A stretch of 61,536 nt of DNA from Oscillospiraceae bacterium (GTDB lineage: Bacteria > Bacillota > Clostridia > Oscillospirales > JAAYXM01): assembly GCA_017559985.1 (NCBI GenBank), contig JAFYPW010000017.1, positions 1 through 61,536 on the forward strand, read 5' to 3'. Both the position numbers and the translations under genes were made by a program. Position 1 is the first letter of the stretch. The number at the start of each line of letters is the position of its first letter. Below the pieces are notes generated by a model. It had not been told where the DNA came from. It made no database searches and saw only the letters and a program-made list of their open reading frames with translations. Below, piece by piece: positions 1 through 61,536 of this stretch.

Positions 1-28
1 AGCGCGTCTGCCATTCCGCCACGCCCGC
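1..28 (-). tRNA. tRNA-Leu-like, 5' part only (runs off window start; anticodon not visible)
   Basis: Minus strand reads GCGGGCGTGGCGGAATGGCAGACGCGCT, the acceptor 5' arm and D-arm typical of tRNA-Leu; 13 bp downstream of the recR stop. Confidence 0.8.
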
Positions 29-41
29 TTCTATTAATTTT

Positions 42-641
42 TCACATCTGTCTTCTGCCTTCGAGGGCTCGCGTGAGCGTCATTTCGTCGGCGTATTCAA
101 GATGACCGCCAACCGGGATACCGTATGCAAGGCGCGTTGCAGTCACTCCAAACGGAGAAAGCAGGCGCGCGATATACATCGCCGTCGCCTCGCCCTCGGT
201 ATCGGGGTTTGTTGCAAGGATAACCTCGCGTATTCCGCCGGCTGAAACTCTTCCTACAAGCTCTTTAATTTTTACATCATCGGGGCCTATTCCGTTCATC
301 GGAGATATGCAACCGTGGAGAACGTGATAGAGCCCGTTATATTCACGCGTTTTTTCAATAGCTGCAACATCTTTCGGGTCAGAAACCACGCATATGACGC
401 TTCTGTCTCGCGCTTCATCCTCACAAAGACTGCAGGTTTCGCTATCAGTTAAGTTCTGACACACTTTGCAGAACTTGACCGTTTTTTTAGCCGAAATTAT
501 CGCATTTGCAAAGCCCTCTGCTTCTGCCTCGGGAAGTGAGAGCACAAAAAAGGCAAGGCGCTGCGCGGTCTTTCTGCCGACGCCCGGAAGCTTCTGAAAC
601 TGCTCTATCAAGTTTTCAACCGGTGCCGTAAAAAAGCGCAT
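42..641 (-). CDS. recR: Recombination mediator RecR
   Basis: LPGVGRKTAQRLAF HhH, CxxC...CxxC zinc finger, YHVLHG, Toprim EVILATNPDTEGEATA. Confidence 0.97.
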   Translation of the reverse strand: MRFFTAPVENLIEQFQKLPGVGRKTAQRLAFFVLSLPEAEAEGFANAIISAKKTVKFCKVCQNLTDSETCSLCEDEARDRSVICVVSDPKDVAAIEKTREYNGLYHVLHGCISPMNGIGPDDVKIKELVGRVSAGGIREVILATNPDTEGEATAMYIARLLSPFGVTATRLAYGIPVGGHLEYADEMTLTRALEGRRQM

Positions 642-660
642 CTTACCCTACCTCCGACTT

Positions 661-996
661 TTAGAACATTCCCGGGAGATTCATTCCTCCGGTGATTTTT
701 TTCATCTCGCCCGCTGCTGCCGTTTCTGCCCGGCTCATCGCCTCGCCTATTGCCGCAACGATGAGGTCTTCGAGCATCTCGACATCATCCGGGTCAACTG
801 CTTCGGGGGCAATTTTTATCGCCGTTACGCGATTTTTACCGTTTACAGTCGCCTCTACCACTCCGCCGCCGGCGCTTGCAGTATATGTCTTCTCTTCAAG
901 CTCTGCCTGCATACGCATCATATCCTGCTGCATCTTCTGAGCCTGCTTTATCATATTCATATTGATTCCGCCACCGGGAAATCCGCCTCTTGCCAT
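661..996 (-). CDS. ybaB: YbaB/EbfC nucleoid-associated protein
   Basis: [26 protein letters not shown]; conserved dnaX-ybaB-recR order. Confidence 0.95.
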
Positions 997-1009
997 AACC
1001 TTTTTCTCC

Positions 1010-2608
1010 TTACTTTATTGTTAAGCCTTCCATTCCTTCAAGCCCCGATAGGAGCTCGTCAAGGCCGCTTGTTTCCTGCTTTTTTTCTTTATTTGCCTGT
1101 CTGCCCACGGTAAGGGCAATCCCGTCTGCCACATCATTCGCCACCGCGCGCAAGGTGTCCATATTCTCGGCTCTCGTGAGCATCTGAAGCACAAACGCGT
1201 TCTCGCTCGAAAGAGAGAGGATGTGCCCCGAAAGCTCTGCCTTTACAGACTTAAAAAGAGGTGTTACACCCGGAGAGAGCTTACTTTCCGCCGCGGCAAG
1301 TATCTTTTGCCAGATTGCATCGCCACCTGCGCAAGTTTCCTCTTTCACAGGCTTTTCAACCTTTTTCGCCGGAGTCTTTTCAGTCTCCGGTTCTTCTTTA
1401 TTCTGTGGCTCAGGTTTTTTCTCTTCTGTCTTTTTTTCTGTGGGTTTTACCGTCACAACAGAGCCTTGAAGTTTCCTTTCAAGCTCGGATATTCTTGATA
1501 TTAACGCGTCACAATCCATCACGCCTGCACTTTCGCAGATGCGGACACAGCAAAGCTCTGCATCAATTCTCTTATTCGGACTTGCCGCGATTGCGCCCGT
1601 TGCATTCTGCAATGCTTCAATGGCACTACAAAGACGGACATTGTCAAACTTGTCGGCAAGTGAATTAAGCTCACCTTCGGTATATCTTGCGCTCACGCGG
1701 GCGATATTTGTTCCGTCGTCAGCTTTGAGTATGAGCACATCACGGAAAATAGCCGCAATCTCATTTAAAACGGAGGTTATATTCTTTCCGCCGGTATAAA
1801 TCTCATTGAGCGACACGAGAGCTCCTTTAAGGTCGCGCTCGGAAAGAGCCCTTGCAAGGGAGAGTGTTTCAAGCCTTCCCGCATAACCCACTACGTTTTC
1901 AACCGTTTCTGCCGTGACGTTTCCGCCGCCGACGGATATACACTGGTCAAGAAGTGAAAGCGCATCGCGCATTGCTCCGTCCGCAAGACTTGCTATGTAC
2001 GACGCGGCGTCCTCTGAAAGGGTTGCGCCCTCGCTTCTTGCAATAAACATCATACGGTCTGCAATGACAGAAACAGGAACGCGCTTGAAAATAAATCTCT
2101 GGCAACGCGAAGCCACCGTCGCGGGGACTTTATGAAGCTCTGTCGTTGCAAGAATGAAAACAACGTGCTCGGGAGGCTCTTCCATAATCTTTAACAGTGC
2201 ATTGAACGCACTTGATGAAAACATATGGACCTCGTCTATTATATACACTCTCTTCTTCGCATTGGCGGGAGAGTACACCGCCTCGTCGCGCAGCTCGCGG
2301 ACATAATCTACACCGTTGTTTGATGCAGCGTCTATTTCAACTATATCTAAAACTTCTCCGCTTGTGATGCCGAGGCAGGTAGGGCATTTATTGCAGGGGT
2401 TTCCGTGAAACGGATTTTCACAGTTTACTGCCTTTGCGAGAATTTTGGCGCAGGTAGTCTTGCCCGTTCCGCGCGAGCCTGAGAACAAATATGCGTGGGA
2501 GGTCTTTCCCGTTTCGACCTGCTTTGTGAGCGTGTCGCATATGGCGGACTGCCCGACAACATCGGCAAAGCTCTGCGGTCTCCATTTTCTGTACAGCGCC
2601 TGATACAT
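1010..2608 (-). CDS. dnaX: DNA polymerase III subunit gamma/tau
   Basis: [11 protein letters not shown] start, Walker A GSRGTGKT, zinc-binding Cys, [17 protein letters not shown] motif. Confidence 0.97.
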
Positions 2609-2642
2609 CCTTATCTACCTCTGTTTTGTTCTGACCCATTGC

Positions 2643-2917
2643 ACGACCGCACACCCACACCTCGACAACACAGGCATGTGCGGAATTTATATGACCGACT
2701 CAAAACCGGCACGCCTGCGGCACACAAAGAAAACCGCTTAATGCTGCTCGGTTCCCCGCCTGACATGGTTCACAGCCCTTCGCTGCGCAGGACCGGTTTC
2801 TCAACACCGTTCATATAACCCTGCCACACGACCCGGAAGCCTCAGAGCGGGAATTCCCCCCTGCTATAGCGGATTGCAGGTACAGGGCACCGCTGACTCC
2901 CCGGATAGTGCGGTCTT
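2643..2917 (-). ncRNA. ffs: Signal recognition particle RNA, large Bacillus/Clostridium type with Alu domain (ends approximate)
   Basis: Alu-type GGGGAGTCAGCGGTGCCCTGTACCTGCAATCCGCTATAGCAGGG and S-domain helix GTGAACCATGTCAGGCGGGGAACCGAGCAGCATTAAG; terminal complementarity; position upstream of dnaX as for B. subtilis scr. Confidence 0.92.
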
Positions 2918-2944
2918 GCAACGGGTCAGAATATTTGTTTTTAT

Positions 2945-3955
2945 TTAAAGCAATTTGATTCCTGCTGCTTTGCAGACCTCAACATCTGCTGCCGGCCACA
3001 CCGACGACTGAACCTCGCCGATATGCGCGCAGTCAAGCATATACATACAAAGACGCGACTGACCTATTCCTCCGCCAATTGTATAAGGAAGCTTTCCCTC
3101 TACAAGAGCCTTCTGGAACGGAAGCTCAAGCCTGTCTTCACAACCCTCTGCACGAAGCTGGGAAACAAGCGCAGCCTCGTCAACCCTGATGCCCATTGAG
3201 GAAATCTCAAATGCGCAGTCAAGGAGCGGATAATAAAGAACTATATCGCCATTAAGAGTCCAATCGTCATAGTCAGGTGCGCGGCCGTCGTGCTTACCGC
3301 CGTTTTTGAGCCTTCCGCCTATCTGCGAAATAAACACAGCGCCATACTCGCGGGCAATCGCGTGTTCGCGCTCTTTTCCGGTAAGATTGGGATATTTCTC
3401 TTCAAGCTCGTATGTCGAGAAGAAAGCTATCTCATCGGGCAACTTTTTCTGTGTACCGAAGCAGTCTGAAACCTCGCGCTCGGCATCGCGGACAACATTA
3501 TATATTTTGCGCACAATATCCTGCAAAAATTCAGTGGTGCGCTGCTCTTTTGAAATGACAAGCTCCCAGTCCCACTGGTCAACATAGATGGAGTGGAGGT
3601 TATCCGTCATCTCATCGCGGCGGATGGCGTTCATATCGGTATAAAGACCTTCGCCGACAGAGAAGCCGTAATTTGCAAGTGCCATTCTCTTCCACTTGGC
3701 AAGAGAGTGAACTATTTCATAGACGCTTCCGGGCTGTTCCAAAAGGTCAAACACAACGGGGCGCTCAATACCGTTTAAGTTATCGTTGAGCCCCATCCCG
3801 CTCTTTACGAAGAGCGGAGCGCTGACACGCTCGAGCTTTAATGCCTTTGCAAGGCGTTGCTCGAACATATCCTTTATCATCTTCACTCCGCGCTCGGTGT
3901 CGCGGATTGACATTTTTCTGTTATAGCCCTCGGGCAGAATAAGTCTTTCTTTCAT
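2945..3955 (-). CDS. asnA: Aspartate--ammonia ligase (asparagine synthetase A)
   Basis: VHSLAKWKR, HSIYVDQWDWE, HDGRAPDYDDW, TIGGGIGQSR. Confidence 0.96.
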   Translation of the reverse strand: MKERLILPEGYNRKMSIRDTERGVKMIKDMFEQRLAKALKLERVSAPLFVKSGMGLNDNLNGIERPVVFDLLEQPGSVYEIVHSLAKWKRMALANYGFSVGEGLYTDMNAIRRDEMTDNLHSIYVDQWDWELVISKEQRTTEFLQDIVRKIYNVVRDAEREVSDCFGTQKKLPDEIAFFSTYELEEKYPNLTGKEREHAIAREYGAVFISQIGGRLKNGGKHDGRAPDYDDWTLNGDIVLYYPLLDCAFEISSMGIRVDEAALVSQLRAEGCEDRLELPFQKALVEGKLPYTIGGGIGQSRLCMYMLDCAHIGEVQSSVWPAADVEVCKAAGIKLL

Positions 3956-3968
3956 ACTGTTTTTTCCT

Positions 3969-5297
3969 TTAATACTTTATAAGATAGCGATTGACCTCCC
4001 ACTGATGAACGGTGGTGGTGTATTCGTGCCACTCGCGGCGCTTCGCCTCTATGTATTTCGGTGCAATATGGTCACCTATCGTTTTAAGCATAAGCTCGTC
4101 GCGCTCGAATTCGTCAACAGCCTCGGAAAGGTTCTTCGGAAGCGCGCGGATGTTGTTCTTTTTAAGCTCTTCCTTTGACATTTCGAAGATGTTTGTTTCG
4201 ACAGACGGCGGCGGAGTGAGATTTTTCTTTATTCCGTCAAGACCTGCCGCAAGCACTGCCGCAAAAGCGAGATACGGGTTTGCCGCAGGGTCGGGGTTTC
4301 TTATCTCAATTCTCGTGCCCTCGCCCGATGCGCTCGGAACACGGACAAGCGGGCTTCTGTTCTTTGCAGACCACGCAATATGGACAGGTGCTTCATATCC
4401 CGCAACAAGTCTCTTATATGAGTTTACAAGAGGGTTTGTAACTGCGCTCATTCCGCGTGAATGCTATATCACGCCTGCTATGAAGCAATATGCGTCGTGG
4501 CTTAAACCAAGCTTGTCGTCCGGGTTATAGAATACATTCTTTCCGTTTTTTGAAAGTGATATATTTATATGCATACCCGAACCGCATATTCCGTATATGG
4601 GCTTTGGCATAAACGTTGCGTGGAGGCCGTTTTTGTGCGCAATAGTCTTGACTAAAAGCTTAAAAGTGATTATATTATCGGCAGTTGTGAGCGCTTCGCC
4701 GTATTTAAAATCAATCTCGTGCTGGCTGTCTGCATTTTCGTGATGTGAGGCTTCGATTTCAAAACCCATTTCTTCAAGATATTTGCACATCTCGCGGCGG
4801 ACGCTCTCATCCGTATCAACGGGACCTAAGTCAAAATATCCTGCACGGTCGTTTCTTATCGCGGTGGGATTTCCGTTTTCGTCCGTTTTAAAGAGGAAGA
4901 ATTCCGCCTCAGGGCCTATATTTACCGTGTATCCCATATCGGCAGCTTCAGAAAGCACTTTTTTGAGAACACAGCGCGGGTCGCCCATAAACGGATTTCC
5001 CTTTGTGTCGTAAACATCGCAGATGAGGCGGGCAACCTTTCCGCCCTCGTTTATCCACGGAAGAATACAGAAGGAGTTTAAATCGGGATACAGATACATA
5101 TCCGACTCCTCAACACGGACAAAGCCCTCAATGGAAGAGCCATCGAACATACACTTGTTGTCAAGTGCACGCGAAAGCTGTCGTGCGGTTATTGAAATAT
5201 TTTTCATTGTTCCGAAAATATCGGTAAATTGGAGACGGATAAACCTGACGTCCTCTTCTTTAACTATTCTTTCTATATCCTCACGAGTATAACCCAT
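3969..5297 (-). pseudogene. glnA: Glutamine synthetase type I, one reading frame interrupted by an in-frame TAG at 4464-4466 (nonsense mutation, assembly error or readthrough)
   Basis: ORFs 4464-5297 and 3969-4451 share a frame: ...FIAGVI*HSRGMSAVTNPLVNSYKRL; joined length 442 codons; [34 protein letters not shown] motifs intact. Confidence 0.85.
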
Positions 5298-5331
5298 AAC
5301 GGCACCTCCGCCTTTTCTTGATTAATTTATT

Positions 5332-5360
5332 ATTTTACCATAAAAACCTTGTTTTTTCAA
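5332..5360 (-). promoter_or_regulatory. Sigma-A-type promoter for glnA
   Basis: TTGAAA-17 nt-TAAAAT with extended -10 TG; GGAGGTG RBS before the glnA ATG. Confidence 0.6.
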
Positions 5361-6358
5361 GAGCGTTCTATCACGACAGAGAAGCCGGAAAGCGCGTCAC
5401 TCTCAAAAACCCGAACGGAAGAAAAGCCGGTCTCCTCCGTAAGTTTTTTAATGTTTGCTCTTTTCTGACCGACACACGCGGACTTTTTTCCGCGTGCAAC
5501 GTATATGTTTATATTTTCCCCGGAAATACCCTTTTCTTCCGCTTCTTTCCGTATTCTCTGAAAAAACCTCTCTGACATCGCCATTTCGCCGAGCGCGGGG
5601 TGATATGCGCCACAAACGGCATCGCCTGCGGAAAGCTCGTCTGACGGGTTGAGCCCGAAGCGTATTACGGGGATGTTTTCTTCATCAAATATTTCAAGTA
5701 TCTCCGCGCCAAGCCTTGCTGCCTCCTTGGGAGTTGCGGGGATATACTCCCCTTTCTGCATAAGCGAAAGGAGCGCGGTATCTTTTATAACAACCGTCGG
5801 ATAAACGCGCACGCCATCGGGGTTAAGCTTTGCTATTTCTCGCGCGGTGTAAATATCCTTTTGTTCATCACTTCCGGGAAGGTGCGTCATCATTTGCAGG
5901 ATGAGCGAAAAACCGTACCTGCGGACAAGCTTTGCAGCATTGCGCGCATCAAATGCCGTATGCCCTCTGCCGGATTTCAGGAGCACGTCTTCATCCATAG
6001 ACTGAACACCGAGCTCTATCGTCTTTACACCTTTTTCGCGAAGAAGAGACAACACTTCGTCATCAATGCAATCGGGTCTTGTCGAGAGTCGGATTGAAGA
6101 AATTTCTCCGCTTTCAATATACGGCGCGACGGCATCAAGATACGCCGTCATATCAGGCCCCGATATTGCGGTAAAGCTTCCGCCGTAAAACGCAACCTCG
6201 GCTCTGCTTTTTATTTTTGCAAGAGCTTCTTCAATAATTTTTGTTACATCCTCTGCCGTCGGTGGTGCAATCGTTCCCGCTATCTTTTTCTGATTGCAGA
6301 AAACACAGTCGTGCGGGCAGCCGACATGCGGAATGAAAACCGGGATTATCGCACCCAT
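5357..6358 (-). CDS. Radical SAM protein, Elp3-like, without obvious acetyltransferase domain
   Basis: CPHDCVFC (CxxxCxxC), FYGGSFT, STRPD, IELGVQS; start overlaps the rnc stop. Confidence 0.85.
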   Translation of the reverse strand: MGAIIPVFIPHVGCPHDCVFCNQKKIAGTIAPPTAEDVTKIIEEALAKIKSRAEVAFYGGSFTAISGPDMTAYLDAVAPYIESGEISSIRLSTRPDCIDDEVLSLLREKGVKTIELGVQSMDEDVLLKSGRGHTAFDARNAAKLVRRYGFSLILQMMTHLPGSDEQKDIYTAREIAKLNPDGVRVYPTVVIKDTALLSLMQKGEYIPATPKEAARLGAEILEIFDEENIPVIRFGLNPSDELSAGDAVCGAYHPALGEMAMSERFFQRIRKEAEEKGISGENINIYVARGKKSACVGQKRANIKKLTEETGFSSVRVFESDALSGFSVVIERS

Positions 6359-7065
6359 TATTCCATACCCATAAGCTTCAAAGCTTCGCGCGCCGCCATC
6401 TGTTCGGCTTCCTTCTTACTGTGTCCTACTCCGCGACCGATTGGGTTACTGTTTATCATTACCTCAACGATAAAGTTCCGTTCGTGGTCAGGCCCGTTTG
6501 AGTCAAGCATTCTGTATGAAAGCTTCTCACCGCGGTTTTTCTGAACAATCTCCTGAAGCGTTGTTTTATAGTCTGTAACGCTCCACTCGCCGCCGCGTGC
6601 CGCACAGAAAACAAAGCGTTCTATAAACCGCCGTGCCTCTTCTTCACCGGAATCAAGATAAATCGCACCGATTACCGCCTCAAACGCGTCGGCAAGGATA
6701 GAGTCGCGGTCTCTTCCGCCGCCGCTTTCCTCGCCGTGGCCGAGACGCAGCTCGCGTCCCAGCCCGATCTCACGGGCTCGCTCGCACAGAGCACCTGTGC
6801 AAACAAGCGAGGAGCGCATTTTCGTAAGCTCTCCTTCCGGCTCGTCGGGGTATTTTTCAAACAGATACAGCGCCGTATTCATGCCAAGAACAGAATCGCC
6901 CAGAAATTCCAGGCGTTCGTTATCGAGCACGTTTGCGGCGCGGTTTTCGTTTGCATATGAGCTGTGCGTTACGGCACGGATAAACAGCTCGCGGTTTTTG
7001 AACTTATACCCTATTTTCTTTTCAAAGCGTTCTGCATCCGGTTTTGCGGGAGTCTTACTCATCAC
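6358..7065 (-). CDS. rnc: Ribonuclease III
   Basis: NERLEFLGDSVL signature, ADAFEAVIGAIYLD, C-terminal dsRBD (DYKTTLQE...SKKEAEQMAA). Confidence 0.97.
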   Translation of the reverse strand: MMSKTPAKPDAERFEKKIGYKFKNRELFIRAVTHSSYANENRAANVLDNERLEFLGDSVLGMNTALYLFEKYPDEPEGELTKMRSSLVCTGALCERAREIGLGRELRLGHGEESGGGRDRDSILADAFEAVIGAIYLDSGEEEARRFIERFVFCAARGGEWSVTDYKTTLQEIVQKNRGEKLSYRMLDSNGPDHERNFIVEVMINSNPIGRGVGHSKKEAEQMAAREALKLMGME

Positions 7066-8080
7066 TCGTCTCTTCTCCTTTAAGGCTGCTTGAAAGCTTT
7101 ATCGTCATCCCTGAGTCTATATAGTCTATCGCCTGAATAACGGCATTACGGAGAGCTTTTGCCTTTGCAGAGCCGTGCGCCTTTATTACCGGCTTTCTCA
7201 CACCGAGAAGAGGCGCGCCGCCTGCTTCGTTATAGTCAATCTTCTGTTTGAAGCTGCCTATATGCTTTCTGACAAGAAGTGCGGCAATCTTTCCTGCAAA
7301 CGAGCCCATAAACATGCCTTTGAGCTCACGCGCAAAGAACATACCGACTCCTTCCATAGTTTTAAGATAAACATTTCCTGAAAAACCGTCGGCAACTATA
7401 ACATCAGCACTTCCGAGAGGGCCGTCGCGGCCTTCAATGTTTCCGACAAAGTTTATTTCTCCGCGCTCCGCCGCTTCCGAGAGAAGCTTATGCGCCTGGC
7501 GATGCACTTCATCGCCCTTATGCGCTTCTGCACCATTGTTGAGAAGACCGATGCGCGGATTCTTTATACCGAGCGCATTCTCTGAGTAAAACGCACCCAT
7601 AAGCGCAAACTGGTAAAGATATTCCGGTGTGCACTCTGCATTTGCGCCGCTGTCTATGAGGAGTGCCACACCCTCTGCCGTTGGGATGACAGGAGCAAGT
7701 GCTGCACGGCGGATTCCGCGGATTCTTTTAACGATGAGTGTTGCCTGGGTAAGAAGTGCGCCGGTGTTGCCTGCGCTGACAAGCGCATCACCCTTGCCGT
7801 CTGCAAGAAGCTTCAACGCAACAGTCATGGAAGCGCCGGGTTTCTGCTTCATTACGGCAAGCGGGTCGTCCTCCATCTCAACGACCTCCTCGGCATTTAC
7901 TACCGATATGTTCTTTTTATACTCGTTTCCCGGGTCCTCGGCTTTGAGGTGCTTTCTTATCTCCTCTTCTTTGCCGACGAGGACAATGTCAATATCAAGC
8001 TCGTCAATTGCCATAATAGCGCCACGGACGAATTCTCCTGCGCCATTATCACTTCCCATTGTATCAAGAATTATTCTCAT
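7055..8080 (-). CDS. plsX: Phosphate acyltransferase PlsX
   Basis: [43 protein letters not shown]. Confidence 0.96.
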
Positions 8081-9416
8081 CGTTTTTCCCCATTCCGTTA
8101 TATTTTTCTCTTATATTTTCTATTATGTCCAACGACCGCTTTGCAAGAATGGCATTTTTTTCTTTTTTTATCTTTATCCGTACATCGAGCGGTGGCATTA
8201 TTCCAAAGTTTATGTTCATCGGCTGAAAATCGCCGACACTTCCCGAGCTTACATATATTCCGAGCGCACCGATTGCCGTCTCCCGGGGAAATTCGGGCGG
8301 CTTTTCCCCGAAAATCTTGCAGGCGAGCGAAAGGCCCGCATAAAGCCCGGATGCGGCAGACTCAACATAGCCTTCAACACCCGTCATCTGCCCTGCAAAG
8401 AAGAGCATATCGTCGCGTTTTGTGCTGTAATCAGCATCGAGAAGCCCCGGTGATTTGATGTATGTATTTCTGTGCATAACGCCGTATCTCACAAACTCTG
8501 CGTTTTTAAGTGCAGGTATCATCGAAAACACGCGCTTCTGCTCTCCAAACTTCAAGTGGGTCTGGAAACCGACCATATTGTACAGCGTTCCCTCGCGGTT
8601 GTCGCGGCGAAGCTGAACCACAGCATACGGAGTTATCTCCGTGCCCGGCAGCCGAAGTCCCACGGGCTTCATCGGTCCGTAGCGCAAAGTTTCATATCCG
8701 CGGCGCGCCATAACCTCACACGGCATACATCCCTCAAAAACGCGGTCGGTTTCAAAGCCGTGAACCTCGGCGCATTCCGCCGTTATGAGCGCTTCATAAA
8801 ACTTGCGGTATTCCTCCTCGGTCATCGGGCAGTTTATATAATCTGCGCTGCCCTTGTCATATCTTGATTTGAAATATGCGCTCTCCATATCGACACTTTC
8901 AAATGTAACTATGGGCGCGGCGGCGTCAAAAAAGCTTAAATAAGCTTCTCCGCCGAGATATGTGCGGATGGATTCGGAAAGCGCTTTTTCCGTAAGCGGC
9001 CCCGTCGCAACGATGAGCGGGCGCGTTTTTGGAAGCTCTGAAATTTCTTCTTCAATAACAGTTATGTTTTTATGACTGCGTATTTTTTCTGTTATATACG
9101 CAGAAAACCGCTCACGGTCAACCGCAAGCGCACCGCCGGCAGGCGTTCTTGTCTCGTCTGCCGCCTGCATTATGAGTGAGTCAAGCCGTCTCATCTCCTC
9201 TTTGAGAAGACCGACGGCATTTTCTACATTTGCTGCACGGAGAGAGTTTGAACAGACAAGCTCAGCAAAGCCCTCGCTCTTATGTGCAGGGCTTTTTTTG
9301 TTCGGCTTCATTTCATAAAGCGAAACCTTTATTCCGCGCACCGCAAGTTGCCACGCGGCTTCACAACCCGCAAGCCCCGCGCCTATGACGGTTGCTTTTT
9401 TTTCTTTACTTACCAC
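8064..9416 (-). CDS. trmFO: tRNA (uracil-5-)-methyltransferase TrmFO (Gid); probable GTG start at 9416
   Basis: [52 protein letters not shown]; the ORF-track extension to 9620 lies inside topA. Confidence 0.95.
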
Positions 9417-11586
9417 TCTTTTTCTCCGTTTTTTTCGTTGTCGACTTTTTTGTTGTTTTCTTTGCCTTTTTCTTTGGCTTTTCCGTTTCTTTCTTCTTGT
9501 ATTCCTGCGGCTCGTACTTTTCGCAGTCCGGATTTGCACAGAAAAGCTTCTTCGGGCCACGACCGGAGCGCTTATAAAGTGTTTTTCCGCAAACCTCGCA
9601 CTTTTCTGCCTGCGGGACATCCCACGTCATAAACGTACATTCGGGGAATTTCTCGCAGCCGTAGTACCAGTATCCGTTTTTGGACTTCTTCTTCATGATC
9701 TGTCCGCCACACTTCGGGCATTCTCCCGGAGTTTTTTCGACTATCGCCATTGTGTTCTTACATTCGGGGAAACCGGGGCAGGCAAGGAACTTGCCGAATC
9801 TGCCGGACTTTACGACCATATTCCTTCCGCAAAGGTCACAGACGATGTCGGTTACCTCATCGGGAACTTTAAGGCGCTTTCCTTCAAGCGCGCGTTCCGC
9901 TTCTTCCAGCTCCTTTGCAAACGGACCGTAGAAATCGGAAAGTGTCTTCTTCCAATCCTTGTTTCCTGCTTCTACCTCGTCAAGCTGTTCTTCCATATGC
10001 GCGGTGAACTCGACATCGACGATATCACCGAACTGCTCAACCATAAGCCCGTTTACTACCTCGCCGAGCGGTGTGGGCATAAGGCTCTTCCCCTCTTTGA
10101 CGACATATTCGCGGTCGAGGATTGTGGAGATTGTCGGAGCATAAGTACTCGGTCGACCGACTCCCTTCTCCTCCATAGCCTTGATAAGGCTTCCGTCCGT
10201 ATATCTTGCAGGCGGAGCTGTGAAATGCTGCTCGCTTTTTTCTCCGCAGAATGTGAGCTTCTCGTTTTCGGAAAGATCAGGAAGAACATTCGACTCCGCC
10301 TCTTCAAGCTCTGCCGCCATATCGGAATATACAGCGGTATATCCGCGGAAAGAAATGCGTGAGCTTGTTGCACGGAAAATATATTCCCCTGCGCCGACAT
10401 CAACACTCATTGTGTCATACACAGCGTTTTCCATCTGGCAGGCGACGAAGCGCGACCAGATTATGCGGTAAAGCTTATACTGGTCTGCACTCAGGCTCTT
10501 CTTTATTTTTTCGGGGGTTAACTCAACATATGACGGGCGGATTGCTTCGTGAGCATCCTGCGCGCTCTTCTTCGTTTTGAAAACGCGGCGACTCTTCGGG
10601 CAATACTCTTTTCCGAATGTGTCCGTGATATAGTTTCTCACGGCATAAATTGCCTCATCTGCAATTCGCAAAGAGTCTGTTCTCATATATGTTATAAGAC
10701 CGGTAAAGCCTATACCCTCAACCTCGACACCTTCATAAAGCTGCTGCGCAATGGTCATTGTACGGCTCGGCGACATACCAAATCGGCGGGATGCCTCCTG
10801 TTGGAGCGTGGAGGTGATAAACGGGGGAACAGGAGAACGCCTCTTTTCTCCGCGCTTTATGCTCTTCACGAAGAAATCTGCACCCTTTATACTCTCGATT
10901 ATCTTATCGGTTTCCTCGGCAGATGACGGCTCTATCTTCTTTTTTTCCGTGCCGTAAAACTTTGCGCCAAACTCACCTTCAAGCGGTGCAATTCGTGAAA
11001 ACGCGGCATCTATCGTCCAGAATTCTCTTGGCACGAATTCGCGGATTTCGTTTTCGCGGTCAATTACAAGACGCGTCGCGACAGACTGAACTCTGCCGGC
11101 AGACAGACCATAACGCACCTTTTTCCAGAGAAGCGGAGAAAGCTTGTATCCTACGATTCTGTCAAGGAGGCGGCGTGCCTGCTGTGCATTGACGAGGTTT
11201 TCATCAATATCACGCGGCTTCTTTATGCCCTCACAGATTGCGTTTTTTGTAATCTCGTTAAAGGTTACGCGCTTCGTCTTTTTATCGTCAAGCCCCAGAA
11301 GCTCCTTTAAGTGCCACGAGATTGCCTCACCCTCACGGTCAGGGTCAGTTGCAAGGTATATTGCCTCGCTTTCCTCTGCGAGCGCACGAAGCTCTTTTAT
11401 GAGCGCGCTCTTACCGCGTATGGCAAGATATCTGGGCACAAAGCCACCCTCTATATCTATTCCTATATCACTTTTGGGAAGGTCGCGGAGATGTCCCATA
11501 GAAGCTTTTACCTTATACTTGCTTCCAAGATGCTTTCCTATTGTTTTTACCTTGGTGGGAGACTCCACTATTACGAGATATGACAT
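9406..11586 (-). CDS. topA: DNA topoisomerase I
   Basis: [40 protein letters not shown]-terminal zinc ribbons and Lys-rich tail. Confidence 0.97.
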
Positions 11587-11626
11587 ATTTTTTCTCCGTT
11601 TCTGCCGCACTCCTTACGGCCTTGGA

Positions 11627-12778
11627 TTAAACATCTTTTATTTTAAACTTATTTCCCGGAAGCTTCTTTATGACACCACGGATTTCAAGAAGGGTGATAA
11701 GAGAAAGTGCCTTTTCAGCACGCATACCGCTCTTTGAAAAAATTTCATCTGCATAAAGCTCGCTTGCCGATATTGCCGCAAGTATCTGCCTTTCATCGGG
11801 TGAAAATTTATCGAGAAAGCCTGCCGGAAACTCAAAGTCTCTTTCTTCTTTTTGTACGTTTTCTTCCGGGAGAAGCTCATCCCCGGTTTTTAACCTGTCC
11901 GGAAACAGGCTCTCATATTCTGACACAATGTCAAAGCCGGACATAACGGGGATTGCCCCCTCACGAATAAGCGCGTTTGTGCCCGCGCCGTTTTCGTTGA
12001 ATATATCCGACGGAACGGCAAACACGTCGCGGTCCTGCTCAACGGCATACCGTGCCGTTATAAGTGCGCCGCTTTTCTCCGGCGCTTCAATCACCGCGGT
12101 TCCGAGCGATATCCCGCTCATTATGCGGTTTCTTATCGGAAAATTTATCTTCTCGGGCTGTGTTCCCGGCGGAAATTCCGAAATAAGCGTTCCCGTAGCA
12201 CAGACCTTTTCTATAAGCTTTTTATTCTCACGCGGATACGGCACATCGACTCCGCAACCGAACACTGCCACTACCTTGCCTCCGGCAGAAAGTGCGCCCT
12301 CTGCCGAAAAGCTGTCTATCCCGCGGGCAAGCCCGCTGACAACCGTTCCGCCTGCCGCGGCAACCTCACGCCCGAGCTTTTTCGCGGCACGCTCGCCGAT
12401 TTTTGTCGCTTTCCGCGTGCCTATAAGCGCAACAGCCGCCTCCTCATCAAGAGAGAGCGGAAGACCGCGCGCATAAAGCACCATCGGCGGGTTGGCAATG
12501 TTTTTAAGCCGCTTCGGATACTCCTTGCTTTCCGGTGTTATTATCCTTATTTCCTTTTGTCTGCACTTTTTTATAATCTCCTCCGCCGCGTACAAGTCCT
12601 TTGACAGAAGAGCTGAAAGCTCGTTTTGGGTTACTGTGGGAAGCGCACGTTTTATCTCTGCCTCGCCCGCTTGAAAAAGAGCCTCTATTTTGCGAAACCG
12701 CATTACAAGCTCTTTTGCGCGGCTACTCCCTTTATAAAACGCTTCCGAGAGCCACACCCACTTTGCAGTGTTGGGCAT
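11627..12778 (-). CDS. dprA: DNA-processing protein DprA
   Basis: YPKRLKNIANPP, IGTR, VSGLARGID, FPIRNRIMSG, SGALITA; dprA-topA-trmFO order. Confidence 0.95.
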   Translation of the reverse strand: MPNTAKWVWLSEAFYKGSSRAKELVMRFRKIEALFQAGEAEIKRALPTVTQNELSALLSKDLYAAEEIIKKCRQKEIRIITPESKEYPKRLKNIANPPMVLYARGLPLSLDEEAAVALIGTRKATKIGERAAKKLGREVAAAGGTVVSGLARGIDSFSAEGALSAGGKVVAVFGCGVDVPYPRENKKLIEKVCATGTLISEFPPGTQPEKINFPIRNRIMSGISLGTAVIEAPEKSGALITARYAVEQDRDVFAVPSDIFNENGAGTNALIREGAIPVMSGFDIVSEYESLFPDRLKTGDELLPEENVQKEERDFEFPAGFLDKFSPDERQILAAISASELYADEIFSKSGMRAEKALSLITLLEIRGVIKKLPGNKFKIKDV

Positions 12779-12784
12779 ATCCCA

Positions 12785-13540
12785 TCACCTTTCGCTCATT
12801 TTGTACATAAATATCGATGCTGCAACCGCAGCATTCAAAGATTCCGTCTCTCCCTGCATGGGGATTATTACACTCGCATCGCAAAGCTTTGAAATTTCGC
12901 GGCGCACACCGTTGCCCTCGTTTCCGATGACAACACACGCCCTATCAAAGCTTACGTCTGTTATATTCTTCGTTTCGCCATAAAGCTCTGATGCAAAGAC
13001 CTTCATTCCGTCAGCGCGCAGACGCGGGATTATATCCGAAAGTTCCCCTTCGATTATTGCAACGCGAAAAAGAGAGCCCATCGCCGAACGGATTGTTTTC
13101 GGGTTGTAAACATCTGCACAGCCGTCAACTATTACGGCATCAATCCCGAAGGCATCTGCCGTGCGGATTATCGTTCCGATGTTTCCCGTATCCTGCAAAG
13201 AATCGAGAATTATTGCACGGTTTATTTCCTTTGCACGGATTTCGGGAAGCCTGCACGCAAAAATCACACTCTGGGCGTTCTTCAGGCTCGTTATGCTGTC
13301 TATAACATCCTGTGGTGCAACGAAACAGCGTGCACCTGAAACCGTCGGTATTCTTCCTGCTGCTTCTTCGCTTGTGATTATATAAGTTATCTCACAGTTT
13401 GACGAAACTGCCTCGGAAAGCAGCTTCTCGCCGTCGCAGACAAACTCTCCGCACTCCTTACGGTAAGCCTTGTCCCGCGAGAGCGCGCGGAGATGCTTCA
13501 CCGCCGCGTTCTGACGGCTTGTTATCTTTTCAAACTCCAT
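12785..13540 (-). CDS. TrmH/SpoU-family RNA methyltransferase
   Basis: ITSRQN, LQDTGNIGTIIRTADAFG, GNEGNG, ESLNAAVA. Confidence 0.92.
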   Translation of the reverse strand: MEFEKITSRQNAAVKHLRALSRDKAYRKECGEFVCDGEKLLSEAVSSNCEITYIITSEEAAGRIPTVSGARCFVAPQDVIDSITSLKNAQSVIFACRLPEIRAKEINRAIILDSLQDTGNIGTIIRTADAFGIDAVIVDGCADVYNPKTIRSAMGSLFRVAIIEGELSDIIPRLRADGMKVFASELYGETKNITDVSFDRACVVIGNEGNGVRREISKLCDASVIIPMQGETESLNAAVAASIFMYKMSER

Positions 13541-13591
13541 TTAACACTCAGCTTCTTTACATCATCGTTTGAATCTTTAAAAACGAGAGAA

Positions 13592-14299
13592 TCATTCTCC
13601 CCCGAGAAGCCCGGAAAGAGCTTTCCCTGCATTTTCATACTTTTCGAGAATACGCTCATTCCGCGCACGGGATTCATTTTTCATCTTTATTGCCGCATAT
13701 ATGCCGCTGTCGGAGATGAAGCCGAACTGCTCCATAACGGGGAGATTGTCCACACGGACAAAATAACCGTTTTCGCTCTCTATACCAAACTCGGAAAGCG
13801 GTGCAAATGCACTTTCTTCGGCATACCAGTCAGCATAGCGTTTGTCAAAGAAAAAGAGGAGCACTTCGTCATCCGCCATACTTACCGTTATCTTTTCTAT
13901 ACTTACGGCGTTATACTGGTCGATACTTGCGACCGAATCCCCCGTTCCTGCTATGCTCTGTGTGCACAGAAGCTGCCCGCCGACCTTCACTTTCTCACCC
14001 TCTTCTGTCTCTATAAAGCTTCCGAGGTAATCAGAAAAGGCATCAAGCTGCTCATACTCTGCATATACTACGCCGGCAAGGATATAGTCAAGGTCGTTAT
14101 GCTCACGATTAGCAATATCGCTTATCAGCGTCACAGCAAAAACAACTGCCGCAAGAGCGAGAAATGTTGCTGTTCTGAAATGATACCAGTAAACATTTTT
14201 AAACCAGTAGCGAAGCTTTTCGGAAAAGGAAGCCTTCTCCATAAAGCTGCCCTTTTTAAACACCGCGAAAACATCGCGTGAGTCACGGCTCTTTTTCAT
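13592..14299 (-). CDS. Hypothetical membrane-anchored protein
   Basis: 235 aa; aromatic-rich motif (YWFKNVYWYHFR) followed by one hydrophobic helix; co-oriented 3 bp after lysS. Confidence 0.75.
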   Translation of the reverse strand: MKKSRDSRDVFAVFKKGSFMEKASFSEKLRYWFKNVYWYHFRTATFLALAAVVFAVTLISDIANREHNDLDYILAGVVYAEYEQLDAFSDYLGSFIETEEGEKVKVGGQLLCTQSIAGTGDSVASIDQYNAVSIEKITVSMADDEVLLFFFDKRYADWYAEESAFAPLSEFGIESENGYFVRVDNLPVMEQFGFISDSGIYAAIKMKNESRARNERILEKYENAGKALSGLLGGE

Positions 14300-14302
14300 A
14301 AT

Positions 14303-15811
14303 TTATTCCTTCTCAGACTTCATCGTCGGGAAGAGAAGAACATCGCGTATTGCCGCGCTGTCGGTAAGAAGCATTGTCATACGGTCAATACCGAAGCCGA
14401 TACCGCCTGTCGGGGGCATACCGATTTCAAGAGCGTTGAGGAAGTCTTCATCCGTTGTGTTTGCCTCGTCGTTGCCCTGCGAGAGCTGCTCCTCCTGGTC
14501 CTTGAAGCGCTCGCGCTGGTCAATCGGGTCGTTAAGCTCGGAATATGCGTTTGCCATTTCCCAGCCGTTCATAAAGAACTCAAAGCGTTCTACATAGTTC
14601 GGGTCAGACGGTTTTTTCTTCGTAAGCGGAGAAATTTCAATCGGGTGGTCCATAACGAAGGTCGGCTGAATGAGATGCTCTTCAACAAACTCCTCAAAGA
14701 AGAGATTTAAGATATCACCCTTCTTATGCCTGTCCTCAAACTCGATATGCTTTTCCTTTGCAATCGCCTTTGCTTCCTCGGCTGTTTTAATCTCGTTAAA
14801 GTCAACGCCTGAATATTTCTTTACGGCCTCAACCATAGTTATTCTCTCAAACGGCTTTCCGAGGTCCATTTCAATTCCGTTATAAACAATCTTTGTTGTT
14901 CCTAAAACCTCCATGGCGACATGGCGGTACATATTCTCGGTAAGATCCATCATACCGTGATAGTCAGTATAAGCCTGATAAAGCTCCATAAGCGTAAACT
15001 CAGGGTTATGGCGCGTGTCAAGACCTTCGTTTCTGAAAACGCGTCCGATTTCATATACCTTTTCAAGCCCTCCGACTATAAGGCGTTTGAGCGGAAGTTC
15101 AAGAGAAATTCTGAGCTTGAAATCCTCATCAAGCGCGTTGAAGTGAGTTTCAAACGGACGTGCTGCCGCGCCGCCTGCGTTTGCAACGAGCATCGGAGTT
15201 TCAACCTCCATAAAGCCCTCGGCGTCAAGATAGCGGCGGATAGAGCTTATAATCTTTGAACGCTTGATAAAGGTTTCCTTTACATCGGGGTTCATAATGA
15301 GGTCAACATATCTCTGACGGTAACGGATGTCTGTGTTTGTAAGTCCGTGGTATTTCTCCGGAAGCGGCTTCAACGACTTTGAGAGAAGCGTTATCTCCGT
15401 TACGTGAATTGAGATTTCGCCCATTCTTGTGCGGAAAACAGTTCCCTTGACTCCGACGATGTCGCCGATGTCGTACTTGCGGAATTTTGCAAAGTTCTCC
15501 TCACCGATATCGTTTATGCGGACATAAATCTGGATTTTACCTTTAAGGTCCTGAACGTCGCAGAAGGAAGCCTTGCCCATACCGCGGCGGCTCATCATCC
15601 TGCCCGCTATGCTTACTTCTTTCTCTTCAAGCTCTTCAAAGTTTGCTATAATATCGGCAGAGTGATGTGTTCTGTCGTATTTAACAACCTCAAACGGGTT
15701 CTCACCCGCCTCAACGAGATTTGCAAATTTTTCGCGGCGGACACGGAGAATTTCGTTTAAATCCTCTGCGGGTGCTGCCATTTCATTTACTCTTGTTTCT
15801 TCCGTTGCCAT
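14303..15811 (-). CDS. lysS: Lysine--tRNA ligase (class II); start at MATEE
   Basis: [45 protein letters not shown]; GGAGG RBS before the ATG at 15811. Confidence 0.97.
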
Positions 15812-15845
15812 TTTTGTTTCCTCCATTTGTGAACTGATGCAAATA

Positions 15846-16316
15846 CTATTCGCCGATTTCCTCAATCTTGTACTCAATTGTTCCGCATGGGGCATCAACG
15901 CCTACAACGTCGCCGACACGCTTGCCTATAAGTGCGCGGCCAAACGGAGACTCGTCGGAAATTCTTCCCTTGTAGGGGTCTGCCTCCTGCGAGCCGACAA
16001 TCCAGTACTCCTCACGTGAGCCGTCGGAAAGGTCGCTGACCGTAACATGAGAGCCGGTGCGCACTTCATCCGAAGCTCCGCCAAATTCGATAATTTCTGC
16101 ATTTGCAAGGATGTTTTCAATTTCTGCTTCGCGCGAGAAGAGCTTACCCTGCTCGTTCTTTGCTTCGTCATATTCGCTGTTTTCTGAAAGATCACCAAAA
16201 GAACGTGCTTCTTTGATAAGGTCTGCAACTTCTTTCTCACGCACATTTTTCAAGTATTCGAGCTCTTCCCGCAGCTGCTGAAATCGCTCTTTTGTAAGCT
16301 TGTATGTTTTTGCCAT
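15846..16316 (-). CDS. greA: Transcription elongation factor GreA
   Basis: [31 protein letters not shown]. Confidence 0.97.
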
Positions 16317-16402
16317 TTTTTCTCCCTCATTTTCCTGTATTTATTTTTATTTTTTTCTCTTTTCTACTATATAAATAAAAATTGCTTTTCGCAATGTATC
16401 AT

Positions 16403-16431
16403 ATTATAGATATACATTGCCTAATTGTCAA
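16403..16431 (-). promoter_or_regulatory. Consensus sigma-A promoter for greA-lysS
   Basis: Perfect TTGACA-17 nt-TATAAT on the minus strand. Confidence 0.8.
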
Positions 16432-16457
16432 GTAAAAGGTAAATATTTTTTGAATTT

Positions 16458-17147
16458 TTATTTTGTTAAATATGCGGTTTTTACTTCATTTTTCCCCAAA
16501 ACCCCGCATATTTCAAGAAGTGCCGCAAGCGCGGCGGTTCTCTCACGGAAATGTTTTTTTATCGCGGTGGGAAATCCTACCATCTCAAAATCACAAAGTG
16601 CGGCACTTTTATCACCGCAGCGGAAGATTACACCGCCCGGAGACAGCTCTATCCGGACACATTTTTCCCCCGGCTGCCGTTTTCTCAGCGGCACTCCCGC
16701 TTTTTCCAGAACGAGCACGGAAGCTTCCTCAAATGCTGCAATATCGGCATACACATTACGGCACACCGAAAGAAGCTCTGCGGCTGTCTCTGCCACCGTT
16801 CTTACATCGCCGCCGAGGATATAAAACTCAAAAGGAGATTCCGTCTTTTTTGAAAACTCTTTTGCCATTTCCGCTATACGGGATTTAAAAAAACGCCTTT
16901 CGTCGATTATGTTTATCCCCATAGCAAGAAGGTGCCCGTACAATACATCCGATGAGTTCATGGCAAAAAGCGATATTTTAAGCTTTCTGCACTCGCGAAG
17001 AAACCTTACACATCGCCGCTGCAACGTGTGGCGGCGGTGTGTCGGCTTTATTCTTGCAAGATATATCTCGGCATTTCTGAAATTCGCGACATATGAAACA
17101 AGGTTTTTCCCTTTTTTATCCGAGCTTTCTATAACACACACACGCAA
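16458..17147 (-). CDS. Hypothetical protein
   Basis: 229-aa ORF filling the gap, GAGG RBS and TTG start; no motif recognised. Confidence 0.6.
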   Translation of the reverse strand: MRVCVIESSDKKGKNLVSYVANFRNAEIYLARIKPTHRRHTLQRRCVRFLRECRKLKISLFAMNSSDVLYGHLLAMGINIIDERRFFKSRIAEMAKEFSKKTESPFEFYILGGDVRTVAETAAELLSVCRNVYADIAAFEEASVLVLEKAGVPLRKRQPGEKCVRIELSPGGVIFRCGDKSAALCDFEMVGFPTAIKKHFRERTAALAALLEICGVLGKNEVKTAYLTK

Positions 17148-17239
17148 AACAATACCTCTTTTCTGTATTATGATATTATTTTTGCGCGTATATATTACAC
17201 AAATTCGGACGAAGCTTTTTCCGCTTCGCCCGAAAGTCT

Positions 17240-18460
17240 TTATTCACCCTGTTTTTTCTCTGCCGTTTTTTTGTTTATTTCTTCTATTGCGCCCTGAAGC
17301 TGGCGGTCCTCTTTTTCGCTCATAAAGTAAAACCTGCGGTTTTCTTCCTCCGTAAACTCAATGAGCTTATCGGGAACTATTCCGCCCATCTCTTCAAGAC
17401 TCTTTCCCGAGGCTGTATAATATCGGCTCACAGAAAGTATTATTCCCGAACCGTCTCGAAGCTTGATATGGCTCTGTGCAACACCTTTACCTGTTGTTGG
17501 CTCGCCGACAACAACAGCCTTATCCGCCTCGGAAAGGGCTGCGGCAAAGAATTCTGCCGCGCTTATAGAATATCCGTTTGTAAGCACCGCCATCGGAAGG
17601 TCGAGCTCGTTTTTATCGGAGGAGTAGACGTTTTTCTTTCCGTTCTTGTCCTCTTCGCTTATGATTGTTCCCTCGGGAAGCAGCGGGTCAAGCACATTGA
17701 CGAGCACCTGCATAAGCCCTCCGGGATTGTTTCTTACGTCAAACACAAGGCCTGTGACATTCGCCTTTTTAAGATTTTCAAGTGCGGCAATAAAGTCTTT
17801 GTCAACATTTGCATCAAAGTTTAAAATTCTTATATAGCCTATATTGCCATCGAGAATTTTGGAGTTTATGCCCTGAACATCAACCTCACGGCGGGTAATG
17901 CTCATTCCTATCGGTGCCTGCGTTCCCTCGCGCTCAATTGTGATTGAAACTGCCGTGCCTGCCGTTCCTGTTATCTTCTTTACTGCGGCGTCATAACCGA
18001 TCTTTGCGACCTCTTCACCGTCAATCCTGACTATTTTGTCAAGAGGCTGAATCTTCGCCTCTTCGGCGGGAGAATTCTCAAAAACATCAAGGACGACAAC
18101 GGCACCGCGTTCTTCGTCATAGGCCGCGTTTATTCCTATTCCGTAAATCTTGTTGTTTGTCGAATTCGAAACTGATGCAAACTGGTCTGCGGTGAGATAG
18201 TACGACCATTTGTCGCCAAGCATCGCAACCATACCGTAAAGCGCGCCGTCGGTAATGTTTTTTTCGTTGACCTCGCCGACATAGTACTTGTCGATATAGC
18301 TTCTCACTTCCGCGATTCTTGCATACTCCTGTTCCTTCTGCGAGAGGTCTGCAAGTAGCGCGTTATATTCGCGCTCTGCCGCGTAAAGCGTTATGCAGTA
18401 TGTCAGTGCAACGGACAGCAGCATAAGCGCCGCCGTTGTTAAAATGTGCTTTCTTTTCAT
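17240..18460 (-). CDS. S41-family C-terminal processing peptidase with PDZ domain
   Basis: N-terminal signal/anchor, GIGI PDZ, DVRNNPGG, SISAAE catalytic Ser, TGKG Lys. Confidence 0.92.
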   Translation of the reverse strand: MKRKHILTTAALMLLSVALTYCITLYAAEREYNALLADLSQKEQEYARIAEVRSYIDKYYVGEVNEKNITDGALYGMVAMLGDKWSYYLTADQFASVSNSTNNKIYGIGINAAYDEERGAVVVLDVFENSPAEEAKIQPLDKIVRIDGEEVAKIGYDAAVKKITGTAGTAVSITIEREGTQAPIGMSITRREVDVQGINSKILDGNIGYIRILNFDANVDKDFIAALENLKKANVTGLVFDVRNNPGGLMQVLVNVLDPLLPEGTIISEEDKNGKKNVYSSDKNELDLPMAVLTNGYSISAAEFFAAALSEADKAVVVGEPTTGKGVAQSHIKLRDGSGIILSVSRYYTASGKSLEEMGGIVPDKLIEFTEEENRRFYFMSEKEDRQLQGAIEEINKKTAEKKQGE

Positions 18461-18463
18461 AAG

Positions 18464-19651
18464 TTATCCTTTTTTGAAATAATTCATCGGGTTTGTGTGG
18501 TTTCCGTTTATGAGAATTTCAAAGTGGAGATGCGGACCTGTTGACCAACCCGTAGAGCCTACAAGACCTATGACGTCGCCCTTTGAAACGGTTGCTCCCT
18601 TTGATGTTTTAATCTTGCTCATATGCGCATAAAGCGTTGACTTACCGCCGCCGTGGTCTACTACAACATAGTTTCCGTATCCCTTGCTCGACCAGCCGGC
18701 AACGATTACCTTACCGCTGTTTGCAGCATAGATTTCGCTGCCCTGGCTCGCGCCGATATCTATACCCGTATGGAACGAGCTCTTCTTTGTTATCGGGTCT
18801 TTTCTCGAACCGTAATATGACGTGATATATGTCGCCTTTGTCGGCCAGCGGAAGTCTCCTCCAACGTATGTGGAGCTGTTGCTGCCGGAGCTTGAAAGAA
18901 GCTTTTTAAGCTCTGCTCTTGCCTGTTCCTGCGCTTTTTCCGCTTCGTTGAGTGCCTTTTCGTACTCGTGCGCCTCCATATTCAGCGACTTTATCAGCGA
19001 GTTTGCCTCTTTATACTGCGTTTCAAGTGAGCTTTTCTTTGCAACGAGGTTTTTCTTTGCCTGCGCCTGCTGTGCGCGTGCATCGTCGATCGACTTTTTC
19101 TTCTGTTCGATTGACGAGCGCGTCTCTGCAAGCGTGCGCATAAGCGCGCGGTCGCCCTCGACGATATCCCCGATAAGTTCTGTCCGGGTAAGCATATCCG
19201 AGAAGTTGTCGGCAGAGAGGATTATGCCGAGCATTGAAACCGAGCCCTCTTCTTCCATTATACGCACACGTGCGAGGAAGTCGTCGTTTTCTTTCTGCTC
19301 CTTTGCAAGAGCAGTGTTAAGCTCCTCCGTTACGGTTGCAACCTCGGTATCAAGCGCCTTTATAAGCTCGTTTATTGTTTCAACCTCGTGCTCCGTTACG
19401 TCTATCTGACGGTCAAGCGCCGCTTTTTTTGTCATTGTTGAGCTTTTTTTCTTTTCTATTGATTTCAGTTCTTTCTGTATCTTCGTCTTTTCGGCATCAA
19501 GCTTTGAGAGCTTACTGTTAAGGCTTGATACCGTCTGTGCCGCAGAAGATTGACTGTACATAACGATTTCCGCAACAAACGCAAAAACCAACGAAAACAC
19601 CAAAAGTGCCGCAACTGCTATCGCAACCACGCGCGTTGTTTTGCTTTTCAT
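18464..19651 (-). CDS. Coiled-coil plus M23 peptidase (EnvC-like murein hydrolase or activator)
   Basis: Signal peptide, long coiled coil, HTGID, YAHM, STGPHLHFE; directly after ftsEX. Confidence 0.92.
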   Translation of the reverse strand: MKSKTTRVVAIAVAALLVFSLVFAFVAEIVMYSQSSAAQTVSSLNSKLSKLDAEKTKIQKELKSIEKKKSSTMTKKAALDRQIDVTEHEVETINELIKALDTEVATVTEELNTALAKEQKENDDFLARVRIMEEEGSVSMLGIILSADNFSDMLTRTELIGDIVEGDRALMRTLAETRSSIEQKKKSIDDARAQQAQAKKNLVAKKSSLETQYKEANSLIKSLNMEAHEYEKALNEAEKAQEQARAELKKLLSSSGSNSSTYVGGDFRWPTKATYITSYYGSRKDPITKKSSFHTGIDIGASQGSEIYAANSGKVIVAGWSSKGYGNYVVVDHGGGKSTLYAHMSKIKTSKGATVSKGDVIGLVGSTGWSTGPHLHFEILINGNHTNPMNYFKKG

Positions 19652-19669
19652 AGTATTAAGCCTCCTTTT

Positions 19670-20557
19670 TTAAACTTTGAGGAATTTCCGAAGCGTAATT
19701 GCGCTTCCCAGACCGCCGACGAGAACGGCAGTCGCAAAGAACATAAGCGCGATGCCACCCGCAGCGGAGCCAAACGGAACCGTCTCAAAAAAGCTTATCG
19801 ACGATAGAGCTCCCGCAACGACATATTCATAGACAGCCCACTGCAAAAGAAGCGCGAGAACTGCTCCCGAAATGCCTATGAGAAGACCCTCTATAACAAA
19901 CGGGAATCTTATAAAGCCGTTTGTTGCGCCTATCATCTTCATTATGGCGATTTCCTCACGGCGGTTGAACATCGTGAGGTTTACTATGTTTGAAATGATG
20001 AAAACCGAAACGAACATGAGGATAAGGATGAGAACCACGCATATTGCCGTTGCGCCGTCGCGCACCTGAACGATTTTTTCGGATATGTCGCTTCTCTCGC
20101 TGACCTTTGCTATGCCCTCTACCGCGCGGAGCTTTTCAGCGACATCACGGGTCTTGCGGATGTCCTCAATCTTCACCGTGTAGCGGTCGCGGAGCGGGTT
20201 GCGCGAGTCAAGACCGTCAAGAAGCTCGCTCTCATCCCCAAAACTTTCCTTGAAGCTTTCAAGCGCCTCGTCCTTTGTTGTGAAGGTAATCTCCGTAATT
20301 TCGTCTATTTCTTCAATTTCGTATTCTATCGCACGCGCCGCATCCTCTGAAAAGGTTTCGTCGACGTATGCAACTATTTCATTTTTGTTTTCAACATCTT
20401 CAAGAACGCTCTCGATGTTTACCGCAACAAGGGAAAAGCTTCCCATAAGGAGAAGACACGCCGTTATGACACCCATTGCGGCAAAACTCAAAAGCCTGTG
20501 TGTGAAAATGCTGTGTATTCCTTCCCGCAGAAAGTAGGATATGTTATATAGTCTCAT
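19670..20557 (-). CDS. ftsX: Cell division permease-like protein FtsX
   Basis: Four-TM layout, RREEIAIMKMIGAT..FIRFPF..EG. Confidence 0.95.
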   Translation of the reverse strand: MRLYNISYFLREGIHSIFTHRLLSFAAMGVITACLLLMGSFSLVAVNIESVLEDVENKNEIVAYVDETFSEDAARAIEYEIEEIDEITEITFTTKDEALESFKESFGDESELLDGLDSRNPLRDRYTVKIEDIRKTRDVAEKLRAVEGIAKVSERSDISEKIVQVRDGATAICVVLILILMFVSVFIISNIVNLTMFNRREEIAIMKMIGATNGFIRFPFVIEGLLIGISGAVLALLLQWAVYEYVVAGALSSISFFETVPFGSAAGGIALMFFATAVLVGGLGSAITLRKFLKV

Positions 20558-21242
20558 CCTGGCTGTATCCTCCTGTTCTGTCGCTTATTATTCTTCCCTC
20601 GTCTATCGTGATAACACGCTTTGAAAACTCATTTACAAGCTCTTTTTCGTGGGTTACGACGAGCACGGTTGTTCCGCATTCGTTGATTTTTTCAAGAAGA
20701 CTCATTATTTCAACGGACATTCTCGGGTCGAGGTTTCCCGTCGGTTCGTCGGCAATAATCATACTTGGATTATTGACGATTGCGCGCGCAATTGCAACTC
20801 TCTGTCTCTCGCCGCCGGAGAGCTCGTCCGGAAGGCATTTAAGCTTATGGTCAAGCCCTACAAGTTCAAGCACATACATAACGCGCTTTTTTATAACGCG
20901 CGGCGGAGCGCCGACTGCGCGCATCGCAAATGCCACGTTTTCATAAACCGTTTTCTTGTCTATAAGACGGAAATCCTGGAACACAACGCCGAGCGTACGG
21001 CGAAACTCCGGCACCTTTGACGACTTTAAACGGTTTAAGTTATAGCCGTTTACGATTCCGCGTCCGGATGTCATCGCAATCTCACTTGTTATTATTTTTA
21101 CAATGGTGGATTTGCCCGAGGCGGAGGAGCCTACAAGAAACACAAATTCACCGTCGTCTATTTTTAAGTTTATACCCGACAGAGCAGGCGTTCCGTTCTC
21201 ATACACCTTGCATACATCGAGAAGCCTTACCATTTCCCCCAC
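20544..21242 (-). CDS. ftsE: Cell division ATP-binding protein FtsE (start may be the ATG at 21233)
   Basis: Walker A GSSASGKS, VFQDFRL, LSGGE, ADEPTGNLDP; overlaps ftsX. Confidence 0.95.
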   Translation of the reverse strand: MGEMVRLLDVCKVYENGTPALSGINLKIDDGEFVFLVGSSASGKSTIVKIITSEIAMTSGRGIVNGYNLNRLKSSKVPEFRRTLGVVFQDFRLIDKKTVYENVAFAMRAVGAPPRVIKKRVMYVLELVGLDHKLKCLPDELSGGERQRVAIARAIVNNPSMIIADEPTGNLDPRMSVEIMSLLEKINECGTTVLVVTHEKELVNEFSKRVITIDEGRIISDRTGGYSQDETI

Positions 21243-21282
21243 ATTCCTTTCTTTTCAATAAAACGCACAATGACTCGGTATT

Positions 21283-22374
21283 TTAAAATGCCGAGCCTTG
21301 TGTTGACAGATATCTTTTTACCATAAGGGCGACCTTGAAAATTATCGCGTGGTCAAACTCGCGAAGGTCAAGCCCCGTTATTTTCTTGATTTTTTCAAGC
21401 CTGTAAACGAGCGTGTTCCTGTGCACGAACAAATTCCTTGATGTCTCGGACACGTTTAAGTTGTTCTCAAAGAATTTCTGGATGGTGTTGAGTGTTTCCG
21501 CATCAAGGTCATCCAATGAGCTTTCCTTGAAAACTTCGGAGAGGAACATCTCGCAGAGCGTTGTCGGAAGCTGATATATGAGCCTTCCTATGCCGAGGTT
21601 TTCATAGCTCATTATATCTCTCTCGTTTTCAAACATTTTGCCGACATTTATTGCAGACTGCGCCTCTTTGTATGACACGGCAAGGTCTTTGAGCGTCGGG
21701 GCAATTGTTCCTATTCCTATTTCCGTTGATGTGAGAAGCTCGGATTTAAGCGTGTCGCGGATACTTTCCGCCGTGCGGATAAAGCTCTTCATATCCGAGG
21801 ATTTTCCGGTCTCGCGGACGAGAACAAGCTCTCTTTCGCTGACACTTACGACAAAATCCTTCTGCTTGTCGGGGAACATATTTGAGACAATGTCTACCGC
21901 GGCGGAGTCGCAGTTTTCCGTCTGGCGGATTAAGAACACAACGTGCGGAACATCCTGCGGCATACGAAGCTCGTTTGCTTTTATGTATATGTCTCCGGAG
22001 AGAATATTATCTAAAATTATGTTTTTTATAAACGTTGCACGGTCGTGCTTTTCGTCATAATACTTCTTGGCGTTGCCTACGGCAAGTGCCGCCATAACGC
22101 AAAGGCTTTTTGCATATTCATCCTCGCCCGAGACAAAAACGACATACTCAAACCTCGCGCCCGGCGTTGCAACCGGTTTATATGTATCGCCCTCATAAAT
22201 CATATATGAGCCGAAAATCTCATCCAACGCCGCAACAGCTTCCTCGCGCTTTGTTCCTTTCAGCGCAGCGTCCGTACAGGCGCAGATTTCACCAGCCGTG
22301 TTTATAACGCCGATTGTTCTGTCTGTCGCCTCTTTCATCTGTGATATTGTATTTTGAAGCATTCTCCAAGCCAT
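21283..22374 (-). CDS. CdaR/PucR-family transcriptional regulator
   Basis: C-terminal FFENNLNVSETSRNLFVHRNTLVYRLEKI HTH. Confidence 0.9.
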   Translation of the reverse strand: MAWRMLQNTISQMKEATDRTIGVINTAGEICACTDAALKGTKREEAVAALDEIFGSYMIYEGDTYKPVATPGARFEYVVFVSGEDEYAKSLCVMAALAVGNAKKYYDEKHDRATFIKNIILDNILSGDIYIKANELRMPQDVPHVVFLIRQTENCDSAAVDIVSNMFPDKQKDFVVSVSERELVLVRETGKSSDMKSFIRTAESIRDTLKSELLTSTEIGIGTIAPTLKDLAVSYKEAQSAINVGKMFENERDIMSYENLGIGRLIYQLPTTLCEMFLSEVFKESSLDDLDAETLNTIQKFFENNLNVSETSRNLFVHRNTLVYRLEKIKKITGLDLREFDHAIIFKVALMVKRYLSTQGSAF

Positions 22375-22440
22375 ATAATCTACCCGTCCTCACAGTGGCA
22401 AAACAAAGTCGCCATTTCTTCATTCTACATTACCGTTTTT

Positions 22441-22469
22441 ATTGTACCAAATATAATGGTTAAAATCAA
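22441..22469 (-). promoter_or_regulatory. Sigma-A-type promoter for the CdaR-ftsEX unit
   Basis: TTGATT-17 nt-TACAAT with extended -10 TG. Confidence 0.55.
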
Positions 22470-22499
22470 TGAATTTTCTGTAAAAACCGCAAAAAAACA

Positions 22500-23396
22500 C
22501 TACACTTTCAACAAACCCGTCGCCGAAGCAATATCCTTTTCTATCTGTGCCCGGAGCTCGGCGATTGTTGAAAACTTTTTCTCGTCACGGATGAACTCAA
22601 CAAGCTCCGTACGGACGATTTCTCCGTAGAGCTCACCCGAGAAGTTTAAAATATGCGTTTCTGCGCGAGGTGCTGTTTTCTCCTCAACCGTGGGGCGTAC
22701 TCCGATGTTCGTAATTGCCGGATAAGCTTTTCCTTCTACCGTAACGCGTGAAGCATACACTCCAAAGCGCGGCAGAGCACGGTTTTCACAAAAGCCCTGG
22801 TTTATCGTCGGAAAATCTATGGTGCGGCCGAGCTCTTTGCCGTGTGTGACCTCGGATATGATGCACCAGTTATGCCCGAGAAGGCGGGTTGCCTCTGCAA
22901 CATCGCCCTTTTCAAGAGCGGCGCGGATTCTTGACGAGCTCACCTTTTCACCGTCAAGCGCGACCTCGGATATAATTTCACAGCCTATATCAAGCTCACG
23001 GCAGAGCTTCGAAAGCTTTTCCGCATCACCCTCGCCGCCGCGGCCGAAACGGAAATCAAACCCCGCCACAACGAATGCCGAAGAAAGTTCTTCCCTTAAA
23101 ATTTTTTCGGCAAATTCCCGGCAGGAAAGCGCGGCATATTCAGCCGTAAAGTCCTTTATCACTATATCGCGTATGCCATAGAGCTTTTCTATCAGCTCAT
23201 GTCTCTCCTCCGTCGTGTTAATAAGCTTTATCGGGCTTTTTGCCACAACCTCGGAAGGGTGGCGTGAATATGTCATAACGCAGGCTTTTAAATTGTTTTC
23301 ACGCGCTATTTCCGCACAGCGCGAAAGCAGGGCTCCGTGCCCTATATGTACGCCGTCAAAAAAGCCGAGCGCCACAACTTTCTTTGTCATAATCAC
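22500..23396 (-). CDS. ribF: Bifunctional riboflavin kinase/FAD synthetase
   Basis: LGFFDGVHIGH, GFDFRFG, VSSSRIR, GRTIDFPT, TNIGVRPT. Confidence 0.96.
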   Translation of the reverse strand: MIMTKKVVALGFFDGVHIGHGALLSRCAEIARENNLKACVMTYSRHPSEVVAKSPIKLINTTEERHELIEKLYGIRDIVIKDFTAEYAALSCREFAEKILREELSSAFVVAGFDFRFGRGGEGDAEKLSKLCRELDIGCEIISEVALDGEKVSSSRIRAALEKGDVAEATRLLGHNWCIISEVTHGKELGRTIDFPTINQGFCENRALPRFGVYASRVTVEGKAYPAITNIGVRPTVEEKTAPRAETHILNFSGELYGEIVRTELVEFIRDEKKFSTIAELRAQIEKDIASATGLLKV

Positions 23397-24247
23397 ACCT
23401 CAAAAAAACTTTTAACCGTAACAAGTGCTCCGTCCTCATCCCCCTCGGCAAGCATAAGAAACCCGCCGTTTTCACTATACACGCGATAGAGCTTTCCGCA
23501 TACGGCATCGGACGGAACAGGGGCGCCGTTGCGGCATTTTTTCTCGCCCGACTCATCTATTGTAACACTCTCATACCCGGCAAACATAGTATCAACCGGC
23601 ACAACCGACGGAGCTTTTTCTATCTCCTCCAGCGTCCGCGCCGCAGAGATGTCAAACATCCCCGATTTCGTGCGGCGGAGCGCTGTCATACACGCACCGC
23701 AAGAGAGCTTCTCGCCTATATCGTAAATGAGTGTTCTTATGTATGTTCCTTTTGAGCAGGCTACATCTATCTCATAATCATTTCGCGAAATATGGCGTGC
23801 GGCTATCGAGAAAATCTCAATATCGCGGGATTTCCGCTCGACCGTTTTCCCTTCCCGTGCAAGCTTATAGAGCGGAACGCCGTCGACCTTTATTGCAGAG
23901 AACATAGGCGGGGTCTGGCAAATTTTGCCCTTAAAGCCCTCTATAACGGAAAAAACCTCGTCGGGCGTTACCGTTACGGGTCTTTCACCGATTACCTCCC
24001 CCGTTATATCCTGCGTATCGGTCGTAATCCCGAGACGGAGGCGCGCGGTATATGCCTTATCGTCACAGAGTGCAAATTCGCAGGCACGCGTTGCTCTTCC
24101 CACAAACACAGGAAGAACCCCCGTTGCAAGAGGGTCAAGCGTCCCCGAATGGCCAATGCGGCGTGTTCCGAAAATTCTTCGAAGCCGCGAAACAACACCG
24201 TGTGAAGTGAGCCCCTCGGGCTTATCTACAATCACAATTCCGTTCAT
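23393..24247 (-). CDS. truB: tRNA pseudouridine(55) synthase; start at MNGIV
   Basis: DKPEGLTSH, GHSGTLDPLATGVL, PPMFSAIK, CSKGTYIR. Confidence 0.96.
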   Translation of the reverse strand: MNGIVIVDKPEGLTSHGVVSRLRRIFGTRRIGHSGTLDPLATGVLPVFVGRATRACEFALCDDKAYTARLRLGITTDTQDITGEVIGERPVTVTPDEVFSVIEGFKGKICQTPPMFSAIKVDGVPLYKLAREGKTVERKSRDIEIFSIAARHISRNDYEIDVACSKGTYIRTLIYDIGEKLSCGACMTALRRTKSGMFDISAARTLEEIEKAPSVVPVDTMFAGYESVTIDESGEKKCRNGAPVPSDAVCGKLYRVYSENGGFLMLAEGDEDGALVTVKSFFEV

Positions 24248-24273
24248 TTTATTATCCTTCCAGAAAAGCACAG

Positions 24274-24303
24274 TTTGCGGAACACAGAGCTGTGTTCCGC
24301 AAA
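24274..24303. terminator. Strong stem-loop between rbfA-DHH and truB (terminator or processing site)
   Basis: TTTGCGGAACACA-gagc-TGTGTTCCGCAAA, a perfect 13-bp stem; only a weak U tract follows. Confidence 0.5.
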
Positions 24304-24305
24304 TT

Positions 24306-25610
24306 TCAGAATAATTGAAGTTCTTCTATACGGGTAACTATCTTCTCCACTGCCTCCGAAAGTGTACAGTCCATCGTGCAGCCTGCGGCGCGCTCGTGGC
24401 CGCCGCCGCCGAAAAATGCACAGAATTCTGCGGAGTTCACGCGCTCATCCGAGCGCAACGACACCTTTATCGCGCCGTTTTTTTCGTGGATATATACACC
24501 GAGAGAAACGCCCTTTGCAACGCGCGCAAGGGCGGAAATTCCTTCGAGGTCATCCTCCGTTGCCTTTGTTTTCCTGATTGTTTCGGCAGAAAGTGTGATT
24601 ATTCCCACTTTCCCGCCAAAGCACAGTTTAAGCCCCGAGAGTATCTCGGCTTCAAGCGCAAGTCGCGCGGCTGACTTTTCAACAAAAAACTCACGGTTTA
24701 TCGCCTCAAAGTCTGCTCCGTGCGAAATAAGCTCTGCCGCCTTTATATGTGTCTCGGGAGTTGTGTTTGCGTGGAGAAAACGGCCGGTGTCGGTCGAAAT
24801 TGCGATATAGAGAAGGTCTGCGAGTTTTTTTGTGATTTTAACTCCCATAAGCTTTACGATATCGTAAACAATCTCTCCGCAGGCGGCACTTTCCGCCACA
24901 ACACACGCACGCCTTGAATAGGGTTTATGCGTGATATGGTGGTCAATTGAAAGGTCAACATTTTCCGCAAACTCCTCCGCACCCTCGCAGAAAAGCTTTT
25001 TATCGGCAATATCAACAGCTATGACGCACTTCGGCACAAAGCCCTCCGGCGCAAAATATGCCTTTGCGCGACGACGAAGCCTTGCGGACATCTCTGTGTT
25101 TTCAAAGAGATATGCACGCTTTCCGAGCGAAGAAAGCGCAATGGCGAGTGCCGCAGCACTGCCTACCGTGTCGCCGTCCGGACTTTTGTGTGTGAGTATG
25201 AGTATATCGTCGCGCGTTTTTAAAAACTCTGCCGCAGTTTCGGGGATGAGTTTTCTTTTATCATCGTCCTTTTTTGCGACATTGTCGATAAGCTCCATAA
25301 TATGTGTGCCGGAAACTATCGAATCGTCGGCAACGAATGTGAGCTCGGGAGTGTAGCGCAAACGAAGGCGGCGTGCCGCTTCACGGCGCAGATATCCCGA
25401 TGCGGAGGTTATGCCCTTTATGCAGTCGCGGCGGGCATTTTCGTCGCCGAGCACGCTGACATAAACTCTCGCACTGCCGAGGTCCGGCGCTGTCTCAACA
25501 CGGACAATGCTTACAAGACCTGTAACGCGCGGGTCGCGGACTGTCCGAAGAAGCTCGGACAGAGTTTTCATAAGCTCATCATTTACACGACCTATACGAA
25601 CACTTCCCAT
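24306..25610 (-). CDS. rbfA: RbfA fused in frame to a DHH/DHHA1 (NrnA-like) phosphoesterase
   Basis: N-terminal ~115 aa RbfA (VRDPRV, PDLGSARVYVS, LRYTPELTFVADDS); then HKSPDGD, IDHH, TDTGRF, SLRS, GGGH. Confidence 0.88.
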   Translation of the reverse strand: MGSVRIGRVNDELMKTLSELLRTVRDPRVTGLVSIVRVETAPDLGSARVYVSVLGDENARRDCIKGITSASGYLRREAARRLRLRYTPELTFVADDSIVSGTHIMELIDNVAKKDDDKRKLIPETAAEFLKTRDDILILTHKSPDGDTVGSAAALAIALSSLGKRAYLFENTEMSARLRRRAKAYFAPEGFVPKCVIAVDIADKKLFCEGAEEFAENVDLSIDHHITHKPYSRRACVVAESAACGEIVYDIVKLMGVKITKKLADLLYIAISTDTGRFLHANTTPETHIKAAELISHGADFEAINREFFVEKSAARLALEAEILSGLKLCFGGKVGIITLSAETIRKTKATEDDLEGISALARVAKGVSLGVYIHEKNGAIKVSLRSDERVNSAEFCAFFGGGGHERAAGCTMDCTLSEAVEKIVTRIEELQLF

Positions 25611-25613
25611 ATA

Positions 25614-27941
25614 CTATTCCTTTACCTCCACCATAGTGTACGCCTCGATGACGTCACCTTCTTTGATATCGTTATAGTTTTCAACGCTGAGACCGCACTC
25701 ATAGCCTGAGCTGACTTCTTTTGCGTCGTCTTTAAAGCGTTTGAGTGATGCAAGCTGGCCCTCAAACACAACAATATTGTCGCGGACAACACGAACACTT
25801 GCATTTCGTATAATCTTTCCGTCTGTAACGTGGCAGCCTGCGATTGTTCCGACCTTTGAGACCTTGAAGGTCTGGCGGATTTCGGCGTGGCCGAGAACTT
25901 CTTCGCGGAACTTGGGCGCAAGAAGACCCTTCATCGCCGCCTCAATTTCCTCGATGCAGTCGTAGATTATGCGGTAAAGACGGATGTCTGTTCCCGATGC
26001 GGCAGCACTGTCGCGTGCGCCGGAGTCAGGACGGACGTTAAAGCCGACAACGATGGCGTTCGAAGCGGACGCGAGAAGGATATCAGACTCGTTGATTCCG
26101 CCGACGCCCGTATGGATAACACGGACACGGACTTCCTCATTTGAGAGCTTTTCAAGAGATGCCTTGACTGCCTCTGCCGAACCCTTTACGTCTGCCTTTA
26201 CGATAATCGGAAGTTCCTTGATTTCGCCCTGCTGAATCTGGTCGAACAAATCTTCAAGGGAGACCTTTCTTACTGCGGATTTGTTGATTTCATCCTTCTC
26301 TGTCTGCTTTCTCTGCTCGACAAGCTCGCGGGCCATACGCTCATCCTCTACTGCATAGAAAATGTCGCCTGCGTTCGGAACCTCTGAAAGACCGATAATC
26401 TCAACCGGCACGGACGGACCTGCCGTTTTGAGCTTTCTGCCCTTGTCGTCTGTCATTGCACGGATTCTGCCGACGCTCGTTCCCGCGATTACTACATCGC
26501 CCGAGTTAAGCGTACCGTTTGAAACGAGAAGCGTTGCAACCGGACCGCGGCCGCGGTCAAGCTTCGCCTCAACAACCGTGCCCTTTGCGCTGCGGTCGGG
26601 GTTTGCACGGAGGCCGAGCATATCTGCGGTAAGGATTACCATTTCAAGAAGCTCGTCGATGCCCTGATTGAGCTTTGCCGAAATCGGGCAGACGATTGTG
26701 CTTCCGCCCCATTCCTCGGGAACAAGCTCATATTCCGTGAGCTGCTGCTTTATACGGTCGGGGTTTGCGCCTTCTGCATCCATCTTATTTATGGCAACGA
26801 CAATCGGAACATCTGCCGCCTTTGCGTGGTTTATCGCCTCAATAGTCTGCGGCATAATGCCGTCATCTGCGGCAACGACGAGGATGACAACGTCTGTTAC
26901 CTGTGCGCCGCGGGCACGCATTGACGTGAACGCCTCGTGGCCCGGAGTATCAAGGAAGGTAATCTTTCTTCCGTTTATCTCGACGCGGTAAGCACCGATG
27001 TGCTGCGTGATTCCGCCGGCTTCTCCGCCTGCAACATTCGTTTTTCTGACTGCGTCAAGAAGCGAGGTCTTACCGTGGTCAACGTGGCCCATAACGACAA
27101 CGACCGGGTCGCGGTCTCTGAGGTCTTCCTCACGGTCTTCACTCTCGTCTATGAGTCTGTCCTCTATCGTTACAATAACCTCACGTTCTACCTTTGCGCC
27201 CATTTCGATAGCAACAATGGCAGCTGTGTCGTAGTCTATAACATCAGACAGGGACGCCATAACACCGAGCTTTATAAGCTCCTTTACAACGTCTGCACCC
27301 GTTCTCTTCATTCTTGAAGCAAGCTCGCCGACGGAAATTTCGTCCGGAATCATAACCGTTACCTGCGGCTTCTTCTGGACCTGTGCTTCAAGCTTCTTTA
27401 TCTTCTCCTGTTCCTCCTGGCGGCGCTTGTTGCCGTAGTTCTGCTGTCTGCGATCAGGAGATTTCTTTATTTTCTGTTTGACCGAACCAAGGTCACGGAC
27501 GCTGTCGGGAACAAGGTTGTCAACACGGTCATCATACTTTGAAAGGTCGACATTTCCGCCGCGTGTATCGATAACGTGTGTCTGAACGCCGCGTTTTGCC
27601 GGGGCTGCCTCTTCCTTCTTTTCCGGTTTTTCAGCAGGCTGGGTTGCTTTCTTTTCTGCCACCGGCTTTTCTGCTTTCGCCTCTTCCTTTTTTGCGGGTT
27701 CCGGAGCAGGCTGTTCTTTTTTCTCTTCGTGATATACCTCTGACATAAGGCTTTCAAAGCTCTCAACCTGGTTTTCAGCCGTCAACACGTTAAAGATGAT
27801 ATTGAGTTCTTCATCCGTAAGTGCCTGCATATTCGACTTGGGAGCTTCGGAATATTTAGTGAGAATCTCAGTAATGACCTTTGCGGTAACTTCAAAATCC
27901 TTTGCAATATCACGGACTCTGTATTTCTGTACGCTGCTCAT
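25614..27941 (-). CDS. infB: Translation initiation factor IF-2
   Basis: [28 protein letters not shown]-terminal [12 protein letters not shown]. Confidence 0.98.
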
Positions 27942-27959
27942 AGCGTATTACACCTCCGA

Positions 27960-28364
27960 TTATTTTTTAGCTTTTTTTGCACGGGAAGCTCGTCTGCGCG
28001 CTGCGCTCTTCTCCGCCTTTTTTGCAAGAAGCGGAAGGCACTCCGCCGCCTGCTCGTTTGTCGCGGCGAGCTTTTTCGTGATTGCCGCGGCAATGCCCAC
28101 GTCGCAAACCGCGACGGTGGACAACGGTCTCTTCCCGAGCGCGTTTCCGAGCTCCTCGCGGGTTTCGGAAACGACTATATATAAGACATCTGCACTCTCT
28201 GCAATAAACTCAAAGGTTTCCTTTGTCCTCTCCGATGCATCCGATGCAACAAAAAGCACTTTTGCAGTCTTTGCCGAAACGGCACTCCTCACCGACTCGT
28301 CGCCGAGCGAAAGGAGGCCTGCGCGTCTTGCGAGACCGAGAAGGCCGAGATAGCTATTCTCCAT
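27960..28364 (-). CDS. ylxQ: L7Ae-family RNA-binding protein (YlxQ-like) with basic C-terminal tail; start at MENSY
   Basis: LLGLARRAG, ASDAS, ELGNALGK; GGAGG RBS; between ylxR and infB. Confidence 0.88.
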   Translation of the reverse strand: MENSYLGLLGLARRAGLLSLGDESVRSAVSAKTAKVLFVASDASERTKETFEFIAESADVLYIVVSETREELGNALGKRPLSTVAVCDVGIAAAITKKLAATNEQAAECLPLLAKKAEKSAARRRASRAKKAKK

Positions 28365-28635
28365 CGTCCACCTCCGAAAGAGCCGCTCTGAGCAATTCGT
28401 ATACCTCGGGTGAAATTGTCGTTTCGAAAGCGCGCTCAATCGCTTTTGTCTTTTGCGCCTTCGCAAGACACGCCTCCCCGCGACAGATATACGCGCCACG
28501 GCCGGGAAGCTTTCCGACGGAATCGACTGCGATTTCGCCGTCCTTTGATTTTACAACCCTCATAAGCTCTTTTTTCGGGTGCATCTCACGACAGCCGATA
28601 CACTGCCGCATGGGAATCTTTTTTTGTTTTATCAT
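28354..28635 (-). CDS. ylxR: YlxR/DUF448 RNA-binding protein
   Basis: PMRQCIGC, KKELMRVV, GRGAYIC. Confidence 0.93.
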   Translation of the reverse strand: MIKQKKIPMRQCIGCREMHPKKELMRVVKSKDGEIAVDSVGKLPGRGAYICRGEACLAKAQKTKAIERAFETTISPEVYELLRAALSEVDDGE

Positions 28636-28656
28636 GCCTTTCGGGCACCGTCCTTA

Positions 28657-29712
28657 TTACATATTGCTGCTTGCGGGCTTGATGTCTATCTTATAGCCTG
28701 TAAGCTTTGCGGCAAGACGTGCATTCTGTCCGTCTTTTCCTATTGCAAGGGAGAGCTGGTCATCGGCCACGATTACGCGGCAGGTCTTTTCTTCCTCGTC
28801 TGTATCAACGGAGATTACATCTGCCGGAGCAAGTGCTGCCGCAACATAGTCTGCCATATTATCCGAATATTTGACAATGTCAATCTTCTCACCGCGGATT
28901 TCTTCGACTATCGCCGAAACACGGCTTCCGCGCGGACCGACACATGCGCCGATCGGGTCGACATTTTCATCGTTTGCAAAAACTGCAATCTTTGTTCTGG
29001 AGCCCGCCTCGCGTGCGATGCTCTTTATCTCGACGATTCCGTCGCTTATTTCGGGAACCTCGATTTCAAAAAGACGGCGGACAAGGCCGGGATGTGTTCT
29101 TGAAATGATTATCTGCGGGCCGCGCTCGGAGCGCTTGACCTCGACGACATATATCTTTATACGTTCGCCTTCACGGAGAACCTCGCCCGGAATCTGTTCT
29201 CTTGCCGAGAGGTATATTTCCGTCTTCTCTCCGTCGTTTGTTATCTCAATTGAAGCGCCGCCGCTTCTCGGGTCCGTTCTCGTTACGAGAGCCGTGAGGA
29301 TTTCGTGTTCCTTGGAGGTGAACTGACGGAAAACAACCCCACGCTCAGCCTCGCGGATTCCCTGAATTATAACCTGCTTTGCAGTCTGTGCGGCGATACG
29401 TCCGAAGTTGCGTGTTTCAACCGGCACGTTTACAATATCGCCGACACCCGCTTTTTTTGAAATCTTCTTTGCGTCTGCAAGTGCGATTTCCTCTGCCGGG
29501 TTTGCAACATTTTCAACAACAGCCTTCTTGACGTACATACGGAATGTCTTCTTTTCCGTATCCGGCTCAACAAAGACATTTTCTGTTGCGCCGTCATTGT
29601 CGCGCTTATATGCGGCAAGAAGTGCCTGGGCAATTTTTTCAAGCATATAGTCCTGCGGGATGCCCTTCTCCTTTTCAAGCTGCTCTATCGCAGCAAAAAA
29701 TTCTGCGTTCAT
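28657..29712 (-). CDS. nusA: Transcription factor NusA
   Basis: FGRIAAQTAKQV, SRTHP, REAGSRTKIAV, AIGKDGQNARLAAKLTG. Confidence 0.97.
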   Translation of the reverse strand: MNAEFFAAIEQLEKEKGIPQDYMLEKIAQALLAAYKRDNDGATENVFVEPDTEKKTFRMYVKKAVVENVANPAEEIALADAKKISKKAGVGDIVNVPVETRNFGRIAAQTAKQVIIQGIREAERGVVFRQFTSKEHEILTALVTRTDPRSGGASIEITNDGEKTEIYLSAREQIPGEVLREGERIKIYVVEVKRSERGPQIIISRTHPGLVRRLFEIEVPEISDGIVEIKSIAREAGSRTKIAVFANDENVDPIGACVGPRGSRVSAIVEEIRGEKIDIVKYSDNMADYVAAALAPADVISVDTDEEEKTCRVIVADDQLSLAIGKDGQNARLAAKLTGYKIDIKPASSNM

Positions 29713-29750
29713 TTTTCAACCGTCCCCTTTATATAGTTTATGTTTTTTTA

Positions 29751-30206
29751 TTAAAATTCAACCCGCAACCTTACGGATGCGATTTCTTTTTTTGCAAAAG
29801 TTATTTCCCCGCCGTCAGACGCGATTGTGACATCGCCGTCGTTATATGCGGAAAGAGTTCCCCAGAACTCCTTCTTTCCGTCCTTCGGAGAGAAGGTTTT
29901 GAGCGTTACGGAACTTCCCATATAGGTCTCAAAATCGGACGGTCGATAAAGCCGTCTTTCAAGCCCGGCGCTTGATACCTCGAAGATGTACGACTCGGCA
30001 ATCGGGTCTTCCTCGTCAAGCACCTTGTCAAATGCGCGGGAGAAGCTTTCACAGTCATTTATATCGACCGTTCCGTCCTTATCGATATAAACGCGGAGAT
30101 ACTTTTCGCCGCCTTCTTTTACAAACTCGACATCCCATATCGTGAGGTTGAGCCTCTCCGCAACGGGGGCTGCAAGATTTGCAATGACATCACATAGTTT
30201 GTTCAC
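29751..30206 (-). CDS. rimP: Ribosome maturation factor RimP; probable GTG start at 30206
   Basis: LRVYIDK, DCE, EVSSAGLER; first gene of the nusA operon. Confidence 0.94.
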   Translation of the reverse strand: MNKLCDVIANLAAPVAERLNLTIWDVEFVKEGGEKYLRVYIDKDGTVDINDCESFSRAFDKVLDEEDPIAESYIFEVSSAGLERRLYRPSDFETYMGSSVTLKTFSPKDGKKEFWGTLSAYNDGDVTIASDGGEITFAKKEIASVRLRVEF

Positions 30207-30226
30207 AAAAACACCCCTTATATTGG

Positions 30227-30258
30227 TTCGAGAGTGGACGCTCGCGCCCACTCTCGAA
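30227..30258 (-). promoter_or_regulatory. rimP-leader-like hairpin
   Basis: TTCGAGAGTGG...CCACTCTCGAA 11-bp stem containing the GAGTGGG/CCACTC core of the known rimP leader, between promoter and RBS. Confidence 0.7.
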
Positions 30259-30282
30259 TCTTACTTACCTACTTACTACGTC

Positions 30283-30311
30283 AGTATAGCATAAGCTACC
30301 GGAAAATGCAA
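30283..30311 (-). promoter_or_regulatory. Sigma-A promoter of the rimP-nusA-infB operon
   Basis: TTGCAT-17 nt-TATACT with extended -10 TG. Confidence 0.65.
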
Positions 30312-30336
30312 GTTTTTTGGAAAAATTTTTATTTTT

Positions 30337-31818
30337 TTAATTGAAATCAATCTGATTCAAATCAATACACTTTGCCTTTTTGTCGGATTTTGAGAACTGT
30401 TCTGCAATCTTTATTGCGCCGGCAAGCTGTGTGTCCTCGATTATATATTTCTTTTCAAGAGCCTGAGCAGCTGCATCTATCTTCTCAATGAGCTCCCAGC
30501 TGCACGTTGAGCTTATAGGTTCAATGCCCATATCGCGGCAGAACATATTTATCGCATTTACCGTTTTGTTGTCCCAGTTGTCGTCCGGTTTGTCGTAGAA
30601 ATATCCAAGCTCATAAAGCCTTGCTTCGACAGCGCGGATGTTTTCTGTCTTTATCTTGCTTATTGCCTTTTTGTTTTCAAGCGGCGGCAGATACGGAAGC
30701 TTATACGGCTTTTTAGTCAACGAAATGTGATAATCGGGGAGAATTCCTTTCCCATCATAGCTTCCGCTCGTCGGAAGTTTGAGTTCAAGCGACGTAATGA
30801 CAGCCTCGTCACCGGTGCTTGTTTTCAAGTGCTTCTGCCCGAGCCCCTTGCCGAAGCTCTTCTCGCCGACAACAACTGCATAGCCGAGGTCCGAAAGCGA
30901 GCCTGCCATAATTTCAGCGGCACTGGCGGTGTTTTCGTTTATGAGAATTACGAACTTATTGAACTCCCAGCCATAGCCCGCACTCTGGTAAACCCTCAAA
31001 TTGAGCGGCTTTGTCTGCCAGGACATAAGATAAGGAACATTCTTTTCGGGGATTATGTTATCCATAATATTTGTCAGGCAATCAAGCTGACCGCCGGGAT
31101 TGTCGCGAAGATCCAAAATTACGGTGTTTACTTCATCGGTTTCAAACTCGTCATATGCCTTCATAAAGTCTATAAACGAAGTTATGCCTCCGAAATTTGC
31201 AAGTTTTATGTAGCCTACCTTGTCATTGACTTTATACGAGGTGACATCTGACACTCTAACCTTTTCGCGGGTTATGTCAAAGGTGCGACGCTGACCGTCA
31301 CGGAGCACCGTAACCTTGACTTTTGTCCCCTCGCGGCCGCGGATTATTGTTCCCGCCTGCGCCGGAAGATAGCCCTCTATATTCATTCCGTCCACTTCCA
31401 CAAGCTTATCGCCGGGAAGTATTCCCGCCCTCTCGGCAGGGCCCTCGGAAACACTCTTCACAACGAGATATCCGTCGTCGGACGTGGTTATGACAACACC
31501 TATACCAACCATAGAGCTTGACATAACATACATTTCGCCATAGTCCTGTGCTTTGAGATAGTGCGAATATCTGTCGTCACGCTCGTAAATCTTGTTTACA
31601 AGCGTATAGAAAAGCTGCGGGTCCTCTTTGAACATCTCAACAAGTGCCTCACGGACATAGTCTGTCTTGTTGTCGGCAAACAGGCCGTTTTTACGATAAA
31701 TTTCAAGAGCTTCATCAAGCTTTGCGCCATAGTCAACATCCGCGGCAAGTGCCACGGCAGAAAGCATCATACAGAGTGCAAGAACAAGGGCGCATCTTTT
31801 TTGCCACTTTCTTTTCAT
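30337..31818 (-). CDS. S41 peptidase with PDZ and a C-terminal peptidoglycan-binding-like domain (CtpA/CtpB type)
   Basis: Signal peptide, VGIGV, LDLRDNPGG, TASAAE, SFGKG, RLYELGY...KTVNAINMF. Confidence 0.88.
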   Translation of the reverse strand: MKRKWQKRCALVLALCMMLSAVALAADVDYGAKLDEALEIYRKNGLFADNKTDYVREALVEMFKEDPQLFYTLVNKIYERDDRYSHYLKAQDYGEMYVMSSSMVGIGVVITTSDDGYLVVKSVSEGPAERAGILPGDKLVEVDGMNIEGYLPAQAGTIIRGREGTKVKVTVLRDGQRRTFDITREKVRVSDVTSYKVNDKVGYIKLANFGGITSFIDFMKAYDEFETDEVNTVILDLRDNPGGQLDCLTNIMDNIIPEKNVPYLMSWQTKPLNLRVYQSAGYGWEFNKFVILINENTASAAEIMAGSLSDLGYAVVVGEKSFGKGLGQKHLKTSTGDEAVITSLELKLPTSGSYDGKGILPDYHISLTKKPYKLPYLPPLENKKAISKIKTENIRAVEARLYELGYFYDKPDDNWDNKTVNAINMFCRDMGIEPISSTCSWELIEKIDAAAQALEKKYIIEDTQLAGAIKIAEQFSKSDKKAKCIDLNQIDFN

Positions 31819-31833
31819 CTTTTATCCTCCGTT

Positions 31834-32274
31834 TCAGTTTGCGATTTCGGGAGAAGCTTCACGGATTTCCATACAAAGCGCATTCTCACCCGTCACCGCA
31901 TTGTTTATTTCCATTGCATAGTCTATCTTCACTTTGCCGCCGCGCTCACCTATTGTCTTATCTATCTTTTTTGTGCTGACGCCGACGGTGAGCCCGCCAA
32001 AGCCCATATCGTAATACGTTATATGCTTCTTGCCCTCTTCGAAAATCATATTGCTTGTGAGTTCACCGAAGCGCATAACGGTTACCTTGTTCTCTTCAAT
32101 TTTGAGTGTTGTCGTCGTATCTCCGAGCCCCGTAAGCTCGCTTTCCTTATACGACACATAGTAGTTGCCGCCCTTTTCGTAAAAACGGCCGCTTGTGATA
32201 AGCTCTACGCTGTCATCTCCCGAGTCTTCAAAGCTCTGGAGACCGCGTATTGTGATTATAACATCCTTTTTCAT
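31834..32274 (-). CDS. DUF1934-family protein
   Basis: Beta-rich 146 aa with YVSYKESE, TTTLKI, MRFG...MIFEEGK. Confidence 0.8.
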   Translation of the reverse strand: MKKDVIITIRGLQSFEDSGDDSVELITSGRFYEKGGNYYVSYKESELTGLGDTTTTLKIEENKVTVMRFGELTSNMIFEEGKKHITYYDMGFGGLTVGVSTKKIDKTIGERGGKVKIDYAMEINNAVTGENALCMEIREASPEIAN

Positions 32275-32286
32275 TTCTTCCTCCGC

Positions 32287-33090
32287 TTATTTTCCGACAA
32301 TGTGAAGGCTCACTTCTCCGGAGAGCTTTCCTCCAAGAAACTTTGAAGCGTTTTCAAGAAAACCCTCTTTATCGTCGGACACAAAAAACTTATACGAGCC
32401 GTGCTCGCCTTCGTTTTTTTCTATTTCGCTTTCTTCTTTCAGATATCTAACTGCCGCCTCACCCGGGTTTACGAGAGTGACCTCTTCGCCCATAAACTTT
32501 GCTATTGCGCGCTCTATTATCGGATAGTGCGTACAGCCCATAATGAGGGTGTCAACGCCTGCCGCCTTTATCGGCGCAAGATATTCCTCAACCATAGTAT
32601 ACAGCACGACATCATCCGGGTCTACTCTGCCGTTTTCAACAAGCGGCACAAAAAGCGGACACGGCGCGGTGTATATCTCCGCATCGGGGATATTTGTCAG
32701 TATTTCACACTCATACGACCGACTTTTTATTGTCGCCGTTGTTCCGATTATTCCTATTTTTTTATTTTTTGTGGCAAGGGCTGCCGCGCGCGATGCCGGC
32801 TTCACAACACCGATTACAGATATATCATATTTCTCTCCCATAACAGGAAGTGCAACGGAAGATACCGTTCCGCACGCAACGATTATTGCCTTTATGTCGA
32901 AGCTTAAAAGAAACTCAACATCTTCCTCGGCATAACGTATAATAGTCTCTTTTGAACGGGTGCCGTAGGGCACGCGCGCCGTATCTCCGAAATATACAAT
33001 CTCTTCCCCGGGAAGAGTCCGCATTATTTCTGCAACGGCAGTAAGCCCGCCAAGGCCCGAATCAAACACACCTATCGGCCGTTTGTCCAT
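32287..33090 (-). CDS. murI: Glutamate racemase
   Basis: FDSGLGGL, DTARVPYG, VACGT, MGCTHYP. Confidence 0.96.
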   Translation of the reverse strand: MDKRPIGVFDSGLGGLTAVAEIMRTLPGEEIVYFGDTARVPYGTRSKETIIRYAEEDVEFLLSFDIKAIIVACGTVSSVALPVMGEKYDISVIGVVKPASRAAALATKNKKIGIIGTTATIKSRSYECEILTNIPDAEIYTAPCPLFVPLVENGRVDPDDVVLYTMVEEYLAPIKAAGVDTLIMGCTHYPIIERAIAKFMGEEVTLVNPGEAAVRYLKEESEIEKNEGEHGSYKFFVSDDKEGFLENASKFLGGKLSGEVSLHIVGK

Positions 33091-33092
33091 AA

Positions 33093-34142
33093 CTATTCCT
33101 CCAATGCACAGGCGATTATTCTGTCAAGAAGCTCCGAAAACTCCATACCGCAGGCAGCAAGCAGCTTTGCATACATGCTGATGCTCGTAAAGCCCGGTAT
33201 GGTGTTTATCTCATTGAACACAATCTCACCCGTGTTCTTGTTTATGAAAAAATCAACCCTCGAAAGCCCGCGACAGCCTATCGCGTGGTAAATAGTTTTT
33301 GCCGCACGGCGGATTTCATCCGACACATCCTGCGGTATGTCTGCGGGAATTACCGTTTTTGACGCACTGTTGTTATATTTTGATTCATATGAATAAGTCT
33401 CGGTCGCAGAAAGCACTTCTCCGCAAACAGAGACGATTGCATCGTCGTTTCCGAGCACTGCCGTTTCAATCTCGCGGGCAGGGATAAATTCCTCAACAAG
33501 CGCTCGCCCGCCGTATCTGAGCGCCTCGGAAAGAGTTTCTTTGAGCTCCTCACGGGAAGACGCCTTTGATGCACCGACGGAAGAACCTGTGCCCGTGGGT
33601 TTTACAAAGACGGGATAAGGCAGTTTTTTCTCAACCTCATCTATTACCGTTCTGTCCTCAAAATTCTTTTTTGTGGCAAGAACCCACTCCGCCTGGCGGA
33701 TGCCTGTTTTTTCAACAATGAGCTTTGTGAGCGATTTGTCCATCGAAATGGCACTTGCCGCAAGTCCCGGACCGACGCACGGAACACCGGCAAGCTCGCA
33801 CATACCCTGAATTCTGCCGTCCTCTGCATTTTCTCCGTGCATAACGGGAAAAACTACGTCTGCATCAATTTTCTCCCCGCCGTCGCAGATTATTCCGGAA
33901 AAAGCGCGGTTTACAGAAAACGTACACGCAACTTTTTTCTCACAAAGCCATGTGCCGTCTTCTATTTTTTCTGCGCTTATTTCAGGAAGACAGTACCACT
34001 CTCCGTCACGCGTGATACCGACAAGCGTAATATTATACTTTTCTTTGCAAATCCCGCGATATACAGCCGCAGCGGATTTCAAGGATATTTCATATTCCGG
34101 CGAAGCTCCTCCAAAGAGCAGGGCAAGGTTGATTTTTTTCAT
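33093..34142 (-). CDS. ddl: D-alanine--D-alanine ligase
   Basis: FGGASPEYEISL, HGENAEDG, GSSVG, SRVDFF, NEINTIPGFT. Confidence 0.95.
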   Translation of the reverse strand: MKKINLALLFGGASPEYEISLKSAAAVYRGICKEKYNITLVGITRDGEWYCLPEISAEKIEDGTWLCEKKVACTFSVNRAFSGIICDGGEKIDADVVFPVMHGENAEDGRIQGMCELAGVPCVGPGLAASAISMDKSLTKLIVEKTGIRQAEWVLATKKNFEDRTVIDEVEKKLPYPVFVKPTGTGSSVGASKASSREELKETLSEALRYGGRALVEEFIPAREIETAVLGNDDAIVSVCGEVLSATETYSYESKYNNSASKTVIPADIPQDVSDEIRRAAKTIYHAIGCRGLSRVDFFINKNTGEIVFNEINTIPGFTSISMYAKLLAACGMEFSELLDRIIACALEE

Positions 34143-34245
34143 CTGACGCCATCTCCGATAATATAATTTTTCTGTGTTCTATTTATATGTGGAAAAGAGT
34201 TTTCATATGTTGTATAATCAATAGCATAAGGTAAGGTGACAGGAT

Positions 34246-34650
34246 ATGCAGATAGAATTTTCCGGAAAACATTTCCGCAGGCTTTTAGACCTTGTTTATA
34301 TAGGAAACTGGGTGCTCAATTCATACAGAGGCGGCGACCGCATACCCGATTTTGACGAGGTGGAAAGCTATGTCTTTTCGCAGTGTGCTCGCTTTGATAT
34401 GGGCGCGCTGTGTGAGCTTTCCGACGGAGAGGTTATTCCCTCCCGCGCTTTTTCCGAGGGCGGAATCCACGAGGCGATAATGGACTATGAGGACTCTGTC
34501 TTTTTCGAAATTCTCGCAGAAGAACTTGCGCACCGCGACATTGCCGACGGTGAGTTTACGGAAGCAGAGCTTGTTTTAAGGCGCGAAACCTATATCCGCG
34601 AGTTTGAAAACAACGGCATAACAAACGTCTCCGTCGACACGGAATTATAA
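34246..34650 (+). CDS. Hypothetical acidic protein
   Basis: 134 aa; AAGGTGA/AGGA RBS and upstream TATAAT; divergent from ddl. Confidence 0.75.
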   Translation: MQIEFSGKHFRRLLDLVYIGNWVLNSYRGGDRIPDFDEVESYVFSQCARFDMGALCELSDGEVIPSRAFSEGGIHEAIMDYEDSVFFEILAEELAHRDIADGEFTEAELVLRRETYIREFENNGITNVSVDTEL

Positions 34651-35313
34651 TATCACATATGCAAAAATCGAGATGAAGTGGCAAACGCTTCCTCCGAGCG
34701 CGAGGAAATGAAACACGGAGTGCATATACTTTTTCTTCTTTCCGAGGCCGTATAAAACCGCGCCCACCGTATAAAGCACGCCGCCGGAAAGCAGTAAAAC
34801 GACTCCCGCAGGTTCAACGCTTGATATGAGCGCGCGGGCAGAAAAGACAATTGCCCAGCCCATCGCAATGTATATTATCATTGACATCACGCGGAATTTG
34901 TGGACGTTTATCGCGTTAAAGGTTATTCCCACCGTGGCAGCCAGCCAGATTACCACGAATATATAAAAACCCACGTTTTCACGCATGGCAACAAGCGTGT
35001 ATGGGGTATATGTTCCTGCTATGAGGAAATATATGCTGCAATGGTCAAGTGTCCTGAACACTTTTTTTGCAAGGTTTATGCCGAGCGCATGATATATCGT
35101 TGAAACAGTATAGAGAACTATCATAGACGCGCCGTAGATTGCGCTTGAAACTATCTTCCACGCATCGCCCTGGTGCGCAGAAAATACGACAGAGAGAATA
35201 AGCGCGACTATTCCGAAGGCGGCTCCGAGTCCGTGAGATATTGAATTTACCAGCTCTTCGCCGAGCGTGTATTTCGGGATTCCGAGCCTTTCTCTTTTTT
35301 CGTTTTTGTCCAT
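34645..35313 (-). CDS. Hemolysin III / PAQR-family membrane protein
   Basis: EELVNSISHG, STIYH, DHCSIYFLIAGTYTP, HSVFH. Confidence 0.94.
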   Translation of the reverse strand: MDKNEKRERLGIPKYTLGEELVNSISHGLGAAFGIVALILSVVFSAHQGDAWKIVSSAIYGASMIVLYTVSTIYHALGINLAKKVFRTLDHCSIYFLIAGTYTPYTLVAMRENVGFYIFVVIWLAATVGITFNAINVHKFRVMSMIIYIAMGWAIVFSARALISSVEPAGVVLLLSGGVLYTVGAVLYGLGKKKKYMHSVFHFLALGGSVCHFISIFAYVIL

Positions 35314-35389
35314 AGTTCCATTTCTCCTTATAACTTATCTATAATACCACTTTTTGCGGCAAATTACAATCGTTTTATAAAAACAGCAA

Positions 35390-35423
35390 AAAATACCACG
35401 TCAAAAATCTGACGTGGTATTTT
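35390..35423. terminator. Intrinsic terminator after the phosphomutase gene
   Basis: AAAATACCACGTCA-aaaatc-TGACGTGGTATTTT with T runs on both sides. Confidence 0.8.
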
Positions 35424-35427
35424 ATTT

Positions 35428-37131
35428 TTATTCTCCGATTTTTTTGGCAGCTTCGGTGAATTTCCCGGCAGTTGCGGCAGCTTCATCGGGTGTTTCGCCA
35501 CTCGCAAGGACGTACACCTTTATCTTGGGCTCTGTCCCCGAAGGACGGATAATGAAGTTTGAGCCGTCCTCCATCTCAAAATAGAGAACATTGCTTCCCG
35601 AAAGCGGAAGCTTTTCTCCGAGATTTGTCTCCCCCGAAAGATAGTCACGCACACGGGATACTCTCACGCCCGCAATCTCCGAAGGCGGACAATCACGTAT
35701 ATTCTTCATTATTTCTTTCATCTTCGAAAGGCCTGAAACACCCGGAAGAACGACATTCACCGTCCGCTCGTCATATGCACCGTATTTTTCATACAGCGAC
35801 AACATAGCTTCATATAAGCTTTTTCCCTGCAAACTGTAATACGCCGCCATCTCAGCCACGAGCAGAGATGCAGTTACCGCGTCCTTGTCGCGGCAGAAAT
35901 CACCGACGAGGTAGCCGTAGGATTCCTCGTAACCGAAAACAAAACCTTCGCTCCCCTCTTCTTCTATCTTCTCTGCAATAAACTTAAAGCCAGTAAAGGT
36001 TTCAAACATAGAAACGCCGTTTTCCTCACAGACGCGCCGTGCCATTTCGGTTGTAACAATTGTTTTTATTGCATATGCCCCGGCGCCAAGCTCTCCCGAC
36101 TCTTTCTTCGCCGTTATTATATAGTCAAGCAGCAGCACGCCAAGCTGGTTTCCCGAGATTTGGACATACTCGCCGTTTTTGTCGCGCGAAAGCACACCTA
36201 TTCTGTCGGCATCGGGGTCTGTTCCGATTATGAGGTCTGCATTCCCGCTCTTTGCAAGTTCTATTGCAAGAGCAAATCCCTCCCGGTTTTCGGGATTCGG
36301 GCTTTTTACGGTTGAAAAGTTTCCGTCGGGTATCATCTGCTCCGGAACACAGATTATGTTTTTAAAACCCGCGCGAGAGAGAAGCTCCGGCACGAGACGG
36401 GCGCCCGTGCCGTGAAACGGCGTATAGACGATTTTAAAATCGCGTGCCGCATCTTTTATACTCTCTGCCCTGACAGAGCAGGAAAGGCTGTGAACGAGAA
36501 ACGCCTCGTCAACCTCTTCTCCGATAAGGGTTATAAGGCCTTTTTCTTTTGCAAGTTCATAGTCCATCGTGCGGACACCCGAAAAAATGTCGGTCTTTCT
36601 GATTTCGGCAAGAACAACATCGGCTTCTTTTGGCGGAAGCTGTGCGCCGTCAGACCAATATGCTTTATATCCGTTATATTCCTTCGGGTTATGGCTTGCC
36701 GTTATATTTATTCCTGCTATACAATCCATTGCGCGGATTGCAAACGAAAGCTCGGGTGTCGGGCGCATAGACTCAAAAAGATAAACCGAAACTCCGTTTG
36801 CCGCAAGAACACATGCCGCCTCGCGGGCAAACTCCTCACTTCCTGTGCGGCAGTCCATACATATTGCAACGCCACGGTTCATTGCCTTATTTCCTTTTGC
36901 GCGGATGAGCGCCGCGATGCCCTGCGTCGCCTGACGGACGGTGTAAACATTCATACGGTTTGTTCCGAGCCCGATAACACCGCGAAGTCCTGCCGTTCCG
37001 AATTTAAGGGGAGCGAAAAACCTGTCCTCAATCTCCTCCCTGTTTTCCTTTATTGAAATAAGCTCCTCCCGCTCTGCATCGGAAAGAGATTTTTCAAAAA
37101 GCCATCTTTCATATTCCTTGATGTAGTCCAT
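35428..37131 (-). CDS. Phosphoglucomutase/phosphomannomutase
   Basis: FGTAGLRG, TASHNP, DPDADR, GYEES, RPSGTEPKIK. Confidence 0.95.
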   Translation of the reverse strand: MDYIKEYERWLFEKSLSDAEREELISIKENREEIEDRFFAPLKFGTAGLRGVIGLGTNRMNVYTVRQATQGIAALIRAKGNKAMNRGVAICMDCRTGSEEFAREAACVLAANGVSVYLFESMRPTPELSFAIRAMDCIAGINITASHNPKEYNGYKAYWSDGAQLPPKEADVVLAEIRKTDIFSGVRTMDYELAKEKGLITLIGEEVDEAFLVHSLSCSVRAESIKDAARDFKIVYTPFHGTGARLVPELLSRAGFKNIICVPEQMIPDGNFSTVKSPNPENREGFALAIELAKSGNADLIIGTDPDADRIGVLSRDKNGEYVQISGNQLGVLLLDYIITAKKESGELGAGAYAIKTIVTTEMARRVCEENGVSMFETFTGFKFIAEKIEEEGSEGFVFGYEESYGYLVGDFCRDKDAVTASLLVAEMAAYYSLQGKSLYEAMLSLYEKYGAYDERTVNVVLPGVSGLSKMKEIMKNIRDCPPSEIAGVRVSRVRDYLSGETNLGEKLPLSGSNVLYFEMEDGSNFIIRPSGTEPKIKVYVLASGETPDEAAATAGKFTEAAKKIGE

Positions 37132-37143
37132 AAGTCATTCTCC

Positions 37144-37617
37144 TTATTTATGGTACCCCGAGCCCTCTTCTATCTTAAAAGCGCGATATATCTGTTCAAG
37201 CACCATTACGCGGGCAAGGTGGTGCGGGAATGTCATCGGAGACATTGAAAGGCGCATATCGCTTTTTTTCTTTATCTCTTCGTCAATACCGTTGGAGCCG
37301 CCGATTATAAAGCACAGCCGCGATTTCCCGCGGCATTTGAGCTCTGAAACCGTTTCTGAAAGCTGCTCGCTTGAAAGCATTTTCCCCTCTATGCACATAC
37401 ATACAACAAAAGCATCTTTCGGGATTTTTGACTGTATCCGCTCACCCTCCTGCGCAAGTGCGCGCGAAATTTCCGCACCCCCTTGCGCGGGAGTCTCCGG
37501 AAGTTCTGTTATCCGGAGGCTGCAATATGCGCCAAGGCGTTTTTTGTATTCCTCACACGCATCACAAAAAAACTTTTCTTTAAGTTTGCCCACACATATA
37601 ATATCTATTCCGAGCAT
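37144..37617 (-). CDS. rlmH: 23S rRNA m3-pseudouridine-1915 methyltransferase; start at MLGID
   Basis: CVGKLKEK, IIGGSNG, MTFPH, EQIYRAF...GYHK. Confidence 0.95.
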   Translation of the reverse strand: MLGIDIICVGKLKEKFFCDACEEYKKRLGAYCSLRITELPETPAQGGAEISRALAQEGERIQSKIPKDAFVVCMCIEGKMLSSEQLSETVSELKCRGKSRLCFIIGGSNGIDEEIKKKSDMRLSMSPMTFPHHLARVMVLEQIYRAFKIEEGSGYHK

Positions 37618-37618
37618 A

Positions 37619-38413
37619 TCATTCACCCACAACCACAAGCTCTCCGCGTTTTCCGCGCGGCGCGACATAGAGCATAACATCAACCCCGGGAATTATCCCG
37701 CTTTGTGTAAGTGCCGTGTGAACTGCGGTATACGCATCGTCGGGTGTGTTATTCTCAGCGCTTATATGCCCTAAAATTATATTGCGCGTACCTTCCTCCG
37801 CCGCCTTTACCGCAACTGCGGCACACTCGTCGTTTGACAGATGCCCACGTCCGCCGACGATTCTCTCTTTTAAAAACGCGGGATATTTGCTGTAACGCAG
37901 GCGGCGTTTATCATAATTTGACTCCAGAAGAAGGGTGTCTGCGCCGAGAAGGTTTCCGAGGAGAGTGTCGTCCACCCGTCCGATGTCCGTCGCAACAACC
38001 GCACATTCATTTTCTGTTTCTATACGATACCCCATACTTTCGTATGTGTCGTGAGGCGTGTCAAACGCCGTGACGCGGAGATTTCCCACCTTTACCGTTT
38101 CTCCTGCTCTGATGCACTTTATTTTTCCCCGAAGCGCGTCTATCCGTTCACCGATACCGCGCGCAGTACCACAGGAGGCATATATCGGGGCATTCGTCCG
38201 CTCGGAAATTTTAAGAAGCCCTGTTATATGGTCGCTGTGCTCGTGGGTTATAAAAATTGCATCTGTTGCGGAAATTCCCACTTTGAGCATAGAAAGCTCT
38301 CCGATTATTCTCGTTGCGGAAATCCCCGTATCAATCAATATATTCACTTTTCCGTCAGATATGTATGTTGAGTTTCCGTTTGAGCCGCTTGCAAGCGGAC
38401 ATATCTTTATCAT
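37619..38413 (-). CDS. MBL-fold hydrolase, YycJ/WalJ-like; start at MIKIC
   Basis: LASGSNGN, THEHSDH, PHD, ESNYD, GHLSN. Confidence 0.9.
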   Translation of the reverse strand: MIKICPLASGSNGNSTYISDGKVNILIDTGISATRIIGELSMLKVGISATDAIFITHEHSDHITGLLKISERTNAPIYASCGTARGIGERIDALRGKIKCIRAGETVKVGNLRVTAFDTPHDTYESMGYRIETENECAVVATDIGRVDDTLLGNLLGADTLLLESNYDKRRLRYSKYPAFLKERIVGGRGHLSNDECAAVAVKAAEEGTRNIILGHISAENNTPDDAYTAVHTALTQSGIIPGVDVMLYVAPRGKRGELVVVGE

Positions 38414-38436
38414 AGCCTTTTCCTCATCTATTAACA

Positions 38437-38463
38437 AAGGAACGGTTTTTTGTCCCGTTCCTT
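38437..38463 (-). terminator. Hairpin after murA
   Basis: AAGGAACGG...CCGTTCCTT 9-bp stem followed by a short T-rich tract. Confidence 0.5.
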
Positions 38464-38471
38464 CCTGTTTC

Positions 38472-39761
38472 TTATTGTGCCTTTGCAAATGTCGTGCCGT
38501 CGGGCACATCTACGCGACGGATATGTGCGCCGATTGCCTGAAGCTTTTCAACTATATGCTCATATCCGCGTTCTATATGAGAGATATCTTCAACCTCGGT
38601 TGTTCCACTCGCCGCAAGACCTGCGATAACGAGCGCCGCACCTGCGCGAAGGTCACACGCGCGCACAGGCGCACCCATAAGCCTCTCAACACCCTCAACT
38701 ATTGCAGTTTTTCCGTCAACCTGGATTTTCGCACCCATTCTGCGAAGCTCTTCAACGTATCTGTAACGGTTGTCCCACACGCCCTCGGTTACAAGGCTCA
38801 TTCCCTCTGCTATTGAGAGAACAACAGTCGCCTGGGGCTGCATATCTGTGGGAAAGCCGGGATACGGCAGAGTTTTTATGTTTGTTTTTGAAAGCGGAGC
38901 TGTCCTTTTTACAAGAAGCGCATCGTCGTACTCAGTGATTTCAGCTCCCATCTCGGCAAGCTTTGCCGTTATACAGTCAAGGTGTTTGGGAATGACGTTC
39001 TTTATAAGAACCTCTCCGCCGCAGGCGCATGCAGCAGCCATATATGTTCCCGCTTCTATCTGGTCGGGGATTATGGTATATGCTCCGCCTTCAAGACGCT
39101 TGACGCCGCGAACCTTTATAACGTCAGTTCCCGCGCCGCTTATATTCGCGCCCATTGAGTTCAAGAAATTTGCAAGGTCAACTATATGCGGCTCTTTTGC
39201 CGCGTTTTCTATAACAGTGAGGCCGTCGGCAAGAACTGCCGCAAGAACCGTGTTTATCGTAGCACCGACAGACACAACGTCAAGGTAGACAGGTGCTGCG
39301 CGAAGCCTTCCGACGCAGTCTGCAAAGACATAGCCGTTCTGGACGTCAACATTTGCGCCAAGCAGCTTAAACGCCTTTGTGTGCTGGTCTATGGGACGGT
39401 CGCCGAGGTTGCATCCTCCGGGAAGCGATACCTGGGCAGACCCAAAGCGGCCGAGCAGAGCACCGATGAGGTAGTATGAGGCGCGGATCATCCTCGCCAT
39501 GTCATAGTCCGCCTTCGTCGTGCGTATTTTTGACGCATTTATTTCAACACAGTTACGGTTTATAAGCCTGACATCCGCGCCAAGATTGCGCAGAAGGTCA
39601 AGCATAAGCGTAACGTCCCTGATTTCAGGAACGTTTTCTATTCTGCATGTGCCGTCAACGAGAAGAGCCGCGGGGATTATTGCGACAGCCGCGTTTTTTG
39701 CGCCGCTTATCGTAACTTCGCCCGAAAGCCCGTATCCGCCGTCGATAACATATTTAGTCAA
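38472..39761 (-). CDS. murA: UDP-N-acetylglucosamine 1-carboxyvinyltransferase
   Basis: GAKNA, RAS, LPGGCNLGDRP, SVGAT, PGFPTDMQ, DLRAGA, RGYE. Confidence 0.96.
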   Translation of the reverse strand: MTKYVIDGGYGLSGEVTISGAKNAAVAIIPAALLVDGTCRIENVPEIRDVTLMLDLLRNLGADVRLINRNCVEINASKIRTTKADYDMARMIRASYYLIGALLGRFGSAQVSLPGGCNLGDRPIDQHTKAFKLLGANVDVQNGYVFADCVGRLRAAPVYLDVVSVGATINTVLAAVLADGLTVIENAAKEPHIVDLANFLNSMGANISGAGTDVIKVRGVKRLEGGAYTIIPDQIEAGTYMAAACACGGEVLIKNVIPKHLDCITAKLAEMGAEITEYDDALLVKRTAPLSKTNIKTLPYPGFPTDMQPQATVVLSIAEGMSLVTEGVWDNRYRYVEELRRMGAKIQVDGKTAIVEGVERLMGAPVRACDLRAGAALVIAGLAASGTTEVEDISHIERGYEHIVEKLQAIGAHIRRVDVPDGTTFAKAQ

Positions 39762-39833
39762 CTTCTGGCACCTTCTTCTCTGTGTACTCTTATCATTATA
39801 AACAAAATAACAATCTGATATTCCCCAAAATAG

Positions 39834-39862
39834 ATTATAGCAGACTTCATCTCAAAATGCAA
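39834..39862 (-). promoter_or_regulatory. Sigma-A promoter for murA
   Basis: TTGCAT-17 nt-TATAAT with extended -10 TG. Confidence 0.7.
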
Positions 39863-39889
39863 AGATTATTTAGCATATAACGAAAGTTT

Positions 39890-40711
39890 TTACGGCATTA
39901 TAGGCGCGCCGTCTGTCATATTCATATAGAACACACCCGCATCCGTCCGCAGACATAGCGTCGGTGTCAGCATAACCACTCCGGAAACCGGTGTTCTTGC
40001 AATGTATCCGGGGTCTATTTCCAGAATTTTTATGCTTTGAATGTTCTGTTTTTTTACAACATCTGCAAACTTTATCATAAGCGACGATGTTGGAAGAACC
40101 TCGCCCTCGGCACGGATAAGCCTTCCCCGCCCTATGAACTTTCCCGAGCCTATGATACTTCCGCTGCTTGAAATATTGAGCTCTATATCACTTGCAAAAG
40201 TGCGCACACCGGAAAACACCTGCGGAATCTTTACCGCATAACTTCCCTCGCCCCCGCTCACTTCAATCAGATTGCGTGACGTTGAAACGGATAGCTTTCG
40301 CGCAATCTCCTCGGCAAGGGCACGTGCATCATCGGGAGTTTGCACACTTTTCCCCGATTCGTAAACAAGGGAAAAGGCTTCTTTTAAGAACATTATGTTG
40401 CCGCCCGCGCCCGAATAAACCGTTCCCTCTCCGTCAGAGGTTTCCTTTACTTCACCAAAAAGGCGTAAAGCCAGCTTTTCTGCATCGTTTCGCGCCTTTA
40501 CCGTGGCAAAAAGAATTTTAACCGAGTCGAGAGGTATTATATTCTCCTCAACCTCTATCCCCTGTAAGGAAAGTATTTCCGACACCTCGTGGCGGAGGGT
40601 GAGCTCGTCTCCTCTCGCTTCGTTCTCACGCATTATATATGTCACCAAAAGAAACGCATTTACTGCCAGAAGAAGTGCTATTATAACTGTTTTTGCCCTT
40701 GACCAGTCCAA
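39890..40711 (-). CDS. YycI/WalI-like regulatory protein; probable TTG start
   Basis: (M)DWSRAKTVIIALLLAVNAFL matches the YycI N-terminal anchor; fourth gene of the walRK cluster. Confidence 0.8.
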   Translation of the reverse strand: MDWSRAKTVIIALLLAVNAFLLVTYIMRENEARGDELTLRHEVSEILSLQGIEVEENIIPLDSVKILFATVKARNDAEKLALRLFGEVKETSDGEGTVYSGAGGNIMFLKEAFSLVYESGKSVQTPDDARALAEEIARKLSVSTSRNLIEVSGGEGSYAVKIPQVFSGVRTFASDIELNISSSGSIIGSGKFIGRGRLIRAEGEVLPTSSLMIKFADVVKKQNIQSIKILEIDPGYIARTPVSGVVMLTPTLCLRTDAGVFYMNMTDGAPIMP

Positions 40712-40713
40712 CT

Positions 40714-42048
40714 CTACTGCGCCCCCTTCTTCTGCATACCGCCGATAAACCACGACGGCGCAATGCTTGCCGCGCCTGTATCCTTATATCTGAGGTTAAG
40801 GTCTTTTTTTCCTTTTCCGTCCTGCACCGCAGCTGATGCAAGAAGCTCGGGGAGAACGTCCGCGGTCTGCCCGGAAGCTTCATATCCCAAAAGATTTATA
40901 CGCGCTTCTCCGACACTCTTTTCCTTTACCAGAACACGCGCAAAGCAAACCGTGTTTTTCATATCAACCGGTACTCCGCCAATGTGTCTGCCGAAAACAA
41001 ACTCCACTTCATCTCCGTCAGTTGTGACGGATGAGAGGTATATTCCTCCGCTTCCGGAAATGCGTGATGCCAGAAGCGCAACGAGTGAGCGTGCCGTTTC
41101 ACATTTTTCGGAAAGCGACGGTATTTCAACATCTGAAACAACCTCTATTCCGAGTGTTTCGTCTGCACTTTCCCTGTTGTCTGTGTATGACACAATACCC
41201 TCAGGAAGAAGGCGCAGCGTTACCATATCGGCTACATAAACCTCTGTTCCGTCCTTTTCCGAATAGTGCGACGGAGCCGCTCCGGAAAAGCGGAAGATTT
41301 CAAGGCAGGCGGCGGTCGTGTCTGCCGTGAACGTGGCAAGTGTGTTGTATGAAGAAATGAGTGCGGGACTGATGCGGTTTGAAGACACAAGCATCTCATC
41401 TGTCGCCGCGAGAAATTCCTTCTCTTCCCGCTTTGCTGCAAAAGAAAGGCTGTTTGCCGGAACATCCTTTAAACTTTCACTCAGAGAACCTGACGACACC
41501 GAAGTTTCCACGCGGTAAACCTTATTCGTTTCCGGATTTTTGATGTGTATTGTAACCGTTCTTCCGGTCGTGGAAAAAACAAAATATCTGCCGCACACGG
41601 TTTCGTTTCCCGAAGTTTCCGAAAGCCATAATTTCAGCGCCTCATACGGAACGTTGCCGCGATAGTCAAAAAACACACCATCGCCAAGAAGCGCCGCAGA
41701 AAACGTCTCCTCCGTTGATACACGGATATCTTTTCCGCGGCGAAGCACCGTCGCGATCTGCGGGCGAAGCTTTTTGTATATCTCGTCACACGCGTTCTGG
41801 TCATATACCGCACCCTGCGTCACCCCGTCTTGCGTTATGGCAATCGCAAGCGGGCGTATGCCGAAGCGGTCAAGGTCTCCCCCCGCTCCGCCGGACACAA
41901 AGCCTCCCGACGCAGCATTGAGAATTCCCGAAAAATTAAACTCACCGAAAGGACTGTCAAAAAACCAGACAGCATACGTAAGATAAACCATTCCCAAAAG
42001 AAGAACGCAGATGAGCACGGTTTTTATCCGTTCCTTTGTCGTACTCAT
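40714..42048 (-). CDS. YycH/WalH-like regulatory protein
   Basis: ERIKTVLICVLL...LTYAVW N-terminal anchor; directly after the kinase. Confidence 0.75.
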   Translation of the reverse strand: MSTTKERIKTVLICVLLLGMVYLTYAVWFFDSPFGEFNFSGILNAASGGFVSGGAGGDLDRFGIRPLAIAITQDGVTQGAVYDQNACDEIYKKLRPQIATVLRRGKDIRVSTEETFSAALLGDGVFFDYRGNVPYEALKLWLSETSGNETVCGRYFVFSTTGRTVTIHIKNPETNKVYRVETSVSSGSLSESLKDVPANSLSFAAKREEKEFLAATDEMLVSSNRISPALISSYNTLATFTADTTAACLEIFRFSGAAPSHYSEKDGTEVYVADMVTLRLLPEGIVSYTDNRESADETLGIEVVSDVEIPSLSEKCETARSLVALLASRISGSGGIYLSSVTTDGDEVEFVFGRHIGGVPVDMKNTVCFARVLVKEKSVGEARINLLGYEASGQTADVLPELLASAAVQDGKGKKDLNLRYKDTGAASIAPSWFIGGMQKKGAQ

Positions 42049-43799
42049 TCTTTTTCACCTTCATCGTTTTTCGGCAGTATTACCGAAATAGTAGTGCCCT
42101 TATGATATACACTCGTAAGCTTTATCTCTCCGCCGTGGTGTTCCACAATCTCTTTTGCAATGGCAAGGCCAAGGCCCGTGCCGCCGCGGTCGCGGCTTCG
42201 CGCTTTATCAACACGGTAGAAGCGTTCGAACAGGCGCGGCTGGTCCTTTTCGGGAATACCGATACCGTTGTCCGTTACTGTTATTTTTATGTGTTCATCA
42301 AGGCTTTCTGCCGAGAAGTCTATCTTTCCGCCGTCAGGCGTGTATTTCACTGCATTTGAAATGAGGTTTATGAGCACCTGCTCAATTCTCTCGCGGTCGC
42401 CATAAAACATCGGGAGTGACGAGTCAACAGACATAGTCAGCTTATGACCGTGACGGCGCGCCTCCATCTCCATTGCACGGTAGGCGTTTTCAACACTCTT
42501 TTTAAGAGAAAACCGCTCTATCTTCCAGTCCATCTTCGCAGAATCGAGACGCGAGAGCGTTAAAAGGTCCTTTACTATTCTCGTCATTCTGTCCGTCTCG
42601 TTTAAGATTACGCTGTAAAACTGCGACTTCATCTCCTCCGGTGCATCGGGAGAATCAACAAGCGTTTCCGTGTAGCTTTTAACGTTTGTAAGCGGGGTGC
42701 GAAGCTCGTGCGATACGTTTGCAACAAACTCGCGTCGTGAGTTTTCAAGCTTCTGCTGTGCCGTGAAGTCGTGGATAATGGCGATTATGCCGTTCTCGCC
42801 CGCATCCTCGCCAAATCGCGCGAAGCTGGTTTTGAGCGTTTTTTCTCCAACCTGGAGGTCATATTCCAGAACGCTGTCTTCCGTTTCGAGAAGTGACGCA
42901 AAATCAACGCCGTTGTCTTTAAAAATTTCAGCGTATGTTCGCTCCTTTTTTTCGTCAAAGCCGAGCATCTCAACCGCTGTCGGGTTATGGTGGATAAGCT
43001 TTCCTTCTTTCGAAAACGCCATAACGCCGTCCGTCATATAAAGGAAGATTGTGTCAAGCTTATTGCGCTCGTCCTCAACCTTTGCGATTGTGCGGTTAAG
43101 TGCCGTCGCCATATCGTTGAAGGTTTCCGTAAGCGTTCCTATCTCGTCGTTTGAAAGTACTGCAAGAGACGTGTCAAGCTCACCGAGGGAAAGCTTTTTC
43201 GCTCCCTTTGTGATTTTTTCAATGGGATTCGTTATCGTTTTTGCAAAGAGAAAGCTTAAAATAACCGCTATGACAAGAGCAAAGAGCATCGTTCTTAAAA
43301 TTATCGTAAACATGGACGAGGTGAGGTTCTGAAGGTCCTGCTTAGTGTCCTTTATATAGACAATGTAGCGGACTTCGCCGTCTATCTCAACAGGACAGGC
43401 GCGGTCAATATAGCCGCTTGAAATCTTCTTTTCCTGACCGATTCTCCCGCTCATCGCGGCGACAACCGCAGGCGTCGCCTCAACCTTTTCGTCATTCGAG
43501 CCAAAAAGCGTTTCTCCGGTTTTTCCGTCAAGTATGTAGTAATTGCGGTATGTGCTGATTTTCATTGCGGATGCGTGTGCACCCATCACGGTATCAAGAC
43601 GCTCTGCACCGTTTTCGGCAACGGCTTCGTTTTTGAGCATGGCAAACATCTCGGCGCCAAACACCGAGTTCATCTGCTCTGTAAAATCATCAAAATAGTA
43701 AACCGAAACGCGGTTTAGCATAAACGTTCCGACTATCGCCATAACCGAAATGACCAAAAGCACGAAAACCGAAACGAGCTTCATTTGAAGCGAACGCAA
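42045..43799 (-). CDS. walK: Sensor histidine kinase, WalK-like
   Basis: Two TM helices, HAMP, PAS-like MTDGV, FVANVSHELRTPL, NAVKY, DNGIGI, FYRVDKARSR, GTGLGL. Confidence 0.85.
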   Translation of the reverse strand: MRSLQMKLVSVFVLLVISVMAIVGTFMLNRVSVYYFDDFTEQMNSVFGAEMFAMLKNEAVAENGAERLDTVMGAHASAMKISTYRNYYILDGKTGETLFGSNDEKVEATPAVVAAMSGRIGQEKKISSGYIDRACPVEIDGEVRYIVYIKDTKQDLQNLTSSMFTIILRTMLFALVIAVILSFLFAKTITNPIEKITKGAKKLSLGELDTSLAVLSNDEIGTLTETFNDMATALNRTIAKVEDERNKLDTIFLYMTDGVMAFSKEGKLIHHNPTAVEMLGFDEKKERTYAEIFKDNGVDFASLLETEDSVLEYDLQVGEKTLKTSFARFGEDAGENGIIAIIHDFTAQQKLENSRREFVANVSHELRTPLTNVKSYTETLVDSPDAPEEMKSQFYSVILNETDRMTRIVKDLLTLSRLDSAKMDWKIERFSLKKSVENAYRAMEMEARRHGHKLTMSVDSSLPMFYGDRERIEQVLINLISNAVKYTPDGGKIDFSAESLDEHIKITVTDNGIGIPEKDQPRLFERFYRVDKARSRDRGGTGLGLAIAKEIVEHHGGEIKLTSVYHKGTTISVILPKNDEGEKE

Positions 43800-43825
43800 A
43801 GCGGCTCCCTCCCCTCAACAAATAA

Positions 43826-44524
43826 TCAGTCAGCAAACATATATCCCGCTCCGCGGCGCGTCACTATTCTCACCGGGTTTGCAGGGTCATCTTCTATCTT
43901 CTCACGAAGGCGGCGCACGGTAACATCAATTGTGCGCAAGTCGCCGTAGTAGTCGTATTTCCACACATTCTCCATAAGCTCTTCACGCGAGAATACCTGA
44001 TTTGGCTGTGTTGCAAGAAAGCGGATAAGGTCAAACTCACGCGGAGTAAGCTCAACGTGCTCCCCTGCCTTTTTCACATCAAGGCTCTTTAAGTTTATTA
44101 CTATATCACCAAAAACAAGACGGTTTTCATCGCTCGTCTGCGCCTCTTCCTGTGCAGGAACATAGCCGCGGCGGACATTCGCCTTTATTCTTGCCATAAG
44201 CTCGCGCATCGAAAACGGCTTTGTGATATAGTCGTCAGCGCCAAGTTCAAGACCGAGAACTTTATCGACCTCTTCCTCGCGCGCAGTAAGCATAATTATC
44301 GGAACATTTGAGCTTTTGCGCACGCTCTTGCACACTTCAAAGCCGTCAAGCTTCGGAAGCATAACATCAAGCAGGATAAGGTCCGGGTTTTCGCTTTCCG
44401 CAGCGGCAAGACCTGCGGCCCCGTCATATGCACATACGACGGTATAACCTTCCTTTTTCAGGTTGAAATCGAGAATGTCGGCAATCGCCTTTTCGTCTTC
44501 AACTACAAGTATTTTTTTGTCCAT
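43826..44524 (-). CDS. walR: OmpR-family response regulator, WalR-like
   Basis: [44 protein letters not shown]; cluster with YycH/YycI. Confidence 0.88.
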
Positions 44525-44545
44525 TTCTTATCACTCCCAAACTTT

Positions 44546-45079
44546 TTAAAAACCAAGCTCGCGCGCGGCGCGAAGTATGAGTATCTGCGTTTTTGCATCG
44601 GAGATTTCTCCGGAAAGCACCATATCAAGCGCGTTTTGAAGCTTATATTTTCTGACCTCTAAAATCTCGCCCTCGTCAGGATGTGCATCGCCTTCGGAAA
44701 GACCACGGGCAATGTAGAGATGTATCCGCTCGGTAAAGCAACCGGGTGACGGATATACAAAACCGAGATAAGAAAGATTTTCTGCCGTATATCCCGTTTC
44801 CTCCGAAAGCTCGCGCACCGCACATTCAAGATGTCCCTCGCCCGGGTCAACCTTTCCGGCAGGCGCTTCTGTAATCTCTTTTTTGAAAGGATAGCGAAAC
44901 TGCGATACTAAAATGGCCTCGCCGTCATCCGTCACAGGCAGAACCGCCACGCCGTCACAGTGCTCACACACCTCACGCGTTGAAACCCTTCCGTCAGGAC
45001 ACTCTACCGTATCCTTTCGCACATTCATTATAACCCCGCGGAAATGATATTCCGTTGTGAGGGTTTTTTCTTCTTTCAT
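44546..45079 (-). CDS. NUDIX hydrolase (ADP-ribose pyrophosphatase-like)
   Basis: PAGKVDPGE...CAVRELSEETG Nudix box, QFRYP, SPG, DAKT. Confidence 0.92.
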   Translation of the reverse strand: MKEEKTLTTEYHFRGVIMNVRKDTVECPDGRVSTREVCEHCDGVAVLPVTDDGEAILVSQFRYPFKKEITEAPAGKVDPGEGHLECAVRELSEETGYTAENLSYLGFVYPSPGCFTERIHLYIARGLSEGDAHPDEGEILEVRKYKLQNALDMVLSGEISDAKTQILILRAARELGF

Positions 45080-46317
45080 AGCTTTTTTGCCTCTCGTCTT
45101 AAAATGTCAAAGGCCTCCTGTGCCGCGCGGCTTTTTGCAAGAGCCCGGCTCATAGGCTGATAAATCTTCCTGCTCGCGGTAACTCCGCGAAGCGTTACGG
45201 AAACATAAACCGTGCCGCCCGGGTTTTTGTCATCTCCCGTCGTGGGGTCTGCATAGCCGGTGACGCCTATTCCCGCGTCGGTGCCAAACTTTTCGCACGC
45301 AGCGAGAGAGAGCGCCTCTGCACACTCGCGGCTTACCGCACCGTATTTTTCAAGAAGCTCCGAATCTATGCCGAGAAGCTTCATCTTCATCTCGTTTGTG
45401 TAGGCGCACACGCCGCCAAAGAACACCTCCGACGAGCCGGGGATATCTGTTATAAGTTTTGAGACAAGACCACCCGTGCACGACTCTGCCGTTGCGAGGG
45501 TAAGCTTTTTTTCTTTCAATATTTCAAACGCGGCTTCGTGAAGTGACGGGACATCCACACCGTAAACCGCATCACCGATAATCTCTTTTATCTTCTCTAT
45601 GACGGGCACGGTAAGTTTTTCCGCCTCGTCCTCAGTCTTTGCCCTGCCGCAGACGCGGAGCATAACCTCTCCGTCCTTTGCGTACGGCGCGACTGTCGGG
45701 TTTTCCATAGTCTCTGCAAAGCTTTTTATCTTGCTTTCAACCTCGCTCTCGCCCATTCCGTAAATACGGACACTGTGAGACGCAAAATGCGCATCGGAAA
45801 GCTTTTTGAGATACGGCACCATCCGGTGCTCCACCATCGGCTCACATTCACGCGGAGGACCGGGAAGCATTATGAGGATTTTGCCGTTTTGCTCAATGGC
45901 ACAGCCGGGGGCTGTTCCCCAGTCGTTTTCAAAAACGGTGCACCCCTCGGGAAGGTATGCCTGTGCTTTGTTGTTCTCGGTCATCTTCTTTCCGCGGGCG
46001 GCGAAATATTCCTCTATACGCGCAAGCTCCTGCTCGGAAAGTACCAGCTTGCGCCCGAATGCACGGGCAGCTACCTGCTTTGTCAGATCGTCAAATGTCG
46101 GGCCGAGACCGCCGGTTGTAATCACAATATCGGCACGCTCTTTTGCCGTCATTATAACGTCATAGAGCCGGTCGGGGTTATCGCCGACCACCGTCTGATA
46201 GTAGGCGTTTATGCCAAGAGCGGAAAGTGCCCGTGCAACCGTTACCGCATCGGTGTTTGTTATCTCACCGAGCAGAATCTCCGTGCCTACTGCTATTATT
46301 TCTGCTGAAAGACTCAA
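45076..46317 (-). CDS. cinA: Competence/damage-inducible protein CinA
   Basis: VGTEILLG, GGLGPTFDD, LPGPPRE, AESCTGG. Confidence 0.95.
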   Translation of the reverse strand: MSLSAEIIAVGTEILLGEITNTDAVTVARALSALGINAYYQTVVGDNPDRLYDVIMTAKERADIVITTGGLGPTFDDLTKQVAARAFGRKLVLSEQELARIEEYFAARGKKMTENNKAQAYLPEGCTVFENDWGTAPGCAIEQNGKILIMLPGPPRECEPMVEHRMVPYLKKLSDAHFASHSVRIYGMGESEVESKIKSFAETMENPTVAPYAKDGEVMLRVCGRAKTEDEAEKLTVPVIEKIKEIIGDAVYGVDVPSLHEAAFEILKEKKLTLATAESCTGGLVSKLITDIPGSSEVFFGGVCAYTNEMKMKLLGIDSELLEKYGAVSRECAEALSLAACEKFGTDAGIGVTGYADPTTGDDKNPGGTVYVSVTLRGVTASRKIYQPMSRALAKSRAAQEAFDILRREAKKL

Positions 46318-46333
46318 AGAGAGCTCCCTCTTT

Positions 46334-47494
46334 CTATATAATTTCAGTGTTTCTTATCGCTTCCTCCGCAAGTTCTGCAAACGGAAGCTTCTTCTCCTCG
46401 GAAAGGACATATTCAAGCTTCGGCTTCGTTCTCGGATGCTTTGGTGTAAACACCGTGCAGCAGTCTTCATACGGAAGGATTGACGTTTCAAATGTGTTTA
46501 TCTTTCTTGCAATCTCGACTATCTCCTCTTTATCCATACCTATCACAGGGCGGAGAACCGGAAGAGTTATGCCGTATTCCGTAACGCCGAGCGCTTCCAT
46601 CGTCTGACTTGCCACCTGGCCGAGGCTTTCGCCCGTTATGAGCGCGCCACATCCGTTTTCAGCCGCAATTTTTTCTGCAATATACATCATAAATCTGCGC
46701 ATAATGAGCGTAAAATATTCCTCACGGCAGTTTGCGCGGATCTCTTCCTGGATTTTCGTAAACGGAACCATTGCAATTTTTATGTTTCCTGCATATTCTC
46801 CGACAATGCCTGCAAGCGAGATGACCTTCTGCTTTGCCCGCTCGGAGGTGTAGGGGTATGAGAAAAAGTGGATTCCGAAAAGCTCGACGCCGCGCTTTGC
46901 CATCATATATGCGGCAACCGGGCTGTCTATACCGCCGGAGAGCAGAAGCCCTGCGCGGCCGTTTATGCCTATCGGAAGTCCGCCCGCACCGGGAGTCGGG
47001 TTTGCGTGGACATATGCTGCCTTGTCGCGGATTTCAACCCTTACACACACCTCGGGATTTTTTACATCCACTTCGAGATTTTCAAAAGCATCGTGCAGAG
47101 CACTTCCGACCTCTATTGCAATCTCGGGAGACTTTTTCGGGAAAGATTTATCAGCGCGTTTTGCCTCTACCTTGAATGTTTTTGCAAGAGAAAGCGTCGG
47201 CGCGAGATATTCCTTTGCAACGGAAATTATTTCGTCAATATCCTTTTTGCACTCTGCCGCGCGCGAAATATTTACGATTCCGAAAACCTTTTTTGCCGCA
47301 TCAAACGCCGCGTCCATATCGCAGTCGCCGCTTTCCGGCTCGACGTATATCGTAGACTGCATACAGTATATTTTAAACGCTCCGAACTTGCGTATTCTCC
47401 ACGCAAGATTTTTCATCAGTCTTTTTTCAAAATTTCCGCGATTAAGTCCTTTCAGAACAAGCTCGCCAAGCTTTAAAAGCATCAGTTCTTTCAA
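46334..47494 (-). CDS. thiI: tRNA 4-thiouridine synthase ThiI (no rhodanese domain)
   Basis: ELVLKGLNR, THUMP region, SGGIDS PP-loop, GQVASQT, EDCC. Confidence 0.95.
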   Translation of the reverse strand: MKELMLLKLGELVLKGLNRGNFEKRLMKNLAWRIRKFGAFKIYCMQSTIYVEPESGDCDMDAAFDAAKKVFGIVNISRAAECKKDIDEIISVAKEYLAPTLSLAKTFKVEAKRADKSFPKKSPEIAIEVGSALHDAFENLEVDVKNPEVCVRVEIRDKAAYVHANPTPGAGGLPIGINGRAGLLLSGGIDSPVAAYMMAKRGVELFGIHFFSYPYTSERAKQKVISLAGIVGEYAGNIKIAMVPFTKIQEEIRANCREEYFTLIMRRFMMYIAEKIAAENGCGALITGESLGQVASQTMEALGVTEYGITLPVLRPVIGMDKEEIVEIARKINTFETSILPYEDCCTVFTPKHPRTKPKLEYVLSEEKKLPFAELAEEAIRNTEII

Positions 47495-47566
47495 AATTTA
47501 TGCGCACCTTTCAAATTCATATAATTATACATAATAATTATATAACAATTTTCGAAAATAAACAAT

Positions 47567-47593
47567 AGCCGGGGGCAAATTTTGCCCCCGGCT
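47567..47593. terminator. Intrinsic terminator after the YnbB-like gene
   Basis: AGCCGGGGGCAAA-t-TTTGCCCCCGGCT GC-rich palindrome; minus strand continues ATTGTTTATTTT. Confidence 0.7.
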
Positions 47594-47604
47594 GTAACGT
47601 TTTT

Positions 47605-48795
47605 TTATTTCAACTTCTTAATCTCTTCCGCTGCGCGGAGAACACCGAGCTTTCCGCTCTCATACGTTATTCCTCCCTGGAGATAAACCCTGTACGGCTC
47701 GCGCATCGGAGCGTCTGCCGAAAGCTCGATTGACGCGCCCTGAACAAACGCGCCCGCCGCCATAATGACCGGGTCATCATAGCCGGGCATTGCCCACGCC
47801 TCGGGAACGACGAACGCATCACACGGTGCGCCTGACTGTATGCCGCGGCAGAATGCCGAGAGTGCTTCGGGAGTTTTGAGCTCGACTGTCTGGATAATGT
47901 CATATCTCGGCTCGTCCCATTTCGGCGAAACCTCGTAACCCATATCCTCAAACGTTTTCGCCGCAAAAGCCGCAGTCATAAGCGCCTGGGAGACAACGTG
48001 CGGTGCTGTGAAGAAGCCCTGATACAGAAGCCTGTTCTGACCGAGCGTACACCCACACTCGCGACCGATTCCCGGAACCGTAAGCCTTTCTGCGGCGCGC
48101 TCTACAAGGTCTGCCCTGCCTGCTATGTATCCGCCTGTGGGTGCAAGACCGCCGCCGGGATTTTTTATGAGTGAGCCTGCCATAAGGTCAGCTCCGACGT
48201 GTGTTGGCTCGCGTGTTTCGCAAAACTCGCCGTAGCAGTTATCAACCATCACAACTGCTTCCGGTCTGACTTTACGGATCTCTGCAATCGCTTCTCCTAT
48301 TTCGGAAACAGAGAGCGCACGGCGCGCACCGTAGCCGCGCGAGCGCTGAATATATATAACAACATTTTCCTCTTCACCTGCTGCGTGGACTGCCGCAGGG
48401 ATATCTATTCCGCCATCGGTGAGCGCGATTTCACGGTACTTTACGCCATATTCCGAAAGTGTGCCGTGTCCGCCCTTGCCGTTTATTCCTATCGCACCGA
48501 GCAGGGTGTCATACGGCGCACCGGTTATTGAAAGAAGCGTATCGCCCGGATTTACCGCGCCGAAGAGCGCACAAAAGAGCGCGTGGGTGCCGTTTACGAA
48601 CTGTATACGGCAGATAGCATCCTCTGCACCAAAGACATCGGCATAAATCTTATCAAGCGTGTCGCGGCCCTGGTCATCATAACCGTAGCCTGTTGTGCCT
48701 GCAAACATTGTATCGGAGACGCGATGGCGTGAAAACGCTTCCAGAACGCGTTTTGAGTTTTCTTCTGCCACCTTCTGAATGTGTTCAAACTGCAT
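47605..48795 (-). CDS. Methionine gamma-lyase-family / aluminium-resistance (YnbB-like) PLP protein
   Basis: TTGYGYDD.GRD, GTHAL, PYDTL, IQRSRGY, VDNCYGEF, GSLIKNPGGG, SIELSAD. Confidence 0.9.
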   Translation of the reverse strand: MQFEHIQKVAEENSKRVLEAFSRHRVSDTMFAGTTGYGYDDQGRDTLDKIYADVFGAEDAICRIQFVNGTHALFCALFGAVNPGDTLLSITGAPYDTLLGAIGINGKGGHGTLSEYGVKYREIALTDGGIDIPAAVHAAGEEENVVIYIQRSRGYGARRALSVSEIGEAIAEIRKVRPEAVVMVDNCYGEFCETREPTHVGADLMAGSLIKNPGGGLAPTGGYIAGRADLVERAAERLTVPGIGRECGCTLGQNRLLYQGFFTAPHVVSQALMTAAFAAKTFEDMGYEVSPKWDEPRYDIIQTVELKTPEALSAFCRGIQSGAPCDAFVVPEAWAMPGYDDPVIMAAGAFVQGASIELSADAPMREPYRVYLQGGITYESGKLGVLRAAEEIKKLK

Positions 48796-49494
48796 TTACT
48801 TTACCTCGCGGATAATTCCCATTGGTGTCTGCTGTGCGCTCTGACCGAGCGGATTGTCACGAAGAATTTCGGGGAGAAGCTCGCGGTCAAGCGTTTCGTC
48901 GGATGCGCCGAGAATCTTTCCGGTTAAGTCGTTAACATCGACAATAACTGTCTTAAAGCCTATTCTCTCCGCAATTTCTGCTGCTGTCTTGTCAGGATTC
49001 TCCGGGCCGAGAACAACGCACTTGTTATAAGGCGGAAGTGTATACGGTGTGGGGCCGTCGATTGATTCGGCGCGATAACCCGCAACCTTATAAAACCATC
49101 CGCGGCGACCTAAAAGCTTGCCTATTGCGCTGATGAATGCAGCAAAAAGCATACGCGGCGTTCCGCATTCGCGGAGTGCCATCTCCATCGTCTCGGGAAT
49201 TCCGAGGCCTATGCCGTAGGGCGATTTGTAAACAAACTTGCAAAGAAGCTTTGCAAGCGGGCGGGGATGAATCTCCGTAAGCGGTACTGCGCGCTTCTGC
49301 GAGCAGGCAACACACTTCTCGGATATGAAGAGGATATCCCCCTCCTGCATATGCTCCATCGCATATTTTTCTGCAACGTCTGCTATTTTATCGTTTTCGG
49401 TAACAACGTGTGTCTTTATCGGGAGACGCATATAGTCGCGCCCGCGCACAGTGATAACCGCATTTTTCCCTTCGTTTGCCAAAAGTTCTGCCAT
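48796..49494 (-). CDS. CofE-like (F420-0:gamma-glutamyl ligase family) protein
   Basis: PIKTH, DILFISEK...SQ, IDG, VIVDVND, DNPLGQ..QQTPMGIIR. Confidence 0.7.
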   Translation of the reverse strand: MAELLANEGKNAVITVRGRDYMRLPIKTHVVTENDKIADVAEKYAMEHMQEGDILFISEKCVACSQKRAVPLTEIHPRPLAKLLCKFVYKSPYGIGLGIPETMEMALRECGTPRMLFAAFISAIGKLLGRRGWFYKVAGYRAESIDGPTPYTLPPYNKCVVLGPENPDKTAAEIAERIGFKTVIVDVNDLTGKILGASDETLDRELLPEILRDNPLGQSAQQTPMGIIREVK

Positions 49495-49580
49495 CTTTCA
49501 AAACCCCTTTTGTTTAGCTTTTCCTTTATTATACATCAAAGAAGAAAAGATTTAAACCCTTTTTTTGCTTTTTTACAAAC

Positions 49581-49610
49581 AAAAGAGATGTGAATTTTCA
49601 CACCTCTTTT
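49581..49610. terminator. Terminator ending the Rnf-like operon
   Basis: AAAAGAG(A)TGTGAA-tt-TTCACA(C)CTCTTTT, 4 bp after the stop of 49615-50640. Confidence 0.65.
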
Positions 49611-49614
49611 CGTG

Positions 49615-50640
49615 TTATTTTACCATAAATTGCTCACCGTCGGCACGGGCTTTAATCATAACCGCACCAGATATTCCGGAAAGCGCGCCTTCAAGAGTCC
49701 ATCTGCCCGACGCTTCGTTTACATAAACTTCGTCGAAGTTTTTCTCAAAGACTGCGGCATCCTGCCCGCTCTCACCGAGAAGCCGGTCAGCATAGTTTTC
49801 ATAAACCGCGGAAAGCTTTATCTTTCCTGCCGCCTGCCTTGCCTCTTTCATAAAGCTTTCAAGCGCATCGCCTTTTTTTCCGAGCTCTTTTTCATAGAAG
49901 AGAAGCTCGGTTTTCCCCACCGCAGGAAACGAGATGTTTGAAACAATAATCTCATCGGGAGAGAATTCGGAAAGCTCTCCTATAATATCTGTGAGATATC
50001 CCCTTGCCTCTTCTGAGTATGCCGAGAGCCAACGGACATTTGTTCCGTCAATCCAGATTATTTTATTCTCCGTTCTTGCGGAAAAGCTCTGGTTTTTGCG
50101 TGCGGCCTCGTTGTCCTTGAAAGCGGACATATAAAGCGCAACACGGTATCCGCACTCGCGTGCCTTTGTAATTGCCGATGTGAGAGCTTCACTTTCACCG
50201 CTTACCTCAGCGGCCTTTCCGAGTGCAGATTCCGTTGCAAACGCGAGCATTCCGTCCTCTGCCTTTACTTCAAGAACTAGCGTGTTTATATTCTGCGGCA
50301 CGGACGCAAGGGCCCCGGAAAACAGCTCGGCATTTTTCACCGTGCCTATCGGAACAAAATATGCGCGGACATCGCCCGTCTTTACGGGCTCAGGCTCAGG
50401 CTCGGCTACGGGTTCCGGCTCTTCGATTATGAGGTTTGCCTCAACCTTTTCGCTTTCCGCATCTTCCTTCTTTTCAAGAAACGAAAAGAACGAGCCTTCC
50501 CGCGTGAATGTCATATTCTCGTTTACGAACCAGAGCGTTCCGGCGGCTATGGCACACAGTATAACGAGCGTCGGAATAAGCACACCCACTCCCCGGCGCG
50601 AGCCTCTGTATCTTCCGTATGATTTGCGTGACCTTCTCAC
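49615..50640 (-). CDS. Membrane-anchored putative glycoside hydrolase (DUF4015-like) with degenerate catalytic motif; probable GTG start
   Basis: Arg-rich N-terminus, TM helix, Pro/Glu linker; NTLVLEVKAEDG, SAFKD, WLSAYS, DEIIVSNISFP resemble family motifs NAVVIDVK, VFKD, WxNPY, DEIQFDYxRFP; AGGAGG 7 nt before GTG. Confidence 0.7.
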   Translation of the reverse strand: MRRSRKSYGRYRGSRRGVGVLIPTLVILCAIAAGTLWFVNENMTFTREGSFFSFLEKKEDAESEKVEANLIIEEPEPVAEPEPEPVKTGDVRAYFVPIGTVKNAELFSGALASVPQNINTLVLEVKAEDGMLAFATESALGKAAEVSGESEALTSAITKARECGYRVALYMSAFKDNEAARKNQSFSARTENKIIWIDGTNVRWLSAYSEEARGYLTDIIGELSEFSPDEIIVSNISFPAVGKTELLFYEKELGKKGDALESFMKEARQAAGKIKLSAVYENYADRLLGESGQDAAVFEKNFDEVYVNEASGRWTLEGALSGISGAVMIKARADGEQFMVK

Positions 50641-50653
50641 AGGCAAACCTCCT

Positions 50654-50827
50654 TTATTCCTCGCCTGCCGTGACGGCGCAAGGCTTCTCTTCCTTTTCTT
50701 TTTTTACTGCTTTCTTTTTTCCGGTCTGCCGTGTTGGGGCATCCAGCAGCACAAGAGCCGCGGCACAAAGCACGCCGAGCACCGTAAGCGTTATAAACGG
50801 CGTGAGAATATCAAAAAATATCTTCAT
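50654..50827 (-). CDS. 57-aa membrane peptide in the rnfB position (not in the ORF track)
   Basis: MKIFFDILTPFITLTVLGVLCAAALVLLDAPTRQTGKKKAVKKEKEEKPCAVTAGEE*; GAGGT RBS; fills the gap between rnfA and the GH-like gene. Confidence 0.75.
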   Translation of the reverse strand: MKIFFDILTPFITLTVLGVLCAAALVLLDAPTRQTGKKKAVKKEKEEKPCAVTAGEE

Positions 50828-50836
50828 ATGTCAACC

Positions 50837-51421
50837 TCAGATGAATTTCATTCCGTCAAAACCCATAAAAGCGAGAGAAATGAGCCCTGCCGTTATGAGT
50901 ATTATCGGTATTCCCTCAAAAAATTTCGGAACTTTTGAATATTTAAGTCTTTCGCGCACCGCGGCAAACAGCATTGCAGAGAGTGTAAAACCCACTCCTG
51001 CGAAAATCCCGTAAAACACCGCTTCAAGAAGATTGTATCCGCTCTTTGCCGCAAATAAACATACTCCGAGCACTGCACTGTTTGAAAAAACAAGCGGAAG
51101 TGAAAGCGGTATATCCTTCAATCTCTTTGCGTACTTCTTAAAAGCCGCAGAAAGTACGGTCACTGACATCGCGACAACGACCACATATGCAACACTTCTG
51201 AGGTATATAATGTCAAACGGCACAAGCACAAGGTTTTCCAGAATGCTCGTTGCAATCGTGCAGATGCCTGTCATAAGTGTAATCGATATTCCCGTAACAA
51301 GTGCGCTTTTTAAACTTTCTGTCTTTGAGACAAACGGCGCAATTCCGAGGTAGTGTGCAAAAACGATATTATCCGAAAGAAGCGCGCCGAGCGCGACAGA
51401 AATTATTCCGAGTATGCTCAT
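50837..51421 (-). CDS. rnfA: RnfA-like membrane subunit lacking both conserved Cys
   Basis: YLGIAPF, LPLVFSNSAVLG, RERL...VPKFFEGIPIILITAGLISLAFMGF. Confidence 0.85.
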   Translation of the reverse strand: MSILGIISVALGALLSDNIVFAHYLGIAPFVSKTESLKSALVTGISITLMTGICTIATSILENLVLVPFDIIYLRSVAYVVVVAMSVTVLSAAFKKYAKRLKDIPLSLPLVFSNSAVLGVCLFAAKSGYNLLEAVFYGIFAGVGFTLSAMLFAAVRERLKYSKVPKFFEGIPIILITAGLISLAFMGFDGMKFI

Positions 51422-52029
51422 TTCGCACCCTCCTTTTTATCCGGATTTCCGAAAAAGTGGCGGAATACCGCTATTACAACACCAAGAAGTATGAGTCCTC
51501 CCGACGGATGGGTAAGCACGAGCATACCGTATTCCTCCGGGAATATGCGAAGCCCGAAAAACGTGCCGTTTCCGATGACCTCACGGACAAGCGCCATAAA
51601 AAATATCACGGCAAAGAAGCCCACGCCGCACGCAAGTGCGGAAATCAGCGCATCGGATGTCTTCTTGACTCTCTCAAACCTTATGGACTTTGCAAAGATT
51701 ATTCCGGTTACGGAAAGAAGCGGGAGATACATCCCTATCCTCTCCGATACGGGAAGAAGGAAAGCGCGTAAAAGCAACTCGAATATTGAAATAATGAATA
51801 CCGCAAAAAGAATGCATACGAGAAGCTTTATCTTTTCCGGCAGCTTCTTTTTAACAAATCTTATAACAAGCGCCGAAAAAAGTGTTGTCACTATGGCACA
51901 CATACCCATTACAACCGCATCGGAAAGCCTTGTTGAAGCCGCAAGAAGCGGACATATGCCGAGAAGAAGAGCAAGAACGGGGTTTTCAGAGATTATTCCT
52001 TCACGCATTTTATTTATGAAGCTTTTCAT
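51418..52029 (-). CDS. rnfE: RnfE-like membrane subunit lacking the second conserved Cys
   Basis: ENPVLALLLGICPLLA, YLPLLSVTGII, VREVIGNGT, PSGGLILLG. Confidence 0.85.
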   Translation of the reverse strand: MKSFINKMREGIISENPVLALLLGICPLLAASTRLSDAVVMGMCAIVTTLFSALVIRFVKKKLPEKIKLLVCILFAVFIISIFELLLRAFLLPVSERIGMYLPLLSVTGIIFAKSIRFERVKKTSDALISALACGVGFFAVIFFMALVREVIGNGTFFGLRIFPEEYGMLVLTHPSGGLILLGVVIAVFRHFFGNPDKKEGAK

Positions 52030-52643
52030 TCTTCTGCCGCCTCCTTTTCTTCTTTTTCACGAAGGTTTCCGACAGCAAGACTTGCCCGGTTCACTGCGTC
52101 CACAACAGCAGGTGAGGATATATCCGACCCCACAACATCGTAAATCTCGCTTTCGCGGCTTGCTTTACCGTTCACGAACGTGACCTCGCCGCTTTTGCCC
52201 TCGAACTGAGAGAGGAATTCTTCATCGGTGGTTTTAGTTCCCGCACTCTGTCTTTCTCTCTCCGAGATGATTTCTGTTTTGAGAATTTTTCCGTCTTTGT
52301 CAATTCCGACGGCTACGCGCAAATCACGGTTTATTCCGTTTGCGCGGGTTTCAACACAATAGCCTGCAAGCTCCGTGCCGTTATATGCCTTATAGAGCGC
52401 ATACACTCCGCCGGCGTCCGAGTGTTCATAGTCTGTCTCCTCATAGCTCTCAGCAGGGCAAATGCGCGACATCGCAGAAACAAACGGCTTCATCTCCGCT
52501 TTGTCTATACTTTGGCGAAGCAGCATATTAAGCCCGGAAAGTGCAAGAGAAACAACAGCAAGTATGCCCGCAAGAATGAGCGTTGTATGAAGGAGCTCCT
52601 TCTTCTTTTCGGGAGAAAGGAAAACTTTTTTCTTATCCGTCAT
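52026..52643 (-). CDS. rnfG: RnfG-like FMN-binding-domain protein lacking the flavinylation motif; start at MTDKK
   Basis: N-terminal TM, VAVGIDKDGKI, FLSQFEGK, DVVGSDISSPAVVDAV in place of D.ISGATISS.AV; ATGA overlap with rnfD. Confidence 0.8.
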   Translation of the reverse strand: MTDKKKVFLSPEKKKELLHTTLILAGILAVVSLALSGLNMLLRQSIDKAEMKPFVSAMSRICPAESYEETDYEHSDAGGVYALYKAYNGTELAGYCVETRANGINRDLRVAVGIDKDGKILKTEIISERERQSAGTKTTDEEFLSQFEGKSGEVTFVNGKASRESEIYDVVGSDISSPAVVDAVNRASLAVGNLREKEEKEAAEE

Positions 52644-53686
52644 TTCCGGGCACCTCCTTTTTTTGATGCCCCGAAACGGACAGGGCGGCAAAGCTTATCC
52701 ATAAAGCACGCGACGCAGTTCATAATGAGAATTGCAAAGGTAACGCCGTCCTCATATACACCGAAATATCTTATAAGGAATGTGAGAATTCCGCATCCTA
52801 TACCGTAGTAAATTCTCCCTCGCGGTGTCACGGGGCTTGTTGCATAGTCCGTCGCGAGGAATACCGCACCGAAAAGAAGCCCGCCCGAGCATACACTGTA
52901 TATCGCCCAGAGATAACCCGGATTTCCGCCAAGCGGAAAAAGAAGCGAAAGTATTGCAACCGTTCCTACATATGCCGCGGGAATGTGTATTGTTATAACG
53001 CGACGCACAAGCAGATATATCGCCGCCGCAACGATAACGATTGCCGAAACCTCGCCCATCGCGCCGGCAACATTTCCGACCGCGACATCGCGAAGGCTTG
53101 ATATAACACCGGTGTTTCCGCCTGCAAAGCTCGGCAGATACCCGAGCTTCATCTTTCCGAGCGGTGTGAGAGATGCAATTATCTCAGGGTCAAGGGCTGC
53201 GCGGGAGACTCTTCCGAAAACAGATATCGCCCGCTCGCCAAGATTGGGCTTTATCCACACGGAAACAAGAGCCGGCCACGAATACATAAACGCGCGCGCC
53301 GTGAGTGCAGGGTTTAAGAAGTTCTTGCCGAGTCCGCCATAGAGCTTTTTAACAACAACAATTGCAAAAAACGCACCGAAAACCGGTATCCATACAGGAA
53401 CAGAGACTGGCAGACACAACGCAATAAGAAGGCCCGTAACGGTGCTTGTAAGGTCACGCACCGTGGTCTTCTGCTTTGTTACACGGTCATATCCCCACTC
53501 AAAAAACATACACGAAAAAACCGAAACAAGCGCTATAAGAAGCGTCCGCCAGCCAAAAAAGTAAACTGACATTATAAGCGGGAAAAGAAGCGCAACCAGA
53601 ACATCCGTCATTATATTGCGCGTGCTCTCCTCCGCCCTTATATGGGGAGAGGGTGATGTGAAAAATCTGTTACTTTCTATCTTCAT
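52640..53686 (-). CDS. rnfD: RnfD-like membrane subunit
   Basis: SPHIR, YGGLGKNFLNPAL, TPL, GAMGEVS, ATDYATSP, FAILIMN. Confidence 0.92.
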   Translation of the reverse strand: MKIESNRFFTSPSPHIRAEESTRNIMTDVLVALLFPLIMSVYFFGWRTLLIALVSVFSCMFFEWGYDRVTKQKTTVRDLTSTVTGLLIALCLPVSVPVWIPVFGAFFAIVVVKKLYGGLGKNFLNPALTARAFMYSWPALVSVWIKPNLGERAISVFGRVSRAALDPEIIASLTPLGKMKLGYLPSFAGGNTGVISSLRDVAVGNVAGAMGEVSAIVIVAAAIYLLVRRVITIHIPAAYVGTVAILSLLFPLGGNPGYLWAIYSVCSGGLLFGAVFLATDYATSPVTPRGRIYYGIGCGILTFLIRYFGVYEDGVTFAILIMNCVACFMDKLCRPVRFGASKKGGARK

Positions 53687-55010
53687 CTGTCTTCTCCTCC
53701 CGGTCTGTTTTTTCGGAAAGCTTCTCCTTTACGGTGCGGAAAGCCGACACAAGCGAAAGTCGCGCCGGGCAAACGTATGCACACGCTCCGCATTCCGTGC
53801 AGTCAGAAACACAAAGCTCTTCGCATTCGGAAAGCTCATCTGCCATAAAGCTTCTGTAAATATAAACCGGCAAAAGGTTCATGGGACAGACCTGCACACA
53901 TTTTCCGCAGTGGATGCAGGTTGTTTCGCACGGGAGCTCCCCCTCACCGCCGCAAAAGGCTATAAGCACATTTGTTCCCTTTATCACGGGAACGTCGAGT
54001 GAAGAAACGGATGTTCCCATCATCGGTCCGCCAATGATGATTTTATCCGGATGTTCCAGAAAACCGCCACAGGCTTCAAAAATCTCACCAATGGGTGTTC
54101 CGATCTTCACGATAAGGTTTTTCGGGTTTGCAACGGCAGAGCCGGTTACCGTAACCACACGCTCGGTGAGCGGAGTTCCGCTGCGAACCGCGCGCGAAAG
54201 CGCAACGGCGGTGGAAACGTTCATCGTCATAACAGCGACGTCAGACGCATCTCTTCCCGCGGGAAGCTCCCTTCCCGTGACCGAGCGGATTATCTGACGC
54301 TCCGCACCCTGCGGATATTTGCTGTGCACAATCGTCATCTTTATACCGGGCTTTTTTGCAAGTGTTCTTCGAAGCTCGGCTATTGCATGGGGCTTGTCCG
54401 ATGCAACGGCAATATACACATTCTTCACGCCGAGTGCCTGTGCCGTTATGAGCGCACCGTCGTAAAGAGTTTCCGTTTCTTCAATCATAATGCGATTGTC
54501 AGCCGTGGCATACGGCTCACACTCCGCACCGTTTATTATAAGCGTATCAACAATATCTTTCGACGCACGAAGCTTTTCAGAAAGCGGGGCTGCGCTTCCG
54601 CCAAGGCCCACGATTCCCGCATCCCTTGCAATCTCTGCAAGCTCGTCCGCTCCGAGTGCAACAAACCGTTCAAGCGGAGGGAAAATCTCCTCGCGCTCAT
54701 CTGCAAAATCATTTTCTATAACAACCGACAAAACCTCATCACCGTTCGGGTGCAGACGCGGCTCAATCGCAGTCACTCTTCCCGAAACGGAGGCGTGGCA
54801 CGGGGCAGAGTTTGGGTTTGTGCTCTCGCCTATCTTCTGCCCGAGTTTCACATAGTCGCCAATCTCAACTATGGGACTGCACATAGCACCCTTGTGCATA
54901 AGCAAAGGGATGACCACCTCACGCGGAGGCTTCATCTCATCTATCGGTTTTCTTTCGGTACGGCTCTTTTTGCTATCAAGATGTATTCCGCCTTTGAAAA
55001 TAAAGGACAT
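53670..55010 (-). CDS. rnfC: RnfC-like NADH/FMN/2x[4Fe-4S] subunit
   Basis: FKGGIH, HASVSG, GIVGLGG, NGAECEPY, YPQGAE, GGPMMG, CIHCGKCVQVCP, CTECGACAYVCP. Confidence 0.93.
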   Translation of the reverse strand: MSFIFKGGIHLDSKKSRTERKPIDEMKPPREVVIPLLMHKGAMCSPIVEIGDYVKLGQKIGESTNPNSAPCHASVSGRVTAIEPRLHPNGDEVLSVVIENDFADEREEIFPPLERFVALGADELAEIARDAGIVGLGGSAAPLSEKLRASKDIVDTLIINGAECEPYATADNRIMIEETETLYDGALITAQALGVKNVYIAVASDKPHAIAELRRTLAKKPGIKMTIVHSKYPQGAERQIIRSVTGRELPAGRDASDVAVMTMNVSTAVALSRAVRSGTPLTERVVTVTGSAVANPKNLIVKIGTPIGEIFEACGGFLEHPDKIIIGGPMMGTSVSSLDVPVIKGTNVLIAFCGGEGELPCETTCIHCGKCVQVCPMNLLPVYIYRSFMADELSECEELCVSDCTECGACAYVCPARLSLVSAFRTVKEKLSEKTDREEKTDEDRK

Positions 55011-55044
55011 AGTTTCACCTCGTCAAAAAAGTATATACATATTT

Positions 55045-55073
55045 ATTTTACAACAATTATGCCATTCTTGCAA
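55045..55073 (-). promoter_or_regulatory. Sigma-A promoter for the Rnf-like operon
   Basis: TTGCAA-17 nt-TAAAAT; GAGGTG RBS before rnfC. Confidence 0.6.
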
Positions 55074-55100
55074 GCTTTGTTAATATTTTGCGTTTTTGTG

Positions 55101-55129
55101 TTGTGTTATTTTGCTTTCGGTAGTATAAT
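55101..55129 (+). promoter_or_regulatory. Sigma-A-type promoter for upp (divergent from rnfC)
   Basis: TTGTGT-17 nt-TATAAT; GGGAG RBS. Confidence 0.5.
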
Positions 55130-55156
55130 AAAGAAAAAAACAGGGAGACGTGAAAA

Positions 55157-55786
55157 ATGGGAAAACTTAACATTATTGACCATCCGCTTATTTTGCACAA
55201 GCTTACAAAAATGCGTGATAAAAACACCGGCTCCAAGGATTTTCGTGAGCTTCTCAACGAAATTGCCCTTCTTATGGGATACGAAATAACCCGCACACTT
55301 CCACTCCGTGATGTTGAAATTGAAACTCCTATGGGCAAGATGAACGCCAAGGAAATTGCAGGCAAAAAGCTTGCCATCGTTCCTATTCTGCGTGCCGGTA
55401 TCGGTATGGTTGACGGTCTTCTTACCCTCCTGCCCGTTGCGAAGGTGGGCCACATAGGTCTTTACCGCAACGAGGAGACTCACAAACCCGTTTTCTACTA
55501 CTGCAAGCTTCCGTCTGACATCGAAAACCGTATGGTCATCGTTACCGACCCGATGCTCGCAACCGGCGGAAGCGCGGTTGATGCAATCGCACTCCTTAAA
55601 GAAAAGGGTTGCTCACAGATTAAGCTTATGTGCCTTGTTGCGGCTCCCGAGGGTGTCCGCGCGGTGCAGGAAGCACACCCCGATGTCGACATCTACGTCG
55701 CATCTCTTGACGAGTGCCTGAACAAAGACGCATACATCGTTCCGGGTCTTGGCGACGCGGGCGACAGAATCTTCGGCACAAAGTAA
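55157..55786 (+). CDS. upp: Uracil phosphoribosyltransferase
   Basis: [41 protein letters not shown]. Confidence 0.97.
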
Positions 55787-55800
55787 ATTATATTAAACAG

Positions 55801-55832
55801 AAAAGCAAGGGTAAATATACCCTTGCTTTTTT
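55801..55832. terminator. Bidirectional terminator between upp and folA
   Basis: AAAAGCAAGGGTA-aata-TACCCTTGCTTTT between convergent genes. Confidence 0.85.
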
Positions 55833-56317
55833 TATTTTCTTTTGTATGTGACAAACCTAAAACGAAGTCCCTCGTGCTCCTTTTCGGGTGAGGAGTAAAC
55901 CTCTTCCCAGTCGGGCATCGCGTCAAAGTCTGATATATGGCGGTCTGCCTCGCTTTCTGCGTCTATCTTTGTTATGTATGCCGTGTCGCAGAACGGAAGC
56001 ATATCGCGGTAAACACTCTCTCCGCCTATTACGAAAACATCCGCACCCGGTGTATCAGAAACAAGCGTTGCCGCCTCTTTGGGAGTTTTGCAAACCTCCG
56101 CGCCGGGAATCTCTCCGAGTGTGCGGGAGAGAATGATGTTCCGACGCTTCGGAAGCGGTTTTCCACCCGGAAGGGACTCGAGCGTCGCCCGTCCCATTAT
56201 GACAGTTTTGCCAGAGGTTGTCTCTCTGAAAAATTTCATATCTTCGGGGATGCTGTAAATAAGGTCGCCGCCCTTACCTATTCCCCAGGCTTTGTCGGCT
56301 GCTGCGATAATGTTCAT
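55832..56317 (-). CDS. folA: Dihydrofolate reductase
   Basis: WGIGKGGDL, IPEDMKFF, MGRAT, PLPKRRNI, IGG. Confidence 0.95.
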   Translation of the reverse strand: MNIIAAADKAWGIGKGGDLIYSIPEDMKFFRETTSGKTVIMGRATLESLPGGKPLPKRRNIILSRTLGEIPGAEVCKTPKEAATLVSDTPGADVFVIGGESVYRDMLPFCDTAYITKIDAESEADRHISDFDAMPDWEEVYSSPEKEHEGLRFRFVTYKRK

Positions 56318-56332
56318 AACAAAACTTCCTTT

Positions 56333-57163
56333 TTAGATTGCTACCGGGATTTTTGAGTCAAAATCGCTGTATTGGTATCCTTCAAGCTTAAAGTCGTCTA
56401 CCGTAAAATCATAGAAGTCGCGCTTTTCGGGATTCATAATAAACTTGGGCGCGTCAAAGGTTTCTTTCTTCATAAGCTCTTCAACAAGCGGAATGTGGCG
56501 GTCGTAGATGTGCGCGTCTGCGATAACGTGCATAAGCTCGCCCGGCAAAAGATTGCTGACCTGCGCCATCATATGTACCAGCACGGCATACTGACACGTA
56601 TTCCAGCCGTTTGCAGTGAGCATATCCTGCGAGCGCTGATGGAGTATCGCGTTGAGCTTATTGCCCGAAACGTTGAACGTAACGCTGTATGCACACGGAT
56701 AGAGCTGCATATCGCAAAGCTCGTCGTGGTTATATATATTCGTCATAATTCTGCGGCTTGTCGGGTTGTTTTTCAGGTCATACAAAACGCGGTCAACCTG
56801 GTCAAACATACCTTCGCGATATTTATGCTTCTTCCCGAGCTGATAGCCGTAAGCCTTGCCTATCGTGCCGTTTTCGTCCTGCCACGAATCCCAGATACGG
56901 CTTTTAAGCTCTGATACGCGGTTTGACTTCTTCTGCCATATCCACAAAAGCTCGTCTATCGCAGATTTGAGCGCCGTGCGGCGTACCGTAAGAATCGGAA
57001 ACTCCTCAGATAAGTCGTAGCGGTTTACAACACCGAATTTCTTTATCGTATGTGCAGGTGTTCCGTCCTCCCAGCGCGGGCGGACCTCATAGTCAGTATC
57101 CCACACACCGTTTTTGAGTATATCCTTACAATTTTCAATAAAAAGCGAATCTGCTCTGCTCAT
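56333..57163 (-). CDS. thyA: Thymidylate synthase; start at MSRAD
   Basis: ELLWIW, SRR, LYPC, QRSQD, DAHIY; GAGGTGA RBS. Confidence 0.95.
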   Translation of the reverse strand: MSRADSLFIENCKDILKNGVWDTDYEVRPRWEDGTPAHTIKKFGVVNRYDLSEEFPILTVRRTALKSAIDELLWIWQKKSNRVSELKSRIWDSWQDENGTIGKAYGYQLGKKHKYREGMFDQVDRVLYDLKNNPTSRRIMTNIYNHDELCDMQLYPCAYSVTFNVSGNKLNAILHQRSQDMLTANGWNTCQYAVLVHMMAQVSNLLPGELMHVIADAHIYDRHIPLVEELMKKETFDAPKFIMNPEKRDFYDFTVDDFKLEGYQYSDFDSKIPVAI

Positions 57164-57197
57164 ACCTCTCACCTCGAGTTTTATTATATCAAGTTGT
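57161..57197. repeat. Imperfect direct repeat, copy 1 (thyA extended -10, RBS and ATG)
   Basis: CAT-a-CCTCTCACCTC-gagtttt-ATTATATCAAGTTGT; second copy at 59500-59537. Confidence 0.8.
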
Positions 57198-57206
57198 GCA
57201 CAAAAT

Positions 57207-58376
57207 CTATAGCTTCTTAATTAAATTAAACAGTCCTAATGGCATATGCAATTTCATATTGCTTCTTAATCTGCCTTTGAGGTTGTTTTTCCTGTATTGT
57301 TTCGCAATATCGGAAATTCTTCCGTTTTTGCAGGCATCCATATATTTATCCCATTTTGTTCCCTTAACTGTGGGGTGGCGCAAACAAGTATTGCCGTTTA
57401 CAACCGCATTATAGTCGACTTCTTCCGTTGTCATTTTCGAGCTCAAAACACTTAACAGGCTCATTGCCTTTTCATTATTGAACATACAAACAGAAATTCC
57501 GTTAATTCTATCACAGGAGAGTTTAACTCTATTGTGTCCCCAAAAATCACCAAGGGTAATATCCCCTATTCGGTTTTCCGTTGCATATCTGCACTCAAAA
57601 CAACTTGGCCGCATAAGATTTCCCACAGAAAAACCATACATATAAAACTCGTCATTTTTACCGATGTTTTTAGTCTTTCCTTTAAAATCGGTAAATTCCG
57701 CGGTGATTCTCTGCCATGTATATTTTTTACTTCTGAAATTAAAGTCGGTTATCTTTGTTTTGTGCTTGTTCTCAAGGTATTTAACAAATTCTCTGAACAT
57801 TGCATACGAGGGAACACCGTGGCAAATTAAATCAACCGTGATTAAATTTTCATAACCCTTGCCAAGATATCCCTTGAGCGCTCCCACCTGGCACGGCGTA
57901 CCCGTAAACAGAACCGTTTTCCCTGCCTCAAGCCTTTCTTTTGCGTCACGATATACAAGCCCCGTATCGCTCTGAACATACTTGGACTTACGCATCAAAA
58001 GATAATCATCCTTCTTTTCAGAGCAGATATGTATGGGTTTCAACTCATCGTCATATACACACCCACAGACTGCGCCGCCGTTTTCAAGAATGTGTTCTGC
58101 CAATACTGAAAAAGCACCGCCGGAGCTGCTTTTCATAAGGATGTCTTTATCTTTTATTGTGCATGCATACGCTTTTAACGGATAAATCAGCTCCATATCA
58201 AAAACTTTTTTGCAGGTCTTTGAACACAAATTGCACTCAATGCACTTTTTTTCATCAATTACCGGATGTAAAAAACCATAGTTGTTTTCCTGTAATTTTA
58301 CGGCATCTTTTGGACAAACATTTGCACACGCCCCACAACCTGTGCACTTGTCAGGAGTTTCGCAAATCTGAATCAT
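57207..58376 (-). CDS. FrhB/F420H2-dehydrogenase-subunit-like Fe-S protein (polysaccharide-locus type)
   Basis: CTGCGACANVCP, CIECNLCSKTC, SSSGG, SKYVQS, GTPCQ, DLICHGVPS, RPSCFEC, DITLGDFWG; AT-rich. Confidence 0.9.
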   Translation of the reverse strand: MIQICETPDKCTGCGACANVCPKDAVKLQENNYGFLHPVIDEKKCIECNLCSKTCKKVFDMELIYPLKAYACTIKDKDILMKSSSGGAFSVLAEHILENGGAVCGCVYDDELKPIHICSEKKDDYLLMRKSKYVQSDTGLVYRDAKERLEAGKTVLFTGTPCQVGALKGYLGKGYENLITVDLICHGVPSYAMFREFVKYLENKHKTKITDFNFRSKKYTWQRITAEFTDFKGKTKNIGKNDEFYMYGFSVGNLMRPSCFECRYATENRIGDITLGDFWGHNRVKLSCDRINGISVCMFNNEKAMSLLSVLSSKMTTEEVDYNAVVNGNTCLRHPTVKGTKWDKYMDACKNGRISDIAKQYRKNNLKGRLRSNMKLHMPLGLFNLIKKL

Positions 58377-58377
58377 T

Positions 58378-59502
58378 TTAGTTCACACTCCGCTCGATTG
58401 CGTTATAGAGATACTCGATAGACTGCCTTTTTCTTGTTTCTTTGTTCTCATTTATACGGACATAGTCAAGCGGTGTGATTTTAGAAAAGTCATAAATTTC
58501 GTCTATGTATCTGCCTTCTATTTCAAACAACTTTAAAACTTCGGAAATCCTTGGATTTGTCACAACGCTCACTTTTTTTAACAATCCTACGAAAAACTCT
58601 TTTTCAAATATAATCGAAAAACATATTCCGTGAAAGCTGTTGGTTACAATGTATGAGGCATTATCCATATACCCCAGCCACTTTTCCGGCCCTACGGCAT
58701 ATATAGGTCTGTCGTTTTTTCCATACATCCAATGCTTGACAACCTTAACCACTTCTAAATTATGGAATTCAGCAAGCTTTTTTGCGTATTCTGTGATTTC
58801 TTTTGAATCTTCACGCAAATACACAAATACGTATTTCTTTCTTGCAGGAGCTTTTTCAAGTTTGCGATATTCTTCCTTATCCGTCAACAACGACGGGTCT
58901 AAAACCCATTCTGCCTTTTTCCCTGAAAGTTCGGAAACTATTTCAACACCGTACCTTTCTCTTACAGAAACAGCTGCAAAATCGGATATAAGTTTTTTTG
59001 CCTCATCAATTTTATTTTCAGGCACTCTGCTTTGTCCAAAACTTGCTGCATATGAAATCTTTTTCTTGTTGTCATTTACAAAATCCAGGAAGTAGGTTTC
59101 ATCTACATTGCAACTGCCGTAATTCCATACCTGGTCGCTTCCGACAACAAAACAATCATACCTTTTTTCTATCTGATTCAAATCATCTCTTGTAACAGGT
59201 TTACGGGAAAATCCGCAATAGTGTCTATTGAAAAACTTTTCATACCTGTGCATTCTCACAGGGTGTGCTATGATTCTTGCTATCCATTCGATTATCAGGC
59301 GTGGTGTCCACTTTTTCAAAGGGCCAAAAAATACAGTCTTACCTATTACAGGCTTTCCCGCACTTGTCTTTTGGTAATTGATTATATGCGCTTTTAAGCC
59401 TTCTTTTTTTGAAATATTTTGTTGGAGGGAATATGCTTGCAATACCGAGCCCGGATTACTTGAATAAGAAAATGTCAAAATCCCTATTTTCTTTTCTCTC
59501 AT
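58378..59502 (-). CDS. Polysaccharide pyruvyl transferase family protein; start at MREKK
   Basis: NPGSVLQAYSL, VGSDQVWN, SYAASFG, SVRE, LDP, TNSFHG. Confidence 0.9.
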   Translation of the reverse strand: MREKKIGILTFSYSSNPGSVLQAYSLQQNISKKEGLKAHIINYQKTSAGKPVIGKTVFFGPLKKWTPRLIIEWIARIIAHPVRMHRYEKFFNRHYCGFSRKPVTRDDLNQIEKRYDCFVVGSDQVWNYGSCNVDETYFLDFVNDNKKKISYAASFGQSRVPENKIDEAKKLISDFAAVSVRERYGVEIVSELSGKKAEWVLDPSLLTDKEEYRKLEKAPARKKYVFVYLREDSKEITEYAKKLAEFHNLEVVKVVKHWMYGKNDRPIYAVGPEKWLGYMDNASYIVTNSFHGICFSIIFEKEFFVGLLKKVSVVTNPRISEVLKLFEIEGRYIDEIYDFSKITPLDYVRINENKETRKRQSIEYLYNAIERSVN

Positions 59503-59537
59503 TCCTCTCACCTCTTGTGTTAATTATATCAAGTTGT
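59500..59537. repeat. Imperfect direct repeat, copy 2 (upstream of the pyruvyl transferase)
   Basis: CAT-t-CCTCTCACCTC-ttgtgtta-ATTATATCAAGTTGT. Confidence 0.8.
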
Positions 59538-59593
59538 ATGACATTTTTCAAGGAAAAGAAAAAAGGAAAAGCCGGGCGAAAAATCGTCCGGTT

Positions 59594-59797
59594 TTAATCT
59601 TTGGGGATAAACTCCGCAATATCCTCTAATCTGCATTCAAGTACTTTACACAACTTTGACAATGTTTTTGTCTCTATGTTTTCATTTGCCCTAAGGCAGC
59701 AAATTGTCTTGCTGTCTATTCCGCATTTTTCTCTCAACATATATGTTGAGACACCTTTTTCTTTCATTGTACTCCAAAGCCTGTCAAATACTATCAT
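59594..59797 (-). CDS. Small Cro/C1-type (XRE) HTH protein
   Basis: MIVFDRLW..MKEKGVS.Y.L...TLSKLCKVLECRLEDIAEF, a typical ~67-aa clostridial XRE. Confidence 0.8.
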   Translation of the reverse strand: MIVFDRLWSTMKEKGVSTYMLREKCGIDSKTICCLRANENIETKTLSKLCKVLECRLEDIAEFIPKD

Positions 59798-59883
59798 ATA
59801 ACCCACCCCTTGACATTTATTATGGGGGTTATAATCTAAAATATTAAGGGGATATATTCCCCATATAAAGAGGTTGTATTATT

Positions 59884-60348
59884 TTGAAAAACAAAACTTG
59901 TTGTTTTACAGGATACCGTGAGCTTTCTTTTTGGGATAGTCTTATACTCAGTTGCAAACTCAAAAAAGAGATTAAAAAGCTTGTAGGTCTTGGTGTTATT
60001 TATTTTGGTAATGGCGGTGCAAGAGACTTTGACACAATTGCTGCAAAAGCGGTTCTGAAAATGAAAAAACATTACCCTGATATACACTTAATACTCGTGT
60101 TGCCTTGCGCTGAACACACTTCAAATTGGAATTCTTACGACAAAGAAGAGTTTGAATATGTAAAACTGCACGCAGATAAAGTAAAAGTTCTATCAAACCA
60201 TTATTACAGCGGGTGTATGCATACTAGAAACCGTCATTTGGTTGATAATTCTTCTTATTGTATTTGCTACAAACGAAAAGATTTTGGCGACACTGCATAT
60301 ACTGTCAATTATGCAATAAAAAGAATCCTTAGAATAATAGAGCTTTGA
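59884..60348 (+). CDS. SLOG/DUF1273 (YspA-like) protein, possibly decaying
   Basis: TCCFTGYR, GGARDFD, LVLPC, GCMHTRNRHLVDNS, DTAYTV; GAGG RBS with TTG start. Confidence 0.75.
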   Translation: MKNKTCCFTGYRELSFWDSLILSCKLKKEIKKLVGLGVIYFGNGGARDFDTIAAKAVLKMKKHYPDIHLILVLPCAEHTSNWNSYDKEEFEYVKLHADKVKVLSNHYYSGCMHTRNRHLVDNSSYCICYKRKDFGDTAYTVNYAIKRILRIIEL

Positions 60349-60354
60349 TCAATA

Positions 60355-60386
60355 AAAACAGCACCGACTGTGTCGGTGCTGTTTTT
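60355..60386. terminator. Bidirectional terminator between the SLOG gene and tRNA-Val
   Basis: AAAACAGCACCGAC-tgt-GTCGGTGCTGTTTT. Confidence 0.85.
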
Positions 60387-60461
60387 GGTGGACGATAACG
60401 GACTCGAACCGCTGACCCTCTGCACGTCAAGCAGATGCTCTACCAGCTGAGCTAATCGTCC
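60386..60461 (-). tRNA. tRNA-Val(GAC)
   Basis: GGACGATTAGCTCAGCTGGTAGAGCATCTGCTT-GAC-GTGCAGAGGGTCAGCGGTTCGAGTCCGTTATCGTCCACCA; 76 nt with encoded CCA. Confidence 0.97.
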
Positions 60462-60480
60462 TCAAACGTGAACGCTAATT

Positions 60481-60509
60481 ATTATAACCAAGACAAACCT
60501 TTTTGTCAA
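60481..60509 (-). promoter_or_regulatory. Consensus sigma-A promoter of tRNA-Val
   Basis: Perfect TTGACA-17 nt-TATAAT. Confidence 0.8.
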
Positions 60510-60585
60510 GCTTTTTTCCGAGAAAACATAAAAAATCCCGCAGCAGATGTGCAGGACTTTTTATGTTCAATGTTAAATTACCGGA

Positions 60586-60843
60586 TTACTGAGCAGCGTT
60601 AGCCTTTTTTGCAAGACGGCTCTTTTTACGAGCTGCGCAATTCTTGTGGATAAGTCCCTTACGAACTGCGATATCAATGCTCTGTGCTGCTGTGTTGTAT
60701 GCTGCCGAAGCGTCGCCGCCCTCGGAAATAGCAGCCTCGCACTTTTTGAGCGATGTTTTAAGCTGCGTTTTTGCGACCTGGTTACGAGCTGCATAAACCT
60801 TTGTCAATTCAACACGCTTTTTTGCAGATTTGATATTGGGCAA
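60586..60843 (-). CDS. rpsT: 30S ribosomal protein S20; TTG start
   Basis: PNIKSAKKR, KGLIHKN.AARKKSRL; AAGGAGGTG RBS. Confidence 0.96.
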   Translation of the reverse strand: MPNIKSAKKRVELTKVYAARNQVAKTQLKTSLKKCEAAISEGGDASAAYNTAAQSIDIAVRKGLIHKNCAARKKSRLAKKANAAQ

Positions 60844-60877
60844 AGCGTCCACCTCCTTATTTTTTAGGTACCGAATT

Positions 60878-60906
60878 ATTTTACCATTTATATTATAATA
60901 TTGCAA
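60878..60906 (-). promoter_or_regulatory. Sigma-A promoter for rpsT
   Basis: TTGCAA-17 nt-TAAAAT with extended -10 TG. Confidence 0.6.
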
Positions 60907-60934
60907 GAGTTTTTTTGAAATTTTTTAAAAATTT

Positions 60935-60963
60935 GTATACCTCGTAGAAAAGAGCAGAAAATA
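60935..60963 (+). promoter_or_regulatory. Possible forespore (sigma-F/G-type) promoter for gpr
   Basis: GTATA-14 nt-GCAGAAAATA resembles the sigma-F consensus GYATA-15-GGNNANAHTA; spacing is one short. Confidence 0.35.
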
Positions 60964-60987
60964 AGCTGTGAGATTGGGGTGGTTTTT

Positions 60988-61536
60988 ATGAATAATGCAC
61001 GAACTGACCTTGCTGTTGAAGCGCGCGAAGTGTGGCAGGAAAGTGCTGCCGAAAATACGGCTTTAAAGGGCGTCTGGGCGCGCGAAATAGATATAGACGG
61101 CTTTACCGTCTCCCGCGTCAAAATCCTCGACGAGGACGGTTCAAAGGCTCTTGGAAAGCCGTGTGGCTCTTACACAACAATTGAGCTTGGCGGTGCTTCC
61201 CGTCGCGATGCCGCCTCATTCCAAAAAGCCGTGTCGGCAATTTCAGGGGAGCTTTCCGAAATGCTTCCGAAAACACGCGGCACTGTCCTCATAGTAGGGC
61301 TTGGAAACGAGGGGATAACGCCCGATGCCGTCGGTGCAAGCACGGTTTCACACATTATGGTAACGCGACACCTTGTCGAACAGTTTCCGCAGGATTTCGG
61401 TTCTCTGCGCGCTGTATCTGCTGTTGCTCCTGGTGTGCTCGGGATGACGGGTGTTGAGAGCGGAGAGATTATCCGCGGCATTATAGAACACATAAAGCCC
61501 GATTTTGTAATCGTTATAGATGCACTTGCCTCAATG
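60988..61536 (+). CDS. gpr: Germination protease GPR (partial, runs off window end; not in the ORF track)
   Basis: MNNARTDLAVEARE, GKPCGSYTTIE, IVGLGN..ITPDAVG, VTRHL, APGVLGMTGVE, VIDALAS; divergent from rpsT as in other spore formers. Confidence 0.93.
   Translation, partial: MNNARTDLAVEAREVWQESAAENTALKGVWAREIDIDGFTVSRVKILDEDGSKALGKPCGSYTTIELGGASRRDAASFQKAVSAISGELSEMLPKTRGTVLIVGLGNEGITPDAVGASTVSHIMVTRHLVEQFPQDFGSLRAVSAVAPGVLGMTGVESGEIIRGIIEHIKPDFVIVIDALASM

Follow-up and report, generated by a model that had tools for sequence, protein, structure and literature searches.

The closest described system is the Rnf complex, for which chains have been solved from Acetobacterium woodii (9eri), Clostridium tetanomorphum (7zc6) and Azotobacter vinelandii (8ahx). 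It is a ferredoxin:NAD+ oxidoreductase that translocates Na+ or H+ and has six subunits, of which RnfB joins a membrane helix to a small [4Fe-4S] domain (PF04060) and a polyferredoxin domain. RnfA and RnfE each supply two cysteines to an intramembrane [2Fe-2S] cluster, RnfC has two [4Fe-4S] clusters and an FMN/NADH site, and ApbE attaches FMN covalently to a Thr of RnfD. FMN is attached covalently to RnfG at the Thr/Ser of the motif D-x-x-[S/T]-G-A-[S/T] (PMC12052999). In the A. woodii mutagenesis reported by Kumar et al. 2025 (PMC11889175), ferredoxin-dependent NAD+ reduction and autotrophic growth were abolished in mutants of the AE1 [2Fe-2S] cysteines, of RnfG T185/Y113 and of RnfD N123/D249, and the B8 cluster cysteine mutants lost the same two activities. 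The RnfB and RnfC clusters are given there as more than 30 Å apart, thus there is no shortcut between them (PMC11889175). A 2025 review describes the membrane cofactors as "strictly conserved" between RNF and NQR (PMC12174285).

Na+-NQR shows that an Rnf-derived complex can keep a module that has lost its cofactors. As described in PMC11889175 and PMC12174285, NqrA is an RnfC homologue without any redox cofactor, retained as structure; the loss affects the RnfC side, with the new input subunit NqrF in place of RnfB, whereas in the complex described here the loss lies on the RnfB-RnfA/E-RnfG side and is without replacement. Membership in Na+-NQR was considered and rejected, since none of the Nqr family models comes near its cut-off and RnfC still has its Fe-S motifs. 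The two-subunit "NQR/RNF-like" systems, as outlined by Meheust et al. 2021 (PMC8238504) and in a 2024 follow-up (PMC11334425), resemble the arrangement proposed below in having half of the U-shaped path, with one-way flow of cytosolic electrons via an RnfD-type subunit that also is without a flavinylation site. However, they have an RnfD-NqrF-type NAD-binding fusion and an ApbE-dependent, flavinylated RnfG/NqrC-like subunit, whereas here RnfC would be the cytosolic module and RnfA/E are kept. Membership in these systems was also rejected, as the RnfD found here has no PF00175 domain (its only Pfam match is PF03116) and RnfG no flavinylation site. A literature search found no published description of such an Rnf-derived complex.

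The reduced rnf operon and its cofactor sites

The window (the whole 61,536-nt stretch of DNA analysed, from an uncultured gut bacterium) has rnfC, rnfD, rnfG, rnfE, rnfA, a 57-aa ORF and a DUF4015 gene in one translationally coupled run on the minus strand (49615-55010). The gene order is that of rnfCDGEA(B), and all subunits are homologous to those of Rnf, with E values from 8e-111 (RnfC) down to 1.5e-15 (RnfG). The initial annotation had described a coupled operon, promoter to terminator, free of stops; coordinates, overlaps and the terminal hairpin confirm this, and none of the operon genes has an internal stop. All features given here are on the minus strand. A promoter-like site, TTAACA-16-(TG)CATAAT (55056..55083), lies upstream of rnfC and is a consensus match only (10/12). 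The rnfC gene (53670..55010, 446 aa; TIGR01945, 481 bits, cut-off 246) overlaps rnfD (52640..53686, 348 aa; TIGR01946, 290 bits, cut-off 207) by 17 nt. The rnfG ORF (52026..52691, 221 aa; TIGR01947, 54 bits, cut-off 102) likely starts at the ATG at 52643, which gives 205 aa and an ATGA overlap with the rnfD stop. Overlaps of 4 nt join rnfG to rnfE (51418..52029, 203 aa; 108 bits, NCBIfam cut-off 213) and rnfE to rnfA (50837..51421, 194 aa; 148 bits, NCBIfam cut-off 229). Thus RnfC and RnfD score above the NCBIfam cut-offs, and RnfG, RnfE and RnfA below. The 57-aa ORF (50654..50827) follows rnfA after 9 nt, and the DUF4015 gene (49615..50646, 343 aa) follows after a further 7 nt. Just past the DUF4015 stop is a strong terminator-like hairpin (49576..49610) with a 13-bp stem, a 4-nt loop and a U-rich tail (49610-49581, -16.6 kcal/mol, z -5.8); none of 200 shuffles equalled its folding energy.

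Residues were assigned by alignment to the solved Rnf chains. RnfC has both CxxCxxCxxxCP (4Fe-4S) motifs, as originally noted. RnfD retains N125 and D280, the counterparts of the A. woodii riboflavin ligands N123 and D249, both invariant in the genus, and Thr174 is also present, but the flavinylation context has diverged (EIIASLT, with A-S-L-T); the claim that RnfD keeps its core motifs thus stands for the ligands and the Thr and not for the flavinylation context. RnfD also has an insertion of ~35 aa at about residues 146-194. Both RnfC Fe-S motifs and the RnfD riboflavin ligands, features shared with Rnf, are found in every degenerate locus examined.

The membrane subunits differ. In RnfA both [2Fe-2S] cysteines are gone, with C to A in "LGICPF" (A28) and C to S in "TTNCAVLG" (S115). 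RnfE has the first cluster Cys ("LGICPL", C26), and the second is Gly (G109). Thus one of the four RnfA/E ligands is left, and the loss originally claimed for RnfG, RnfE and RnfA applies to all but this first RnfE Cys. The replacements vary in the genus (A/S/T/E/K/P and S/T at the two RnfA sites, Gly in RnfE) and form no conserved ligand set. Residues of the RnfE Na+ site are also substituted (R to K68, E to I116, N to T108). RnfG retains the FMN_bind fold, but "GATITS" reads "GSDISS", the FMN Thr is Asp (D190) and its partner Tyr is Ile; at the position of the flavinylation motif the sequence is V-G-S-D.

The 57-aa ORF has no family match. It has an N-terminal membrane helix and a Lys/Glu-rich tail and aligns with the N-termini of RnfB from relatives. 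On this evidence it is a membrane-helix remnant of RnfB, with all Fe-S domains gone, and not a new subunit. Searches for RnfB elsewhere were made in the window's genome, a metagenome-assembled genome (MAG) that is 85.9% complete, so that absences there are not proof. The best TIGR01944 match reached 33 bits, well under the cut-off of 68.7, PF04060 gave no matches, and a single RnfA/RnfE pair was found, in agreement with the original statements that an Fe-S RnfB is absent and with the finding of no second canonical operon. No ApbE match was obtained in this 86%-complete genome. In the genus ApbE tracks the RnfG motif, occurring in 10/11 genomes with SGAT and 0/8 without. If ApbE is indeed missing, covalent attachment of FMN to RnfD would be impossible, leaving no obvious cross-membrane route.

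One change falls in the retained half. The GGAxFP flavin/nucleotide loop of RnfC reads GGSAAP, and N205 is D. By analogy with complex I, the Phe of this loop would have a nucleotide-binding role. The loop change maps to the same node as the other losses, and in older degenerate lineages the loop is unrecognisable, which makes NADH input doubtful. The view that loss is limited to the RnfB-RnfA/E-RnfG leg is therefore supported, with this loop as the exception.

As read from these alignments, the whole electron-input half is gone and the NAD-side half (RnfC, RnfD) persists. Fd:NAD+ activity is predicted to be absent because mutagenesis of such sites in A. woodii abolishes it, as reported in PMC11889175. 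The canonical activity, that of an Fd:NAD+ oxidoreductase and redox-driven Na+ pump, has very likely been lost.

Distribution of the reduced form and selection

Both RnfA cysteines and the second RnfE Cys are absent in 19/19 loci of the genus, and all four cysteines are present in 19/19 canonical loci. The degenerate genus is nested among canonical operons (tree, 100* support). A single clade of all degenerate forms was rejected (p-AU 0.0004), and other families of the order have independently derived, more extreme degenerate versions. Within the genus, DUF4015 is downstream in 17/18 relatives (the sole exception being a contig end).

Truncation of RnfB to 48-57 aa occurred in the window and, as a separate event, in genomes G005 and G012; in G014, the sister of these two, RnfB is 168 aa long and has one Fe-S motif. 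Six genomes carry RnfG as a stub of ~83 aa; in the window it is disabled by substitution. Both subunits were thus shortened or inactivated on two independent occasions, and the membrane helix was retained. In older degenerate lineages the RnfD FMN Thr, the whole of RnfG and the RnfC flavin loop are also lost, and the reduced operon is kept across several genera and families. The degenerate state is fixed genus-wide, was reached stepwise and evolved separately in further families of the order.

The ORFs are intact: neither the 19 genus loci nor 9 other degenerate loci contain a stop or frameshift. In six close within-genus pairs RnfA/E have dN/dS values of 0.10-0.22 and RnfC/D values of 0.06-0.12; between the window and its sister genome dN is 0.22-0.53, with dS saturated at 1.6-2.4. 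Intact motifs in close relatives together with dN/dS near 1, the pattern of simple decay, were thus not seen, and the genus-wide loss of the RnfA cysteines and the low RnfA/E ratios favour a maintained state, as first proposed. Very probably, selection maintains the operon for some function. Columns conserved in canonical operons are retained in the genus at 69/79 in RnfC, 60/66 in RnfD, 8/14 in RnfG, 17/53 in RnfE and 16/53 in RnfA, so that RnfA/E have lost about 70% of such positions; the original statement that structural residues are conserved was too strong. RnfA, RnfE, RnfG and the RnfB stub persist as a membrane shell that evolves faster but stays under selection.

Possible roles and the DUF4015 protein

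An operon that looks full, with the ferredoxin-side centres gone and its genes under selection, points to a probable role of the complex outside its textbook job. Taken loosely, we lean toward a selected, non-canonical Rnf-derived complex with RnfC and RnfD as its active part. A specific redox-wire mechanism from RnfC to RnfD is offered more tentatively. The live core would be a short electron wire that starts at the Fe-S clusters of RnfC and ends at the flavin bound to RnfD, with NAD(P)H or another donor as input on the cytoplasmic side and some membrane or outer-face acceptor as output. UbiA was not found in the genome searches, so the organism may be without a self-made quinone acceptor, which weighs against this reading. 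The other subunits would be a scaffold, possibly tied to DUF4015.

The DUF4015 protein has an Arg-rich N-terminus, one membrane helix (20-44), a disordered linker and an extracytoplasmic, TIM-barrel-like glycoside-hydrolase-like domain. The PF13200 match (67.4 bits, gathering cut-off 27, E 1.5e-18) covers profile positions 4-185 of 313 only, and DUF4015 proteins of the genus are without a C-terminal stretch found in more distant relatives. The nearest solved folds (Foldseek, E 3.6e-14 to 5e-9) are Cthe_0052 (4s1a), Cwp19 of C. difficile (5oq2) and the C-terminal domain of PgaB (4f9j); the fold also resembles GH20 enzymes, and members of the family often occur as fusions with polysaccharide deacetylase or LysM domains. 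Conservation is high along the membrane helix and the juxtamembrane stretch, with invariant columns from Y13 to G51. No published link between DUF4015 and Rnf was found in the literature.

These features bear on a non-redox repurposing, in which the RnfD/E/A shell and the single-helix remnants would be a scaffold, anchor, transporter or channel serving a cell-envelope function with the glycosidase-like protein, and the RnfC Fe-S clusters would do no more than sense redox state or oxygen. The fold resemblances, the domain fusions and the invariant helix columns fit such a role, as do the shedding of RnfB and RnfG redox domains with their helices retained and the further losses of RnfD Thr, RnfG and RnfC loop in older lineages. 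DUF4015 is also directly behind rnfA in 8/9 degenerate loci outside the genus, and its median identity is 49% within the degenerate genus vs 32% among the family's canonical genera. However, the RnfC 4Fe-4S motifs and RnfD riboflavin ligands kept in every lineage would be needless for a pure scaffold. In addition, DUF4015 is not confined to degenerate operons: it follows canonical rnf in 8/17 canonical loci of the order with enough downstream sequence, thus its link to Rnf may be mere operon neighbourhood. A non-redox role is therefore regarded as rather unlikely, and the RnfC/RnfD-centred complex is preferred.

Slow decay, with Rnf dispensable in a small-genome gut lineage (1.1-3.2 Mb) and the operon a functionless, eroding relic, would also produce the fast operon divergence and the RnfA/E losses. 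The losses are progressive and differ by sublineage, and RnfA/E are under relaxed constraint. Within the genus vs among the family's canonical genera, median identity is 41% vs 78.5% for RnfA and 42% vs 68% for RnfE, at RnfC (64% vs 65.5%) and RnfD (66% vs 70%) divergence that is about equal. The operon also outpaces its neighbours, with RnfC at 72% identity and two flanking genes at 88-95% in the window/sister pair. But RnfC/D conservation equal to that in working complexes is not expected of a relic, nor are the open frames of the genus loci and the other degenerate loci, the low dN/dS, truncations of RnfB and RnfG that end exactly past the membrane helix, or a reduced operon held over several genera and families. 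Decay is thus considered improbable, and a selected complex built on RnfC and RnfD remains the preferred reading.

A working Fd:NAD+ Rnf, with other cluster ligands and with its RnfB or flavin transferase gene located elsewhere or absent from the assembly, would suit a genome only 86% complete, in which PFOR is present, no FeFe hydrogenase was found and reduced ferredoxin needs an outlet, but it is scarcely credible given the variable cluster-site replacements, the altered RnfE Na+ site, the activities abolished by equivalent A. woodii mutations (as reported in PMC11889175), a 99%-complete sister genome in which neither ApbE nor PF04060 was found, and PF04060 matches in 0/19 genus genomes, several of them 95-99% complete. 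In other genera of the family PF04060 is present in 6/6.

The operon and its cofactor sites

The seven ORFs of the Rnf-like operon lie on the minus strand and are close-packed, with an overlap or gap of 4-17 nt between each. They are rnfC (53670-55010), rnfD (52640-53686), rnfG (52026-52691, with a likely ATG start at 52643 that overlaps the rnfD stop codon as ATGA), rnfE (51418-52029), rnfA (50837-51421), an ORF of 57 aa (50654-50827) with no family match in Pfam or NCBIfam, and a DUF4015 gene of 343 aa (49615-50646). A promoter-like motif (TTAACA, 16 nt, TG-CATAAT) is present at 55083-55056 on the same strand, and a 13-bp hairpin with a U-rich tail is found 3′ of the DUF4015 stop (-16.6 kcal/mol, z -5.8; 0 of 200 shuffled sequences were as stable). 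The neighboring genes are ordinary: upp, folA and thyA upstream, and an F420-ligase-like gene, a YnbB-type gamma-lyase-family gene and thiI downstream. It should be noted that the ligase-like gene (F420-0:gamma-glutamyl ligase, PF01996, 48796-49494) is found here in a Clostridia-type genome, and that an FrhB/FdhB-like gene with a 2x[4Fe-4S] N-terminus (57207-58376) also flanks the operon region. The stretch at 58001-60000 has a GC content of 0.37, compared to 0.44-0.52 in the rest of the window, and may be foreign or surface-polysaccharide DNA.

All five Rnf subunits are recognized by Pfam and NCBIfam. RnfC (481 bits, cut-off 246) and RnfD (290, cut-off 207) are the only ones above the NCBIfam cut-offs; RnfG (54 vs 102), RnfE (108 vs 213) and RnfA (148 vs 229) are below. 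For each subunit, the Rnf structures from A. woodii (9eri), C. tetanomorphum (7zc6) and A. vinelandii (8ahx) served as alignment references. Both cluster cysteines of RnfA are replaced, by Ala in 'LGICPF' and by Ser in 'TTNCAVLG', while RnfE retains the first and has Gly at the second. RnfG displays 'GSDISS' in place of the 'GATITS' of the solved chains, such that the FMN-bearing Thr is Asp, and Ile stands where A. woodii has Tyr (Y113). At the cytosolic Na+ site, RnfE has K68, I116 and T108 in place of A. woodii R67, E115 and N107. In RnfC both CxxCxxCxxxCP motifs remain, and the GGAxFP loop has become GGSAAP. RnfD retains its riboflavin ligands as N125 and D280 (A. woodii N123 and D249) together with Thr174, whose context is 'EIIASLT' and not the flavinylation motif D-x-x-[S/T]-G-A-T described in PMC12052999. 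Relative to the solved chains, RnfD (52640-53686) has an insertion of ~35 residues before the FMN Thr (residues ~146-194), common to the window and the whole family.

In A. woodii, mutants in the AE1 cluster Cys, the RnfB B8 cluster Cys, RnfG T185/Y113 or RnfD N123/D249 show no ferredoxin-dependent NAD+ reduction, and autotrophic growth is likewise abolished; the RnfB and RnfC clusters are >30 Å apart (Kumar et al. 2025, PMC11889175). Because equivalent mutations abolish this reaction, the complex encoded in the window would be unable to carry out the canonical reaction, judged by that mutagenesis.

By alignment to the RnfB of relatives, the 57-aa ORF corresponds to their N-terminal membrane helix and ends in a Lys/Glu-rich tail; it is the remnant of RnfB. 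Its counterparts in two other genomes of the genus (G005 and G012) are without cysteine. The window's own genome (1.41 Mb, 82 contigs) is 85.9% complete, and within it a second RnfA/E pair, an RnfB above cut-off (best 33 bits vs 68.7), a PF04060 domain, ApbE, FeFe hydrogenase and UbiA were not found; PFOR and ATP synthase are present. The initial annotation had called for a search for a second, canonical rnf operon; none was detected in this genome, and none above cut-off in the 8 genomes of the genus that were searched. A quinone was considered as acceptor and rejected, as UbiA was not found in the window's genome. The FeFe hydrogenase (PF02906) was not found in 8 of 41 genomes (G000, G004, G005, G006, G009, G012, G014 and G016); one subclade of the genus, with six members, falls entirely within this set.

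Losses within the genus and in other families

Forty relatives were searched, 39 had a match, and 40 rnf loci were fetched and annotated; relatives are recorded as MAGs from gut samples, named Oscillospiraceae bacterium or Eubacteriales bacterium. Both RnfA cysteines are absent in the window and in 18 of 18 other genomes of its genus, with A/S/T/E/K/P in place of the first and S/T in place of the second. In RnfE the second site is Gly in 19/19 loci of the genus, and the first Cys is still present in 6/19. All four cysteines are present in 19/19 canonical loci, a set drawn from six other genera of the family and from other families of the order, from which loci L068-L070 were left out as degenerate before the count, so that the groups are in part defined by the very feature that is counted. 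PF04060 is found in 0/19 genomes of the genus and in 6/6 other genera of the family; all data are MAG sequences, and such absence calls depend on completeness, which is 64-99% in the genus. The gene that follows rnfA was scored in 17 of the 19 loci (L050 and L053, with an RnfB-like ORF, were left out). Thirteen encode a helix and polyferredoxin protein of 230-255 aa without the small Fe-S domain, G014 has a 168-aa form with one Fe-S motif, and the window, G005 and G012 have a stub of 48-57 aa.

In the RnfC+RnfD tree the genus forms one clade (support 100), which falls within the canonical operons of its own family. This nesting implies a single change, at the base of the genus, in the cysteines, in the small domain of RnfB and in the RnfC loop. 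Later losses arose in parallel within the genus. RnfB is shortened in the window, where the sister genome (G017, 99% complete) still has 237 aa, and separately in G005 and G012, with the intermediate form in their sister G014. The RnfG Thr is lost in the window, where the sister genome reads 'IGMT', with the Thr kept in a degenerate motif; in a six-genome subclade RnfG is cut to a helix-only stub of ~83 aa. The presence of ApbE follows the state of RnfG: it is found in 10/11 genomes with the RnfG SGAT motif and in 0/8 in which RnfG is disabled or truncated.

In a sample of 301 genomes of the order, an RnfA match was found in 264, above cut-off in 236 and only below cut-off in 28. Ten sub-cut-off genomes outside the genus were inspected, and six are degenerate. 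Three others (G140, G095 and G268) were rejected as contig-end fragments of canonical RnfA genes, and G074 was rejected because all four of its cysteines are canonical. With L068-L070 there are nine degenerate loci outside the genus, in four families (f5, f7, f10 and f11), and these are more extreme than the window. They have lost the RnfD Thr and have an unrecognizable RnfC flavin loop, and RnfB is absent in 8/9. They are without RnfG; instead RnfE bears a long, disordered and charged N-terminal extension. Nevertheless, every such locus that has the gene retains the two Fe-S motifs of RnfC and the riboflavin ligands of RnfD. The RnfE extension of these older degenerate operons is 40-300 aa long, low-complexity, rich in Lys/Arg/Glu/Pro/Ala and without family match (L068 4984-6501, L094 4981-6492, L099 4948-6492, L069 7079-8197 and L093 4006-5007). 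The sole exception to the degenerate pattern is L096 (G139, family f5), where the RnfA/E cysteines, the RnfG motif and the RnfD Thr are all lost; it nonetheless has a 290-aa RnfB-like gene with a small Fe-S domain motif, and DUF4015 is not nearby.

The RnfD tree rejects the grouping of all degenerate forms in one clade (p-AU 0.0004); this group was defined after the RnfC+RnfD tree was seen, and it involves long branches. A search of 1.84 billion cluster representatives with a profile of the genus RnfA gave 5827 matches. Among the best 150 of these, both cysteines are present in 69, the second is absent in 39 (both in 35), and 42 have the second Cys but a different residue or a gap at the first site; some of these 42 are fragments or misaligned at the N-terminus. 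Taken together, these comparisons show an Rnf-derived complex that lacks the ferredoxin-to-RnfG half of the path, in a state that is old, clade-wide and selected.

The DUF4015 gene and a possible role of the complex

The DUF4015 protein has a single membrane helix after its Arg-rich N-terminus, and a disordered linker leads to a TIM-barrel-like domain (model pLDDT 83). Among solved structures its fold is closest to Cthe_0052, Cwp19 of C. difficile, the PgaB C-terminal domain and GH20 enzymes. Members of the family commonly occur as fusions to polysaccharide deacetylase or LysM domains; fusions with YkyA domains are noted in PMC12700454. These folds and fusions point to a protein that may act on wall or surface glycans. 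The gene is downstream of rnfA on the same strand in 17/18 relatives of the genus, the exception being a contig that stops 782 bp past rnfA, and it directly adjoins rnfA (23-133 nt) in 8/9 outside degenerate loci. It is also present in 8/20 canonical loci, after rnfB (3 of the 12 loci without it are cut by the contig end), as counted with an HMM made from the same homologues. By lineage, a downstream DUF4015 gene is found in 4/5 degenerate vs 4/13 canonical families, and the relatives are not independent; the association of DUF4015 with the degenerate state is thus suggestive only. Canonical four-Cys operons of at least four families of the order repeatedly have a membrane-anchored DUF4015 gene as their seventh gene, after rnfB (L036, L042, L048, L049, L054, L060, L061 and L097). 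A link between Rnf and DUF4015 was not found in the literature searched, supplementary tables being out of reach.

The segment from the RnfC Fe-S clusters to the RnfD riboflavin would be the part still of use, since these are the sole cofactor sites conserved through every independent reduction. On the electron donor side the RnfC nucleotide loop is altered, and with no ApbE there would be no covalent FMN to carry electrons outward. It is conceivable, though rather improbable, that gut Oscillospiraceae-type bacteria carry a recurrent class of Rnf-derived complex that has discarded the ferredoxin/Na+ half, in which an RnfC Fe-S and RnfD riboflavin core within a cofactor-free RnfA/E shell cooperates with the membrane-anchored DUF4015 glycosidase, and cytoplasmic redox state or one-way electron flow is coupled to the remodeling of cell-wall or surface glycans. 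In this reading the window would be a transitional stage of the conversion. The main alternative to a live RnfC-to-RnfD segment is a scaffold or sensor role tied to DUF4015.

The complex encoded in the window fits neither of the two closest known cases. In NQR, cofactors were lost from NqrA, the homologue of RnfC, and RnfB was replaced by NqrF (PMC11889175 and PMC12174285). For two-subunit 'NQR/RNF-like' systems a one-way path from NAD(P)H to an extracytosolic flavin is proposed (PMC8238504 and PMC11334425). The complex of the window also lacks four features that define Rnf itself. A 2025 review regards the membrane-subunit cofactors as strictly conserved between RNF and NQR (PMC12174285), and no description of Cys-less RnfA/E or of a degenerate Rnf was found in the literature searched, although supplements such as the gene-cluster table of PMC8238504 may list such clusters. 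The degenerate operons would be a second evolutionary route of Rnf rebuilding, besides NQR. Of a U-shaped electron path, one half has been lost stepwise and repeatedly and the remainder stays normally constrained; this amounts to a natural dissection of the machine, revealing parts with value alone (RnfC Fe-S, the RnfD riboflavin pocket and single membrane helices), and the pattern points to a further acceptor or partner.

Constraint on the operon and its annotation

Plain decay, which the initial annotation had set against repurposing and which dN/dS near 1 would indicate, is unlikely. Neither stop codons nor frameshifts were found in any locus examined, and six close pairs of the genus give dN/dS values of 0.10-0.22 (RnfA/E) and 0.06-0.12 (RnfC/D), with dS of 0.2-1.7 and some values near saturation. 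Between the window and its sister genome, dN is 0.22 (RnfC) to 0.53 (RnfG) with saturated dS (1.6-2.4), and identity is 41-72% in the operon and 88-95% in two flanking genes. Thus the operon is under weaker constraint than its neighbors, yet is far from neutral.

Median identity of RnfC and RnfD is 64% and 66% in the genus and 65.5% and 70% in canonical genera, whereas for RnfA it is 41% vs 78.5% and for RnfE 42% vs 68%. Columns with >=90% conservation in canonical loci are retained by the genus at 69/79 in RnfC, 60/66 in RnfD, 8/14 in RnfG, 17/53 in RnfE and 16/53 in RnfA. By both measures RnfC and RnfD evolve as in working complexes, and RnfA and RnfE are relaxed but retained.

Residual canonical activity is also unlikely; by the published mutagenesis, degenerate operons would be incapable of ferredoxin oxidation or Na+ pumping. 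When the metabolism of gut and rumen anaerobes is reconstructed from genomes, Rnf is treated as diagnostic of energy conservation that depends on ferredoxin, and degenerate operons would be counted as 'Rnf present' in such reconstructions. Misannotation is probably common, given the 28 of 301 genomes with sub-cut-off matches alone and the 39 of the best 150 RnfA representatives without the second Cys.

In two very close genomes (L050 vs L058), dS is 0.54 for rnfE and 0.71 for rnfA, ~3x that of rnfC, rnfD and the DUF4015 gene (0.20-0.24), which hints at recombination within the operon.
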